Part shown: positions 1-64,000 of the stretch, one piece after another
How positions within the stretch are numbered: the stretch's first letter is position 1
Layout: each line of letters opens with the position of its first letter
Assembly (NCBI GenBank): GCA_964016885.1
Contig: OZ024747.1
Location: forward strand, 82,708,001-82,772,000
Origin: Eledone cirrhosa
Taxonomy: Eukaryota
Direction of reading: 5' to 3'
DNA length: 64,000 bases
Translations under genes and position numbers: made by a program
The notes under the pieces: model-generated
The model's input: only the letters and a program-made list of their open reading frames with translations
The model's database searches: none
What the model was told of the DNA's origin: nothing

Positions 1-2377
1 TACTAACATTCTGTCTGACACTACTAGTCCTTCACCCCCACTACTACTAACATTCTGTCTGACACTACTAGTCCATCACCACCACTACTACTAACATTCT
101 GTCTGACACTACTAGTCCATACCTCCACTACTACTAACATTCTGTCTGACACTACTAGTCCTTCACCCCCACTACTACTAACATTCTGTCTGACACTACT
201 AGTCCATCACCACCACTACTACTAACATTCTGTCCGACACTACTAGTCCTTCACCCCCACTACTACTAACATTCTGTCTGATACTACTAGTCCATCACCC
301 CCACTACTACTAACATTCTGTCTGACACTACTAGTCCATCACCCCCACTACTACTAACATTCTGTCTGACACTACTAGTCCTTCCCCCCCACTACTACTA
401 ACATTCTGTCTGACACTACTAGTCCTTCCCCCCACTACTACTAACATTCTGTCTGACACTACTAGTCCTTCACCCCCACTACTACTAACATTCTGTCTGA
501 CACTACTAGTCCTTCACCACCACTACTACTAACATTCTGTCTGACACTACTAGTCCTTCACCCCCACTACTACTAACATTCTGTCTGACACTACTAGTCC
601 TTCACCTCCACTACTACTAACATTCTGTCTGACACTACTAGTCCTTCACCCCCACTACTACTAACATTCTGTCTGACACTACTAGTCCTTCACCCCCACT
701 ACTACTAACATTCTGTCTGACACTACTAGTCCTTCACCCCCACTACTACTAACATTCTGTCTGACACTACTAGTCCTTCACCACCACTACTACTAACATT
801 CTGTCTGACACTACTAGTCCTTCACCCCCACTACTATTAACATTCTGTCTGACACTACTAGTCCATCACCCCCACTACTACTAACATTCTGTCTGACACT
901 ACTAGTCCATCACCCCCACTACTACTAACATTCTGTCTGATACTACTAGTCCATCACCCCCACTACTACTAACATTCTGTCTGACACTACTAGTCCTTCC
1001 CCCCCACTACTACTAACATTCTGTCTGACACTACTAGTCCTTCACCCCCACTACTACTAACATCCTGTCTGACACTACTAGTCCATCACCCCCACTACTA
1101 CTAACATTCTGTCTGACACTACTAGTCCTTCACCCCCACTACTACTAACATCCTGTCTGACACTACTAGTCCATCACCCCCACTACTACTAACATTCTGT
1201 CTGACACTACTAGTCCTTCACCCCCACTACTACTAACATTCTGTCTGACACTACTAGTCCTTCACCTCCACTACTACTAACATTCTGTCTGACACTACTA
1301 GTCCATCACCCCCACTACTACTAACATTCTGTCTGACACTACTAGTCCTTCACCCCCACTACTACTAACATTCTGTCCGACACTACTAGTCCATCACCCC
1401 CACTACTACTAACATTCTGTCTGACACTACTAGTCCATCACCCCCACTACTACTAACATTCTGTCTGACACTACTAGTCCTTCACCCCCACTACTACTAA
1501 CATTCTGTCCGACACTACTAGTCCTTCACCCCCACTACTACTAACATTCTGTCTGACACTACTAGTCCTTCACCCCCACTACTACTAACATTCTGTCTGA
1601 CACTACTAGTCCTTCACCCCCACTACTACTAACATTCTGTCCGACACTACTAGTCCTTCACCCCCACTACTACTAACATTCTGTCTGACACTACTAGTCC
1701 TTCACCCCCACTACTACTAACATTCTGTCCGACACTACTAGTCCTTCACCCCCACTACTACTAACATTCTGTCTGACACTACTAGTCCTTCACCCCCACT
1801 ACTACTAACATTCTGTCCGACACTACTAGTCCTTCACCCCCACTACTACTAACATTCTGTCCGACACTACTAGTCCATCACCCCCACTACTACTAACATT
1901 CTGTCTGACACTACTAGTCCTTCACCTCCACTACTACTAACATTCTGTCTGACACTACTAGTCCATCACCTCCACTACTACTAACATTCTGTCTGACACT
2001 ACTAGTCCTTCACCTCCACTACTACTAACATTCTGTCTGACACTACTAGTCCATCACCTCCACTACTACTAACATTCTGTCTGACACTACTAGTCCATCA
2101 CCTCCACTACTACTAACATTCTGTCTGACACTACTAGTCCATCACCTCCACTACTACTAACATTCTGTCTGACACTACTAGTCCTTCACCTCCACTACTA
2201 CTAACATTCTGTCTGACACTACTAGTCCATCACCTCCACTACTACTAACATTCTGTCTGACACTACTAGTCCATCACCTCCACTACTACTAACATTCTGT
2301 CTGACACTACTAGTCCATCACCCCCACTACTACTAACATTCTGTCCGACACTACTAGTCCATCACCCCCACTACTAC
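1..2377. repeat. 44-bp minisatellite array (about 54 units, runs off the left edge)
   Basis: Unit TACTAACATTCTGTCTGACACTACTAGTCCWTCACCCCCACTAC repeated head-to-tail with few variants. Confidence 0.98.
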
Positions 2378-2507
2378 TTTATTTTATCTACCCCGTAAGG
2401 ATGAAAGGCAAAGTTAACCTCGGCGGGATTTGAACTCAGACCATAAAGGGCCGTAACTCTTTGCTACAAAGCATGGCGTCAGACCCTCTACGATACTGCC
2501 AGTCCAA
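2374..2507 (-). mobile_element. tRNA-derived SINE, family A (3' part missing)
   Basis: Core CCCCGTAAGGATGAAAGGCAAAGTTAACCTCGGCGGGATTTGAACTCAG shared with more than 10 copies. Pol III A/B boxes on the minus strand. Confidence 0.9.
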
Positions 2508-2582
2508 TGATAATAACAACGGCAGCTAATGGCGTAGCATGGACGAGATTTAAAACAACGAGCGCTTCATCTACACCACTGT

Positions 2583-4786
2583 ATGAGGATATAACCACAG
2601 GTAGATACAGGCTAGATATTATGAGGATATAACCACAGGAAGATATAACGTAGATATTATGAGGATATAACCACAGGTAGATACAGGCTAGATATTATGA
2701 GGATATAACCACAGGGAGATATAACCTAGATATTATGAGGATATAACCACAGGGAGATATAACCTAGATATTATGAGAATATAACAACAGGTAGATACAG
2801 GCTAGATATTATGAGGATATAACCACAGGAAGATATAACCTAGATATTATGAGGATATAACCACAGGCAGATATAACCTAGATATTATGAGGATATAACC
2901 ACAGGTAGATACAGGCTAGATATTATGAGGATATAACCACAGGAAGATATAACCTAGATATTATGAGGATATAACCACAGGTAGATACAGGCTAGATATT
3001 ATGAGGATATAACCACAGGGAGATACAGCCTAGATATTATGAGGATATAACCACAGGGAGATATAACCTAGATATTATGAGAATATAACAACAGGTAGAT
3101 ACAGGCTAGATATTATGAGGATATAACCACAGGAAGATATAACCTAGATATTATGAGGATATAACCACAGGCAGATATAACCTAGATATTATGAGGATAT
3201 AACCACAGGTAGATACAGGCTAGATATTATGAGGATATAACCACAGGAAGATATAACCTAGATATTATGAGGATATAACCACAGGCAGATATAACCTAGA
3301 TATTATGAGGATATAACCACAGGTAGATACAGCCTAGATATTATGAGGATATAACCACAGGGAGATATAACCTAGATATTATGAGGATATAACCACAGGC
3401 AGATATAACCTAGATATTATGAGGATATAACCACAGGTAGATACAGCCTAGATATTATGAGGATATAACCACAGGGAGATATAACCTAGATATTATGAGG
3501 ATATAACCACAGGCAGATATAACCTAGATATTATGAGGATATAACCACAGGGAGATACAGCCTAGATATTATAGGATATAACCACAGGGAGATATAACCT
3601 AGATATTATGAGGATATAACTTCAGGTAGATACAGCCTAGATATTATGAGGATATAACTACAGGAAGATATAACCTAGATATTATGAGGGTATAACCACA
3701 GGGAGATACAGTCTAGATATTATGAGGATATAACTACAGGGAGATACAGCCCAGATATTATGAGGATATAACCACAGGTAGATACAGGCTAGATATTATG
3801 AGGATATAACTACAGGGAGATACAGCCCAGATATTATGAGGATATAACCACAGGTAGATACAGGCTAGATATTATGAGGATATAACTACAGCGAGATACA
3901 GCCCTAGATATTATGAGGATATAACCACAGGTAGATACAGCCTAGATATTATGAGGATATAACCACAGGGAGATATAACCTAGATATTATGAGGATATAA
4001 CCACAGGGAGATACAGCCTAGATATTATAGGATATAACCACAGGTAGATACAGCCTAGATATTATGAGGATATAACCACAGGGAGATATAACCTAGATAT
4101 TATGAGGATATAATCACAGGGAGATATAACCTAGATATTATGAGGATATAATCACAGGGAGATATAACCTAGATATTATGAGGATATAACCACAGGGAGA
4201 TACAGCCAAGATATTATGAGGATATAACTACAGGAAGATATAACCTAGATATTATGAGGATATAACCACAGGTAGATACAGCCCAGATATTATGAGGATA
4301 TAACTACAGGGAGATACAGCCCAGATATTATGAGGATATAACCACAGGGAGATATAACCTAGATATTATGAGGATATAACCACAGGTAGATACAGCCCAG
4401 ATATTATGAGGATATAACTACAGCGAGATACAGCCCAGATATTATGAGGATATAACCACAGGGAGATATAACCTAGATATTATGATGATATAATCACAGG
4501 GAGATATAGCCTAGATATTATGAGGATATAACCACAGATAGATACAGCCTAGATATTATGAGGATATAACCACAGGAAGATATAACGTAGATATTATGAG
4601 GATATAACCACAGGGAGATATAACGTAGATATTATGAGGATATAACCACAGATAGATACAGCCTAGATATTATGAGGATATAACCACAGATAGATACAGC
4701 CTAGATATTATGAGGATATAACCACAGGGAGATATAACGTAGATATTATGAGGATATAACCACAGATAGATACAGCCTAGATATTA
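2583..4786. repeat. 38-bp minisatellite array (about 58 units)
   Basis: Unit ATGAGGATATAACCACAGGDAGATAYARSCTAGATATT, period 38 (2583 to 2621). Confidence 0.98.
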
Positions 4787-6215
4787 CAAAAAAAAATAAA
4801 CAAAAGGTCCCGGGATATGAGAAGATCCCAAACGCCATGGGAAAATATTTAACAATGATACCTTGAACTGCTAACAGATATGTTTAATAAGATGCTGACA
4901 GGGGCAGAGACAACAACTGGCTGTGTCTCTGAGGCGAAAATCATCTTAATCCATAATACTAAACGAACAGGTAACCTTAAAAATTACAGACATGTAATCT
5001 GCAAAGACAATTGCAATAATATCACAGAGAATAAATATGGCTGTAAAGAAAACCATATCCAAAACTAGTACAAAGAGCATAGTTTAAATTAATTCGTAGA
5101 TCCTGGAAATAATAAGCAGATACATAAAACACTTGTCAAGTAAATGGCAAATAATTCAGCAAATAAGATACAGAGGTAAGGGATATCCCAAAACCATCAT
5201 GTTCAAGAGGACTGGATTTAGATTTTAAAAATACTATAGTAGGGCATTCAATCATCTTTTGTATGTGAACAACTTCAATTTGTACCCTGAAGATGTTTTA
5301 CAAATGCAAGCATTGCAGCAGACAGCAATGAATTTACGAGAGAAATTAATACGAGATTCGGATTAGAAAAATGCTCCAAGGAGACGTTAGAGAGAGAATT
5401 AATTAAGAACGCTATCATTATGCTAGAAACAAAGATAATTATGTATTAAAGTAATAGAATTAATGCAAAAATATTCTAACTGTGCCAGTGATAAGTTATA
5501 CTATTATCAATTAGATGCTAAACAAATTAACACGACGGAAAGACGAGGAAAAATTATTCCATTTAGAATACACTACACACAATTTGACATTAAAATATAT
5601 TAACTATCAGTTGGGGATTTATGCAACTAGAAATCTATTATAAAATATCTACTAAAAAATAAGTGGAAACTAATACAAATAACTATAAACAGAACAAAAA
5701 TGTTTTTTGTCTTCAAAAAAGCTAACAAACATAAAATAGATTGAAATGACGATTGTGGGGTGAAAATAGACATAACAGAAACTGTGTAAAGTCTAAAAAA
5801 TAATATAGAAATGGGAGTACAGAATGTCACACTAAAGTAATGGCAACGAAAGACACTTTATGTCAAATATCTAGGAGGAGGTAACTGAGATTGGGAATAA
5901 ATAAAACATGAATCGCCACAATGACTGAGAGGCTCAGTACTCAAAGGTGATAGAGAAGGATTTTTTTTTATTGTAGTAGAGGTAACAAATTGGCAGAGTA
6001 GTTAGAACCTCGGATAGAGGACAATTTGAAGGGGAGAGGAAAGTTGATTAAATCAACCCCAGTGCGTGTGTCTGGTACTTTATTTTCTGAAGCCCGTAAG
6101 GATGAAAGGCAAAGCTAACCTCGGCGGGATTTGAACTCAGATGGTAGACGGAGACTAAAGAAAATCATATCGAAACGCTTGGATGATTTGAAGTCCAAAT
6201 GCAGAAAATGAATGT
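4747..6215 (+). pseudogene. Decayed R4/Dong-like non-LTR retrotransposon RT region
   Basis: Collinear degenerate motifs: KVPGYEKIPN (cf. KSPGxDxIPN), IILIHNTKRTGNLKNYRHVIC (cf. LIPK..NYRPITC), FNHLLYVNNFNLYP at 5247 (cf. INHLLYMDDLKLY), FGLEKCSK at 5357, LYVKYLGGG, LRGSVLKGDREGF at 5925, KCRK. Many stops and frameshifts. Confidence 0.75.
6023..6141 (-). mobile_element. SINE family A fragment inserted in the LINE remnant
   Basis: Family A core sequence. Confidence 0.8.
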
Positions 6216-6450
6216 AACAACAGTCGATCGCTATAAATAATAAATTTGGAAAACCAGGTAAAATACTACGAGAGGTGAAAAACAATGGCCAGGATCAGTG
6301 AATCAGAATACCGACCTCGTGCATTAGAAATAAGGTGAACAGATTGACAGCTAATTGCGATCAATTTAAGGGGCAGTAGTAAACAGCTTGCGGCTAGAGC
6401 CGGATGTATAGAAATCTTATTTTATTATCGAAGTACTTCGATGATTTGAA

Positions 6451-6486
<36 letters not shown>

Positions 6487-6490
<4 letters not shown>

Positions 6491-6673
6491 GTTTCTAAGT
6501 TAGGCACAAGGCCAGCAATTACCCAGTGCATTACTGGTACTTTATTTTATCGACCCCGTAAGGATGAAAGGCAAAGTCACCCTCGGCCGGATTTGAACTC
6601 AGATCGTAAAGAGACGTAACTATGCTGGAAAGCATGGCGTCCGACCCTCTACCGATACTGCCAATCCACCGCC
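6487..6673 (-). mobile_element. SINE family A, full length
   Basis: Family A core, A/B boxes on minus strand, tail next to (TA)n. Confidence 0.9.
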
Positions 6674-7164
6674 CTTTATTTATATATATATAATGTGTGT
6701 GTGTGTGTATTAAATCTGACTCTCTCTCTCTCTCTAATATAGTTACACATTACTATCGCAAGTATCGAGTACTCTGATGAATAATGATCTAAATACTTTA
6801 AAACAGGTAAAATCTTTTTATATATATATATACATACATATACATGTATATATATAAACATAAATACATATATATATATACATGCATACACACATACACA
6901 CATACATGCATACATACATTTAAATATATATCTATGTGTGTGTCTCTTCATTTGAATTAAGATATCTTCATTCAAATGAAAACATTAATCAGGATAAGAA
7001 CTTTAAAAAAACTACATTAGCATTTTTTAGAATTACGACTTCTAAGTGAGGAGTGGAACGGAAATTAAAGATTCCCGTCCACGCCATCTAGCGCAGATAT
7101 GTGTATATTACCTCTACATCCGGCATTACATGTGTAGTTATGCATGTCAGTGTCTATGTTTGTA

Positions 7165-7521
7165 TATAGATGTGTGGTGTTCTATTTGTGTGGGTGTGTG
7201 TACGTGTGTGTGTCTGTGTGTGTGTGTTCTATTTGTGTGTGTGTGTTCTATTTGTGTGTGTGTGTGTGTGTGTGTGTCTGTCTGTGTCTGTGTCTGTGTC
7301 TGTGTATATGTGTGTGTGAATGTGGGTGTGGGTGTGTGTATGTGTATGTCTGTGTGTGTGCGTCTGTGTTTCTGTGTGTATCTGTCTGTGTGTGTGTGTG
7401 TGTATCTCTATGTGTGCGTGTATCTGCCTGTGTGTGTGTATGTTTGTGTGTGCGTGTGTCTGTATGTGTGCGTGTGTGTGTGTGTACTATTTGTGTGTGT
7501 GTGTCTGTGTGTGTGTGTGTG
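7165..7521. repeat. Imperfect (TG)n microsatellite
   Basis: Directly visible; explains the CV-rich ORFs. Confidence 0.95.
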
Positions 7522-8035
7522 TAATACCCGAGATAACATAGCTGTAAATTTGCATCACCTTTTTTTTTTAAAATTAGTTATATAAATATTTATTTGCTTT
7601 CCAACAGAATTTTTTTTTTCAAATTTTCATAATAAATAAATAAACAAGTAAAATCTCTTATTTTCCACATGATCTGTCACCCACTTAACACTTAGCAGGA
7701 GAAGCTACTTCTGCAATTAGTTTCTTCGTGTTCTTCAGCTAATTCTTGCCGTAAACATTCAATGGTGATGGACATTGGTGAAAATGAAAAGAAAAAGATA
7801 GAGAAAGCAAGTAGAGAGAGAGGGGGGCCGTTAGAATAATGTGTGAACCAATAGAAATGCTTGGGGAGCTAAAATTGTTCACACCAAAAATGTCGGGTTA
7901 TGATTTACAAAGCTAGTGAAAGCAGGAGATATGAACTACGTGTTGTACAGATGGTATCATCTGGCCAATCACATAGAGGTTCGATTCCATACACTTGTTT
8001 CTCAAATGGCTTTTTTCTTTTTTCGTTGTAATTGA

Positions 8036-8068
<33 letters not shown>

Positions 8069-8109
8069 ATATTAAGGATACTATTTATAACATAGCTTTG
8101 ATTCTTGTG

Positions 8110-8174
<65 letters not shown>

Positions 8175-8277
8175 TATTGAAATTTCCGTTGGAAAACAGA
8201 AAAGGTCATAGAAGTGAAGAGTGCTCTATGTAAGTATCAGAGCAAAATTTAATGTATAAAATCAATACAATATAATT

Positions 8278-8349
8278 ACCTCATTACCAGAGGTTTCCCG
8301 AATGAGGCGAATACGAAATAAACGTCTTCATTCGTTCGTCAGACGAGGC
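8278..8349 (-). ncRNA. Type I hammerhead ribozyme motif
   Basis: Minus strand: GCCTCGT-CTGACGA-ACGAATGA...TCATTCGG-GAAA-CCtctGG-TA-ATGAGGT. Stems I, II and III pair. Lies in a short insert between (TA)n runs. Confidence 0.75.
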
Positions 8350-8550
8350 AATATAAAACATGGGTAAATACTTAGAAAAAACTCATCAAGAAAATCAAAA
8401 AAGGGCCAAAAAATCAAAAAAAGGGAAATAAGAAAAATCAAAAAATATATATATATATATATATATAATTGAGAAACGATTGTAATATGTCTAATAAATG
8501 TTAATTCGTCGCACCACTGATTCTCCGTTTCTTATGCGATATATATATAT

Positions 8551-8612
8551 ACAACAAAGATGGTGTGGTACGATACCAAGTGGACCATAACGCACCAGAG
8601 TACTCAATACTC
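8551..8612 (-). mobile_element. 3' tail of the (TA)n-embedded element family (same as 27078, 34690, 37611, 44738, 58631)
   Basis: GTGGACCATAACGCACCAGAGTACTCAATAC shared among copies. Confidence 0.7.
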
Positions 8613-9085
8613 TTTTCCTATATATCCAGGGAGTGTAACGAGGAGTTACTGTAGGTTCACCCGGATGAGTACTCGATGTTTAGGTTCACGTCAGTATGGA
8701 GGTGTAGAGCTAGACAGCGTGTAATATAGTAATACAAGGACGAGTGGCTACTCCTTCATTACGTTTATTGGTTAGTGACGTGCGTTTCGTTAGAGATCAC
8801 CTCAAGGTTCTATCTGTATCGATCAGGCCCGACTCTGTATGTATGTTTCCTATAAATATATATATATATATGTTCCTAAGAATAGTTTTTTTTTTCAAAA
8901 CTATTAATAAATTCGTACAAATCTATCTTCACATATAATTTACCATAACTACCGAATGTTTAAATTGAAAGGTAGTTTTCACCTGTCTGTACTTCAGGAA
9001 TAACAATACAATGTGTTTATTTTGGGCTCTTCTTCTACCATTGTACATATAAACATTTATACACCTAACTCACACATCCACCACG

Positions 9086-9141
<56 letters not shown>

Positions 9142-9920
9142 AATATAATTATATATATATATATATATATATACAAATATAATTTTATATATATATATAT
9201 ACTGTATCTTTTAAATAATTTTCGAAATAATAAAGAATTTGGAGCAAGTTAGAAATATAACTAACTTTCTCATTTTTAAGCTGGTGTTTCAAGCATAACT
9301 TAAAGGTTCTGACATTAAAATATAACGGAAGGTTTATAGATAACTATAAATCCCTTTAAGATAAAGAACTTAATATCGTGGCTTCAGGTGGTTAGTTGCC
9401 GTAAATTTTCGCTTGTCTCCCCCTACCAAGATGTTGAGATAAAGTAGTGAAAGATATTTATTGTAAGTATTAATTTTTCTTGGTGTACAGCTCATGTACA
9501 TAGTGATAAAGGATTGACGATCCGACATTAAATTCTTGTGTATTAATACAGCGGTGGGTGTGAATAAATAAACAGGAATATATATCCATATATATTTAAT
9601 CTCGGTGTGAAAATAATCCTATAGAGGGTGGGGCTTCTGGTGTTTAATAACTGCTGCCATGCAGCTGCCACTAGTAAACACAGTTGTATCTTGATATAAG
9701 TTTGCTCCTGATACACAAAATAGTTACGTTTAATATATGTGCAAACATATGTATATGTGTGCACATATATACACACCCACATACATGCATACACACACAC
9801 ACACACACACACATGTATGGATTGGTCTGTGTAAACGAGAGAACCAAAATAACACTGTAGAGTGATACATATTTCATTCTAACTGTAAAGTTCAAGCTAC
9901 AAATGATATAATGTTGATAA

Positions 9921-10104
9921 TAATTGTTTCTACTTTAGGCACAAGGCCAGCAATTACCCAGTGCATTACTGGTACTTTATTTTATCGACCCCGTAAGGAT
10001 GAAAGGCAAAGTTAACCTCAGCGGGATTTGAAATCAGAACGTAAAGGGCATAACTCTATGCTTCGAAGCATGGCGCCCCACACCCTACCGATACTGCCAA
10101 TCCA
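9921..10104 (-). mobile_element. SINE family A
   Basis: Family A core and tail. Confidence 0.9.
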
Positions 10105-10419
10105 TGATAATAATAAATATATATAATATATTTGTGTGTGTGTGTGTGTGTGTCTGTGTGTGAGTGTATGGTATGTGTGAGTGTGTGTGGTGTGTGTGCG
10201 TGAGTGAGTGCGTGAGTATAAGAAAGTGTGTGTGTGCGTGTGCGTGTGTGTGTGTGTGTGTGTCTGTGCGTGTCTGTGTGTGAGTGTATGGTATGTGTGA
10301 GTGTGTGTGGTGTGTGTGAGTGTGTGTGCGTGAGTGAGTGCGTGAGTATAAGAAAGTGTATGTGGGTGTGTGTAGACCTACCACAGCTTGAATATTTGGT
10401 CGGCTGTACTGCGTCCGGG

Positions 10420-10620
10420 GCCAAACACTTAGCATAGACTTTATCGGGGGGGGGGCTTAGCAAGGAGATCCTTGATACCCCTTTGGAGGAATCTTTCTTG
10501 ACTCTCTCGTCTTCAAAATTGAGATCATCATAACCGATTTCCATTACTTCTGTGCCTTTACAGAGATCTAACTCCCCCGGCACACACGGGTCAACTAGAG
10601 AATACATTCTCTATTTAAGG
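10420..10620 (-). pseudogene. RTE-clade LINE RT fragment (inverted)
   Basis: RISLLSPPPDKVYAKCL resembles RTE RGISLLSLPGKVYAKCL; frameshifted. Confidence 0.6.
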
Positions 10621-10724
10621 CTTTTAACATCTCTTGATAGGTTATATGTCGAGTGCTGCACCACGGCAAGGTTGAAAACTTGTGCTGCTACGACTGAAAC
10701 ACGTCCTTCAGAGAAGCCTTTACA

Positions 10725-10925
10725 TTGAAGCAGGTGAAGAAGGTCAAGTACCTCGGAGCCATGTTCCCAAGTGATGGAAGACTGTGGACTGAATTAAGTA
10801 CAAGAATTGCAGTAATGCTCCAGATTCAGCATTCGATAATTAGAAGAAGGGATGAAGGTGTAAAAACCAAACACGCTATCTTCAATTCCGTGTTCGTGCC
10901 AACCCTTAGCTGTGGTCATAACCGA
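10725..10925 (+). pseudogene. RTE-clade LINE RT/thumb fragment
   Basis: KQVKKVKYLGAMFPSDGR...IFNSVFVPTLSCGH resembles RTE KQVEKFKYLGVxFTSDGR...FVPILTYGHE. Confidence 0.75.
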
Positions 10926-11099
10926 AAGAGCTCGGTTGGTCTCGCGTGGGGATCCAGTCAGATCAATTGGAGACGGCTGCTTCTGACAGGACCCGCTGGA
11001 ACGAGTACTTGAGGACTCTGCTCCCACCAAAAATAAGTAGGCGAATAAGAATGTATGTAGGTATACAATGAAAATATAGTCACCATTGATGCACATAAG

Positions 11100-11240
11100 A
11101 ATGGTTTCTAATATAGGCACAAGGCCAGCAATTTTGGTGGAGGGGAAAGTCGATTAAATCGAGCCCAGTGCATTACTGGTACTTTATTTTATCGACCCCG
11201 TAAGGATGAAAGGCAAAATTAACTTCGGCGGGATTTGAAT
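11100..11240 (-). mobile_element. SINE family A, 5'-truncated
   Basis: Family A core and tail. Confidence 0.85.
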
Positions 11241-11437
11241 TTGATGTACATAACAATGACAATAGTTGACTAAACTAGGTAATGGCTAAAATACCCAGGA
11301 GAAGGAAGAAAAGTGGATAGAAAGGCCTGCAGAAAATCGAACTATGTATACGTACTTTACTACCGTACCTCTATGTAGGTTATATATACTCTTTTACCCA
11401 TCAGCCATCCGGCTGAGGCCATGCTGGGGCACCGCCC

Positions 11438-11461
<24 letters not shown>

Positions 11462-11469
<8 letters not shown>

Positions 11470-11871
11470 ATACTTTGGGAGGGTCATGTTGCCAATAAGA
11501 AACATACGCACCAGTTGTTTTCACTTCAATTTATTATAATAAATTTATAAATTTAGGAATTTATAAATTTCCGGTTGGTTGGTTGGTTCCACAACCAGAT
11601 GATTGTTTATATATTGTCAAAGTTCTTTCGTCACACATTCTGTGACCTCTTCAGTGACTGCGGATTCTTTTCTTTGTTTTTTGTGCCTCTCCTTTGTTCT
11701 GTCCTACGCCATATATAAACAATCATCTGGTTGTGGAACCAACCAACCAACCAACCAACCGGAAATTTATAAATTCCTAAATTTATAAATTTATTATAAT
11801 AAATTGAAGTGAAAACAACTGGTGCGTGTGTTTCTTATTGGCAACATGACCCTCCCAAAGTATAACAATAT
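11462..11871. repeat. Inverted repeat (arms about 11462-11614 and 11711-11871) with HHR in the spacer
   Basis: Arms are near-perfect reverse complements; left arm abuts (TA)n. Confidence 0.92.
11616..11658 (-). ncRNA. Minimal type I hammerhead ribozyme motif
   Basis: Minus strand: GTCA-CTGAAGA-G-GTCACAgaatgTGTGAC-GAAA-GAAC-TT-TGAC. Confidence 0.65.
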
Positions 11872-12324
11872 CGGTTTCAACACACGTTTTCAGATAAAGA
11901 ATCTTGCTAAACAAATTCAGAAACGAAATATAAGTAGTGTGGCTGTGACTCTCCCGTATTGCATCAGTGAAAATATATTACATTAGTTCTGCTGTTTTCC
12001 CATTCTAGTGTGAATTGCCAAGAATATATATATCTATATGTGTGTGTGCATGTGCGTGTGTGTGCGCGTGTGTATGTGTGTGTGTATGTGTGTGCGTGTG
12101 TGTGTGTTTGAGTGTGTGTGTGTGTCGCTCTGTCAGTCTGTCTGTCTGTGTAATATGTTGTTTTAGCTTATGCAGCTGCTTCACTTTAGTAAGTGAATCA
12201 AGCAAGAAAGTCTTCTTAAGAAATTGGATACCAAAATGCTTATGAAATGTAACTCTTACATAAATCTAGAAAGCTTCTCAAGCTAGAAAAGAATATTGGT
12301 CACACAGTGACTATCATGACGTCG

Positions 12325-12558
12325 GGGAGGAGCGGAAGAGAGGGGAGAGAGGGGGAAGAGGAGGAGAAAGGGGGAGCGGAGGAGAAAGGGGGTAGAGATG
12401 TGGGAGTGAGAGGAGAAGAGGAGAAGAGGAGGAGAGAGAGGGGGAGAAGAGGAGAGAGGGTGGGGGGAGGGTGGGGGGAAGAGGAGGAGAGAGAGAAGGG
12501 GAGGAGGAGAGAGAAGGGGAGGAGGAGAGAGAAGAGGAGAGAGAGGAGGAGAGGAGGA
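12325..12558. repeat. Polypurine (GGA/GA) low-complexity tract
   Basis: Directly visible. Confidence 0.9.
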
Positions 12559-12754
12559 ACTAGAAGTTTTCGGTTGTCTTTAAGAAATTGACTTTCTCTA
12601 AAATCGCATATTGCTTTCTGTACATAAACGTAAGTGAACGTGAGTATTGTGTACACTCATACACATTTATATATACATATATATATATATATATACAGGC
12701 ATGCATACACACACAGAAATGTATATGCACACACACATACACACAAACTTTTAC

Positions 12755-12817
<63 letters not shown>

Positions 12818-12824
12818 TTATATA

Positions 12825-12958
<134 letters not shown>

Positions 12959-13085
12959 AAAGTTTTATTTAAATTGTTGTGATACAACAAGTAAATATTT
13001 TTATAACTGATATAAAGCACTCGACAAGTATTTGGAGTAAAAATACGATATTAACAAATGGAAACTATATTTATAAAACCATATT

Positions 13086-13150
13086 TATTTCATTATACAT
13101 ATTTCAAGGATACCAAGTTAAATTGTGGTATGCCTTCATCAGACAAAATA
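13086..13150 (-). ncRNA. Type I hammerhead ribozyme motif (mirror copy)
   Basis: Reverse complement of 13304-13368. Confidence 0.8.
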
Positions 13151-13303
13151 CAATATATACCAGTTTTATAAATAAACATTGACGTACCCTTTCAAAATGC
13201 GACCGTTACTTTTGGAAGACATCATATCCTGATGTCTTCCAAAAGTAACGGTCGCATTTTGAAAGGGTACGTCAATGTTTATTTATAAAACTGGTATATA
13301 TTG

Positions 13304-13368
13304 TATTTTGTCTGATGAAGGCATACCACAATTTAACTTGGTATCCTTGAAATATGTATAATGAAATA
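13304..13368 (+). ncRNA. Type I hammerhead ribozyme motif
   Basis: TATTTTGT-CTGATGA-AGGCATACCA(loop)TGGTATCCTT-GAAA-TATGTA-TA-ATGAAATA. Predicted cut after 13360. Confidence 0.8.
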
Positions 13369-13407
13369 AATATGGTTTTATAAATATAGTTTCCATTTGT
13401 TAATATC

Positions 13408-13471
<64 letters not shown>

Positions 13472-13631
13472 TCTCATGTTTTTTATATATATTTACCTCG
13501 GCTGCGTTTGTCTGTTTCTCTCTTACTGCTTCCCCGTTCTCTCTGTTTCTCTCACCTTCTTTCGCCCCCTCTGTCAGTTACACTTTCTCTCGACTGACCG
13601 CTTCCTCGCACTTCCACTCACTCACTCTCTT

Positions 13632-13970
13632 TTTCTCCCCTTCTCACTTCCTCCCGTTTGGCTTACAGTGGGTCTCTTCTTGCTTACATCTCACTCAGGT
13701 CGGACGTCTGTACCTTTCGCTCATGAAATCCACCCAGTTTATGCTGACCAGGACTACCATGTTGCTTGTTTTTTTCCTTTCTTTGGTTTGCTTTTATCCT
13801 TCTATGTTGTTCACTTGTCTCCCTCGCTTTGCGCGATTTACTGGTCCCAATAACCTTTTTTTTAGTTATTGCTCGCACCAACCTGAGGTATATGATTTTT
13901 AATGCGATGAAATACCAATGATGGTTGGAAAATCACTGACGAAGGACTATTTTTATCATATGTAACCCAT
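13632..13970 (+). mobile_element. ~340-bp dispersed repeat, second copy at 47122-47463
   Basis: Near-identical sequence at both sites, both near (TA)n. Contains CTGACGAAGG but no downstream GAAA. Confidence 0.8.
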
Positions 13971-14394
13971 ATATATGGTTGTCCACCGCCACCATTCACA
14001 GACATTCTACAATATAAACAACTGCAATAGTTTTTCTAGTTACAGAATGATACATATAGATACAAACATCTATCCATCTATGCATGCACACACACATATA
14101 TATACATAGATACATACACATATACACATATTCACACACATACATACAAACACAGATACATACATACACACATACACCTACATACATACATACACATATA
14201 TACTACTAAATGTGATTCTAGCACTAACACAGGTGTGCTTTTTTTTGTATTCTTATATATATATTTATATGTAGGAGGTGAGTTTTATTGTAGTACAATA
14301 AAGCAATGCAGATATCGGATAAGTAGCACTCTACAGTTTGTAGGACTGGAGTATAAATAATATAAGATCAAAAGATGGTTAAAAGAGTTCCATG

Positions 14395-14465
14395 TATTTT
14401 ATTATGCGCATTTCAAAAACAAATATCATCATGAGATGACATTTGCGTTTTCGTCAGATAAAATA
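14395..14465 (-). ncRNA. Type I hammerhead ribozyme motif (mirror copy)
   Basis: Reverse complement of 14589-14659. Confidence 0.85.
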
Positions 14466-14588
14466 GGGATACATGATATGAAGGTTAAAAAACACTTGTG
14501 AATAGTGGAGTTTTAAATCAACACATCATATGTTGATTTAAAACTCCACTATTCACAAGTGTTTTTTAACCTTCATATCATGTATCCC

Positions 14589-14659
14589 TATTTTATCTGA
14601 CGAAAACGCAAATGTCATCTCATGATGATATTTGTTTTTGAAATGCGCATAATAAAATA
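14589..14659 (+). ncRNA. Type I hammerhead ribozyme motif
   Basis: TATTTTAT-CTGACGA-16-bp stem II-GAAA-TGCGCA-TA-ATAAAATA. Palindromic stem III ATGCGCAT. Predicted cut after 14651. Confidence 0.85.
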
Positions 14660-14791
14660 CATGGAACTCTTTTAACCATCTTTTGATCTTATATTATTTA
14701 TATAGTAATAATAATAAATTTGAAGACTAAAATCCAAAGAGGGCTCGATAAGGATAAATATATATCAAATATATAAGAACCGTAGAGCAAG

Positions 14792-14914
14792 TATTTATTA
14801 AAATAACAGATTAAAGTTTAAGCAAAGAATCGCTGCATTCACTCTTAACGGGATCTTCTGAAGATCCCGTTAAGAGTGAAAGCAGCGAAACTTTACTCTG
14901 TTATTTTAATAAAT
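14792..14914. repeat. Imperfect hairpin centred at about 14859 on a CTGAAGA motif
   Basis: TTCACTCTTAACGGGATCTTC-T-GAAGATCCCGTTAAGAGTGAA; degenerate HHR-like right arm. Confidence 0.8.
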
Positions 14915-14917
14915 ATA

Positions 14918-14976
<59 letters not shown>

Positions 14977-15959
14977 TTGTGTGTGTCTGTATGTGTATGT
15001 GTGTGTGTGTATGTGTTCATATTTTCTTAATGCTTGTTTATTTCATATTTCTGTTCTTGTTTTTACTATATTCTTACAGTATTCTGTTTATTATACATTA
15101 TAACATTCGCTCATATAATTATACGAGCTGAAAAATTACTAAAAATATGTGACAAATCAGTAACGAAAGATATGAAAATAATAAGATAAAATAATGAACA
15201 AATAACTCCCTTTGTTCCATCTTATCCCCAAAAACAAAAATAAGGAACAACAACAAAAATACAGAGAAGCAAAATTGCAACGTATGCTCATAAAAAATCG
15301 AACAGTTTTTGGTACATTTTGACGAGAATGACCTGTTTACAAATGTGTCTGTTGTTTACGATGATCACCAATTTAAACACTATAATGATTCGCACTGTGA
15401 TTACATCCGAATATAGAAGTGGCAAATGTAAGGCATGAAAAAGAAAGACATAAAGCTGTAATAAATAAACACACATTACAGGTTTGTATGGCTGCAATCG
15501 TATCTGTAAATAAACAGGTGTATTCACGTGAGTTATGTGTGTTATATTTGTATGTTTCCGCTGTCAAACAAATCGAGAAAACGAGTGATAGGAATACACA
15601 CACATACACACGCGTGTGTGTGTGTGTAATGTTGGATATGAATCGAAGTTGTAGCAGGTAGTAATCATAAAGCAGGAGGCAATCATAAAGCACTCAATGG
15701 TTGGAGAATCTAAACATTATGGCCCGGAGTAAAACACAACATATATATATAAGGATATGTTCGTTCTACATGGCTGAATACAATAAATGTAATCGGAGTT
15801 TTTCGAATATTAATAATAACATTCGATTCGTTTGCAATTATGCAAACAAGCCTCAATTTTATAGCCATGTCAGTAGAATGAACCCTTCATTCTGGCTCTT
15901 GGGTTGGCATGTGAACAGAACTGCAGACTCTAATGTTTCTCGGTATCACCCTCATGAAG

Positions 15960-16405
15960 GGTGGTGGTGTGGGTGGTGGTTGTGTTTGTTGATGGTGTTG
16001 GTGGTGGTAGTGGTGGTGTTGGTGGTGGTGTTAGTAGTGATGATGATGGTTGTGGTGTTAGTAGTAGTGGTGGGGGGGGGGGGGGCTGGTGCTGGTGGTG
16101 TTAGTAGTAGTTGTGGTGGTGGTTTAGTAGTAGTGGTGGTGGTGTTGGTGGTGTTAGTAGTAGTGGTGGTAGTGGTGTTCGTAGTAGTGGTGGTGTTGGT
16201 GGTGTTAGTAGCAGTAGTGGTGGTGGTGTTAGTAGTAGTAGTGGTGGTGGTGGTGGTGGTGGTGGTAGTGGTGGTAGTGGTAGTAGTAATGAGAGTTCGT
16301 TGTTCAAATACTCGCTTCGTCTTGTTCGTTAGTCGTATTAATGAAGCTTTAGCACAAGGAAAAGAAATAATGCACAACAACAACAACAGCAACAACAACA
16401 ACAGC

Positions 16406-16453
<48 letters not shown>
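15960..16453. repeat. (GGT/TAG)n and (CAA)n trinucleotide tracts
   Basis: Directly visible; explains poly-V/T/N ORFs. Confidence 0.95.
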
Positions 16454-16454
<1 letters not shown>

Positions 16455-16639
16455 GAAACATACTAAACAAAGAAGAAAGACAAAAACAGACAGAAATATT
16501 TAAAAAAACAATAGAAAAGGAAAGATAAACAATAGAACCTCACTTCTAATCAAAAGACTTAATACAGCAAATAGTTTACTGATAGATCGAACAGTTGTAC
16601 AAAGTACACAGACACACACACATATATATATATATACAG

Positions 16640-16674
<35 letters not shown>

Positions 16675-16677
16675 CAG

Positions 16678-16730
<53 letters not shown>

Positions 16731-16828
16731 CACATATATATATATATATACAGACACAGACATACATATATATATATTTATATATATATATACATATATA
16801 TATATACATATATACATACAGACACACA

Positions 16829-16906
<78 letters not shown>

Positions 16907-17856
16907 CACATATATATATATATACAGACACAGACATACATATATATATATTTATATATATATATACATATATATATAAATATATATATATACATACATA
17001 CATACACATATATATACATACATACACAGACACATACATATATACATACATACAGACACATACATATACATATATATATACATACAGTCACAGACATATA
17101 CATACAGACACATACACAAATAGACACACACGCACACACACATACATACACAAATAGGCACACATACATACATATATACACAGATACATACATAAATACA
17201 CGCATACATACACACATACATACACAAATAGACACACATACATACACAAATAGGCACACACTCGCACCCACACAACATACACAAATAGATACACACACAC
17301 ACATAGACACAGTGACACACATATACATGAGTAAAAAGACAGAGACATATTATGTAGTGTCGGCGGGTCTGAGAGATTTCATTTCATTTTATTTCATTAT
17401 TTATTCATTTTGTCTTTTATTTGTTTGTTTTTTATATATTTGTTTGTTTTGTTGTTGTTGTTGTTTTGTTTTGTTTTGTTTTTGAGTTTTGTTGTTTTGT
17501 TTTTGTTTTGGAATTGTTCCAATAATGAAGATTTCCAAAGCAGCATTATGGAGAGAATATTGGACAAATGCCAATACTAAATATTTCCACACCATAATGT
17601 AGAGATTCTTGAGCATGTGGAATTGATTCCTCTTAGTATTAATAAAACTAGTAAGTTAAAGATTTTCTTTTGAATCCTCCACTGACACTCACGTTCAATT
17701 GATTTCTCATCGTGAAACATCTACCGCCAACCATTATTAGGTCCTTGATTCAAATAGCCATATTTATAGACCTAATCATATCAGCAGAGAATTTCATAGT
17801 TTGAAGAGAAGAAACGGGACGAAATTTGTTGATAAGATTATTATTTTATAATTAAA

Positions 17857-18042
17857 GCGGTGGATTTGGCAGTATCGGCAGAGGGTCGGACACCATGCTT
17901 TCCAGCATAGTTACGTCCCTTTACGTTCTGAGTTCAAATCCCGTCGAGGTTAACTTTGCCTTTCATCCTTACGAGGTCGATAAAATAAAGTACCAGTAAT
18001 GCACTGGGTAGTTGCTGGCCTTGTGTCAAAAGTAGAAACAAT
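17857..18042 (+). mobile_element. SINE family A, full length
   Basis: A box TGGCAGTATCGG at 17867-17878, B box GAGTTCAAATCC at 17930-17941, family core. Confidence 0.92.
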
Positions 18043-18343
18043 TATTTTATAATTAAAACCATATTAATTGTGCGTGTGTATAACGTGTGCAAGTGTTTAT
18101 ATATTTGTACGCTGTGTGTCTGGAACCCCAGACATTCCTTTGCTAAACTCTTGGTTTCTGCGGAAATCTCTTTGGGAACCACTGCTCTATTGCAAGCATT
18201 CGGTCCATTACTCTGAAGAAAAAGTCCTAAAGTGTAGCTTCCTAACGGAATGACCCACGAATCGTAGTTTTTTCCTCCCAAACATTAATTGTTTCCGAGT
18301 TTCCCAAAAAAGTAATCTTTGCTACCTTTCCTCCTCCGACTAA

Positions 18344-18379
<36 letters not shown>

Positions 18380-18495
18380 ATGTGTGTATGTGCGGGTGTT
18401 CGAAGCTGATGGAGGATTGTGCTACAATGTTCGCACAAATAATCTCTGCTATATGTATTGAGCATTTTTTTTCCTGTCTATACACTCAAACATCG

Positions 18496-18626
<131 letters not shown>

Positions 18627-18686
18627 TTTACTCTTTTACCTGTTCCAGCCATCCGGCTGAGGTCATGCAGGGGCACCGCCCTTGAC

Positions 18687-18717
<31 letters not shown>

Positions 18718-18793
18718 TATAGATAGATAGATAAGAAGAAAAACGGTATGTTTCGTTCACATGTTTTTTTTTTGCGTATAAACCTGTTACGTG

Positions 18794-18847
<54 letters not shown>

Positions 18848-19288
18848 GCAAGTAGTATTATGAATAACATAATAGAAAGAACCAAGTGACGATGCTAAGC
18901 TACGTAAATATTTATTATCTTATTATAATATTATAGTTAAGGTTGACAATTGCCTTAAGATAATTTGGTGGAAAGCAATGATCAGGTAGTAAGTCCGTCA
19001 AGTGTAAGGATTCTTCAGTTTGTGAGATTAGTTTCTCTTAGCATTAATAAAACTATTATGATAATGTGTTCTTTTTTTTTTTCCTTTTAAAATACTCAAC
19101 TGACAAACATATTCGATTGGTTTCTCCCTGGGGAACTGTCGCCATTCAAATATCCCCTAAAGAACAATCATTATAAGTCATCGATACAGTCATATTTATA
19201 TACATAGACAGCAATCTATCAACTAATATGTCGATTGATGTTCTAGTTGATAGACTTGAAACAATTGCGCGTACATACACATATACAC

Positions 19289-19320
<32 letters not shown>

Positions 19321-19355
19321 ACACACACATACATACACACAGACAATTATATATA

Positions 19356-19449
19356 CAGGTGTCCCAAAAAATGTATACACACTTCAACAACATTCTAATA
19401 GATATTGCCTGTACAGGTAATCAAAGTGTGTATGTATTTTGGGGAGATA

Positions 19450-19452
<3 letters not shown>
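19356..19452. mobile_element. Tc1/mariner-type MITE
   Basis: TA-flanked TIRs CAGGTGTCCCAAAAAATGTATACAC; related copy at 42012. Confidence 0.7.
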
Positions 19453-19493
<41 letters not shown>

Positions 19494-19736
19494 GTAAGTA
19501 TGCATGTATACGTACATACATATATGTATACAGACGTACAGTAGCATGCACATATATATATATATATATATACATATATATATACATATGCATACAGGTA
19601 CACATACATATATGCACGTATCAGTTTAGCGGCGCTAACGTCGCTTTGTTCGTTTGTAAACAAACTGAACAGCCTGAATTTATGCCATACGGTGTTAAGG
19701 CAACCACGTCACCTTTTTGTTCAACACTGACACAGG

Positions 19737-19785
19737 AACGATGTACTAGTTTCAAGCTTGTTAGCTAGCTATCATCAGCACCGTT
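19737..19785 (-). ncRNA. Minimal type I hammerhead ribozyme (4-nt insertion in stem II)
   Basis: Reverse complement of the 20668 motif with a TAGC duplication. Confidence 0.75.
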
Positions 19786-20667
19786 TACCCATCTGCCAGA
19801 TAGTTGAACGTTCGAAAGTATATACTTTCTTTATGAAAATGAACGGCTGAGCAGCCTAATTTGCATATTGAGTGAGTTAAATCGGTCAGGCATACCGAAA
19901 ACGATAAATTGAAACAAAATGAAAACGAAATTTCATTTCTCACTCTTAGTATGGCACTTACTTAAATGTAAGTATGCATGTATACGTACATACATATATG
20001 TATACAGACGTACAGTAGCATGCACATATATATATATATATATACATATATATATACATATGCATACAGGTACACATACATATATGCACGTATCAGTTTA
20101 GCGGCGCTAACGTCGCTTTGTTCGTTTGTAAACAAACTGAACAGCCTGAATTTATGCCATACGGTGTTAAGGCAACCACGTCACCTTTTTGTTCAACACT
20201 GACACAGGAACGATGTACTAGTTACAAGCTTGAAACTAGTACATCGTTCCTGTGTCAGTGTTGAACAAAAAGGTGACGTGGTTGCCTTAACACCGTATGG
20301 CATAAATTCAGGCTGTTCAGTTTGTTTACAAACGAACAAAGCGACGTTAGCGCCGCTAAACTGATACGTGCATATATGTATGTGTACCTGTATGCATATG
20401 TATATATATATGTATATATATATATATGTGCATGCTACTGTACGTCTGTATACATATATGTATGTACGTATACATGCATACTTACATTTAAGTAAGTGCC
20501 ATACTAAGAGTGAGAAATGAAATTTCGTTTTCATTTTGTTTCAATTTATCGTTTTCGGTATGCCTGACCGATTTAACTCACTCAATATGCAAATTAGGCT
20601 GCTCAGCCGTTAATTTTCATAAGGAAAGTATATACTTTCGAACGTTCAACTATCTGGCAGATGGGTA

Positions 20668-20712
20668 AACGGTGCTGATGATAGCTAACAAGCTTGAAAC
20701 TAGTACATCGTT
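20668..20712 (+). ncRNA. Minimal type I hammerhead ribozyme
   Basis: AACGGTG-CTGATGA-TAGCTaacaAGCTT-GAAA-CTAG-TA-CATCGTT. Palindromic stem III ACTAGT. Predicted GUA cut after 20705. Confidence 0.85.
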
Positions 20713-21135
20713 CCTGTGTCAGTGTTGAACAAAAAGGTGACGTGGTTGCCTTAACACCGTATGGCATAAATTCAGGCTGTTCAGTTTGTTTACAAACGAA
20801 CAAAGCGACGTTAGCGCCGCTAAACTGATACGTGCATATATGTATGTGTACCTGTATGCATATGTATATATATATGTATATATATATATATATATGTGCA
20901 TGCTACTGTACGTCTGTATACATATATGTATGTACGTATACATGCATACTTACATTTAAGTAAGTGCCATACTAAGAGTGAGAAATGAAATTTCGTTTTC
21001 ATTTTGTTTCAATTTATCGTTTTCGGTATGCCTGACCGATTTAACTCACTCAATATGCAAATTAGGCTGCTCAGCCGTTAATTTTCATAAGGAAAGTATA
21101 TACTTTCGAACGTTCAACTATCTGGCAGATGGGTA

Positions 21136-21180
21136 AACGGTGCTGATGATAGCTAACAAGCTTGAAACTAGTACATCGTT
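21136..21180 (+). ncRNA. Minimal type I hammerhead ribozyme
   Basis: Identical to 20668-20712. Confidence 0.85.
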
Positions 21181-21599
21181 CCTGTGTCAGTGTTGAACAA
21201 AAAGGTGACGTGGTTGCCTTAACACCGTATGGCATAAATTCAGGCTGTTCAGTTTGTTTACAAACGAACAAAGCGACGTTAGCGCCGCTAAACTGATACG
21301 TGCATATATGTATGTGTACCTGTATGCATATGTATATATATATGTATATATATATATATGTGCATGCTACTGTACGTCTGTATACATATATGTATGTACG
21401 TATACATGCATACTTACATTTAAGTAAGTGCCATACTAAGAGTGAGAAATGAAATTTCGTTTTCATTTTGTTTCAATTTATCGTTTTCGGTATGCCTGAC
21501 CGATTTAACTCACTCAATATGCAAATTAGGCTGCTCAGCCGTTAATTTTCATAAGGAAAGTATATACTTTCGAACGTTCAACTATCTGGCAGATGGGTA

Positions 21600-21644
21600 A
21601 ACGGTGCTGATGATAGCTAACAAGCTTGAAACTAGTACATCGTT
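21600..21644 (+). ncRNA. Minimal type I hammerhead ribozyme
   Basis: Identical to 20668-20712. Confidence 0.85.
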
Positions 21645-21808
21645 CCTGTGTCAGTGTTGAACAAAAAGGTGACGTGGTTGCCTTAACACCGTATGGCATA
21701 AATTCAGGCTGTTCAGTTTGTTTACAAACGAACAAAGCGACGTTAGCGCCGCTAAACTGATACGTGCATATATGTATGTGTACCTGTATGCATATGTATA
21801 TATATATG

Positions 21809-21840
<32 letters not shown>

Positions 21841-21959
21841 TATGTGCATGCTACTGTACGTCTGTATACATATATGTATGTACGTATACATGCATACTTA
21901 CATTTAAGTAAGTGCCATACTAAGGGTGAGAAATGAAATTTCGTTTTCATTTTGTTTCA

Positions 21960-22043
<84 letters not shown>

Positions 22044-22143
22044 ACTATCTTATATGCTATGTATTGAGTACCTTACTTACTGTGGTTACCCCCGATTGAA
22101 CCGGGATACACACACGCACACGCACACACACACACACACACGC

Positions 22144-22176
<33 letters not shown>

Positions 22177-22221
22177 TTTATATATATATATATATACAGA
22201 GAGAGAGAGAGAGAGAGAGAG

Positions 22222-22662
22222 TCGATCGACTTTCGCCAAATCGGACCGAGGAAACAATGTTTCCATTGGTCTTTCTAATTGCTAATACTATCTATCTCCA
22301 GGTAGACGGAGCAACGTGAAATAAAGTGTCTTGCTCAAGGACATTACGCATCCGTCGTTTCCGACGACTTGTGTGGCAGTTGATTTAATCAATGAAACTG
22401 CCTGCTAATAAAATTAACGTGTAAGTTGCTGAGCATTTCACAGACACGTGCACTCTTAATCGAGTTCTCCGGGAGATTCGGCGTATGGAAATGTGTGAGA
22501 ATGTCGGTCCCTTGTATTACAAATTATTTGTGCTAGCTGAATAGACAGGTGCAATGTCAATCAAATAAAGTGTCTTCCTCAAGGACACAACGCGCTGCCC
22601 TGTGCGATAATCGAGACGCATAATCTTACGATCGTGAACCAAGCGCCCTAACCACCAGGTCA
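22222..22662 (-). mobile_element. tRNA-derived SINE family B pieces (two adjacent)
   Basis: AAATAAAGTGTCTTGCTCAAGGACA core shared with 30104, 42099, 55210. Confidence 0.75.
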
Positions 22663-22675
22663 CAGACTTTCACAC

Positions 22676-22780
<105 letters not shown>

Positions 22781-22959
22781 TGTGTGTGTGTGTGTGTGTG
22801 TGCGTGTGTGTGTGTGTTGTTTTGCTAAACAACATAAAAATATATTGTCGAATAAATATTCTCTAATATAGTAAGAAGTATAAGAAATTCTCATTTGACA
22901 TGGTCCACCTTTACTTAGTAAAACTAAGAATATATATATCTGTGTGTGCGTGCATGTGT

Positions 22960-23063
<104 letters not shown>

Positions 23064-23156
23064 GGTAAACAGAAATAACAACTTAATCGGTACAGTATAT
23101 GGAAGGAATATATTAGATTAACGCTTGAAATAGCAAGAAATATATATATATATATA

Positions 23157-23279
23157 TCGCCGAAATGCGATTCTCGCTAAATTATATATATATATATATA
23201 TATATCGCCGAAATGCGATTCTCGCTAAATTATATATATATATATATATATATCGCCGAAATGCGATTCTCGCTAAATT

Positions 23280-23280
<1 letters not shown>
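23157..23280. repeat. Three copies of TCGCCGAAATGCGATTCTCGCTAAAT separated by (TA)n, period 48
   Basis: Copies at 23157, 23205, 23253; related sequence at about 37560-37582. Confidence 0.9.
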
Positions 23281-23354
<74 letters not shown>

Positions 23355-23687
23355 AAAGAAATGACAACGCAAACACACGGTTGCAATAACACAAAGTCTT
23401 ATTAGTATGACGCCTATGATATTTCAATCTCTTCATCAAATATTATCCTATTCTAGTCAGACATTGTCAAGTTTTTACTTTTTACTCAATAGAAAGATTG
23501 ACAGCGAGAGTTACATTTATTCTAAGTGGCGAATTAACCTCTGATAAATGAAAAATGTGTAAAATATTTTCTAAATAACAATTCCGCCATTTTTTTTTTT
23601 TTTTTTTAATTATTTGAACAGTTTGTTTTCGTTTTTGTTTTTCGAATTCCTAAGTGCGGAAATGGCTGTATTTGCCGAATATCTTCC

Positions 23688-23814
<127 letters not shown>

Positions 23815-24025
23815 TTGTTTATATATATATATATATATATAAACAATTTTTCACTATATATATATATATGTATGTAGGTTTATCTAAAATAAGAATGTAC
23901 GTGAGTATGTTATAGTAAATATTAGTAGAGTATATATATATATATGCATTCGCCTGTAAAATGTATGAATTCGTGTTTGGGAAAAAATTTCAATCTCAAT
24001 CTCAGTAAATAAATAAATAGATAGA

Positions 24026-24084
<59 letters not shown>

Positions 24085-24245
24085 AAATTTGCTAAAGAAT
24101 TCCATGAAAATGGAATGAAAATTAACATTTTTCAGAATAGTTCCCAAGATATGTTCTCGATTTAACAATAACTGACTTAAAATCAATAAAGAACTGATCG
24201 AAAAAAAATGGAAAGGAAAGGAATAGAATAAGATATAAATAATAT

Positions 24246-24277
<32 letters not shown>

Positions 24278-24449
24278 AAATAATGTCCTTTTTTATGCTT
24301 TATTCTGCAGCTAGAATTTCATTGTATGGCTTTATAATTGGCATTCCATCTTGCCTGAAGCTACATGTAACAGATATAACCCATAGATTACACATTCATC
24401 TATACTGTTATACCGTATGCAATTTATGTCTAAGTATACCCTTATTTTG

Positions 24450-24505
<56 letters not shown>

Positions 24506-24608
24506 CGTGAATATAGCTTGACTATATTTTTTCTAAAGTCAACTCTTTGACTTGTTTTGAATTTAAATGTCAGCGAACAACAAAGAAATTAGTTATTTAT
24601 CCACATTT

Positions 24609-24674
<66 letters not shown>

Positions 24675-24967
24675 GGGGGGGGGGGGGGCTATATTTGAAT
24701 GTGTACATATACATAAGGGCGAGTAGAAGAAAAAGATACTTCACGCTGAAAATAATGTAATATATATCTTTTTTTCGAAGCTGAAATCGTTACTCCGAGA
24801 TTTTTTCGGGGTTTGGGACTTCGATATTCAGACGGGGACAATAAGTAAAAATTCCGAAAAAATATTTTAAATATATATTACAGAGATATTTGATTAACAA
24901 ATGGAATTTTAATTTCATAAAATATTTCGCAAAATAATTAAGCAAATTTGAATGGAAAGAAATGGAT

Positions 24968-25038
24968 GATGTGTTGGTGTAATGATAGCACAGTTGTCTG
25001 GATGACCAAAGATGTGGGTTCGACTCCCATGTACGCCA
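24968..25038 (+). pseudogene. tRNA-like pseudogene or tRNA-derived segment
   Basis: 71 nt. A-box-like TGGTGTAATGA, T arm TGGG-TTCGACT-CCCA, degenerate acceptor and anticodon stems. Confidence 0.55.
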
Positions 25039-25571
25039 ATACTCATATTTTTCTATTTCTTAGAGGGTTCTAAACCCCACTATCAGGCTAAAATTCATTT
25101 AGTCAAAAAATACGGCGAAAGCTTCAATTTCTAATTTCAAACTCGCTCGCTGTTTCAAAACATACTTACTAATTAAACAAAACAATTATATTGTGTGACC
25201 AGTATATGGCCATATATGTTCGTTGCACGCGAAAGACAAATAGAAATATAAAGAGCTGTACATAGGAAAATACATTGATTAGAGAAAGGAAGGGAAATAT
25301 TTATGTAAAACAGAAAAGAATTGGTAAAAATATGTATAAAATATGGAAGACATGTAAATATAACTTTATCTACGGAAATATAAATCCAAAAGTTGCGGCG
25401 TGAATTTCTCAGGCTGTTCGAGGTGTTTAATATGTAGAAATACACAATTTAAAACTATCAGTGTAGTGAAAACAGGCTAGCATCAAGAATGGTGGTGTAA
25501 TATCTAATTTGTCCGATAAGAAAGTCAACGTTAGGCGGCTATTTAGTGATACAGGAGTCTAATAATGTACA

Positions 25572-25734
25572 GAGTGCCGGATTTAGGACAAATGAGGCCC
25601 TATGCTAGTTAAGTTATGACGCCCCTTACTTGAGTCCTGAATGAGGTAAAAACAATCTTTTGGTAGGAAGATGCCCCCTCCCCCTGGCCAATGGGGCCTG
25701 TGCACATCTAAGCACAATGGTAAATCCGGCACTG
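25572..25734. mobile_element. hAT-type MITE (163 bp)
   Basis: TIRs AGTGCCGGATTTA / TAAATCCGGCACT; 8-bp TSD AATGTACA / AATGTAAA. Confidence 0.8.
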
Positions 25735-26429
25735 AATGTAAACCTTCCATTTAGTCCCTTCACGAATTAAACAAGCATGGTAAAAATGAATTTCTATTTC
25801 ATATTTCGTTAATCTAATATAAAATTGGAACGAAGTATCATTCATTGGCCATTTTTGGCACATGCCATAAACCATCTTTTTTATCATAAGAGTTAATAGA
25901 GCAAGCGAAAATATTACTGCAATAATAATTGAATTTAACTAAGCGTTGGCTGAAGATGTTATGATACCTATAATTTGTAGGAATAGGCAAAGGAGTTGAA
26001 CTGTTTTCAGACCGAAGTTTATCTTAAAAACGGCTATTGCACAGAGCTTCATTATATTTCTGACAAGCGCTCATAAAGGTAGCACCATTCTGTAACAATA
26101 TAGATGTATGCTCCGTAATATGAGAATAAAATTTAAAATTAAATTAGAAATCAGGATTAGAAATCAGGATTAGAATATTTATTGATACGAAATAGTTTTT
26201 CACATTCACTTTTGTTACATTTTTGATGTCAAAATTTATGTTCAAATAATGTCTTTTTCTTTTAAATCCGCGGAAATCATTTTAATTTATATTTGTAACG
26301 CTATTTACTCTGTTTTTTTTTTTGTTATTTTTATTGTTAATCTTTATAGTATTATATGTATTCCAGATGTTTCGTCCCTATAGTTACTCTCTTAAACACA
26401 CACATTCTATATATATATATATATATAAG

Positions 26430-26676
<247 letters not shown>

Positions 26677-26758
26677 TATATACGTAAACAAGGCCGTTAT
26701 TGATCCACCCAATCTATTCACCTACGATAACTGCCCTAAATATATATATATTTACACT

Positions 26759-26816
<58 letters not shown>

Positions 26817-26918
26817 CGGTGGAACACTGGAAGGTAATATCCGTAGTAATAGAGCACTGAGTCCAAGTTTCACCTTCGCGGATCTTCAGCTCGGGATGTG
26901 TATGGATATAAGCATATA

Positions 26919-26966
26919 CATGCCGAGCTGAAGATCCGCGAAGGTGAAACAATTGTTCTCGGTATG
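26919..26966 (+). ncRNA. Minimal type I hammerhead ribozyme, with inverted partial copy at 26867-26894
   Basis: CATGCCGAG-CTGAAGA-TCCgcgaaGGT-GAAA-CAATTG-TT-CTCGGTATG. 9-bp stem I, palindromic stem III ACAATTGT, GUU triplet. Confidence 0.75.
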
Positions 26967-26993
26967 GTGAACCAACTGTTGTGTAGCCACTTC

Positions 26994-27077
<84 letters not shown>

Positions 27078-27080
<3 letters not shown>

Positions 27081-27267
27081 CGAAGGAAATGTGATAAGGA
27101 ACCAGGTGGACCATAACGCACCAAAGTACTCAATACTTAGGGTAGTAGAGTGGGTAATAGGAACGAGTTGGACCCCGACGGCTGAGCTCAAGCCGTCTCG
27201 ACGGCTAATTCTGTCCAGAATTAGCTGTTGAAACGGCTTGAGCTCAGCCGTCGGGGTCCTACTCGTT

Positions 27268-27270
<3 letters not shown>
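27078..27270 (-). mobile_element. (TA)n-embedded ~190-bp element ending in a ~115-bp hairpin
   Basis: Hairpin 27157-27272 centred at 27214. Arm reads GAAA-CGGCT...AGCCG-TC, like an HHR 3' half. Near-identical inverted copy at 37611. Confidence 0.85.
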
Positions 27271-27358
<88 letters not shown>

Positions 27359-27659
27359 TATATACATATATAGAACAAACACAAGTAATCATCGAATGCC
27401 CTATGCATGATAACCCTGTGATAAACAGGCGAAACTCCAGAGTAACAGGACTCAGTATTTAGCCTAAATAAAATATATATACATACATATATATATATAT
27501 TTCCTCACCTGGTCAATATATATATATTTCCTCACCTGGTCAATATTATCACACGCAAACATAAATAAATGGACGTATTTTTATATAAAACCATATTATG
27601 TACAAGTATTAATAGCATATGTTATATAAATATAGTATGTATATGTATGTATTTCTATG

Positions 27660-27726
<67 letters not shown>

Positions 27727-28007
27727 CTGAATGCGTGTGTGATTGTGCGTATAATATTGGGACTTTAATATAATTGAAAAAATAGCAAAAACTAAAAATC
27801 ATAACGAAATATTGCAAATATAAATTTGAAAATATCTGAATAGTTTTTGAACAGTAAATGTTGTTCTGCGAATTGGCGTTAACTTACATTCCATTTTACG
27901 AGATTATTTAGATTCTCATATTTCTTCTTCTAAATGTTCTTTTACCTTATTGGGAAATATTTAAATTTTCTTCTCCATTTTTAAGTGTATGTTTATGTGT
28001 CTCTCTG

Positions 28008-28122
<115 letters not shown>

Positions 28123-28140
28123 CATATATATATTTATATA

Positions 28141-28181
28141 TGATGATTTCTCCCGAATGAAACAGTTCTAGTCCTGTAGAA
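28141..28181 (+). ncRNA. 5'-truncated hammerhead motif
   Basis: (TA)n joined to TGATGA-TTTCtcccGAAT-GAAA-CAGTTCTAG-TC-CTGTAGAA; the 5' strand of stem I is lost. Confidence 0.55.
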
Positions 28182-28203
28182 GCCTTTCTATATTAAAAAT
28201 ATT

Positions 28204-28243
<40 letters not shown>

Positions 28244-29430
28244 AGTGTGTGTATATATGTCTGTCTACATATATATGTGTGTGTGTGTATATATACCTGT
28301 GTGTGTGTGTATGTGTGCATATATATATATATATATACATGTGTGTGTGTGTGTGTGTTATTGCGTCTATTTTTTTGTTTAAGTTGTGTAATCTAGCATT
28401 ACACCAAATAGGGACCCATTAAATTAAGTCCTACATTCCTGTTTTGTAAATAAGTAGTGGAGTTGAAATGGTTGACTAAGGCCATGAAGGTGGTTCCCCA
28501 GTATGGCTGGGGTCCAGTGTGTGAAACCAGTAAATGAGTATACCAAACGTTTATATTAAAGTCACTCTACGAGATTTCTTCGGTGTTGTATCATACAATA
28601 TACAACTGCCATGTATGTATGTACACACACATACACATAAACACACACATACACACACGCACATACAGACCCAGACATACACACACGCACATACAGACCC
28701 AGACATACACACGCGCACATACAGATTCAGACATACATATACGCACATACAGATTCAGACATACATATACGCACATACAGATTCAGACATACACATACGC
28801 ACATACAGACCCAGACATACATATATGCACACGCATGTATGTTTGTGACTATGTCTCTATACATAGACACATAATTTGTGCTGATAAATTTATTTAAGTG
28901 TAAATAGTATCTAGTCAGAAACATATAAACACACAGAGGAAAAAAGATGAAATTAGTTAAACATAAAAGCTTTCAACTATGTAAAAAGTGGTGTTTTCAT
29001 AAGTAAAATATATGGTCAGTCTGAAAGTAATGTGGCTTTCTTTTCCCTTGAGTTCATCGATATCAGTTTATGTCTATCTATATATATATATAATATCGAC
29101 TGCTTATCGTACAGAGACGAAAACAAACTCACCTCTCTTTCTTTTTCTCATAGATATATATATATGTGTGTGTGTGTGAAGGAAGAATGTGTGTATGTGT
29201 GTGTGTGTCAAGGAAGAGTATGTGAGTGTGTATGTGTGTGTGTGTGTGTGTATGTATGTGTGTGTGTGTGTATGTGTGTATGTGTGGGGGGGGGGTATGT
29301 GTGTGTGTGTGTGTGTGTGTGAAGGAAGAGTGTGTAAGTGAGGGGGAAAGGGGAACACTTGTCTAAACTGTTTTACTTGTTTCAGACACATTATTATTAT
29401 CAGTTATTTTTAAAGTAGAAACAATTATTA

Positions 29431-29620
29431 AGGGCAGTGGGTTGGCAGTACCGGTAAAGGGTCGGACACCATGCTTTGTAGCATAGAGTTACGTCCCTTT
29501 ACGGTCTGAGTTCAAATCCTGCCGAGGTTAACTTTGCCTTTCATCCTTACGGGGTCGATAACATAAAGTACCAGTAATACACTGAGATAATTGCTGGCCT
29601 TGTGCCAAAAGTAGAAACAA
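29431..29620 (+). mobile_element. SINE family A, full length
   Basis: A/B boxes, core and tail. Confidence 0.9.
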
Positions 29621-29878
29621 CTATTATTATTATAAGGCAGAACTGATAGAGCGTCGGCGGAAACGCATTTTCCCTGCCTATAAAATGCAGGCCGTGTGCC
29701 TAAGTTAAATATCATTATGATTTATATATATGCAAATGATACCAGGAAGAAATTAAAGTGTACTCAAAACGTATTGTAGTGTAGAGTTAAAACAATATAA
29801 GTTTAAAGTCCAACCGGATGTTTATATTGGAAATAATCCACTACTAAGAGTATATTTTATAAATATTCACACACACTC

Positions 29879-29910
<32 letters not shown>

Positions 29911-29911
29911 T

Positions 29912-29948
<37 letters not shown>

Positions 29949-29959
29949 TCTGTCTCTAT

Positions 29960-29987
29960 ATGAAGAAGGGCTAAAGCCCGACACGTC
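29960..29987 (+). ncRNA. Degenerate minimal hammerhead motif
   Basis: ATGAAGA-AGGGCtaaaGCCC-GACA-CG-TC: two substitutions from CTGAAGA...GAAACGTC. Confidence 0.45.
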
Positions 29988-30103
29988 GAACTTTCTTTCC
30001 CTTTTTTCCATATAAAAGACTGGATGTGGCTTTGTTTGTTGTTTCCTTAAACTATATATACATACACACACTCATGCATATGTATATATAATATATATAT
30101 AGG

Positions 30104-30320
30104 AACGATCGACTTTGTTGTCAAATCGGACCGAGGGAACAATGTTTCCGTTGGTCTTTCCAATTGCTAATACTATCTATCGGTCGCAACTCCAGGTAGA
30201 AGGAGCAACGTGAAATAAAGTGTCTTGCTCAAGGACATAACGCATCGCCTGGTCCAGGAATCGAACTCACAACCTTACGATTGCGAATACAATTCTCTAA
30301 CCACTCAGCCACACGCCTTC
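30104..30320 (-). mobile_element. SINE family B, full length
   Basis: Minus strand A box TGGCTGAGTGG, B box GAGTTCGATTCC, family core. Confidence 0.88.
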
Positions 30321-31285
30321 ATATATATATATACACAGACATATATGTATGTTTAGTATGTGTATTGAGGGTATGTACTGTTCATCCTTAATGGTGTGAG
30401 TCGTTATTATCAGATACTATCAACATGCAAGTTGGGTGGATTATATTTCATAAAGCCTTATTGCATTAATGTGAACTAATGATGTGTCGTCCCTCTTGGG
30501 AAGAAGGCTATATGAAATAACGATGGGGTATCTAGGAACCACCAAGTAGGAGTTAATGAATCCAAGGAGAAAACTTCATTGCAACAAAACAAATGTCTTA
30601 CGAGTGCAAGATTAAAAGAAAATATGGACCGATGGAATTTCGTTGATAGGTGGGAGGACCGGTTAATTGGTAGTGCAGAAATAGGAAGGTTGCTTGACAA
30701 AATATGTGACGAGAAGAGGAGTGAAGAACAAACGGGTTTCCACGTAGTAACATGATCAGCTAGAAAAGGCAGTCAAATATCCCTTAGTACCTCCATATTT
30801 TTGTATTTTTGTTTTGTTTTTATTTTAGTTTCTATATAATAAGGAAAAGAGATCACGTGTACAATATAGTCCTCGGTACAAAAAATACGAGATCGCGGGT
30901 GAAAGAATTTTGATCATAGGCTTATATGATGACAGAAATGACTTGGAATTAAACAACAATATGCCAAAGTCGTACTTAGTAACTTTACTATTTACAGGAG
31001 AACACGGAAATTTGGCATGTTAGCATATCTAGATACTCAATGTATAAATGTATATACACAGTGTTTGTTACATCTGTACTGTATACATCGTATAGCGCAC
31101 TGTTTAATATGTATATTCATAACACATATGTATGTGTGTGTCGGTATGGATATATATACGTGTGTGTGTGTATATATAAATATCTATGTGTGTGTGTGCG
31201 AGAGAGAGATTATATATCTATATATATATATGTGTGTGTGTGTGTATGTGTATATCTATATGTATGTGTGTGTGTAAGAGAGAGA

Positions 31286-31321
<36 letters not shown>

Positions 31322-31602
31322 GTGTGCGTGTGTGTATATATATATATGTATGTGTGTGTGAGAGAGTGTGTGTATATATATATATATATCGGTGTGTATA
31401 TGTTTACCTAAATACCTCATTCTATAGATAATCTTAGAACTTCTGCTAATGAGAGCCACCAACTGTGCTTCTTATACAGTTTTTCACAGCTGCCTTCAGC
31501 TAATGTTGTGTGTGTATGTGTGTACGTGCCTATATATAGATAAATACATATACACACCTAGATAGATATCATATGCACAAAAACACACACAAATATATAT
31601 AT

Positions 31603-31710
<108 letters not shown>

Positions 31711-31974
31711 AGAACAACAACGTCAGAGAAAGGGAATTCATTATATATACAATTCGATTTACTGTCTGCTAATCCAGAACTGAATTGCAAATGTATAAAC
31801 ACGATTTAGACCAGGCTCTCCCATGGTTCGCATAAACTTTCAGTGGTGTCATCGTTGAGATTGAGGGCTTTTATTTTATGATATATTCTACCTTGAGAAT
31901 CATTATTTGCTAGTTATCGCAATTTAAACACTGCGATTGGACAATTTAAAAACAAATTTTAAATGTAATAATAA

Positions 31975-32400
31975 TCGTGTTGAAAACTCCTCGTCTTCTT
32001 GGCCCACGTGTGGGCAAAGTCCTCAAACACTCCTTCCAGTGGGTCCTGACAGAAGCAACCGTTTCTAATTGATCTTGCTGGATCACCATGTCAGACCAAC
32101 CAAGCTCATGGATGTTATCCGAACATCTTGCTCGGGGTTTACCCCTAGGTCTCCTACCAGTTTGTTTTGCCTGTTTTGCCAGTTTTGTCCAGCGATTCAT
32201 TCTTGAGACATTTTAACCACATATCCATAGTATCGGAGCTGTGATCCCTCAATTTGGAGAAGCAGCGACTCTACTCGGAGCTACTCTCTGACCTCTGAGA
32301 TACGCATTCTATGGAGTAACGCTACGCCAAAGGAAACCTCGGAGGAATCGCATTTCGACCACTTGTATTCGTGTTTGTATTCTGTCAGTCATTACCCATG
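31975..32400 (-). pseudogene. RTE-clade LINE 3' end fragment
   Basis: WVMT..., LLLQIEGSQLRYYG, TGRRPRGKPRAR..DNIHELGWS, typical of the RTE ORF C-terminus. Confidence 0.75.
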
Positions 32401-32508
32401 ACTATAGGTAAGTTAAGGGTTGGCACGTTAAGGGTTGGCACGAATACTGAATTGAAGACAGCGAGTTTGGTTTTACACATTCCTCCCTTCTTTGATTACT
32501 GAATGCTG

Positions 32509-32553
<45 letters not shown>

Positions 32554-32746
32554 GTATGTGTGTGTGTGTGTGTGTGTATTTGAAAATGTGGGAATCCAAA
32601 CGTTGAAAATAACAGTAAGAACAGTCTATCGTTATAGCGTTTAGGAAATCGGGTGAAATGCCCCTAGTGACGAAAAATGCGAACAGCAACCGCTAAAGAG
32701 AATCGAACTCCGTATCTCTCGAATACTGGCCGGCATCGAGATGAAG

Positions 32747-32875
<129 letters not shown>

Positions 32876-32928
32876 GTACATATATATACCAGGTGCACTT
32901 ACCGAACCCTTTTTTATTATCATTTTCC

Positions 32929-32987
<59 letters not shown>

Positions 32988-32998
<11 letters not shown>

Positions 32999-33850
32999 TA
33001 CATGAATCAAAGTTCTGTTCAAACCATTTATTCGCTTACAATTGTTTCTTCCAAACCGAGGTTTGGAGTCTTCGGAGCAATTTTTCAATGATTGTTTACA
33101 TACATGACCTCCTTTCCAACACAAGAGACATGCAGAAACATATGTTTATATAGATGCACAGTGGGTTGACATCCATTATAATATTTTAGCATGGCAATTT
33201 ACATTCAAAGATTAAAGTCATATTAAAAGAAAACAAAATTAAAGTTAAAAATCAACATTGGCAGTTTACGAAGATAATGCAAGAGGATAGTTAGAAGTAG
33301 TTAGTGTATGCAATAGTTACACGAGGGGCATGCACGTGTGTCTTGTTTATATAAGATTATAGTGCGGCAAGGTGTTATATGTAATACAAGCACTTTAAGC
33401 GGGCAATCAAGAGTATTATGGGGGTTGTATTGGTAAAGTATTTTTTATGTATGATATAGAACCTTGTGTGCAGAGAAATATTAAAAATATTAAACTGAGA
33501 AGCAAAACAATGTTATGGTTTTCGTATATACCACTAACTACTTCTAACTATCCTCTTGCATTATCTTCGTAAACTGCCAATGTTGTATTTTAACTTTAAT
33601 TTTGTTTTCTTTTAATATGACTTTAATCTTTGAATGTAAATTGCCATGCTAAAATATTATAATGGATGTCAACCCACTGTGCATCTATATAAACATATGT
33701 TTCTGTATGTCTCTTGTGTTGGAAAGGAGGTCATGTATGTAAACAATCATTGAAAAATTGCTCCGAAGACTCCAAACCTCGGTTTAGAAGAAACAATTGT
33801 AAGCGAATAAATGGTTTGAACAGAACTTTGATTCATGTAATTTCTATATA
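32988..33850. repeat. Inverted repeat with 319-bp arms (32988-33306, 33532-33850) and 225-bp spacer; each arm carries an HHR variant
   Basis: Positions pair with sum 66838; left arm abuts (TA)n. Confidence 0.95.
33758..33806 (+). ncRNA. Hammerhead motif with U4C core variant (mirror copy 33032-33080 on minus)
   Basis: TTGCT-CCGAAGA-CTCCAAACCtcGGTTTRGAA-GAAA-CAATTG-TA-AGCGA. Confidence 0.6.
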
Positions 33851-34491
33851 ACTGCTCTGTAGAACAACTGATGTTATTACATTGAGCTATTTATCTTGCT
33901 GGTAATAAGGTAGTAATAAATTACTGTCTTTCACTATTTAGGGTTTAAAATATATATAACTATAAAAGGTTTTAGTATATACATAACCATAAATAGTATC
34001 CTTAATACTATATATATATATATATATATATACACTAGCAGCATATCATCAGATCTTTTCCGGAATATCCACTTTTCTTTATCTCCCGCTTAAAAATTGA
34101 AACCGGAGTTGCTTTTTTAAAAAGACAATTTCATTCTGTTGTCTGATTGACGCCATAATGTTTTTCTTACTCCAGCCATTGCTTTTGTTTGGCATATTTT
34201 TGTCACCATAATAATACAAAAATGGAAAAAAAAACAAATATCTGCTTGTTTTTCGTCTACACTGAAAAAAGCACAGTAAATACCAAAAATGGTGATGCGT
34301 TTGTGTTTGCTAGACAAATATAGAAAACTAAAAACTAATTAGAAGCAAAATTTCAAGAGGAAATGTCAAAGAGATTTACAAACAAATTCATAATATAATG
34401 ATTGATTTGAATTAAAAAAATACTACGGCGATTTTTAATTACCTTCGTGACAGAAAGATATTTTTATGAACTACATTATGAACACACATGG

Positions 34492-34561
<70 letters not shown>

Positions 34562-34577
34562 TATATATATATATATA

Positions 34578-34632
<55 letters not shown>

Positions 34633-34689
34633 GTGTGTGCATATATGTATGTATGTGTGTGCGTGTATGTATATATAGATATATATATA

Positions 34690-34775
34690 TATAATAGGAA
34701 TTGTGGTAAGGAACCAGATGGACCATAACTCACCAGAGTACTCAATACTCAGGGTAGTAGAGTGGGAAATAGGAA
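34690..34775 (-). mobile_element. Truncated copy of the 27078 family
   Basis: GGAACCAGATGGACCATAACTCACCAGAGTACTCAATACTCAGGGTAGTAGAGTGGG between (TA)n runs. Confidence 0.8.
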
Positions 34776-34799
34776 GATATATACATATATATATACACA

Positions 34800-35406
34800 C
34801 GAGGGTGCTTCAAAATGTTAGTGGAAAAAGGACAGTTGAATAAAAAAGGTTTAAGTTATGATGTTTATTTTTCAACATATTCTCCATCTACGTCAATACA
34901 CTTCTGTAAGCGTTGATACCAGTCTTTAGGTCTGTCTGTGTAAAACTGAGGTCTATCTGTGTAAAACTGAGGTCTATCTGTGTAAAACTGAGGTCTGTCT
35001 GTGTAAAACTGAGGTCTATGAGATTTAAACCATGTCAAAGCACCTTTTTTTACATTTTAAACTCGGGATCATCTTCAACTTCATCTTTTCCACTTCTAAA
35101 ACAACTTATCCATTTGTAGGTTGTTGATTTATTTAGGGAATTGTCCCAATAAGCCTGCTCCTCCAGAGCATCAATGATTTGACTGCTCTTCTACCCAAGC
35201 TTCGCCATGAATTTGATGTTTTGATTGAAGCCATCTTGTTCGAGCGGGTGCCTATTTCCGACTGGCGGCGCCGAGTTGAAACACGCATTTAAGAGTTCAT
35301 GTTAGAACACGTCATGACACGATAGGTACAGGTGCATTGAGATCAAAATCCCTGCATATGATTTTAAGCTATGTTCTTTTTCCACGAACGTTTTGAAGCT
35401 TCCTCG
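34800..35406 (-). mobile_element. Internally deleted mariner transposon (Hsmar2/irritans-like)
   Basis: TIRs CGAGGGTGCTTCAAAA / TTTTGAAGCTTCCTCG-TA. Minus strand remnants IKFMAKLG*KSSQIIDALE..TYKWISCFRSGKDEVEDD and DWYQRLQKCIDVDGEYVEK*. Internal 21-bp tandem x4. Confidence 0.88.
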
Positions 35407-35502
35407 TATATATGTATATATACAAATATTAACGGAGTCAAAGACTTGCGTTATTCCCTGTAAATTATGTGCTCAAATGAAAAGGAATCCTGAGCTCTTC
35501 AA

Positions 35503-36030
35503 AATACAATATGTAGAAAGGATAACACACTAGAGAGAGAGAGAGAATGTGTGCAATCAAAAAATAGGGAAACCACCAGTGTATGGAATCTATAAACTAC
35601 GAAAGGTAAGGTAGACACATAATAATAAAAAAAATATAAATCAAAACGTGTATACGCACCTCTATAACTATATATCACACACGTACAAATCCAAAAGGAT
35701 TTGTTTCGCCACTATATTAGTGACTGAAATGTAAATACCAATGGGTCATCAGTATGTGCTTAGTAGATACATTCCAGATAACTCTAAAATACTTAAGATA
35801 ACCGTCCTACACCACGCGGTAGAGAGAAGTGATAGCGTGCGAAGGACAGTGAACCAGCAGCCCTTGAGAGACGAGCTGCTAGAAATGGCAGCCCGAAACC
35901 ACTCAAAGAAAAGTGCTCAACCAAACAAAGAGGAAAGACTATTTATAGATTCCATACACTTTTGGTTTCCCTGTTTTTTTTATCGCACACACTCTCTCTC
36001 TCTAGAGTGTTATCCTTTCTACATATTGTA
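35503..36030. repeat. Imperfect inverted repeat (~90-bp arms, ~345-bp spacer)
   Basis: ATACAATATGTAGAAAGGATAACAC...GGAATCTATAAA versus its reverse complement at 35942-36030. Confidence 0.8.
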
Positions 36031-36094
36031 TTATGTATATATATATATATATATATGTGTGTGCTTCTTCATTTGGCATATGACTAGCTATTTG

Positions 36095-36255
36095 AAGAAA
36101 AATAGATTAAATCGACCCCAGTGAATTACCGGTGTTTTATTTTATTGACCCCAAAGCTAACATCGGTTGGATTTGAACTCAGAAAGTAAAAGGACATAAT
36201 TAGCATATATGTCACAAAGCATGTCCAACGCTCTACCGATACTACCAATCCACAA
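36095..36255 (-). mobile_element. SINE family A, diverged
   Basis: Degenerate core GATTTGAACTCAGAA...CTACCGATACTACCAATCCAC. Confidence 0.7.
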
Positions 36256-37610
36256 CCATATGTTTATGTATAATATGTTTATGTATAATATGTTTATGTA
36301 TAATAAACATACATAAGTTTCATTGTGGGAGCACTAAATTCTATAGTATTTCAGAATCATTAATAAATATCTCAAAATATGTATTATTTAAAAAATCCAT
36401 ATATATGGAACTTAGGCTTTTTTGCTTCAGTAACGAGCGAATAAACGTAACTGTTTAGAGATTTCCCAACTTGTATGGTAAGTCAGGTATCTGATAATCT
36501 TGGTATATATGCTGCACCAATCTTGTACTCCAAAGATGAAATACATTCAACGCTATTGCCTTCATTATTGACAGCACATGTCTACAAGCACACATACACA
36601 CACGCACATATAGTGTATATATGTGTGTGTGTGTGTGAATGTGTGTACTGTATATTTAATAATATACGGGATGCTTATGAAAACATTTGAAAAGCCCTTC
36701 ATTATGAATTTTAAGGTTGTGTCGATAAGCTGATGAAACACATTTGTATACAGAGCGGTATCCGGTCCAGTATAAATGAAAAATTTGTATTCGTGCTCCG
36801 CCATAACCTTTGTTGAAGCAAGGTATGTGATGATCCTCAGAACCTTATAATTCATAGCGAAAGTCCTTCTACGTGTTTTATTATTAAATATACAATTCCT
36901 ACATTCATATCTATATCGCTGTCGGAGCACCAATAAACATTCTTAATATATATATATATAATTTATATTTGTATTAATCCCCAGAGTCTAGCTATTGGCC
37001 AGTTAATTTTATCGATTTTTTTTGGTTGATTCTATTGACTGATGAATAGCTTTGTTATATTTAACCATTCTGTCGAGAGCTTTATTCGATTTGTGATATT
37101 TTGCATTCTCGCAATATTATACACAACTGAATTCATTCGCCTAATATAGGTGTTGCCTCCCTTGCTGAACTCCACGTGGGGTCAGTAATAGTCACACTTA
37201 TGTATAGCATTTGAGCAGAAACCTGTTGAAAAAGTGGCTTCCTTGTTCAGTCATCTTACCAGAAGCCTAACATTCTTTATGTAAGTGGACAGGAATTGAT
37301 TTATGGAGCCGCAGAAACCCAAATACTGGATTTTACCATCTCTCCAGAGGTCCGGGTAAATTTTCAATCACATATATTTTTATTTGTTTGACCCGAATTG
37401 CTTGATCGGTTCTTTTTTTTTTTTTTTAGCTGTGCGGATGATTAGTTTAACCACCATCTCAGTGTGTTTGGCCTTTAACGTATGTTGTAGCTCTAATTCA
37501 TATGAATTATCGAGCGCTTGCCACACAACTCGGAAGTTATTTTCGTTAATTCCTGAGCTGAAATTCGATTCTCGCTAATTTATATTTATATATATATATA
37601 TATATATATT

Positions 37611-37799
37611 GGAACGAGTATGACCCCGACGGCTGAGCTCAAGCCGTTTCGACGGCTAATTCTGGATTGAATTAGCCGTCGAAACGGCTTGAGCTCAGCC
37701 GTCGGGGTCCTACTCGTTCCTATTACCCACTCTACTACCCTAAGCATTGAGTACTTTGGTGCGTTATGGTCCATCTGGTTCCTTACCACATTTCCTTCG

Positions 37800-37802
<3 letters not shown>
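37611..37802 (+). mobile_element. (TA)n-embedded element with 5' hairpin (27078 family)
   Basis: Hairpin 37611-37720 centred at about 37665, then the shared tail ending TTCCTTCGTTA-(TA)n. Confidence 0.85.
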
Positions 37803-37870
<68 letters not shown>

Positions 37871-38775
37871 TATATTGGTAAGCAGCATACACAGCATTAC
37901 AAAACCGCCGACTTAGATTACTAAATTGAATGAGGTCATTTTAAAATAAAAATTTTATTTTATGCATGGGAGAAAAATATATTCATTAATTTCATTCGGA
38001 TAATTTTCACAGGATATCAATATTCCTGGCAGCAGAAGTGGAATTAATTTGGTCGAAAGTCACCCATACTTAAATCATTATGGTCCCTAGTCAACGTTTG
38101 TCGATGACAATACACTCACATCACTCAAATTAGTCTGTCCACCGACAGACATATGCATACATTTAATTCATTTCTTTCTGCTTACTAATTATTTCAGAAA
38201 GACACTATCTGATTCAGCTGAAGCCAAATGATAAAATAGGAAAAATATTTTAATGAATTAACTGAATCCAATGAAGCCGTTCTTCCCAAGCTGTAATTAA
38301 GCAAGACACGAGCAATAAACAATTTGAATTTAGTATCGCTTGTGTGAACACATGACGATATACTAGACTATCAAACAATTATTTTTTTATCATCATCTTT
38401 ACGCTAGTTGAAACATTTTCATTAATTTCACTTACTCAGCATCGTCAGCAACGTTATCAACACTGTCCTCATTATCACACTCATTATCAATGCAAATATC
38501 ATTATTCCAATAACTACTATAAGAATAGGTATAAACTGTTCTCATAACCTATGACATCATGTATCAGTGGGTCTCTAACGGTATCTGGGTATGTGGCAGC
38601 TGGTTTATAAAACTTGGAGTTATATTTTTCTTTCTAGAATGTGTTTCAGGGAGATCCATTTCAACCTGTGGCATGTGCCCGTGTGAATTGTCGTGAAAAC
38701 CAGCTTGAACGTACGAAATGATAAATGACACAATGCTGGATCTCCGTCGGTACCGATGACGAGTTGTCCAGCTAT

Positions 38776-38823
38776 TCAAACAACGGAATAGTTAGCATCC
38801 GGCCTATGTTGAGAGGGGTGGAG
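38776..38823 (-). CDS. Putative terminal coding exon of an unidentified host gene (LHPSQHRPDANYSVV*)
   Basis: Acceptor ctatcttttag, in phase with the 39636-39801 exon. Followed by ~0.8 kb of unique sequence and AATAAA near 37955. Confidence 0.45.
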   Translation of the reverse strand, partial: LHPSQHRPDANYSVV

Positions 38824-38875
38824 CTAAAAGATAGTAACCTTACATCCACTAGTCAAAATTGCAACAGAAATGACG

Positions 38876-39580
38876 AATAGAAGAAGAAAAAGAAAAAGAA
38901 AAAGAAGAAAAAGAGAAAGCAGAAAAAGAAGAAAAAGAAGAAAAAGAAAAAAGAAGAAAAAAGGAAAAGAAAAAGAAGAAAAAGAAAAAATAGAAAAAGA
39001 AAAAGAAAAAGAAAAAGAAAAAAAAGAAAATAAGAAGAAAAAGAAAAAGAAAAAGGGAAAGAAAAAGGAAAAAAAAAGAAAAATAAGAAAAATAAGAAAA
39101 ATAAGAAAAAGAAAAAAGAAGAAAAAAGGAAAAGAAAGAGAAGAAAAAGAAGAAAAAGAAGAAAAAGAAAAAATAGAAAAAGAAAAAGGAAAAGAAAAAG
39201 GAGAAAAAAAGAAAAATAAGAAAAATAAGAAAAAAGAAAAATAAAACAGAAGAAAAAAAAGGAAAAGAAAAAGAAGAAAAAGAAGAAAAAGAAAAAATAG
39301 AAAAAGAAATAGAAAAAAAGAAGAAAATAAGAAGAAAAAGAAAAAGAAAAAGGAAAAGAAAAAGAAGAGAAAAAGAAAAAGAAGAAAAATAAGAAAAATA
39401 AGATAAAGAAAAAAGAAGGAAAAAAAAGGAAGAGAAAAAGAAAAAGAAGAAAAAGAAAAAATAAGAAAAAAAAGAAGAAAAAAAGAAGAAAATAAGAAAA
39501 AGAAAAAGAAAAAGGAAAAGAAAAAGGAGAAAAAAAGAAAAAGAAGAAAAAGAAAAAGAAAAAGAAAAAGAAGAAGAAGG
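38876..39580. repeat. ~700-bp almost pure purine (GAA/GAAAAA) tract
   Basis: Directly visible; explains the poly-F/K ORFs. Confidence 0.95.
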
Positions 39581-39635
39581 CCAAATCACTTTCAATATTC
39601 ACAGTTAGTGTATAATCAGTTACGTTCAGACATAC

Positions 39636-39801
39636 CTGGATTGGGTGGTGGGGTGGCTCTTCCTTAGGTAAAATGTCATTATCATAACGACATGCAAATC
39701 GCTTTGAACATACGTATTCTTCAAGTATGTCCTTGACTTGACAACGTGCAGGTTCATTGATCATCATTGACTTAGCGTTGAATTTAGCCGAAACAGATGC
39801 A
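39636..39801 (-). CDS. Putative internal coding exon of an unidentified host gene
   Basis: Acceptor atttcacttcag, donor CAG|gtatgt, 166-nt open frame ASVSAKFNAKSMMINEPARCQVKDILEEYVCSKRFACRYDNDILPKEEPPHHPIQ. Confidence 0.55.
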
Positions 39802-39878
39802 CTGAAGTGAAATTCGGAGATAATGTGATGTTACCGTGAAACATTCCAAACCATCAACCACCTGCTGATTTGCCAATT

Positions 39879-40005
39879 ATTAGATTCACCTTGTTGATTT
39901 GAGAAATGAAATAAAAATGCGCGATTGCACAAAAAGAGGGAAGATTTCGTATAGATGTGGTATCTTAATAATCGGGTTTATCTGTGTGATTCCCTTCTCG
40001 AAATA
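39879..40005 (+). repeat. ~125-bp direct duplication, second copy at 41378-41504
   Basis: TATTAGATTCACCTTGTTGATTTGAGAAATG...GTGATTCCCTTCTC at both positions. Confidence 0.9.
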
Positions 40006-40218
40006 AGGATGGAGTATTCTCAAATGTAGAAAACTGCTTTGAAATTAGAGTGTTCACATTTAAGGTTCTCAAATCTAAAATCAAACATCACAGTATTCTC
40101 GAATCAAATCGTAAAACCAACTCTTCGTCATTATGGACATGAGTCTTAGACTAAGGTACACACAAACAAGTAACGACTATAGACAAAGATGACATAGTTT
40201 ATAGTTTATTGCTTTTGA

Positions 40219-40303
<85 letters not shown>

Positions 40304-40345
40304 CTTCAAAATATTAATAAATATAGACATTCATGTGATCAAATA

Positions 40346-40411
40346 TATTTTATTATACATATTTCAGAGATACTGAGCTATTTCAACAGTACGTCTTCAT
40401 CAGATAAAATA
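40346..40411 (-). ncRNA. Type I hammerhead ribozyme motif
   Basis: Minus strand: TATTTTAT-CTGATGA-AGACGTACTG(loop)CAGTATCTCT-GAAA-TATGTA-TA-ATAAAATA. Confidence 0.85.
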
Positions 40412-40593
40412 AGTTGATGCTTGACATACCTTGACTACGTTGATGGTTATAATGTAGTCATGGCAGTGATTAGTTATGACAAAACTCTATATTTATATAT
40501 AAGTATTAATAACTCCTGAAAACCTTACTGTAGAGTGCTTATAATCTATTGTGAAACTTTATTCATTGATGAATTCATTGAACCTTGTTAAAC

Positions 40594-40645
<52 letters not shown>

Positions 40646-40740
40646 GGGGGGGGGATTAAGGATGGAGTCCCGATGGGGATCAGGAAATGACCACAGTAAA
40701 AACAGCAACCAATTCATTGGTAAAGAAATAAAGAAATGAA

Positions 40741-40820
40741 TTCTACAGGACAAGAACTGTTTCATTCATATGAAATCATCATGAATTACGATTTCACATA
40801 AATCAAACAGTTCTAGCCTA
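40741..40820 (-). ncRNA. Degenerate hammerhead motif with fold-back (28141 family)
   Basis: Minus strand: ATGATGA-TTTCatatGAAT-GAAA-CAGTTCTTG-TC-CTGTAGAA, preceded by an inverted copy. Confidence 0.5.
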
Positions 40821-40832
40821 TGGATGTATGTA

Positions 40833-41371
<539 letters not shown>

Positions 41372-41546
41372 AACTAATATTAGATTCACCTTGTTGATTT
41401 GAGAAATGAAATAAAAATGCGCGATTGCACAAAAAGAGGGAAGATTTCGTATAGATATGGTATATTAATAATCGGATTTATGTGTGATTCCCTTCTCAAA
41501 TAATTACGAAGCAGAAATTCTTTGCTTAATCTTTATATCTGTACTA

Positions 41547-41605
<59 letters not shown>

Positions 41606-41976
41606 ATATATACACACACACACACAAAATGAAAGCGCCACTCAGACAAAAATCCCTTTTTTTTTATCAGGATAGAGCAGATATATATGAAGGTAAAAGC
41701 AAGATTTCGAAAGGCAAAGAGAACAAATATAAAATATTGAGCAAGTGATTTAAGCAGAGAAGAGTGTATTAATATAAGCCTTAGAGGAGAAGTTGTGTTA
41801 TAGAGAGGCACATTCCTATAAAGTATTGATTATTAATGGTCTGTGACTTTGAATGTCTTCAACATGTGTTAACTCTCTGGTGAACACTTTTCACTAGGAT
41901 TCCTCCATACTGTCGACTCTATTAACGCATTGAGCTTAACGGTTCTTACAAAAAAAATAGTGGATTATTCCACTAT

Positions 41977-42011
<35 letters not shown>

Positions 42012-42014
<3 letters not shown>

Positions 42015-42090
42015 GGTGTCCCAGAAAATGTATACTCACTTCTACAGCATTCTAATCGAAGTGTGCATACATTTTGGGGGGGACACCCTG
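42012..42090. mobile_element. Tc1/mariner-type MITE
   Basis: TA-CACGGTGTCCC...GGGACACCCTG-TA; related to 19356. Confidence 0.7.
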
Positions 42091-42098
42091 TATATATA

Positions 42099-42301
42099 CG
42101 TGAAATAAAGTGTCTTGCTCAAGGACATAACGCATCGTTCGATTCACGGACCGGGCGATGCGTTATGTCCTTGAGCAAGACACTTTATTTCATGTTGCTC
42201 CATCTACCTGGAGTTGCGATCGATAGATAGTATTAGCAATTGGAAAGACCAATGGAAACATTGTTTCCTCGGTCGGTCGGTTTTGACGAAAGTCGATCGT
42301 T

Positions 42302-42302
<1 letters not shown>
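42099..42302 (+). mobile_element. SINE family B with 5' inversion forming a hairpin (42099-42193)
   Basis: 39-bp arms TGAAATAAAGTGTCTTGCTCAAGGACATAACGCATCG and its reverse complement. Confidence 0.85.
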
Positions 42303-42362
<60 letters not shown>

Positions 42363-42367
<5 letters not shown>

Positions 42368-42545
42368 GTTTCTACTTTGGGCACAATACCAGCAATTAAC
42401 CAGTACATTACTGGTACTTTATTTTATCGACTCCGTAAGGATGAAAGGCAAAGTTAACCTCGGCGGGATTTGAACTCGGATCATAAAGGGCCGTAACTAT
42501 GCTGCAAAGCATGGTGTCCGACTCTCTACCGATACTGCCAATTCA
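42363..42545 (-). mobile_element. SINE family A
   Basis: Family core and tail. Confidence 0.9.
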
Positions 42546-42976
42546 CTGATACTGCCATAGCAATACCGATACTGCCATAGCAATGTATTTATTGCTATGG
42601 TAACTTTCAGTTTTTCTTCTTTTATTTCTATTTTCCTTCTTCCACTTTTGCTTTCTACCTCAACTTTCAATTCTCTTCCGACTTACTATCTTGGTAATCT
42701 AACCCTATTTATACTCTTACCTTACACGATGTACACTCGTATATATTTTCATATACTAACGAAAGCACTAATAATGTATGGATAAACTAATTAATAACAT
42801 GAAAAATACTTAATAATATATGTTCTATCTATTTACTATAGTACCTGCCATACATATCTATGTAAAGTATTTGATGTCATTTCAGAATCAAAAATACCAT
42901 TAGTCCAGAACAAGACTAAATTATAGAGAAATTGCGAAAGATTAAAATTACAATTCTCATGGGTGCATACACACAC

Positions 42977-43021
<45 letters not shown>

Positions 43022-43039
43022 GTATGTATTAGAAGCTTC

Positions 43040-43137
<98 letters not shown>

Positions 43138-44655
43138 AGCTTCTTAATTATATATATATCCTCTAATAAGTTATAAGTAGCCATCTTTCCTAATAATTAA
43201 TCAATTTTCCAAAGGACCCTAGATTAGTTGAATTATTACTGTACTTGCAAATGAATTGATGAGGGACATAGCAAGAAAATAATTGTTTCGGGTGATAGCA
43301 AATAAGATAATCATCAAATAATTAGTAAGCTTTAATTAACATGCATGTCCTCACTGAAGAAAACAGAAATTGCTAAGATATTAGCTTACATGTTGTATAT
43401 TCATATCTTATGCATGAGGTGAGATTCTTTAATTCTACATAATGAGAATTTCTGAGTGGAATATTCATCAATATTCATGCAATGAATATTGATGGAATTT
43501 CAATAAGATTGGTAAAATGCATTGTTAGTTGTGTGGCATAAATCTGAAATTTTACTTAACCTTTACAAAGGTCAAATTTACCACGTCTGTCAAATTATCA
43601 TGTGGGTTGGAGATGATAATAAATAGGTTTAATTTTTGTTTTTTATTTTTTAGTTCAAAATCTTCTATATGGCTGTGTTAAGTTGAATTAACCCTTTCAT
43701 CGAAAATACCAATAGTATGACTAAAATGTGTAATCCAAATTGAATATAATTCAGTACTTTGCTCGTCTCAACAATCTCTGGATTGCTTCGGAAAACGTTT
43801 TTAGTTGGCTTCTCTTAAAGCATGTTAAAAGTTCTAGTATTGAAAATAGCATTATATAACAATATAATGGTGGTTTTAAATGTTTCAAGTTTTTTTTATT
43901 TTTCTATTTCCCAGCTCCTTCGTTTTGGACAGCAGCTAAATCATTTACACTTTTAATTTAGAGTCACCATTTCATGAAAACAATTTAAGTTAGTTTTCAT
44001 GTAGTTAATGCAATGCGAGTGGACGCAGTTATGGCTGAGTGGTTAAGACACGGGGTTTGAACCCATTGCTTGGCATCTTCAACAAATTTCTTTATCAAAA
44101 TCTCGCAAGAAGAAGAAAAAGAAATGAATTACAGTATTCAAATTCCACCGAGATCAACTTTGCTTTTTGATCCTACTGAGGCCGATAAAATAATGTATCA
44201 GTCACGATCTGAGATTGATACGATTGTCTTTCTCTTTTCCAAATATTGCTGGCCTTGTGTCTAAATTAAGATACCATTATAATAGAGAAGGTCTGTAAGT
44301 ATTGCAGAATCAATAATGCGTCAAAAAATAACAAAATCATTGGCAGTATTTAGTTACGTACGTTTATCTTCCAAGTTCAAATACAGAAGTCGTCATTGCT
44401 GATATATTCCGCAGGGTTTAATAATACTAAGGTTGATTTCATTAACTATTCCAGTCAACAAAATTTTTGGTTGTGTTCTTATATTAAACATCTTTATCTT
44501 TATTATTTCTATTATTCCAGCGGCGCCATATTCAGTAGTTGACTATTTGGGGGAAATAATGTATACGTGCGTCATACATTTTCTGCATGAAACAGTTTCT
44601 GTTACTGGATTAAACACTACGAAATATTTCTGGCAAGTGGAGTAGAAAGCTGATT

Positions 44656-44737
<82 letters not shown>

Positions 44738-44738
<1 letters not shown>

Positions 44739-44883
44739 GGAAAAGATTCAGGACCCAGACGGCAGAGCTCAAGCCATTTCGACGGCTATTTCTGAGTCCA
44801 GAAATAGACACTCTACTACCCAAAGTATCGAGTACTCTGGTGCGTTATGGTCTACCTGGTTCTTTACCACACTTCCTTCGTTA
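44738..44883 (+). mobile_element. 27078-family element, rearranged
   Basis: Inverted GACGGCAGAGCTCAAGCCATTTCGAC plus stem CTATTTCTG/CAGAAATAG plus shared tail, between (TA)n runs. Confidence 0.75.
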
Positions 44884-44910
44884 TATATATATATATATAT
44901 ATATATATTA

Positions 44911-44945
<35 letters not shown>

Positions 44946-46669
44946 CTTATTTATATGAATATATATGCATATTATGTATGTGTATATATAAATACCAATG
45001 CTATGACGTCATAGAATAATGTATATACCCTGAAAACTGTACCATTTTGGTATCAATTAATTCAGAAAAACAAGATTGAAATCTAAAATCAAAGAACACA
45101 ACATTGAGGCGAAAATAATTAAACTTTACAATAAAACATTTCATATGTTGTATAATAAGGACCTGTTCAAATAAGGACCTGTTACCACTTTTTTGTGACT
45201 AAACTTTGCACCAACTACATAACACGACTGTAAAAACATCTGTAGTTAATATAATATAGAAAAGATGTATAACAAAGATTATAGACATGAAAGCCTGTGT
45301 AAGCCGGGTGTAAGTCTTTTAAATAAAGATACATATCGGAAAACTGTAATGAATATTGCACAGCAAAGCCTGTGCTTCCCTTATATGCATAGGTGCAGGC
45401 ATATTCTTCTGACTAAGAAGTACGGTTCCCTACTATATAGCTCCTAGTTCGATTTCACTGGATGGCAGCAGAGGTAAGTGTTCCGGTTTCATTCACAGTT
45501 TTAGTTATTTCCCCTCACTGCTGGCACTACTGTAAAATAACTTACCTACCAAAAATAACTTACTGTAAAATGCTCTCCTACCAAACCATGTTGGGAAAGT
45601 TCTATACACAACGAAAGGCAGGACACTGTTTCGAACCAAAAACTAAGAAAAAGATACAAATACGTTTTCAAACGCTCGCATTGCTATTCGGATACACATT
45701 TCCGATAGTACACTCCTTTAGACATGAAGGAGAAAGTGGAAATCTGAGTGATCAAATCATTAAAGTTTCTACACAAATACACAGAGATTCCTACACACAC
45801 AGTCAGACACATACATACAGAATATTGAATGTGAGAGAGAGAAGATTTGAGAACAATCTGATAACGGGAAAAAAGTCTCATCGCATCACATATCAGGAAA
45901 GAATTAATCTGCATAGTTTCTAACCTTTTCTGCACTAGCATACAACAGCCAATCCCCTATCGACCCACCTACCTACTTGCTTTCTTCAACCTTGAATCTA
46001 ATTGTCCGTGCATTACATATGTAATGTTTTCATTATAAATTTCGATCGGGTGGCCACTCTAGAGAGATGCAACCACTTAAATTCCTTCTTCTAACGATAA
46101 ATAGAAACGTGAAAAGACCAAATGTCAAATCTATGCTGCTTTAATATTTTTTCATTTTTTTCTAGGGAACAGTTACATTTCATTTGATTATTCCTTGTTT
46201 TTTACTTTTTTGCTTCCATTATATTTCCAATATATTTTTATCTTTCTCGACCATTGGTTCATTTTTTTCCTCCTTTTATTATTTTGTTAATATTATTTTA
46301 TGGATTAAAGAGCAAATGGGAGAGAGTCGTGAATCATTCAACAACGATGGCTTCGATACGTTTCCCATGGAATCCTGCATATGAAGAACTAAATTACATG
46401 ACTTGCAACCTCTACTTCTTTGCTTCCATTTTATCTCTTTCTCAATTATATGGCTGAGAGTATATATATATATATATATACGTGTGTGTGCATATATATT
46501 TATAGATATAGATATATATACACACATAAACATATATATCTGTACATATACATAGATATATGTACATATACACACACACACATATATATATACATATTCA
46601 TAGATATATGTACTTATACACACACACACACATATATATATATATACATATTCATAGATATATGTACAT

Positions 46670-46704
<35 letters not shown>

Positions 46705-46775
46705 CATATTCATAGATATATGTAGACAAACACACACACAAATATATATACATATTCATAGATATATGTACATAT

Positions 46776-46808
<33 letters not shown>

Positions 46809-46832
46809 CATATTCATAGATATATGTAGACT

Positions 46833-46875
<43 letters not shown>

Positions 46876-46900
46876 ATTCATAGATATATGTACACACACT

Positions 46901-46997
<97 letters not shown>

Positions 46998-47058
46998 GGC
47001 GAAACAATTGTAACACACAATAAATTTAGTTCAGATGCATCACTGATTTTTCGTTTTC

Positions 47059-47121
<63 letters not shown>

Positions 47122-47122
<1 letters not shown>

Positions 47123-47463
47123 GTTTCTCCCCTTCTCACTTCCTCCCGTTTGGCTTGTAGTGGGTCTCTTCTTGTTTACATCTCACTCACGTCGGACGGT
47201 CTGTACCTCTCTCGCTCATGAAATCCACCCAGATTATGCTGACCGGACAACCATGTTGCTTGTTTATTTTCCTGTCTTTGGTTTGCTTTTATCCTTCTAT
47301 GTTGTTTACTTGTCCCCCTCGCTTTACGCGATTTACTGGTCCCAATAACTTTTTTTAGTTATTGCTCGCACCAACCTGAGGTATATGATTTTTAATGCGA
47401 TGAAATACCAATGATGGTTGGAAAATCACTGACGAAGGACTATTTTTATCATTTGTAACCCAT
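47122..47463 (+). mobile_element. Second copy of the 13632-13970 repeat
   Basis: Near-identical sequence directly after (TA)n. Confidence 0.8.
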
Positions 47464-47961
47464 GTGCAACCACGCAGTATTCTCCTTTCTTCTCATGTTT
47501 TATATATATCACTGATATGGTAAATCACTGATGAGGGACTCATTTTATAACATGTTATCCATGTGCAACCACCAGTATTCTTCTCACCCATATTTTCCTA
47601 TATATATATATATGGCGTTGACAATGTTATGAATGACATGTATGTAATGGATGCCTCTCCACTGTTAGACTGTGTAATACATATATGTATATATGTATGT
47701 GTGCACGAGCAAATATACAGGAGCCATAATAGACTTGAGCATTCTGTTACATATATATCCTCCATCTTATCCTTCACTACGTAACAGTTTCATTTATCTC
47801 TTGCGTTGTTTTCTTTTTTGCTCTTGTTTTATAGTTTATATTTAGTTGGCTTCTTTAATAATAATGACAGGTTCTTATTACATTCCTTATTGATAGGAGA
47901 AGAATAAGTGTATCGCATATATTTCTTTTCCTTTTCTTTCTATCTACATACACGCGTGCAT

Positions 47962-48112
<151 letters not shown>

Positions 48113-48137
48113 CATATATATATACATACATATATAT

Positions 48138-48254
<117 letters not shown>

Positions 48255-48317
48255 CATATATATATATATACATATACATATATATGTATATATATATATA
48301 CATATATATATATATAC

Positions 48318-48376
<59 letters not shown>

Positions 48377-48493
48377 GATACACACGTGTAAGCGGATGGA
48401 GTCAACATGTGTATGTGTTTGTATACGAGGAAGCGTGCGAAAGAAGAAACCGTACTCAAAACACTCGCTATTGGTATTATATGATACACAGCC

Positions 48494-48537
<44 letters not shown>

Positions 48538-48677
48538 TAAACATATATACACTTATGCATATATACGCATATGCATACATATATATTTGCATATATATAT
48601 ATATGCATACATATTTGCATATCTATATGCATACATACGTATAAATATATATATATATGCATACCTACTTAGATACG

Positions 48678-48709
<32 letters not shown>

Positions 48710-48771
48710 TACATACTTATATAGATACGCATATATATATATATACATGCATACATACTTATGTAGATACG

Positions 48772-48830
<59 letters not shown>

Positions 48831-49142
48831 TACAATAGATGAGCAAAAAGTGACAACTTGCGGTAAATATTTTATTTATGGCATTCCAAGTCATTTAATT
48901 TTACGCCACATCAAAAATGCAATGCACATAACTGTCCATTAATTTTTGTTGCAATTTTAATAAAATATCTACACAATTTTGTTTACAAAGAAAAAATATA
49001 TATATATGCCAATAAATATTAAGAGAAAAATAAAAACGGTAATTTAAAAGGGAAATTATATTAAAATCTGAATGATTTCTCATAAGCACGGAACAAAAAA
49101 ATTAATTATCATTATTATTATCATTATTATTATTATTAATAT

Positions 49143-49173
<31 letters not shown>

Positions 49174-49945
49174 CCAATATTTGATGAAATCTGCAATTTG
49201 GTTTCATGTCAGTTTTAAAATAGTTTCACTTATTTTTTTAGAATAAGAATGACTGTCTATTCATTTCTAAGTATGACACTCTATATGGAATAGTTATTGT
49301 AAAATTTGAGGAAGTCGCCATATTGTTCAGTTGGACGTTGGTGACCGCCTCATTTTTTCTTCTTTTTTTTTACATTTTAATATCTCCCATGTTTATTCCT
49401 ACAATTTATAAATAGCAACTGAATTTTTATCGTTAAATACTCGTAAACGTTATGATGTCAATGAAATTATATATTACATTCATGTAGTGCAAGCACGTTA
49501 GTGATTAGGGCGTTGTGCTTACGATCGTAAGATAGTAGGCTCGATCCTCTGATTGTGAGTAGGACACTTTTACCATGTGCAAGATATGCCCCAATCCACT
49601 CAGCGAAAGAAATGTAGTTGTGACAATACTGGTGGAAAGTTGTATCGGTTCCCTTGGACAACATTAGTGTCGTTGAGAATGGAAACTTGCATACATAGGT
49701 GTTTGCTGGTTTTCCACAAAACAGCCTGCTCGGGCTTTTGCCTCTGAGAAGCAAACCCATGGTCAATCAGTTATGGGTACAAAAGCCATAACCAGTCATG
49801 ACTGAAGTATGCTCTTTCTTTTTTTATTGTCCCAGTTCAACAATTCCAGCTCACATCACATTGAAAAAGTTGACAAAAATGGTGGACACATCCTTGAAAG
49901 TTGCAGTAATATTAAGTAGAAAGATTCAGTGCAGCATTTCTGAAA

Positions 49946-50092
49946 TAATTGTTTCTATTTCTGGCACAAGGCCAGCAATTTGAAGAGAGAAGGAGGGTCG
50001 ATTAAATTGACCCCAGTGCATTACTGGTACTTATTTTATCGACACCGTAAGGATGAAAGGCAATGCTAGCATTGGCGAGATTTGAACTCAAA
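49946..50092 (-). mobile_element. SINE family A, 5'-truncated
   Basis: Family core and tail. Confidence 0.85.
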
Positions 50093-52894
50093 ACATTACT
50101 AGAATAGTAAACGTTATGACAGAGAATGCGTGCCTTTCACAATAATAACAAGGTTCTTAGCAAACTCTACAACTTCTGAACAGTGTGACAGTTACGAATA
50201 ATTGATATGGCCATTCAGCCTGTTAGAAATAGTAGCCAAATTCCCCAGAAATCATATTTTAAAATCATAAAAAAACGAAAATGTACTCTAAATATTGTAA
50301 TTCTATTTATACAAAAATACTAACTGGGTGGTGACAGCTGGAATGGTCATTATTGTAGGTCAGGGCTAACCTGGGGTTAAAGAACACCACCATGCACTCT
50401 AAATAGGTAATAATCTACACAACAAATAAACCCTAACAGAAATAAAAACACTTTTCACAATCAACCCAAAAATTTTAACGATTTGTGTTTGCTGAAGATG
50501 TAAGAAAAGATACTAAAATTTATGGATATTTTTATCTTTTAAGAAATAATTGACCGATTATAGCAAAAAACAAACAACGTAAAGTCATTTTATTAGAAAA
50601 ACACTAAAATTGATGAAACTATGAAATAGGGAAATATTTCTTTAACAGTGTTTTTAGCATCGTTGTTATCTTTAGATGGAAAGGATAAGAAAGACATGAA
50701 ATAGATACTTAAAGCAGTAAGGATTGAACGGTTTCTACCTTTCTAATATTATCAAATATAACATTGTAGTTTAGGTGTATCCCTTTAAGATATTTGTTTT
50801 GAATCGAAGTTACATAGCATAGAGGCTCATAACTTATACGATGTCAGTAAGATGTAACAGTTTAAAAAATGAGAGAGACAGACTGAGAGAATTAGAGAAG
50901 GCATAGTTAACTAGTTTCATAAATATCCTTAATATTTGAATGATATGAATGAGTATCACAACTTGAAATGTCTTTTTTTATTTCTATGTATAGAGAAACG
51001 AAAGACCATTTTACTATTGTTGTTTTCTGTATTATATGTTGACTTATGTAGCTAGTTTTCTTTTCTCAATAAGACGTCCTACTACATTATTTCTTATATC
51101 CAAGGTGACAGGAGCTGGGATTTGAACTCAGAACTCTCAGAGCCGAAACAGACACCACAAAGTATGTAGACCGAAATTTTAACGTTCACGCCAATCCATC
51201 GACCCTGGGTTGGTACTTTATGTAACAACCTCGAAGTTGGACTCGACTGGATTGAATGCAGAGCACAGCAAGCTGTAACAAAGGTGGAGGCATTTAATCC
51301 GACACTCTAACAATTCTATCATTTCGCTTCTTTACAATATTCATAACTGATACAAATATCTAAATTTACTGAAAATAATATCTGAGTATATTATACTGGC
51401 AGCCATTTTGATTTCCTTTGTCTTCCAGGATCTGTCTGTGTTAATAATACTGAGTTTATCATCTCATATTGGCCTACAATTTATTTCCGATTACACTTAT
51501 TCTGTCATGTTAGATTTTCCAAAATGTCCATGAATAGTAATTAGCTCTTGTATATCCCTTTGATTGGCAGGACCTAGAGAATAACTGACAAAAGCCTTGC
51601 AATATATAGTTGCGTATCTTTGCGTTCGGAGTTCAAATTCTGCCGAAGTCGACATAGCCTTTCATACTTCTGTGGTGGATAAAATAGAGTAACAGTCAAG
51701 CACTGGAGTCGTTATAGTTTTTTATATTTATATCCCACAAAATTTGAGTTCTTGTACGTATGTTAAAAGTCGATATTTCTGCAAGGACGTCTAGAAATCA
51801 AAATATAATTATAAGAGATACTGCTTAAATAATCAAGATGTTTGATGTTGCAGTAAACAATTCGATATATCGTAACAATATGTTTTGATGAAATCGCACA
51901 CCTAAATAAATATTCCTCAATAGGACCAATAATAGATCTATATAATCGACTCTACCCATCCACGCAAATTTATGATCCTTGCGCCTATGTTAAAAATCGA
52001 TATTTTTAAAAGATGAGAAATCTGAATATTCTAGATTTCTCGTCAATTTAAAAAATCATGTAGGAACGTAATAGATATCAAATTGAGATATCAAATTACG
52101 TGTCATTACATTCTGAGTTCGAATCCCTCTGGATCCGACTTTGTCTTTTAATCTTTAATACAAATTGCACCAGTCAAGTACTGAAGTCGATCTAATCGAC
52201 TATATCCTCCCAGCAAAATGTGTGGCCTTGTGCCAAAGCTAGAGAAATCACATTATTTATTGCTGTTGTTTCCAGATATTTTTAATTAATGACCAAAAGC
52301 CAATGATTAAACGAGAAAGAAAATGAATACAGACATGTAAATTAGAAAAAAAAATTACAATTTATCAGCCATTGCAGTGGAAGAGAATTAATTATACAAT
52401 TTCCTATTTCCCCCGTCCTTCAACTCACTAAATTTTATTCTTATACTTTTTGTTTAGTGTCCGATTTTGAAAGCTTTCTTGCTATTTCTCTCCATCTGTC
52501 AATCTCTCTCTCTCTCTCTCTCACTCTCTCTCTCTCCTCCTTCTTCTTCTTCTTCTTCTTCTTCTTCTTCTTCTTCTTCTTCTCACGTATGTTTTATGTC
52601 ATCCTTCAGTCTCATGCGCTAAAATCTTTCTTTTTTTCTTTCATTCAAATTCTTCTAAACTTGTGTTTGTTTTCGCCTTTTTTTTATTCCTTCCTTCTGA
52701 CACTAGACTTGTTTTGTTTGGTAGTTGGTACAGTGGTTGTTTGAGCTGATGTTTTATTTAAATCAAATGATTATATATTTCCTTTTTTTTTTCTTAAAAA
52801 CGAATTTCAGTGAAAACTGTTATCGATTTATCGAAATAGTTCTATAGTGGAATGATAGCCAACTGCGTTTACAACTTCGTATATAATAGATTTG

Positions 52895-52964
<70 letters not shown>

Positions 52965-53140
52965 GTGGGTACAAAGTGCCTTAGTGTAAGAAAGTCAGGG
53001 TATATAAAAAATAGTTATAGCGATTATAAACGGATACAAAATTAGGTAGAACATTTGAACGTATGTATTGGACAGAGAATACTTTGATGTAAGGTTATGC
53101 GATAGATGTCTAACATGTCTAACCGGATTTAAGATTGATC

Positions 53141-53175
<35 letters not shown>

Positions 53176-55209
53176 CCACAACTCGAAATGAGGAGAGCCA
53201 CGACACTAGTGAACCGTGTATGGGTGTATGGGACCTGGAGGATAAAATATTATATGATTAACTGGAATATTCTAGATAAAAAAATGCTCTTATAGGATAT
53301 GAACAAAGAGATGTTCACTTTGTTTAACCGAAAAATTTTGAATATTGCATGGACTGCAGTCCCCTGAGAAATATCTAATTACAAAAATGAATTTTTCGGA
53401 GAATGTTCCCATATGAGATCCCAGCTCCTCTCAGCATGGAAGAATACAAACCCGGACACACAAAATACCATTATTTTACAACCGCTTTAGTCCGCAAACT
53501 AATACTGCACCCTACCTCCATATAGACTAAATTCAATATCTATATACATGTGGATCTATATACACACACTTTCCAGAACAACAATCCACATAGTTACACA
53601 CAGAAAATATATAGACATATACATATATACACATGGATGCTCTGTTAGATCTAGAGCGAGAAGGTCTGTGTAAGTTCGCGAATACATAGGCACCTAAAAC
53701 CCTTAGGGGAAGCATGACACATACTACCAAGTCATAATCGATTACCAGTGACGGCTGTAATTTTAAAACTGTATAAACATCTGAATTTATGTACCGCTGA
53801 ATATATAATAGTGAAAAGATAGTTCGTTATCTTACTGATAGACAAAAACCAAACTGAGGTGTTCCTTTGTATACTATTGATGAGAAAGTAACTGAATATA
53901 ATGTTACTCTTACATAGTCTTGCTTGATATGATATTGATAAAGTAATTTTATAATAGCTGTCAGATGTGTTTTTATGGCTCGCACCTGCATAGGTTTAGT
54001 TGCTTTCTCATGCGGCTGCATTTACGATGCAGTCTCTTGGATATTTTAATGATCGAGGACTACATTTCTATCATTCAGAATATGTAACGATATGGGATCA
54101 GACATAAGCTGAACTTCCACCCCATATTCACCATATGGTTACTACTGTTCGACTTTAAAACTAATGGTTTAATAACAGAACAAAAGAGAAATAAATGCGT
54201 TGTGATAAACAAGCTCGTTTATTGCAAGATGTAGTATTTTACAGAATGAAAATCTCATTATGTTTTACGCTGAGTAAATATCTAAACACACCCCACTACA
54301 TCAAACTACTTCATCACGGGGATATTTGAATATGCCTGATATATTATATTTACATTCCCCTTTCGACATTTCTTGGAATCAATATTACTGAAACCAATGC
54401 CTAAATTACTGGGGGTTTTTTCCTGGGTTGCAGCATGTTATAAATGTCAGAAGAACCTTTGATCCACATATATATATTATCTTAGACAATGAATGGCATG
54501 TAGCAATAAGGTACGCGAGAATTTGATGGATATAATACTTTGCTCAGAAATCCAGACTACACTTCTCAGCATTGCCGGAATAATCGAAAATGAAACAACA
54601 GTTTACCTGGACTAAGACTGACAGTTATTTAGAAAGATATACAATGCTTTTGTTTGAGTGCGTAGTTTTTTTACTATACATATACACACGGGTATACATA
54701 CATACATACATACATACATACATACATACATACATACATACATACATACATACATACATACATACATACTCACACATACATATATATATATATGCACACA
54801 TACATACATTATATACATACTCATATACACGCATATATACATACATGCACATACATACATACATACTCACAGACACACACGCACGCACACTCATACATAC
54901 ACACACCCACACACATACTCACACTCATACATACATACATACGCACATACATACACACAGTTGCCGTGTATATCTGTATGTTTGAATAGGATAAATAATT
55001 GAGAAGAGCAAAACAAGGGAGGTAAGAAAAAGACTGCTATATAAGATATTCACCGACCTAGAAACAAGTCAAGACAATACCAACAATATACAGAGTTCTG
55101 GCTACAGGGTGAGTCATAAGTAACCGGGTAGAGCAACATTTATATTCCAAATGATAGTTACAAAAATTATGGTCAGAAACTGTTAATACATCCAGCAAAA
55201 AATATAACC

Positions 55210-55520
55210 ATGGAGCGTGGCCTAGTGGTAACGGTGTTGAACTTACGGTCATAATGTCGTGGGTTCGATTCCTGGGCCGGGTTGCGTGTTGTGTTCTTGA
55301 GCAAAACACTTCATTTTATACTCAGCGGGATTTCTACTGAGAGCAAAGATCTCCGCAACGAATTTTGCAAAAATTTGTATACGACTTTTCCAGCAATAGC
55401 TAGGGGTGTAACTCTGAGATGGACTGGCGTCCTGTCCAGAGGGAAGTCTTGTACTCTCAGTCACTTCATGCCATGAAACCGGGATAAGCACCGGCCTAAA
55501 GACCCTTCTCGCTTAAGACA
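55210..55520 (+). mobile_element. tRNA-derived SINE (family B head)
   Basis: A box TGGCCTAGTGG, B box GGTTCGATTCC, then CTTGAGCAAAACACTTCATTT. Confidence 0.8.
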
Positions 55521-55699
55521 GGCTTTATATCTTTTTCATCATACACAGATAAGCGGATATTCAAGTTATCTGTGAACTTTGCAATAAAAATACATTGACT
55601 TCCCGGTAACTTTTGACGTACCCAGTACATTAACGCTAGCTAATCAACAGGTGATCAGATAGCATTTATGTCATAATGTACAGACACACCTGAAGAAAC

Positions 55700-56010
55700 G
55701 TGTCTTTGTGGTCAGGGTGTTCGTTTCGCGGTCATAAAGCCATGAGTTCGTTATACCCTTGGGCGGTTCGTTATGTCCTTAAGCACTTCATTTCATATTG
55801 CTCTAGTCGACTCAGATTGTAAAAATGAGTTGTATATGTGATTCAAAAGGTTAGTTTTGTCACAATCTGTGTCACACTGAGTCTCCCTGAGAACTATGTT
55901 AATGGTTCACATGTCTGTGGAATGCTCAGCCACTTGTAGTTTAATTTCACGGGCAGGTTTGTTCCGTTCTTCGAACAACTGGAATCCTCCTTGTCGGAAA
56001 CGATGGAGGT
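55700..56010 (+). mobile_element. Diverged SINE family B
   Basis: Similar to the reverse complement of 22360-22660. Confidence 0.6.
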
Positions 56011-56014
56011 CAGA

Positions 56015-56505
56015 CACATACACACACATTACTACCACCACACACACACACATCACTACCTCCACACACACACATCACTACCTCCACACATACATATCAC
56101 TACCACCATACACATCACTACCTCCACACACGCACATCACTACCACCATACACACACATCACTACCTCCACACACACACATCACTACCACCATACACATA
56201 CATCACTACCACCATACACGCACATCACTACCTCCACAAACACACATCACTACCACCACACACACACATCACTACCACCACACACACACATCACTACCAC
56301 CATACACATCACTACCACCACAAACACACATACACATCACTACCACCACACATACACATCACTACCACCACACATACACATCACTACCACCATACACATC
56401 ACTACCACGACAAACACACATACACATCACTAACACCATACACACACATCACTACCTCCACAAACACACATACACATCACTAACACCATACACACACATC
56501 ACTCA
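56015..56505. repeat. Imperfect ~20-bp minisatellite (CACACACATCACTACCAC)
   Basis: Directly visible. Confidence 0.9.
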
Positions 56506-57025
56506 CGCTTCCAGTTGTCTTCACACAAGTTGAAATCAAATAATGGAGAGAAAAAATTAAGCATCTGATTCCGGCATCGATTACTCTTTCGATAATTCTG
56601 TTTGTTTTATTTTGTTTTGTTTTGTTTTGTTTTGTTTTGTTTGTCATATCTAACATTCTAGAAATATCTTATTTTCATGAGAATGTTTTTAATATCACTT
56701 TTAACAATTGAATTATCCAACTTATGTAATTTTCTGTTAGAAAATAGATAAATTTTGATATGAGATAAACCTGGTTTCCTGGCTGTGGGTGGGAGTGAAC
56801 AGTAAGGGGACACAGTTGAATGTGAGTGCGGAAACACCTTCCATCTTCTGACACAGTTAGAAAAACCCAAAGCAGAAGAAGAAGAAGAAGAAGAAGAAGA
56901 AGAAGAAGAAGAAGAAGAAGAAGAAGAAGAAGAAGAAGAAGAAGAAGAAGAAGAAGAAAGAGGAGGAGGGGGAGGAGGCATGGGTTCAAGTTAGAGCGTC
57001 GAACGAAAGTTTTGGAGTATTTCTT

Positions 57026-57140
57026 GGCTTTTGCCTTTCATCCTTATGAGGTCGATAAAATAAAGTACCAGTAATGCACTGGGCTCGACTTCCCCTTTCC
57101 CCCAAAAATTGTTGGCCTTGTGCCTAAATCAGAAACCATT
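57026..57140 (+). mobile_element. SINE family A 3' part
   Basis: TTTGCCTTTCATCCTTATGAGGTCGATAAAATAAAGTACCAG with (ATT)n tail. Confidence 0.8.
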
Positions 57141-57524
57141 ATTATTATTATTATTATTTGCAGGATAATAGTGGCGGGGACCTTATTTCATCATTAGGGA
57201 TCTTCTGTTTCCTTGTGAGGCAGAACTGAACCCATATAATCGCAATAGTCCATGAAACAAGATGAAGAAGCTGTTTAACAGAATTAGGGCATTCCATTCA
57301 AGTATTGAAAAAAGAAGTGAGATAACATCATTTTACCTTACTGCCAATCAACTGAAAAAGTCATTTGAACATCGTCTAAAAGATGTTTGCGATATTCGTG
57401 ACAGAGATCTGTGCTCTGAGTTGAAATCCCGCTGAGCTTAACTTCGACTTGAGATCGACAAATAAAGTATTAGTCCAGTACTAAGGTTATTACTTCTTCT
57501 ATATCACCTTCACTCTCTCTCTCT

Positions 57525-57595
<71 letters not shown>

Positions 57596-58572
57596 CCCTC
57601 TCTCTCTCTCTCTCTCCCTGTATATATATGCAGAAAGTAAACGGAAAAAAAATGCACCAAAATAAAAGAAGAAATAGAAAGATACAGGAGAATGAGAAAG
57701 AAGAACATTTTTTTAGAAAAAAACACGTGTGATCGGTTAGCCAGTGCGCGTGCGTGCGTGTGTGTGTGTGTGTGAGCGAGCGCGTTCTCAGGAAGAAATT
57801 AGATTTATTCTGACCTGAAGAGAATTGGGCTCCACCAAGTTTAAATTCTCGTATATCACTACGGTGCTCCTACGAACCTTTAATGAGTTAAGGGACCATA
57901 GCTACTGCCAATGAGTTTATAAATATTATTTCAGTGACGGATAATCTTGAGATAAGTTATGTCTTCGGGCATTGACTTACTGTGAAATCAAGAATCGTGT
58001 AGCTGCTATCGCTAAACCATTCTCTCGGCTATAAACATAAAATAATACAGCAGGAGTTGGGAGGCATTATTCAATGTAAAGTTATAGCCAATTAATCACA
58101 TCTTTGGACACATTCTATGAAATCTATCGTATCTAATAACTAATCCTCTCACCAATGCCTATAACATAATTTATTAATCGATGTATTTGAAGATTCTTTG
58201 AAGATTCATTGGTGAATGTGTGAAACGTCCATTAGCTACAGTAAAGAATCTTGAGGAAATAAAGGGTAGATACAGAATGGTACGGGGAGTAAAAGAGAAA
58301 GTTTACTGGAAATATTAATCTCTGAAATTGCAATTCTATGTTTTCTGTTACTTTTATTGGCATCTTCATTCATCATCCATCTTATTTCAAAAAAATATTA
58401 CTATCATCAACAATTTCCTCATCAACATGGTTCTTATAAAACATCGTAGTTGACTATGTTCTTGCCGACTTATAAAGACGTAACTACTTTCACTACTACC
58501 CTTCATATTACATTTTCTCTCAATCGGTTTGAGAGATAGTAGGCTTTAGTGTAGAGCCGCCAACTGGCAAAC

Positions 58573-58630
<58 letters not shown>

Positions 58631-58632
<2 letters not shown>

Positions 58633-58762
58633 CTGTCGAAATGGCCGAAGCTCAGCCATCGGGGTCCTGAATGTTTTCATATTACCCACTCTACTACCGC
58701 AAGTATCGAGTACTCTGGTGCGTTATGGTCCACCTAGTTTCTTAACACACCCTCTTTGTTAT
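58631..58762 (+). mobile_element. 27078-family element, 5'-truncated within the putative stem II
   Basis: (TA)n-GCTGTC-GAAA-TGGCcgaagctcaGCCA-TC-GGGGTCC...shared tail-(TA)n. Confidence 0.75.
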
Positions 58763-58773
58763 ATATATATATA

Positions 58774-58898
58774 CAGGGTGGCCCAAAAGTCGCAATACAT
58801 AGGAAATGTTTAAGCTTCCATATTTATTTATTTTGAATAAATTGTTTCTTATAAAACATTTTTTTTTTTTAATGTATCGCAACTTTTGGTCCACTTTA
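58774..58898. mobile_element. Tc1/mariner-type MITE
   Basis: TA-CAGGGTGGCCCAAAAGTCGCAATACAT ... ATGTATCGCAACTTTTGGTCCACT TIRs. Confidence 0.65.
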
Positions 58899-58901
58899 TA
58901 T

Positions 58902-58981
<80 letters not shown>

Positions 58982-59198
58982 CGAGTTTCTGCAATTTTCG
59001 TCTAGCAAATTCCACTTAAAGGCATTGGTGAACTAGATGTGCACTAGAAGACATGCGCGAGGTACCATACAGCGAGACTGAACTTAAAACCACGTTGTTG
59101 AGAAAGGAACTCCTTTAACACACAACCGTGTGTCTTCTAGATTACAAAATGGTATTATTATTTTAATGTATATATAAGACTTAAATAGCTAAAATAAG

Positions 59199-59276
<78 letters not shown>

Positions 59277-59462
59277 CTACTACTACTACTACTGCTACTG
59301 CTACTACTGCTGCTGTTGATGTTTTTCTCAATGTTGCTGCAGTTTCTTATTACAAAAATGACGGATACTCTGTGAGAATGATGATGATATCAAATATGAG
59401 AAAGGAAAGACGAAGACGACCAAGACAACAGCGATGATGGCGATGGTTCTGATGGTGTTTTC

Positions 59463-59522
<60 letters not shown>

Positions 59523-59529
59523 CAGTGGC

Positions 59530-59562
<33 letters not shown>

Positions 59563-60879
59563 CGCCGCAGTGACATTAATGATATTGCTTAATTTACTGT
59601 GAAACTTTTGACTGATAGTTTTTTGGGTAGAACGGAGTGACTATAAATAATTGTTTTTACTTTTTGGCACAAGGCCAGCAATTATCCCAGTACTTTATTT
59701 TATCGACCTCGTAAGGATGAAAGGTAAAATAATATCAGTTGATTTCTTCAATCCGTAACAACCTCATCTGCACAGTACCTACTAGAAATAGTAGTCAAAT
59801 ACTACTCCAATATCAACCTACAGTCTTAAATGAACTACATAAACTAGATCGGAAAATATTAGTGGTTGCTCAGGGCTGGAACGCTTTTGATCATAAGTCT
59901 GTGATCAATAATAATCTAGAAAGGGGGATAATCAACAACAACAGCAGCACATACTTATTCTCTGTTTCTTCATTCAAATTTATATTTCTTCAATCTCATT
60001 TTTATCGCCCTACCTCCTCCACACTCCATACAATTTTGAAAGCAGCTTTCTTTCTCGGTTTATCTTTAAAGATTATCTTAGATTCTCTGTGTGTGCTTTG
60101 AAACGGGAAGGATTAAAACAAAAGATGGTGAAACTAACAATATGAAGCATTTCGTTTATTTCTACAGATGGAATATTGCAGTGAAATATGCTGCCAACAA
60201 ACCCACAGAAAATGTCCTGAAGAGTTATGGATATCAAATATCTATAGCACAGATTCAAAGGGAGAAAAACAAATTTGTTCGATCGTATGCTATGATTAAT
60301 CTTTATATTGACCTATTGACTGAATTCTGACATTGAAGCTGGAATTACTAACAATGGTGGCGAATTAACAGAGTCGTTAGAGCATCGAATAGAATAATGC
60401 ATTGCATTCGTTGTTCCGGTTCTCTGCAATTTGATTCCAAATGCCATCGAGGTCAACTTTCCCTTCCATTCTTTCGAGTTCAATAAATACATTATTAGTC
60501 CACAGATGTGGGTTGGCTTAATTTTTAAGCCCTCTGGTGAGATGTCTTACGGTATCTGTTCTAGCTCTTTCGGTTCTGAGCTCAACATCGTCTCCTATGA
60601 TTAGCTTCCTTATGGTGAGAAACAGATTCCTCTGGAAACGTTTAGTGGTGACAGGCCTCCAATATTACACACAGTGATACATCGAGTGGAGTAACATGTC
60701 CAGTGGATCCTGCATATAGTGGAATAAAGGCTAAGACAGGATAAAGCTATAATTACAACCAGGAATAATTTAACAGGTGCAATGATATCGCACTGTGACA
60801 ATGATGTTAACTGTGGCTACAACAAGACTCCATTACCACTCATGATAATCATTCGTTCTAGCATTGCCAAAAGGCCTTC

Positions 60880-61030
60880 TATTTAGTGGGAAGGTAAAGT
60901 CGAGTATATCGACCCCAATACTAAACTGGCTCTTTATTTTTTGACCCGTAAGGATAAAAACATAAAGGGACGTAACACATAATGCTGCGAAGCATTTTAT
61001 CCGACGCTCTAGCGAGTCTGCCAATCCACT
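60880..61030 (-). mobile_element. SINE family A, diverged and internally deleted
   Basis: GACCCGTAAGGATAAAA...CTGCCAATCCAC. Confidence 0.65.
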
Positions 61031-61217
61031 GCTCTTTATAGATAAATAGACTGAGAGGGGGAGAGAGAGGGAGGAGAGAAACAGTGAGTGAGTAAGTGAG
61101 TGAGTGAGCTTGCACAACTAGGTCTATTTTGTATTCCTGTGTTCAAGGATGAGTGGATGGAATAGGTAGGTAGGTGGGTGGGTAGGTGGATGGATGAATA
61201 GAGACAGACAGACAGAC

Positions 61218-61272
<55 letters not shown>

Positions 61273-61275
<3 letters not shown>

Positions 61276-64000
61276 ATTTCTATTTATTTGCCACGAGGGC
61301 ACAAAAGAAGGGGACATTTACACAGTGGGGGAGTTTACATAAATCGAGTAAAGAAAAAAGGAATAACAATAATAATATAACAATAAAAAGTCCTCAAAAG
61401 GGAGGGGGCGTGTTGGGGATTGCACATACCCCCGAAAAGTGTGCAACTCTTTTCGCGGGGGAAGCCCAGAGAGGAGGCGCTCCCCCTTTCCTCTTCACTT
61501 CTTCACCTACAGAACAATGTAGAGAGAAGGCCCATTTACACGGGCCATTCTCGCTTCTTTCACCCACCTTTCATAAAACTGTCTGGGACCAAGCACTTCT
61601 CTCTCCATCCTGATTCTTCTTCCGAAGTGGTATCGGAAGAAGTAAACCAGGTGATGGCCGGAGAGAAAGTCACCCGACCTCAGACCTTTCAGGCGCGTCC
61701 ACCACACAACCTCTTTCATCATGGCTATTACGCACAGAAAGACCGCCTCTGCTTCATTTCTGAAGGGAGAAGGCGGCTTGATGTTCACCACAGACTCGGC
61801 GGTTAATCGAATCGGCGCCACACGCGACAGCAGTCGTTCGACGTAGCCCCACAGATCGGCAACGCCCGGGCAGTGTACCAGTGCATGCGCAACGGTTTCC
61901 TCGTCGCGCACGCATCTGGGACAGATCTTTTTCGCGGGATCCCTGCCCGGGCGCCCGTGTCTGTAGAGCTTTTCTCGAACGGGCAGAGCCCCCCGGTAAC
62001 ACTGCCAGGCTAGGGACCTCTGGAAGTTGTCCATGGGTCCCGAGCCGAAAGTTCTACCGAACAGGCTGGCCAGTTCGTCCTCCTCCATGCCTAGCGACTC
62101 TCCAAGGGTGTCGTCGCCCCTGCTAGCCACCAACCCTCTATAGAATGTCGAGGTGGACTCTCCACTGACAGTCGGGTCCGCTTGCCAGATAGCCTTGAGC
62201 GCCTGGGCACACTCGGTGTGCCAGTTGCCCAGTTTTCTCGGTCTTTGCTTCACCCAGGATTGCAGTTCGGTGAGCGAGACGAGCTGTGGGAAGGCTCGCC
62301 TCACAAACGGGGCCCACACCGGCTGACCGTTGAGGAATACCTGTAGATGCCGTAGCCTCAATGCGTGCCTACGCATCAACAGCCACGGCATACCCAGCCC
62401 TCCTTTCGAAGGGTGCTGGCAGCAGATGGATCTCCTCACCATGGGAGGCCGCTTCTTCCAGAGGAACTGGAAGAGCATGCGTTCCATGATGGTGAGCTTT
62501 TCCTTGGGGCAAGGCACGACGGTCAGGCGGTAGTAGATAACGGACGCTATGTAAGCGTTCGTCACCTCCGCCCGACCTTTCAGTGATAGTTTGCACTTGG
62601 CCCACTTCTGGGTCAGCGCAAACACCCTGCTCGTCACCTCACCCCAATTCTTCTCCACCTGGAGGTCCGGTCCGAACCAGACCCCGAGCAGCTTCACCGG
62701 GCCCTCCGTCCACCGCCCGACGACACCGTCTAACGGCATCGGTTTGCCCCTCCACGTTCCGAGTTGCAAACCGACTGACTTGTCCTGGTTCAGCTTAGCC
62801 CCCGTCAGCCTTTCGTATTCCTCCAGTAGGGTGGCGATCGCCCCGATTTCCGAGGCGTCCGCCACCATTACTGTTACGTCGTCGGCATAGGCCGAGACCG
62901 CTTTGTGCAATCCCGGTTCCAGGGGTATGCCCCGCAGCAACTCCAACTTCCGCAGCAGTGGCTCGAGAGTCAATACGTACAGAAGGGAGGAGAGGGGGCA
63001 CCCCTGTCTGATGGATCGGGTGATTTGAAACGGCTCCGAGAGGTAGCCGTTTACTTTAATCCTAGAGTAGATGTTGCCACTGTGCATGGCAGAAATCCAG
63101 CCCCTGAAAACGGGTCCGAAGCCCGCCGCCGCTAGCACCGCATCCAGGTAACCATGGTCGACCCTATCGAACGCCTTAGATTGATCCAAGTTGATCAGGG
63201 CCCCACCAAAGCCGGGTTCGTAGCCAACCCTCTCTATGATGTATCGCATGAGGTGGAGGTTGTCGTGAATGGACCTGGACGGGATAGCGCATGTCTGCGC
63301 GTCTCCCACCAAACCACCCACCACAAGCGCCAACCTCTTCGCCAACACCTTGGCCAAAATCTGTAACTCTGCATTCAGCAGAGTTATGGGCCTAAAGTTA
63401 CTTAAGTCGTCCCCCTTGCTCTCGTCCTTCCTCACTAGCGTGACCACGCCCTTGGTCACAGAACAGGGAATTCTCCCGTTCTGTTGCCAGTTGCAATAGA
63501 CAGCCTCGAGGAGTTCGGAGAACAAGACCGGCATAGCTAAATAAAGTTCGTATGGTAGACCATCGAGACCCGGGGATTTGCGTCTGCTGCATTGGCTGAG
63601 CGCTTCCCCTATTTCAGTGGCTGTGATTGGCCTTTCGCAGCACTCCGCTTCGCCGCTCGAAAGACGCGGTAGACCGTCTAGGTATGGACCGAAGTCCATA
63701 TCCCCGTCCGGCCCCCCGCCACCTCCGAACAGTCGAGCAAAGTGCCTTTGAAAGGTCTCGCACATTCGCTCAGGTTCAAGGATCACCCGTCCATCCTGGT
63801 CTCGCAAAGACCGAATGGTGGATTTAATCCCACTCTTGGCTTCTGTCACGCGGGCCCAGCTAACAGCTTTGGTCCCCTCGTTTCCTAAAGCACGTATTTT
63901 ACTTCGGACAACGCAGCCTTCGTGCTTCGCGTCAAAGAACTGGCTCAATGCCGTTCTCGTCGCTAACACTCTGGCTACGTCTCCGCTCCTAATCGCCTCT
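61273..64000 (-). mobile_element. L1/Tx1-type non-LTR retrotransposon, 3' 2.7 kb (continues beyond the window)
   Basis: GC-rich block with an uninterrupted ORF, ~230-nt 3' UTR, AATAAA, then (TATC)n. Confidence 0.93.
61507..63999 (-). CDS. LINE ORF2 reverse transcriptase plus CCHC zinc knuckle (5'-partial)
   Basis: KSPGLDG, NFRPITLLN, LDQSKAFDRV, RQGCPLS, YADD, CPRC..ETVAHALVHC. Frame stays open from 63969 to the window end (EAIRSGDVARV). Confidence 0.95.
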   Translation of the reverse strand, partial: EAIRSGDVARVLATRTALSQFFDAKHEGCVVRSKIRALGNEGTKAVSWARVTEAKSGIKSTIRSLRDQDGRVILEPERMCETFQRHFARLFGGGGGPDGDMDFGPYLDGLPRLSSGEAECCERPITATEIGEALSQCSRRKSPGLDGLPYELYLAMPVLFSELLEAVYCNWQQNGRIPCSVTKGVVTLVRKDESKGDDLSNFRPITLLNAELQILAKVLAKRLALVVGGLVGDAQTCAIPSRSIHDNLHLMRYIIERVGYEPGFGGALINLDQSKAFDRVDHGYLDAVLAAAGFGPVFRGWISAMHSGNIYSRIKVNGYLSEPFQITRSIRQGCPLSSLLYVLTLEPLLRKLELLRGIPLEPGLHKAVSAYADDVTVMVADASEIGAIATLLEEYERLTGAKLNQDKSVGLQLGTWRGKPMPLDGVVGRWTEGPVKLLGVWFGPDLQVEKNWGEVTSRVFALTQKWAKCKLSLKGRAEVTNAYIASVIYYRLTVVPCPKEKLTIMERMLFQFLWKKRPPMVRRSICCQHPSKGGLGMPWLLMRRHALRLRHLQVFLNGQPVWAPFVRRAFPQLVSLTELQSWVKQRPRKLGNWHTECAQALKAIWQADPTVSGESTSTFYRGLVASRGDDTLGESLGMEEDELASLFGRTFGSGPMDNFQRSLAWQCYRGALPVREKLYRHGRPGRDPAKKICPRCVRDEETVAHALVHCPGVADLWGYVERLLSRVAPIRLTAESVVNIKPPSPFRNEAEAVFLCVIAMMKEVVWWTRLKGLRSGDFLSGHHLVYFFRYHFGRRIRMEREVLGPRQFYERWVKEARMARVNGPSLYIVL

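Follow-up and report, generated by a model that had tools for sequence, protein, structure and literature searches.

Ribozyme-bearing palindromes in Eledone cirrhosa are very probably head-to-head insertions of truncated Penelope-like retrotransposon ends

A 64,000-nt stretch of the Eledone cirrhosa genome (here, the window) contains at 13,043-14,702 two palindromes with a hammerhead ribozyme (HHR) motif on each strand. Are such palindromes ribozyme units in their own right, or the trace of a larger element? Our answer, argued below, is that they are very probably head-to-head pairs of 5'-truncated, HHR-bearing 3' ends of a divergent Penelope-like retrotransposon (PLE) in (TA)n, each likely laid down in one insertion event with priming on both cut strands.

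A preliminary description reported two perfect palindromes of ~350 bp. An inverted-repeat search placed palindrome 1 at 13038-13224/13230-13416 (187-nt arms, 99% identity, 5 nt between) and palindrome 2 at 14352-14526/14528-14702 (175-nt arms, 99% identity, 1 nt between). Palindrome 1 has two mismatches at its outer edge (13040/13414 and 13042/13412), and its perfect part of 182 nt (13043-13224/13230-13411) lies around TATCC. Palindrome 2 has a single mismatch beside the centre (14524/14530), and its perfect part of 172 nt (14352-14523/14531-14702) lies around the 7-nt CATCATA. At other family loci, the centre was ATAT or ATAGTAT in place of TATCC. The palindromes are near-perfect. The units as a whole are asymmetric, with the left copy of each palindrome extending outward into a tail that is absent from the right copy (Table 1).

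Table 1. Features of the three inverted units in the window
Feature	Position	Strand	Remarks
Tail, left copy of unit 1	12957..13042	-	3' extension, absent from right copy; (TA)n outward
Palindrome 1 left arm	13043..13224	-	5'-truncated element copy, 3' end leftward; perfect complement of 13230-13411; high-copy repeat
Left-copy hammerhead, unit 1	13082..13154	-	predicted cleavage between 13094 and 13093
Palindrome 1 centre TATCC	13225..13229	.	joint of the two 5' ends
Palindrome 1 right arm	13230..13411	+	tail-less copy, runs into (TA)n at 13404-13470
Right-copy hammerhead, unit 1	13300..13372	+	predicted cleavage after A13360
Tail, left copy of unit 2	14255..14351	-	outer edge approximate; homologous to tails of units 1 and 3
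Palindrome 2 left arm	14352..14526	-	from inverted-repeat search; 509 candidates in genome
Left-copy hammerhead, unit 2	14391..14469	-	65.7 bits; predicted cleavage between 14403 and 14402
Palindrome 2 right arm	14528..14702	+	tail-less; 14528 is the recurrent 5' end where inverted copies join elsewhere
Right-copy hammerhead, unit 2	14585..14663	+	predicted cleavage after A14651
Unit 3 tail-less copy	40303..40485	-	contains third hammerhead; inner edge approximate
Unit 3 hammerhead	40342..40415	-	85.8 bits against HHR model; predicted cleavage between 40354 and 40353
Unit 3 inverted member	40486..40602	+	~25-nt stub of 3' end plus tail, then (TA)n

The core of a type I HHR consists of C3-U4-G5-A6-N7-G8-A9, G12-A13-A14, an A15.1-U16.1 pair, and H17 (not G) at the cleavage site. 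This catalytic core was present in all five motifs of the window. Both palindromes carry one type I motif per strand, directed outward, and the layout is CUGAYGA, stem II, GAA, an 8-nt palindromic stem III, A, and the stem I partner. The stem sequences given in the preliminary description (stem I TATTTTGT/ATGAAATA and TATTTTAT/ATAAAATA, stem III ATATGTAT and ATGCGCAT) were correct, as were the stem II lengths of 10, 16, and 10 pairs in the three HHRs with a C-C or C-T mismatch at position 4. For instance, the motif at 13300-13372 joins stem I TATTTTGT/ATGAAATA to a 10-pair stem II with a C-C mismatch and stem III ATATGTAT, and the motif at 14585-14663 has a CUGACGA core, a 16-pair stem II with a C-U mismatch, and stem III AUGCGCAU. 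The computed dimer of the latter lies 13.3 kcal/mol below two monomers, with the 8-bp intermolecular stem III formed. Against the HHR model, the motif at 13082-13154 scored 81.7 bits (E value, 3.7e-18), although this sequence belonged to the seed set of the model. Rfam returned no hammerhead family at gathering score for the window, at E values up to 10 for 12900-15000, or on the 91-nt motif alone. Rfam matches resembling miRNA hairpins were discarded as chance matches caused by the palindromes and microsatellites.

The claim that these HHRs form one structural family with real covariation held up in each set of variants. In 20 distinct variants, 14 of the 22 pairs changed on both sides, and 90.7% of cells paired compared with 76.7% after shuffling (0 of 500 shuffles reached the observed level) and 31 to 54% with the partner slid; this set had been prefiltered to require 6 or more of 8 stem II pairs, with 70 of 97 strings kept. 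The corresponding values were 91.3% and 63.2% (shuffled) in an unfiltered set of 23 strings, and 94.1% and 79.5% in 77 distinct model hits, where 14 of 19 pairs changed on both sides. The core in these 77 hits was CTGA(T/C/A/G)GA without exception, followed by GAA in 76 and with A at position 17 in 76; stem III was ATATGTAT, ATGCGCAT, ATATATAT, or ATGATCAT in 65 of them, and stem II had 10 to 16 pairs. HHR structure is under selection at the family level. The C-pyrimidine mismatch at stem II position 4, which had also been described as conserved, was never paired (20/20, 23/23, and 77/77 distinct variants in the three sets), and 8 of the 9 stem II pairs neighbouring it covary. The suggestion in the preliminary description that it mediates a stem I-II contact gained no support from this analysis. 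The first stem II pair was AT in 13 of the 23 strings, GT in 4, TT in 5, and AC in 1, and no bulge register yields G-C.

Both the motif and the arms are abundant in the genome. The core pattern CTGAYGA-N18-44-GAAATNNNNATA had 93,014 genome matches (46,700 + 46,314), compared with 330 (166 + 164) for the reversed control, and the first 100 HHR-pattern matches in the genome included 16 (-,+) pairs within 1 kb and 0 (+,-) pairs. The arm 1 query gave 1,313 first-look candidates, of which 40 were scored and yielded 51 matches, mostly 96 to 100% identical. The unit 3 query gave 3,720, with a q104-300 subfamily at 96 to 97%. It is important to note that the arm 1 and arm 2 loci examined were the best scoring and not a random sample.

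The third HHR of the window likewise lies in a head-to-head unit, one whose second member is cut to a stub plus tail: 40486-40501 is the inverted repeat of 40312-40327, and the tail aligns to those of units 1 and 2 (ACTCC...GAGTGCT...ACTTTT). All three units are in or beside (TA)n, and each has a tail of ~85 to 95 nt on one arm. The (TA)n flanks were seen directly, and a target-site duplication would be illegible inside them. In unit 1, the left copy continues through ..CGTATTTTTACTCCAAATAC...CTTTTGC, as at three other loci (L012, L105, and L106), and the right copy ends in (TA)n. The two 3' boundaries of copies read ..CGTATAT and ..CTTTTGC. The tail of unit 2 has loose (TA)n ends at 14254 and 14269, with high contig depth from 14248, and recurs as q177-273 of the arm-plus-tail query at 11 of 18 family 2 loci. 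We found no direct repeat of the arms, as a pLTR, in the three window units; a tandem copy is present in a canonical PLE of the same assembly (L072). This canonical element has 1,732-nt arms at 99% identity, a 26-nt centre, (TA)n outside, and a one-sided tail of ~75 nt.

The same architecture recurs elsewhere. With the window's own loci set aside, inverted pairs made up 6 of 17 top-scoring loci for family 1 and 9 of 18 for family 2. The tail was on exactly one member in 13 of these 15 pairs, including all 6 of family 1, and on one side in 6 of 7 long (1- to 5-kb) pairs. Second arms begin at q6, q112, q123, and q197 (family 1) or q10, q37, and q135 (family 2), and extend to the 3' end. The preliminary description took the perfect arms to imply recent origin or arm-to-arm conversion. 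Recent origin fits the 95 to 100% identity of the scored copies; conversion is unnecessary, since many loci have a partial second arm joined to a fixed 5' end, which shows that the mirror copy is made per insertion.

Several features might suggest that the palindromes arose at the DNA level, either as foldback or miniature inverted-repeat (MITE) transposons, whose terminal inverted repeats are long, or through the copying of one arm from the other, by gene conversion or hairpin repair, once a single copy had inserted. The arms are perfect and the centres tiny, small HHR-free palindromic repeats also occur in (TA)n of the E. cirrhosa genome, and at one locus (L108) the arms differ by a flipped stem II loop, a hint of some hairpin processing of DNA. 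However, the one-sided tail in 13 of 15 pairs argues against a symmetric DNA mechanism, which would not yield such a tail. Further, the second arms have lost 5' sequence and retain the 3' end, copies with one arm or with a 5' extension are common, and the arms themselves represent the 3' ends of elements that encode RT-EN (see below); these features are all marks of retrotransposition. We regard a DNA-level origin as very unlikely.

Could the palindromes instead be artefacts of assembly, produced by chimeric or fold-back reads? PLE tandem and inverted structures are said to trouble assemblies in the part of the PLE literature that we drew on (PMC8557442), and in the short-contig alignment no listed contig spans either whole palindrome. 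On the other hand, the layout recurs on many contigs with differing centres and truncation points. In short-read contigs, base 14528 is the fixed partner in many joints whose left-arm position varies, and (TA)n lies past both element ends; of the 15 joints listed, 14 have their end at 14527-14530. Contigs of three runs (X1 to X3), which may share the assembly sample, hold such inverted joints to 14528, and family sequence at 95 to 100% identity also occurs in contigs of run X5, which carries the label of another organism. The chance that the palindromes of the window are artefacts is, in our estimate, exceedingly small. The contigs also show a depth step at ~14427/14626, which may reflect truncated copies or merely subfamily conservation, and we left it unused.

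The link to a coding element was sought through HHR pairs 1 to 5 kb apart because 16 Pfam-detectable GIY-YIG loci (L057 to L072) had no HHR of the window type beside their open reading frames (ORFs). These loci came from a genome search with PF01541, in which there were 10,596 candidates and all 150 that were scored passed the cutoff. All 7 of the (-,+) pairs fetched at this spacing were inverted repeats, and 6 had an ORF of 204 to 821 amino acids between them. The arm-plus-tail queries are 85 to 93% identical to the ends of these 3- to 5-kb elements, about 1 kb separates the ORF stop of the long copies from the HHR downstream, and upstream of the arm the longer copies carry on with 3' untranslated region (3' UTR) sequence. 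Two of the HHR-linked ORFs, of 821 and 566 amino acids, are 55% identical. Pfam gave no meaningful reverse transcriptase (RT) or GIY-YIG match, at E values up to 1, on the HHR-linked ORFs and four database homologues, and the assignment to these domains is one of profile-profile and BLASTP comparison. In hhalign, the profile of the HHR-linked ORFs aligned to that of Pfam-confirmed RVT_1 plus GIY-YIG ORFs from the same genome over 580 columns (probability, 98.4%; E value, 7e-15), and the alignment takes in the YxDD and GIY-YIG regions. Pfam families PF26215 and PF28514 are listed for homologues. A solved-structure profile search returned a retron RT alone (E value, 0.011), which was too weak to use.

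The units are very probably PLE insertions with a one-sided tail and a (TA)n target, a reading absent from the preliminary description, rather than free-standing ribozyme palindromes. A related possibility is that the short units are a self-standing nonautonomous lineage, retrozyme- or SINE-like, whose transcripts would be cut by the hammerhead, possibly made circular, and returned to the genome by PLE enzymes, the palindrome being its mode of landing. Many copies do share a common 5' base, five simple insertions begin at q1-q3, and joints fall at the fixed 14528. Moreover, the short copies are ~99% alike and 86 to 93% identical to the sampled long copies, among which the source element of the short copies was not found. 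Animal non-LTR retrozymes have themselves been proposed as PLE derivatives in the portions of two reports used here (10.64898/2026.07.22.740005; PMC7229834). Against such a lineage, at 6 of 17 family 1 loci the copy reaches further upstream, with 3' UTR sequence of the long element present at the same ~99% identity, which indicates a truncation series rather than a unit of fixed length. No copy boundary lies at the predicted cleavage sites q134 (family 1) and q125 (family 2), no head-to-tail arrays occur in the window, and the fixed 5' ends follow TAT/ATAT, fitting microhomology with (TA)n. A self-standing lineage therefore seems to us improbable. The palindromes are very probably the ordinary footprint of the PLE class and not a new ribozyme system.

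By analogy with studied PLEs, an insertion of this kind might proceed as follows. The endonuclease of the element would cleave AT-rich DNA on both strands, and the 3'-OH left on each would prime cDNA on the element RNA at one of two internal starts ~85 to 95 nt apart; two start sites would leave one copy with a tail and one without. The cDNAs may then extend to a preferred stop (at the slash in ..CTAT/CCTG for unit 1 or ..ATAT/GTTG for unit 2), and their ends could be joined via short self-complementary TA-rich ends, that is, by microhomology. Where both copies reach the preferred stop, a perfect palindrome would result. Other routes were set aside. Hammerhead-cleaved RNA as the template was rejected because copy boundaries are absent from the predicted cleavage sites. 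Were snap-back self-priming at the 5' end of the RNA the main route, second arms would be truncated at the outer side; we saw three such cases (two q1-32 and one q1-42) versus many 5'-truncated ones.

As parts of the element 3' UTR, the hammerheads are passengers, and in a transcript reading through a palindrome they would lie buried within a perfect hairpin. Given the 2-bp stem III and its palindromic loop, cleavage, if any, would putatively occur as a dimer or with protein help. One may speculate further that the C-pyrimidine mismatch at the fourth pair is a lineage-specific functional element (a docking site for the RT-EN, or a tertiary contact replacing the loop-loop interaction) in a Pfam-invisible PLE clade with ~93,000 motifs, and that the stumps serve as hairpin-RNA genes feeding small-RNA silencing of the clade; we offer this tentatively and think it rather doubtful.

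These results have some practical bearing. Where other genomes have comparable palindromes with a ribozyme on both strands, there is no need to regard them as new systems. The window offers a clean natural series, with full, partial, and tail-only second arms and a fixed 5' junction, that agrees with in vitro two-strand cutting and two internal starts by a PLE. The PLE clade involved escapes Pfam and has tails two to three times the published length, and Rfam hammerhead models miss the tested motifs despite the ~93,000 pattern matches in the genome. The never-paired C-pyrimidine position of stem II lends itself readily to experiments on cleavage or protein binding.

A search of the literature on PLE hammerheads in cephalopods gave no relevant match, and we compared the window with systems described elsewhere, in several cases from portions of the cited papers. 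Foldback and MITE transposons have symmetric terminal inverted repeats and a target-site duplication, whereas the window units have a one-sided tail and truncated second arms. Animal non-LTR retrozymes, as far as the available parts of two sources go (Cervera and de la Pena 2020, PMC7229834; Li et al. 2026 preprint), resemble our units as short noncoding repeats with type I HHRs that are thought to depend on PLEs. However, retrozymes are head-to-tail tandem repeats that yield circular RNA, and the window units are inverted pairs within a truncation series of a coding element.

The minimal HHRs of PLEs are closer. In the sections of Cervera and de la Pena (2014, PMC4209133) consulted, these have type I topology, a long helix II, and a helix III of 1 to 2 bp with a palindromic loop that implies dimers; they occur as many families per genome with compensatory changes, and as solo motifs and opposite-strand pairs 100 to 700 bp apart, the latter being interpreted as truncated PLEs. 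All of these properties are shared by the HHRs described here. A set of dimer-only HHR variants is attributed to Lunse et al. (2016) in the part of PMC6765202 that cites it. There are also differences from the minimal HHR as presented in those sections of PMC4209133. The minimal HHR has a conserved G10.1-C11.1 pair, but the first stem II pair here is mostly A-U or G-U, and the window-type HHR has no extra base between positions 9 and 10.1. Stem I has 8 bp rather than 4 to 5 bp, the invariant C-pyrimidine fourth pair of stem II goes without mention in the same sections, and we count ~93,000 pattern matches in one genome compared with 2,000 to 9,000 per genome.

The insertion units of PLEs provide the closest match overall. 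Published insertions, in the portions of the two accounts drawn on here, are truncated at the 5' end and lie next to an inverted copy that is itself 5' truncated; they have a tail at a single end, a bias for (TA)n, and an HHR in the pLTR (Craig et al. 2021, PMC8557442; Arkhipova et al. 2013, PMC3846280). In vitro, a purified PLE protein cleaves AT-rich DNA on both strands and extends each of them, and it begins reverse transcription at two internal sites, which mark out the tail (Frangieh et al. 2024, PMC11167929). The window differs in that its units are 175- to 275-nt stumps without an ORF or pLTR tandem, the tail is ~85 to 95 nt rather than 30 to 40 bp, the linked ORF clade escapes the Pfam RVT_1 and GIY-YIG models, and the HHR of the long copies is ~1 kb downstream of the ORF stop rather than at the ORF start, as in the Anolis element. 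In the remaining respects the two agree: head-to-head inverted copies with 3' ends outward, variable 5' truncation, a one-sided tail, an AT-rich or (TA)n target, palindromic or microhomology junctions, asparagine-rich ORFs, and an HHR in the noncoding end.

The window (C7:82708001-82772000 of the 3.0-Gb assembly) is AT-rich, with microsatellites throughout. The preliminary description had reported two palindromes in it, each with divergent ribozymes of one structural family, and an inverted-repeat search, mismatch mapping and a motif scan proved this observation right. Type I hammerhead motifs (HHRs) were placed by a script scan and by a covariance model built in this analysis, and both agreed exactly with the make-up described earlier (stems, mismatch and palindromic stem III). 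All five motifs follow the same order: an 8-nt stem I strand, CUGAYGA, a stem II hairpin, GAA, an 8-nt palindrome (AUAUGUAU or AUGCGCAU), A, and the stem I partner. Stem II is 10 or 16 pairs long, and its fourth pair is a C-C or C-U mismatch. We take cleavage to fall after 13360, after 14651 and after 40354 (minus strand), as predicted from the sequence and standard hammerhead numbering.

Palindromes, hammerhead motifs (HHRs) and tails of the three units in the window
Feature	Position	Strand	Details
Inverted repeat 1	arms 13038-13224/13230-13416		187 nt, 99%, 5-nt spacer
Inverted repeat 2	arms 14352-14526/14528-14702		175 nt, 99%, 1-nt spacer
Palindrome 1, mismatch-free part	13043-13224/13230-13411		182 nt, centre TATCC
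Palindrome 2, mismatch-free part	14352-14523/14531-14702		172 nt, centre CATCATA
HHR, palindrome 1 right copy	13300-13372	+	script scan, covariance model
HHR, palindrome 1 left copy	13154-13082	-	script scan, covariance model
HHR, palindrome 2 right copy	14585-14663	+	script scan, covariance model
HHR, palindrome 2 left copy	14469-14391	-	script scan, covariance model
HHR, unit 3	40415-40342	-	script scan, covariance model
Tail, left copy of palindrome 1	12957-13042		right copy without tail
Tail, left copy of palindrome 2	about 14255-14351		right copy without tail
Unit 3, copy without tail	40303 to about 40485	-	
Unit 3, stub of ~25 nt plus tail	40486-40602	+	faces the tail-less copy

The pattern CTGAYGA-N18-44-GAAATNNNNATA, which demands no stem I or stem II pairing, had 46,700 + 46,314 matches in the genome, against 166 + 164 for the backwards-read control. 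In an unfiltered set of 23 distinct motifs from 30 loci, fetched solely by pattern match, 91.3% of stem II positions were paired (position 4 excluded), compared to 63.2% when the 3' halves were reshuffled among motifs (sd, 4.2; maximum, 74.4; 200 shuffles); position 4 was C-C in 15/23 and C-T in 8/23. We also aligned 20 distinct variants drawn from the 70 of 97 motif strings in which 6 or more of the first 8 stem II positions pair, a set biased towards pairing. In this pre-filtered alignment, both sides changed at 14 of 22 pairs, position 4 was unpaired in 20/20 variants, and 90.7% of cells were paired, against 76.7% in shuffles (0/500 reached the observed score) and 31 to 54% with slid partners. 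A covariance model built on the alignment matched 130 times across 89 loci, with 77 distinct sequences. Among the distinct matches, whose alignment is fitted to the model, 94.1% of cells were paired (79.5% shuffled) and 14 of 19 pairs changed on both sides; position 4 was C-C in 51, C-U in 23, U-C in 2 and C-A in 1, and a standard pair in none. Because pairing exceeds that of shuffles in the 20-, 23- and 77-sequence sets and position 4 is never a standard pair, the earlier claims of one family with stem covariation and of a conserved C-pyrimidine mismatch at the fourth stem II position both hold. The curated hammerhead models of Rfam did not match the motifs at the gathering score, in a 2.1-kb stretch searched at E up to 10, or in the 91-nt motif by itself.

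The arms belong to high-copy repeats: a first look across the genome gave 1,313 candidates for arm 1, 509 for arm 2 and 3,720 for unit 3; scoring 40 of those for arm 1 yielded 51 matches, mostly 96 to 100% identical. Arm sequence occurs in three layouts: single between (TA)n runs, extended upstream by 160 to 400 nt or more, and in inverted pairs, which lie head to head with their 3' ends outward. Such pairs were present at 6/17 loci of family 1 and 9/18 of family 2 (the repeats related to arm-plus-tail queries of units 1 and 2), these being the best-scoring loci, with the window's own excluded, and no random sample. The second member of a pair was full length or began at query position (q) 6, 112, 123 or 197 in family 1 and at q10, q37 or q135 in family 2, and reached the 3' end; just three second arms instead lacked part of their outer side (two of q1-32 in family 1, one of q1-42 in family 2). 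The element has two alternative 3' ends, a short one (..ATCGTATAT in family 1, ..TTATTTATA in family 2) and a long one with an extra tail of ~85 to 95 nt beginning ACTCC. Exactly one member carried this tail in 13 of 15 inverted pairs at top-scoring loci, and all three units of the window conform to this; the tail of unit 3 aligns with those of units 1 and 2. At one locus (L032, 1501-1924), a complex nest of four alternating-strand family-2 pieces (q2-176 -, q135-232 +, q135-221 -, q2-59 +) points to template switching more than once or to an insertion that landed in a unit already there.

The orientation of HHR pairs was counted by hand among the first 100 matches to the genome pattern: 16 pairs less than 1 kb apart were (-,+), none were (+,-) and 4 were on the same strand, and 9 further (-,+) pairs, with members of the same motif family, lay 1 to 5.1 kb apart. 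Short-read contigs from sequencing runs X1-X3, which are independent of the assembly's contigs although the sample may be the same, agree with this layout. In these, 14 of the 15 joints listed (there were 96 others) run from differing left-arm positions to 14527-14530, and (TA)n loose ends extend past 14254/14269 and past 14704. Run X5, labelled as another organism, held family sequence at 95 to 100% identity.

Seven of the nine more widely spaced pairs were fetched for study. All seven were inverted repeats, six with an ORF of 204 to 821 aa and six with a one-sided tail, and the arm-plus-tail sequences of units 1 and 2 align to the ends of these long copies at 85 to 93%. Where short copies extend 5' of the arm, the added sequence is 3' UTR of the long copies; the short copies thus form a 5'-truncation series of the long element. 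The ORFs are rich in asparagine, and the types linked to arm-2 and arm-1 HHRs are 55% identical to each other. Pfam found nothing in the HHR-linked ORFs. The 821-aa ORF aligns to a Pfam-confirmed RVT_1 + GIY-YIG ORF of the same genome (reverse transcriptase [RT] motifs, E = 2e-4; GIY-YIG endonuclease region, E = 0.033), and a profile of 16 members of the ORF family matched a profile of six canonical Penelope-like element (PLE) ORFs over 580 columns (probability, 98.4%; E = 7e-15). The domain order predicted from these alignments is RT followed by a C-terminal GIY-YIG, like that of canonical endonuclease-positive PLEs. A database search with the HHR-linked ORF returned 25 relatives, of which the sole named one, from Argonauta hians, carries the annotation "GATA zinc finger domain-containing protein 14-like", probably a mislabel arising from the asparagine-rich, low-complexity composition of a PLE ORF.

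The genome holds at least 10,596 GIY-YIG candidates. One canonical PLE (RVT_1 + GIY-YIG; locus L072) is itself a palindrome of about 5 kb (about 1149-6318; 1,732-nt arms at 99%, 26-nt centre), with (TA)n outside, a ~75-nt tail on one side, and no HHR of the studied type within. Beside it, at 6400-6730, is a small palindrome with divergent "TATCACCGG"-family hammerheads (stem III ATGATCAT, stem I ATAC/GTAT), and a direct partial PLE copy (7769-9954) follows, 4 kb downstream.

These layouts suggest how the palindromes could form. The endonuclease would cut both strands inside (TA)n, and each 3'-OH would prime cDNA on the element RNA, one at a proximal and one at a distal start site. The cDNAs would stop at differing places or at a favoured one after TAT/ATAT, and their ends would be joined, short TA-rich self-complementary ends easing a head-to-head join. 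Where both cDNAs reached the same point, a perfect palindrome with a 1- to 7-nt centre would result; the centre is TATCC in unit 1, and ATAT and ATAGTAT occur at other loci. No copy boundary coincided with a predicted cleavage site, and therefore ribozyme cleavage apparently has no part in shaping the inserted copies. A computed dimer of the arm-2 motif forms an 8-bp intermolecular stem III and gains 13.3 kcal/mol over two monomers (arm-1 motif, 3.8; unit-3 motif, 6.7 kcal/mol). Whole-palindrome transcripts fold in silico to hairpins that are 96 to 98% paired (-296 and -277 kcal/mol), which would hide the ribozymes and, speculatively, could feed small-RNA pathways.

Other repeats lie nearby and at other loci. 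An inverted repeat at 32988-33306/33532-33850 (319-nt arms, 99%, 225-nt spacer) adjoins the (TA)n run of 32920-33005; a canonical CUGANGA core is missing from it, and the hammerhead model gave weak matches only (E = 0.18 to 0.3) at 33025-33087(-) and 33751-33813(+). Possibly this is another element, or a decayed one, arranged head to head in the same way. Directly before a (TA)n run, at 14786-14900, is an imperfect ~115-bp palindrome that lacks a hammerhead core; its sequence recurs beside an arm-1 copy in L002. A very high-copy repeat to the right of palindrome 2 (14705-14760; summed contig depth, 1 to 2 million) also adjoins an arm-1 copy, in L015. In L014 (about 1290-1400) and L018 (about 1710-1770), a palindromic repeat of higher GC content (..GACCCCGACGGC..GCCGTCGGGGTC..), MITE-like and without a hammerhead, sits in (TA)n beside arm-1 copies. 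At L108, the members of an HHR pair, 547-620(-) and 3146-3219(+) (G000:C1:4408058 and 4410657), differ in the stem II loop, which is flipped (TTTTT versus AAAAA within an otherwise palindromic hairpin), as though the hairpin had undergone inversion in DNA or cDNA.

In the passages cited here from Craig et al. (2021, PMC8557442), PLE insertions are strongly 5' truncated and often adjoin an inverted 5'-truncated copy; they have a tail of 30 to 40 bp, usually at one end, a (TA)n bias in some clades and, in canonical PLEs, HHRs in the terminal repeat (pLTR). In those from Arkhipova et al. (2013, PMC3846280), head-to-head is the most frequent arrangement, one of the inverted pLTRs bears the tail, the junction shows palindromes, 5' junctions are microhomology-mediated, and ORFs have N-rich inserts. 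Cervera and de la Pena (2014, PMC4209133), as cited, report thousands of minimal type I HHRs per genome, in which helix II is long and helix III short and palindromic; they take these HHRs to act as dimers, and ascribe pairs on opposite strands 100 to 700 bp apart to truncated PLEs. With a purified PLE protein and AT-rich DNA, cutting and extension take place on both strands, and reverse transcription begins at two internal sites whose spacing equals the tail; HHR mutants leave in vitro insertion unaffected, and HHR cleavage needs the protein (Frangieh et al. 2024, PMC11167929). The E. cirrhosa units differ in a tail two to three times longer than the published one, in a divergent ORF clade and in an HHR that, in long copies, lies ~1 kb downstream of the ORF stop. 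Unlike in described PLE minimal HHRs, the first stem II pair is not G-C and no bulge follows position 9; the cited passages make no mention of a C-pyrimidine mismatch. Each structural feature of the window units is matched in these passages on PLE insertion architecture, of which the window palindromes are an ordinary, very clean example.
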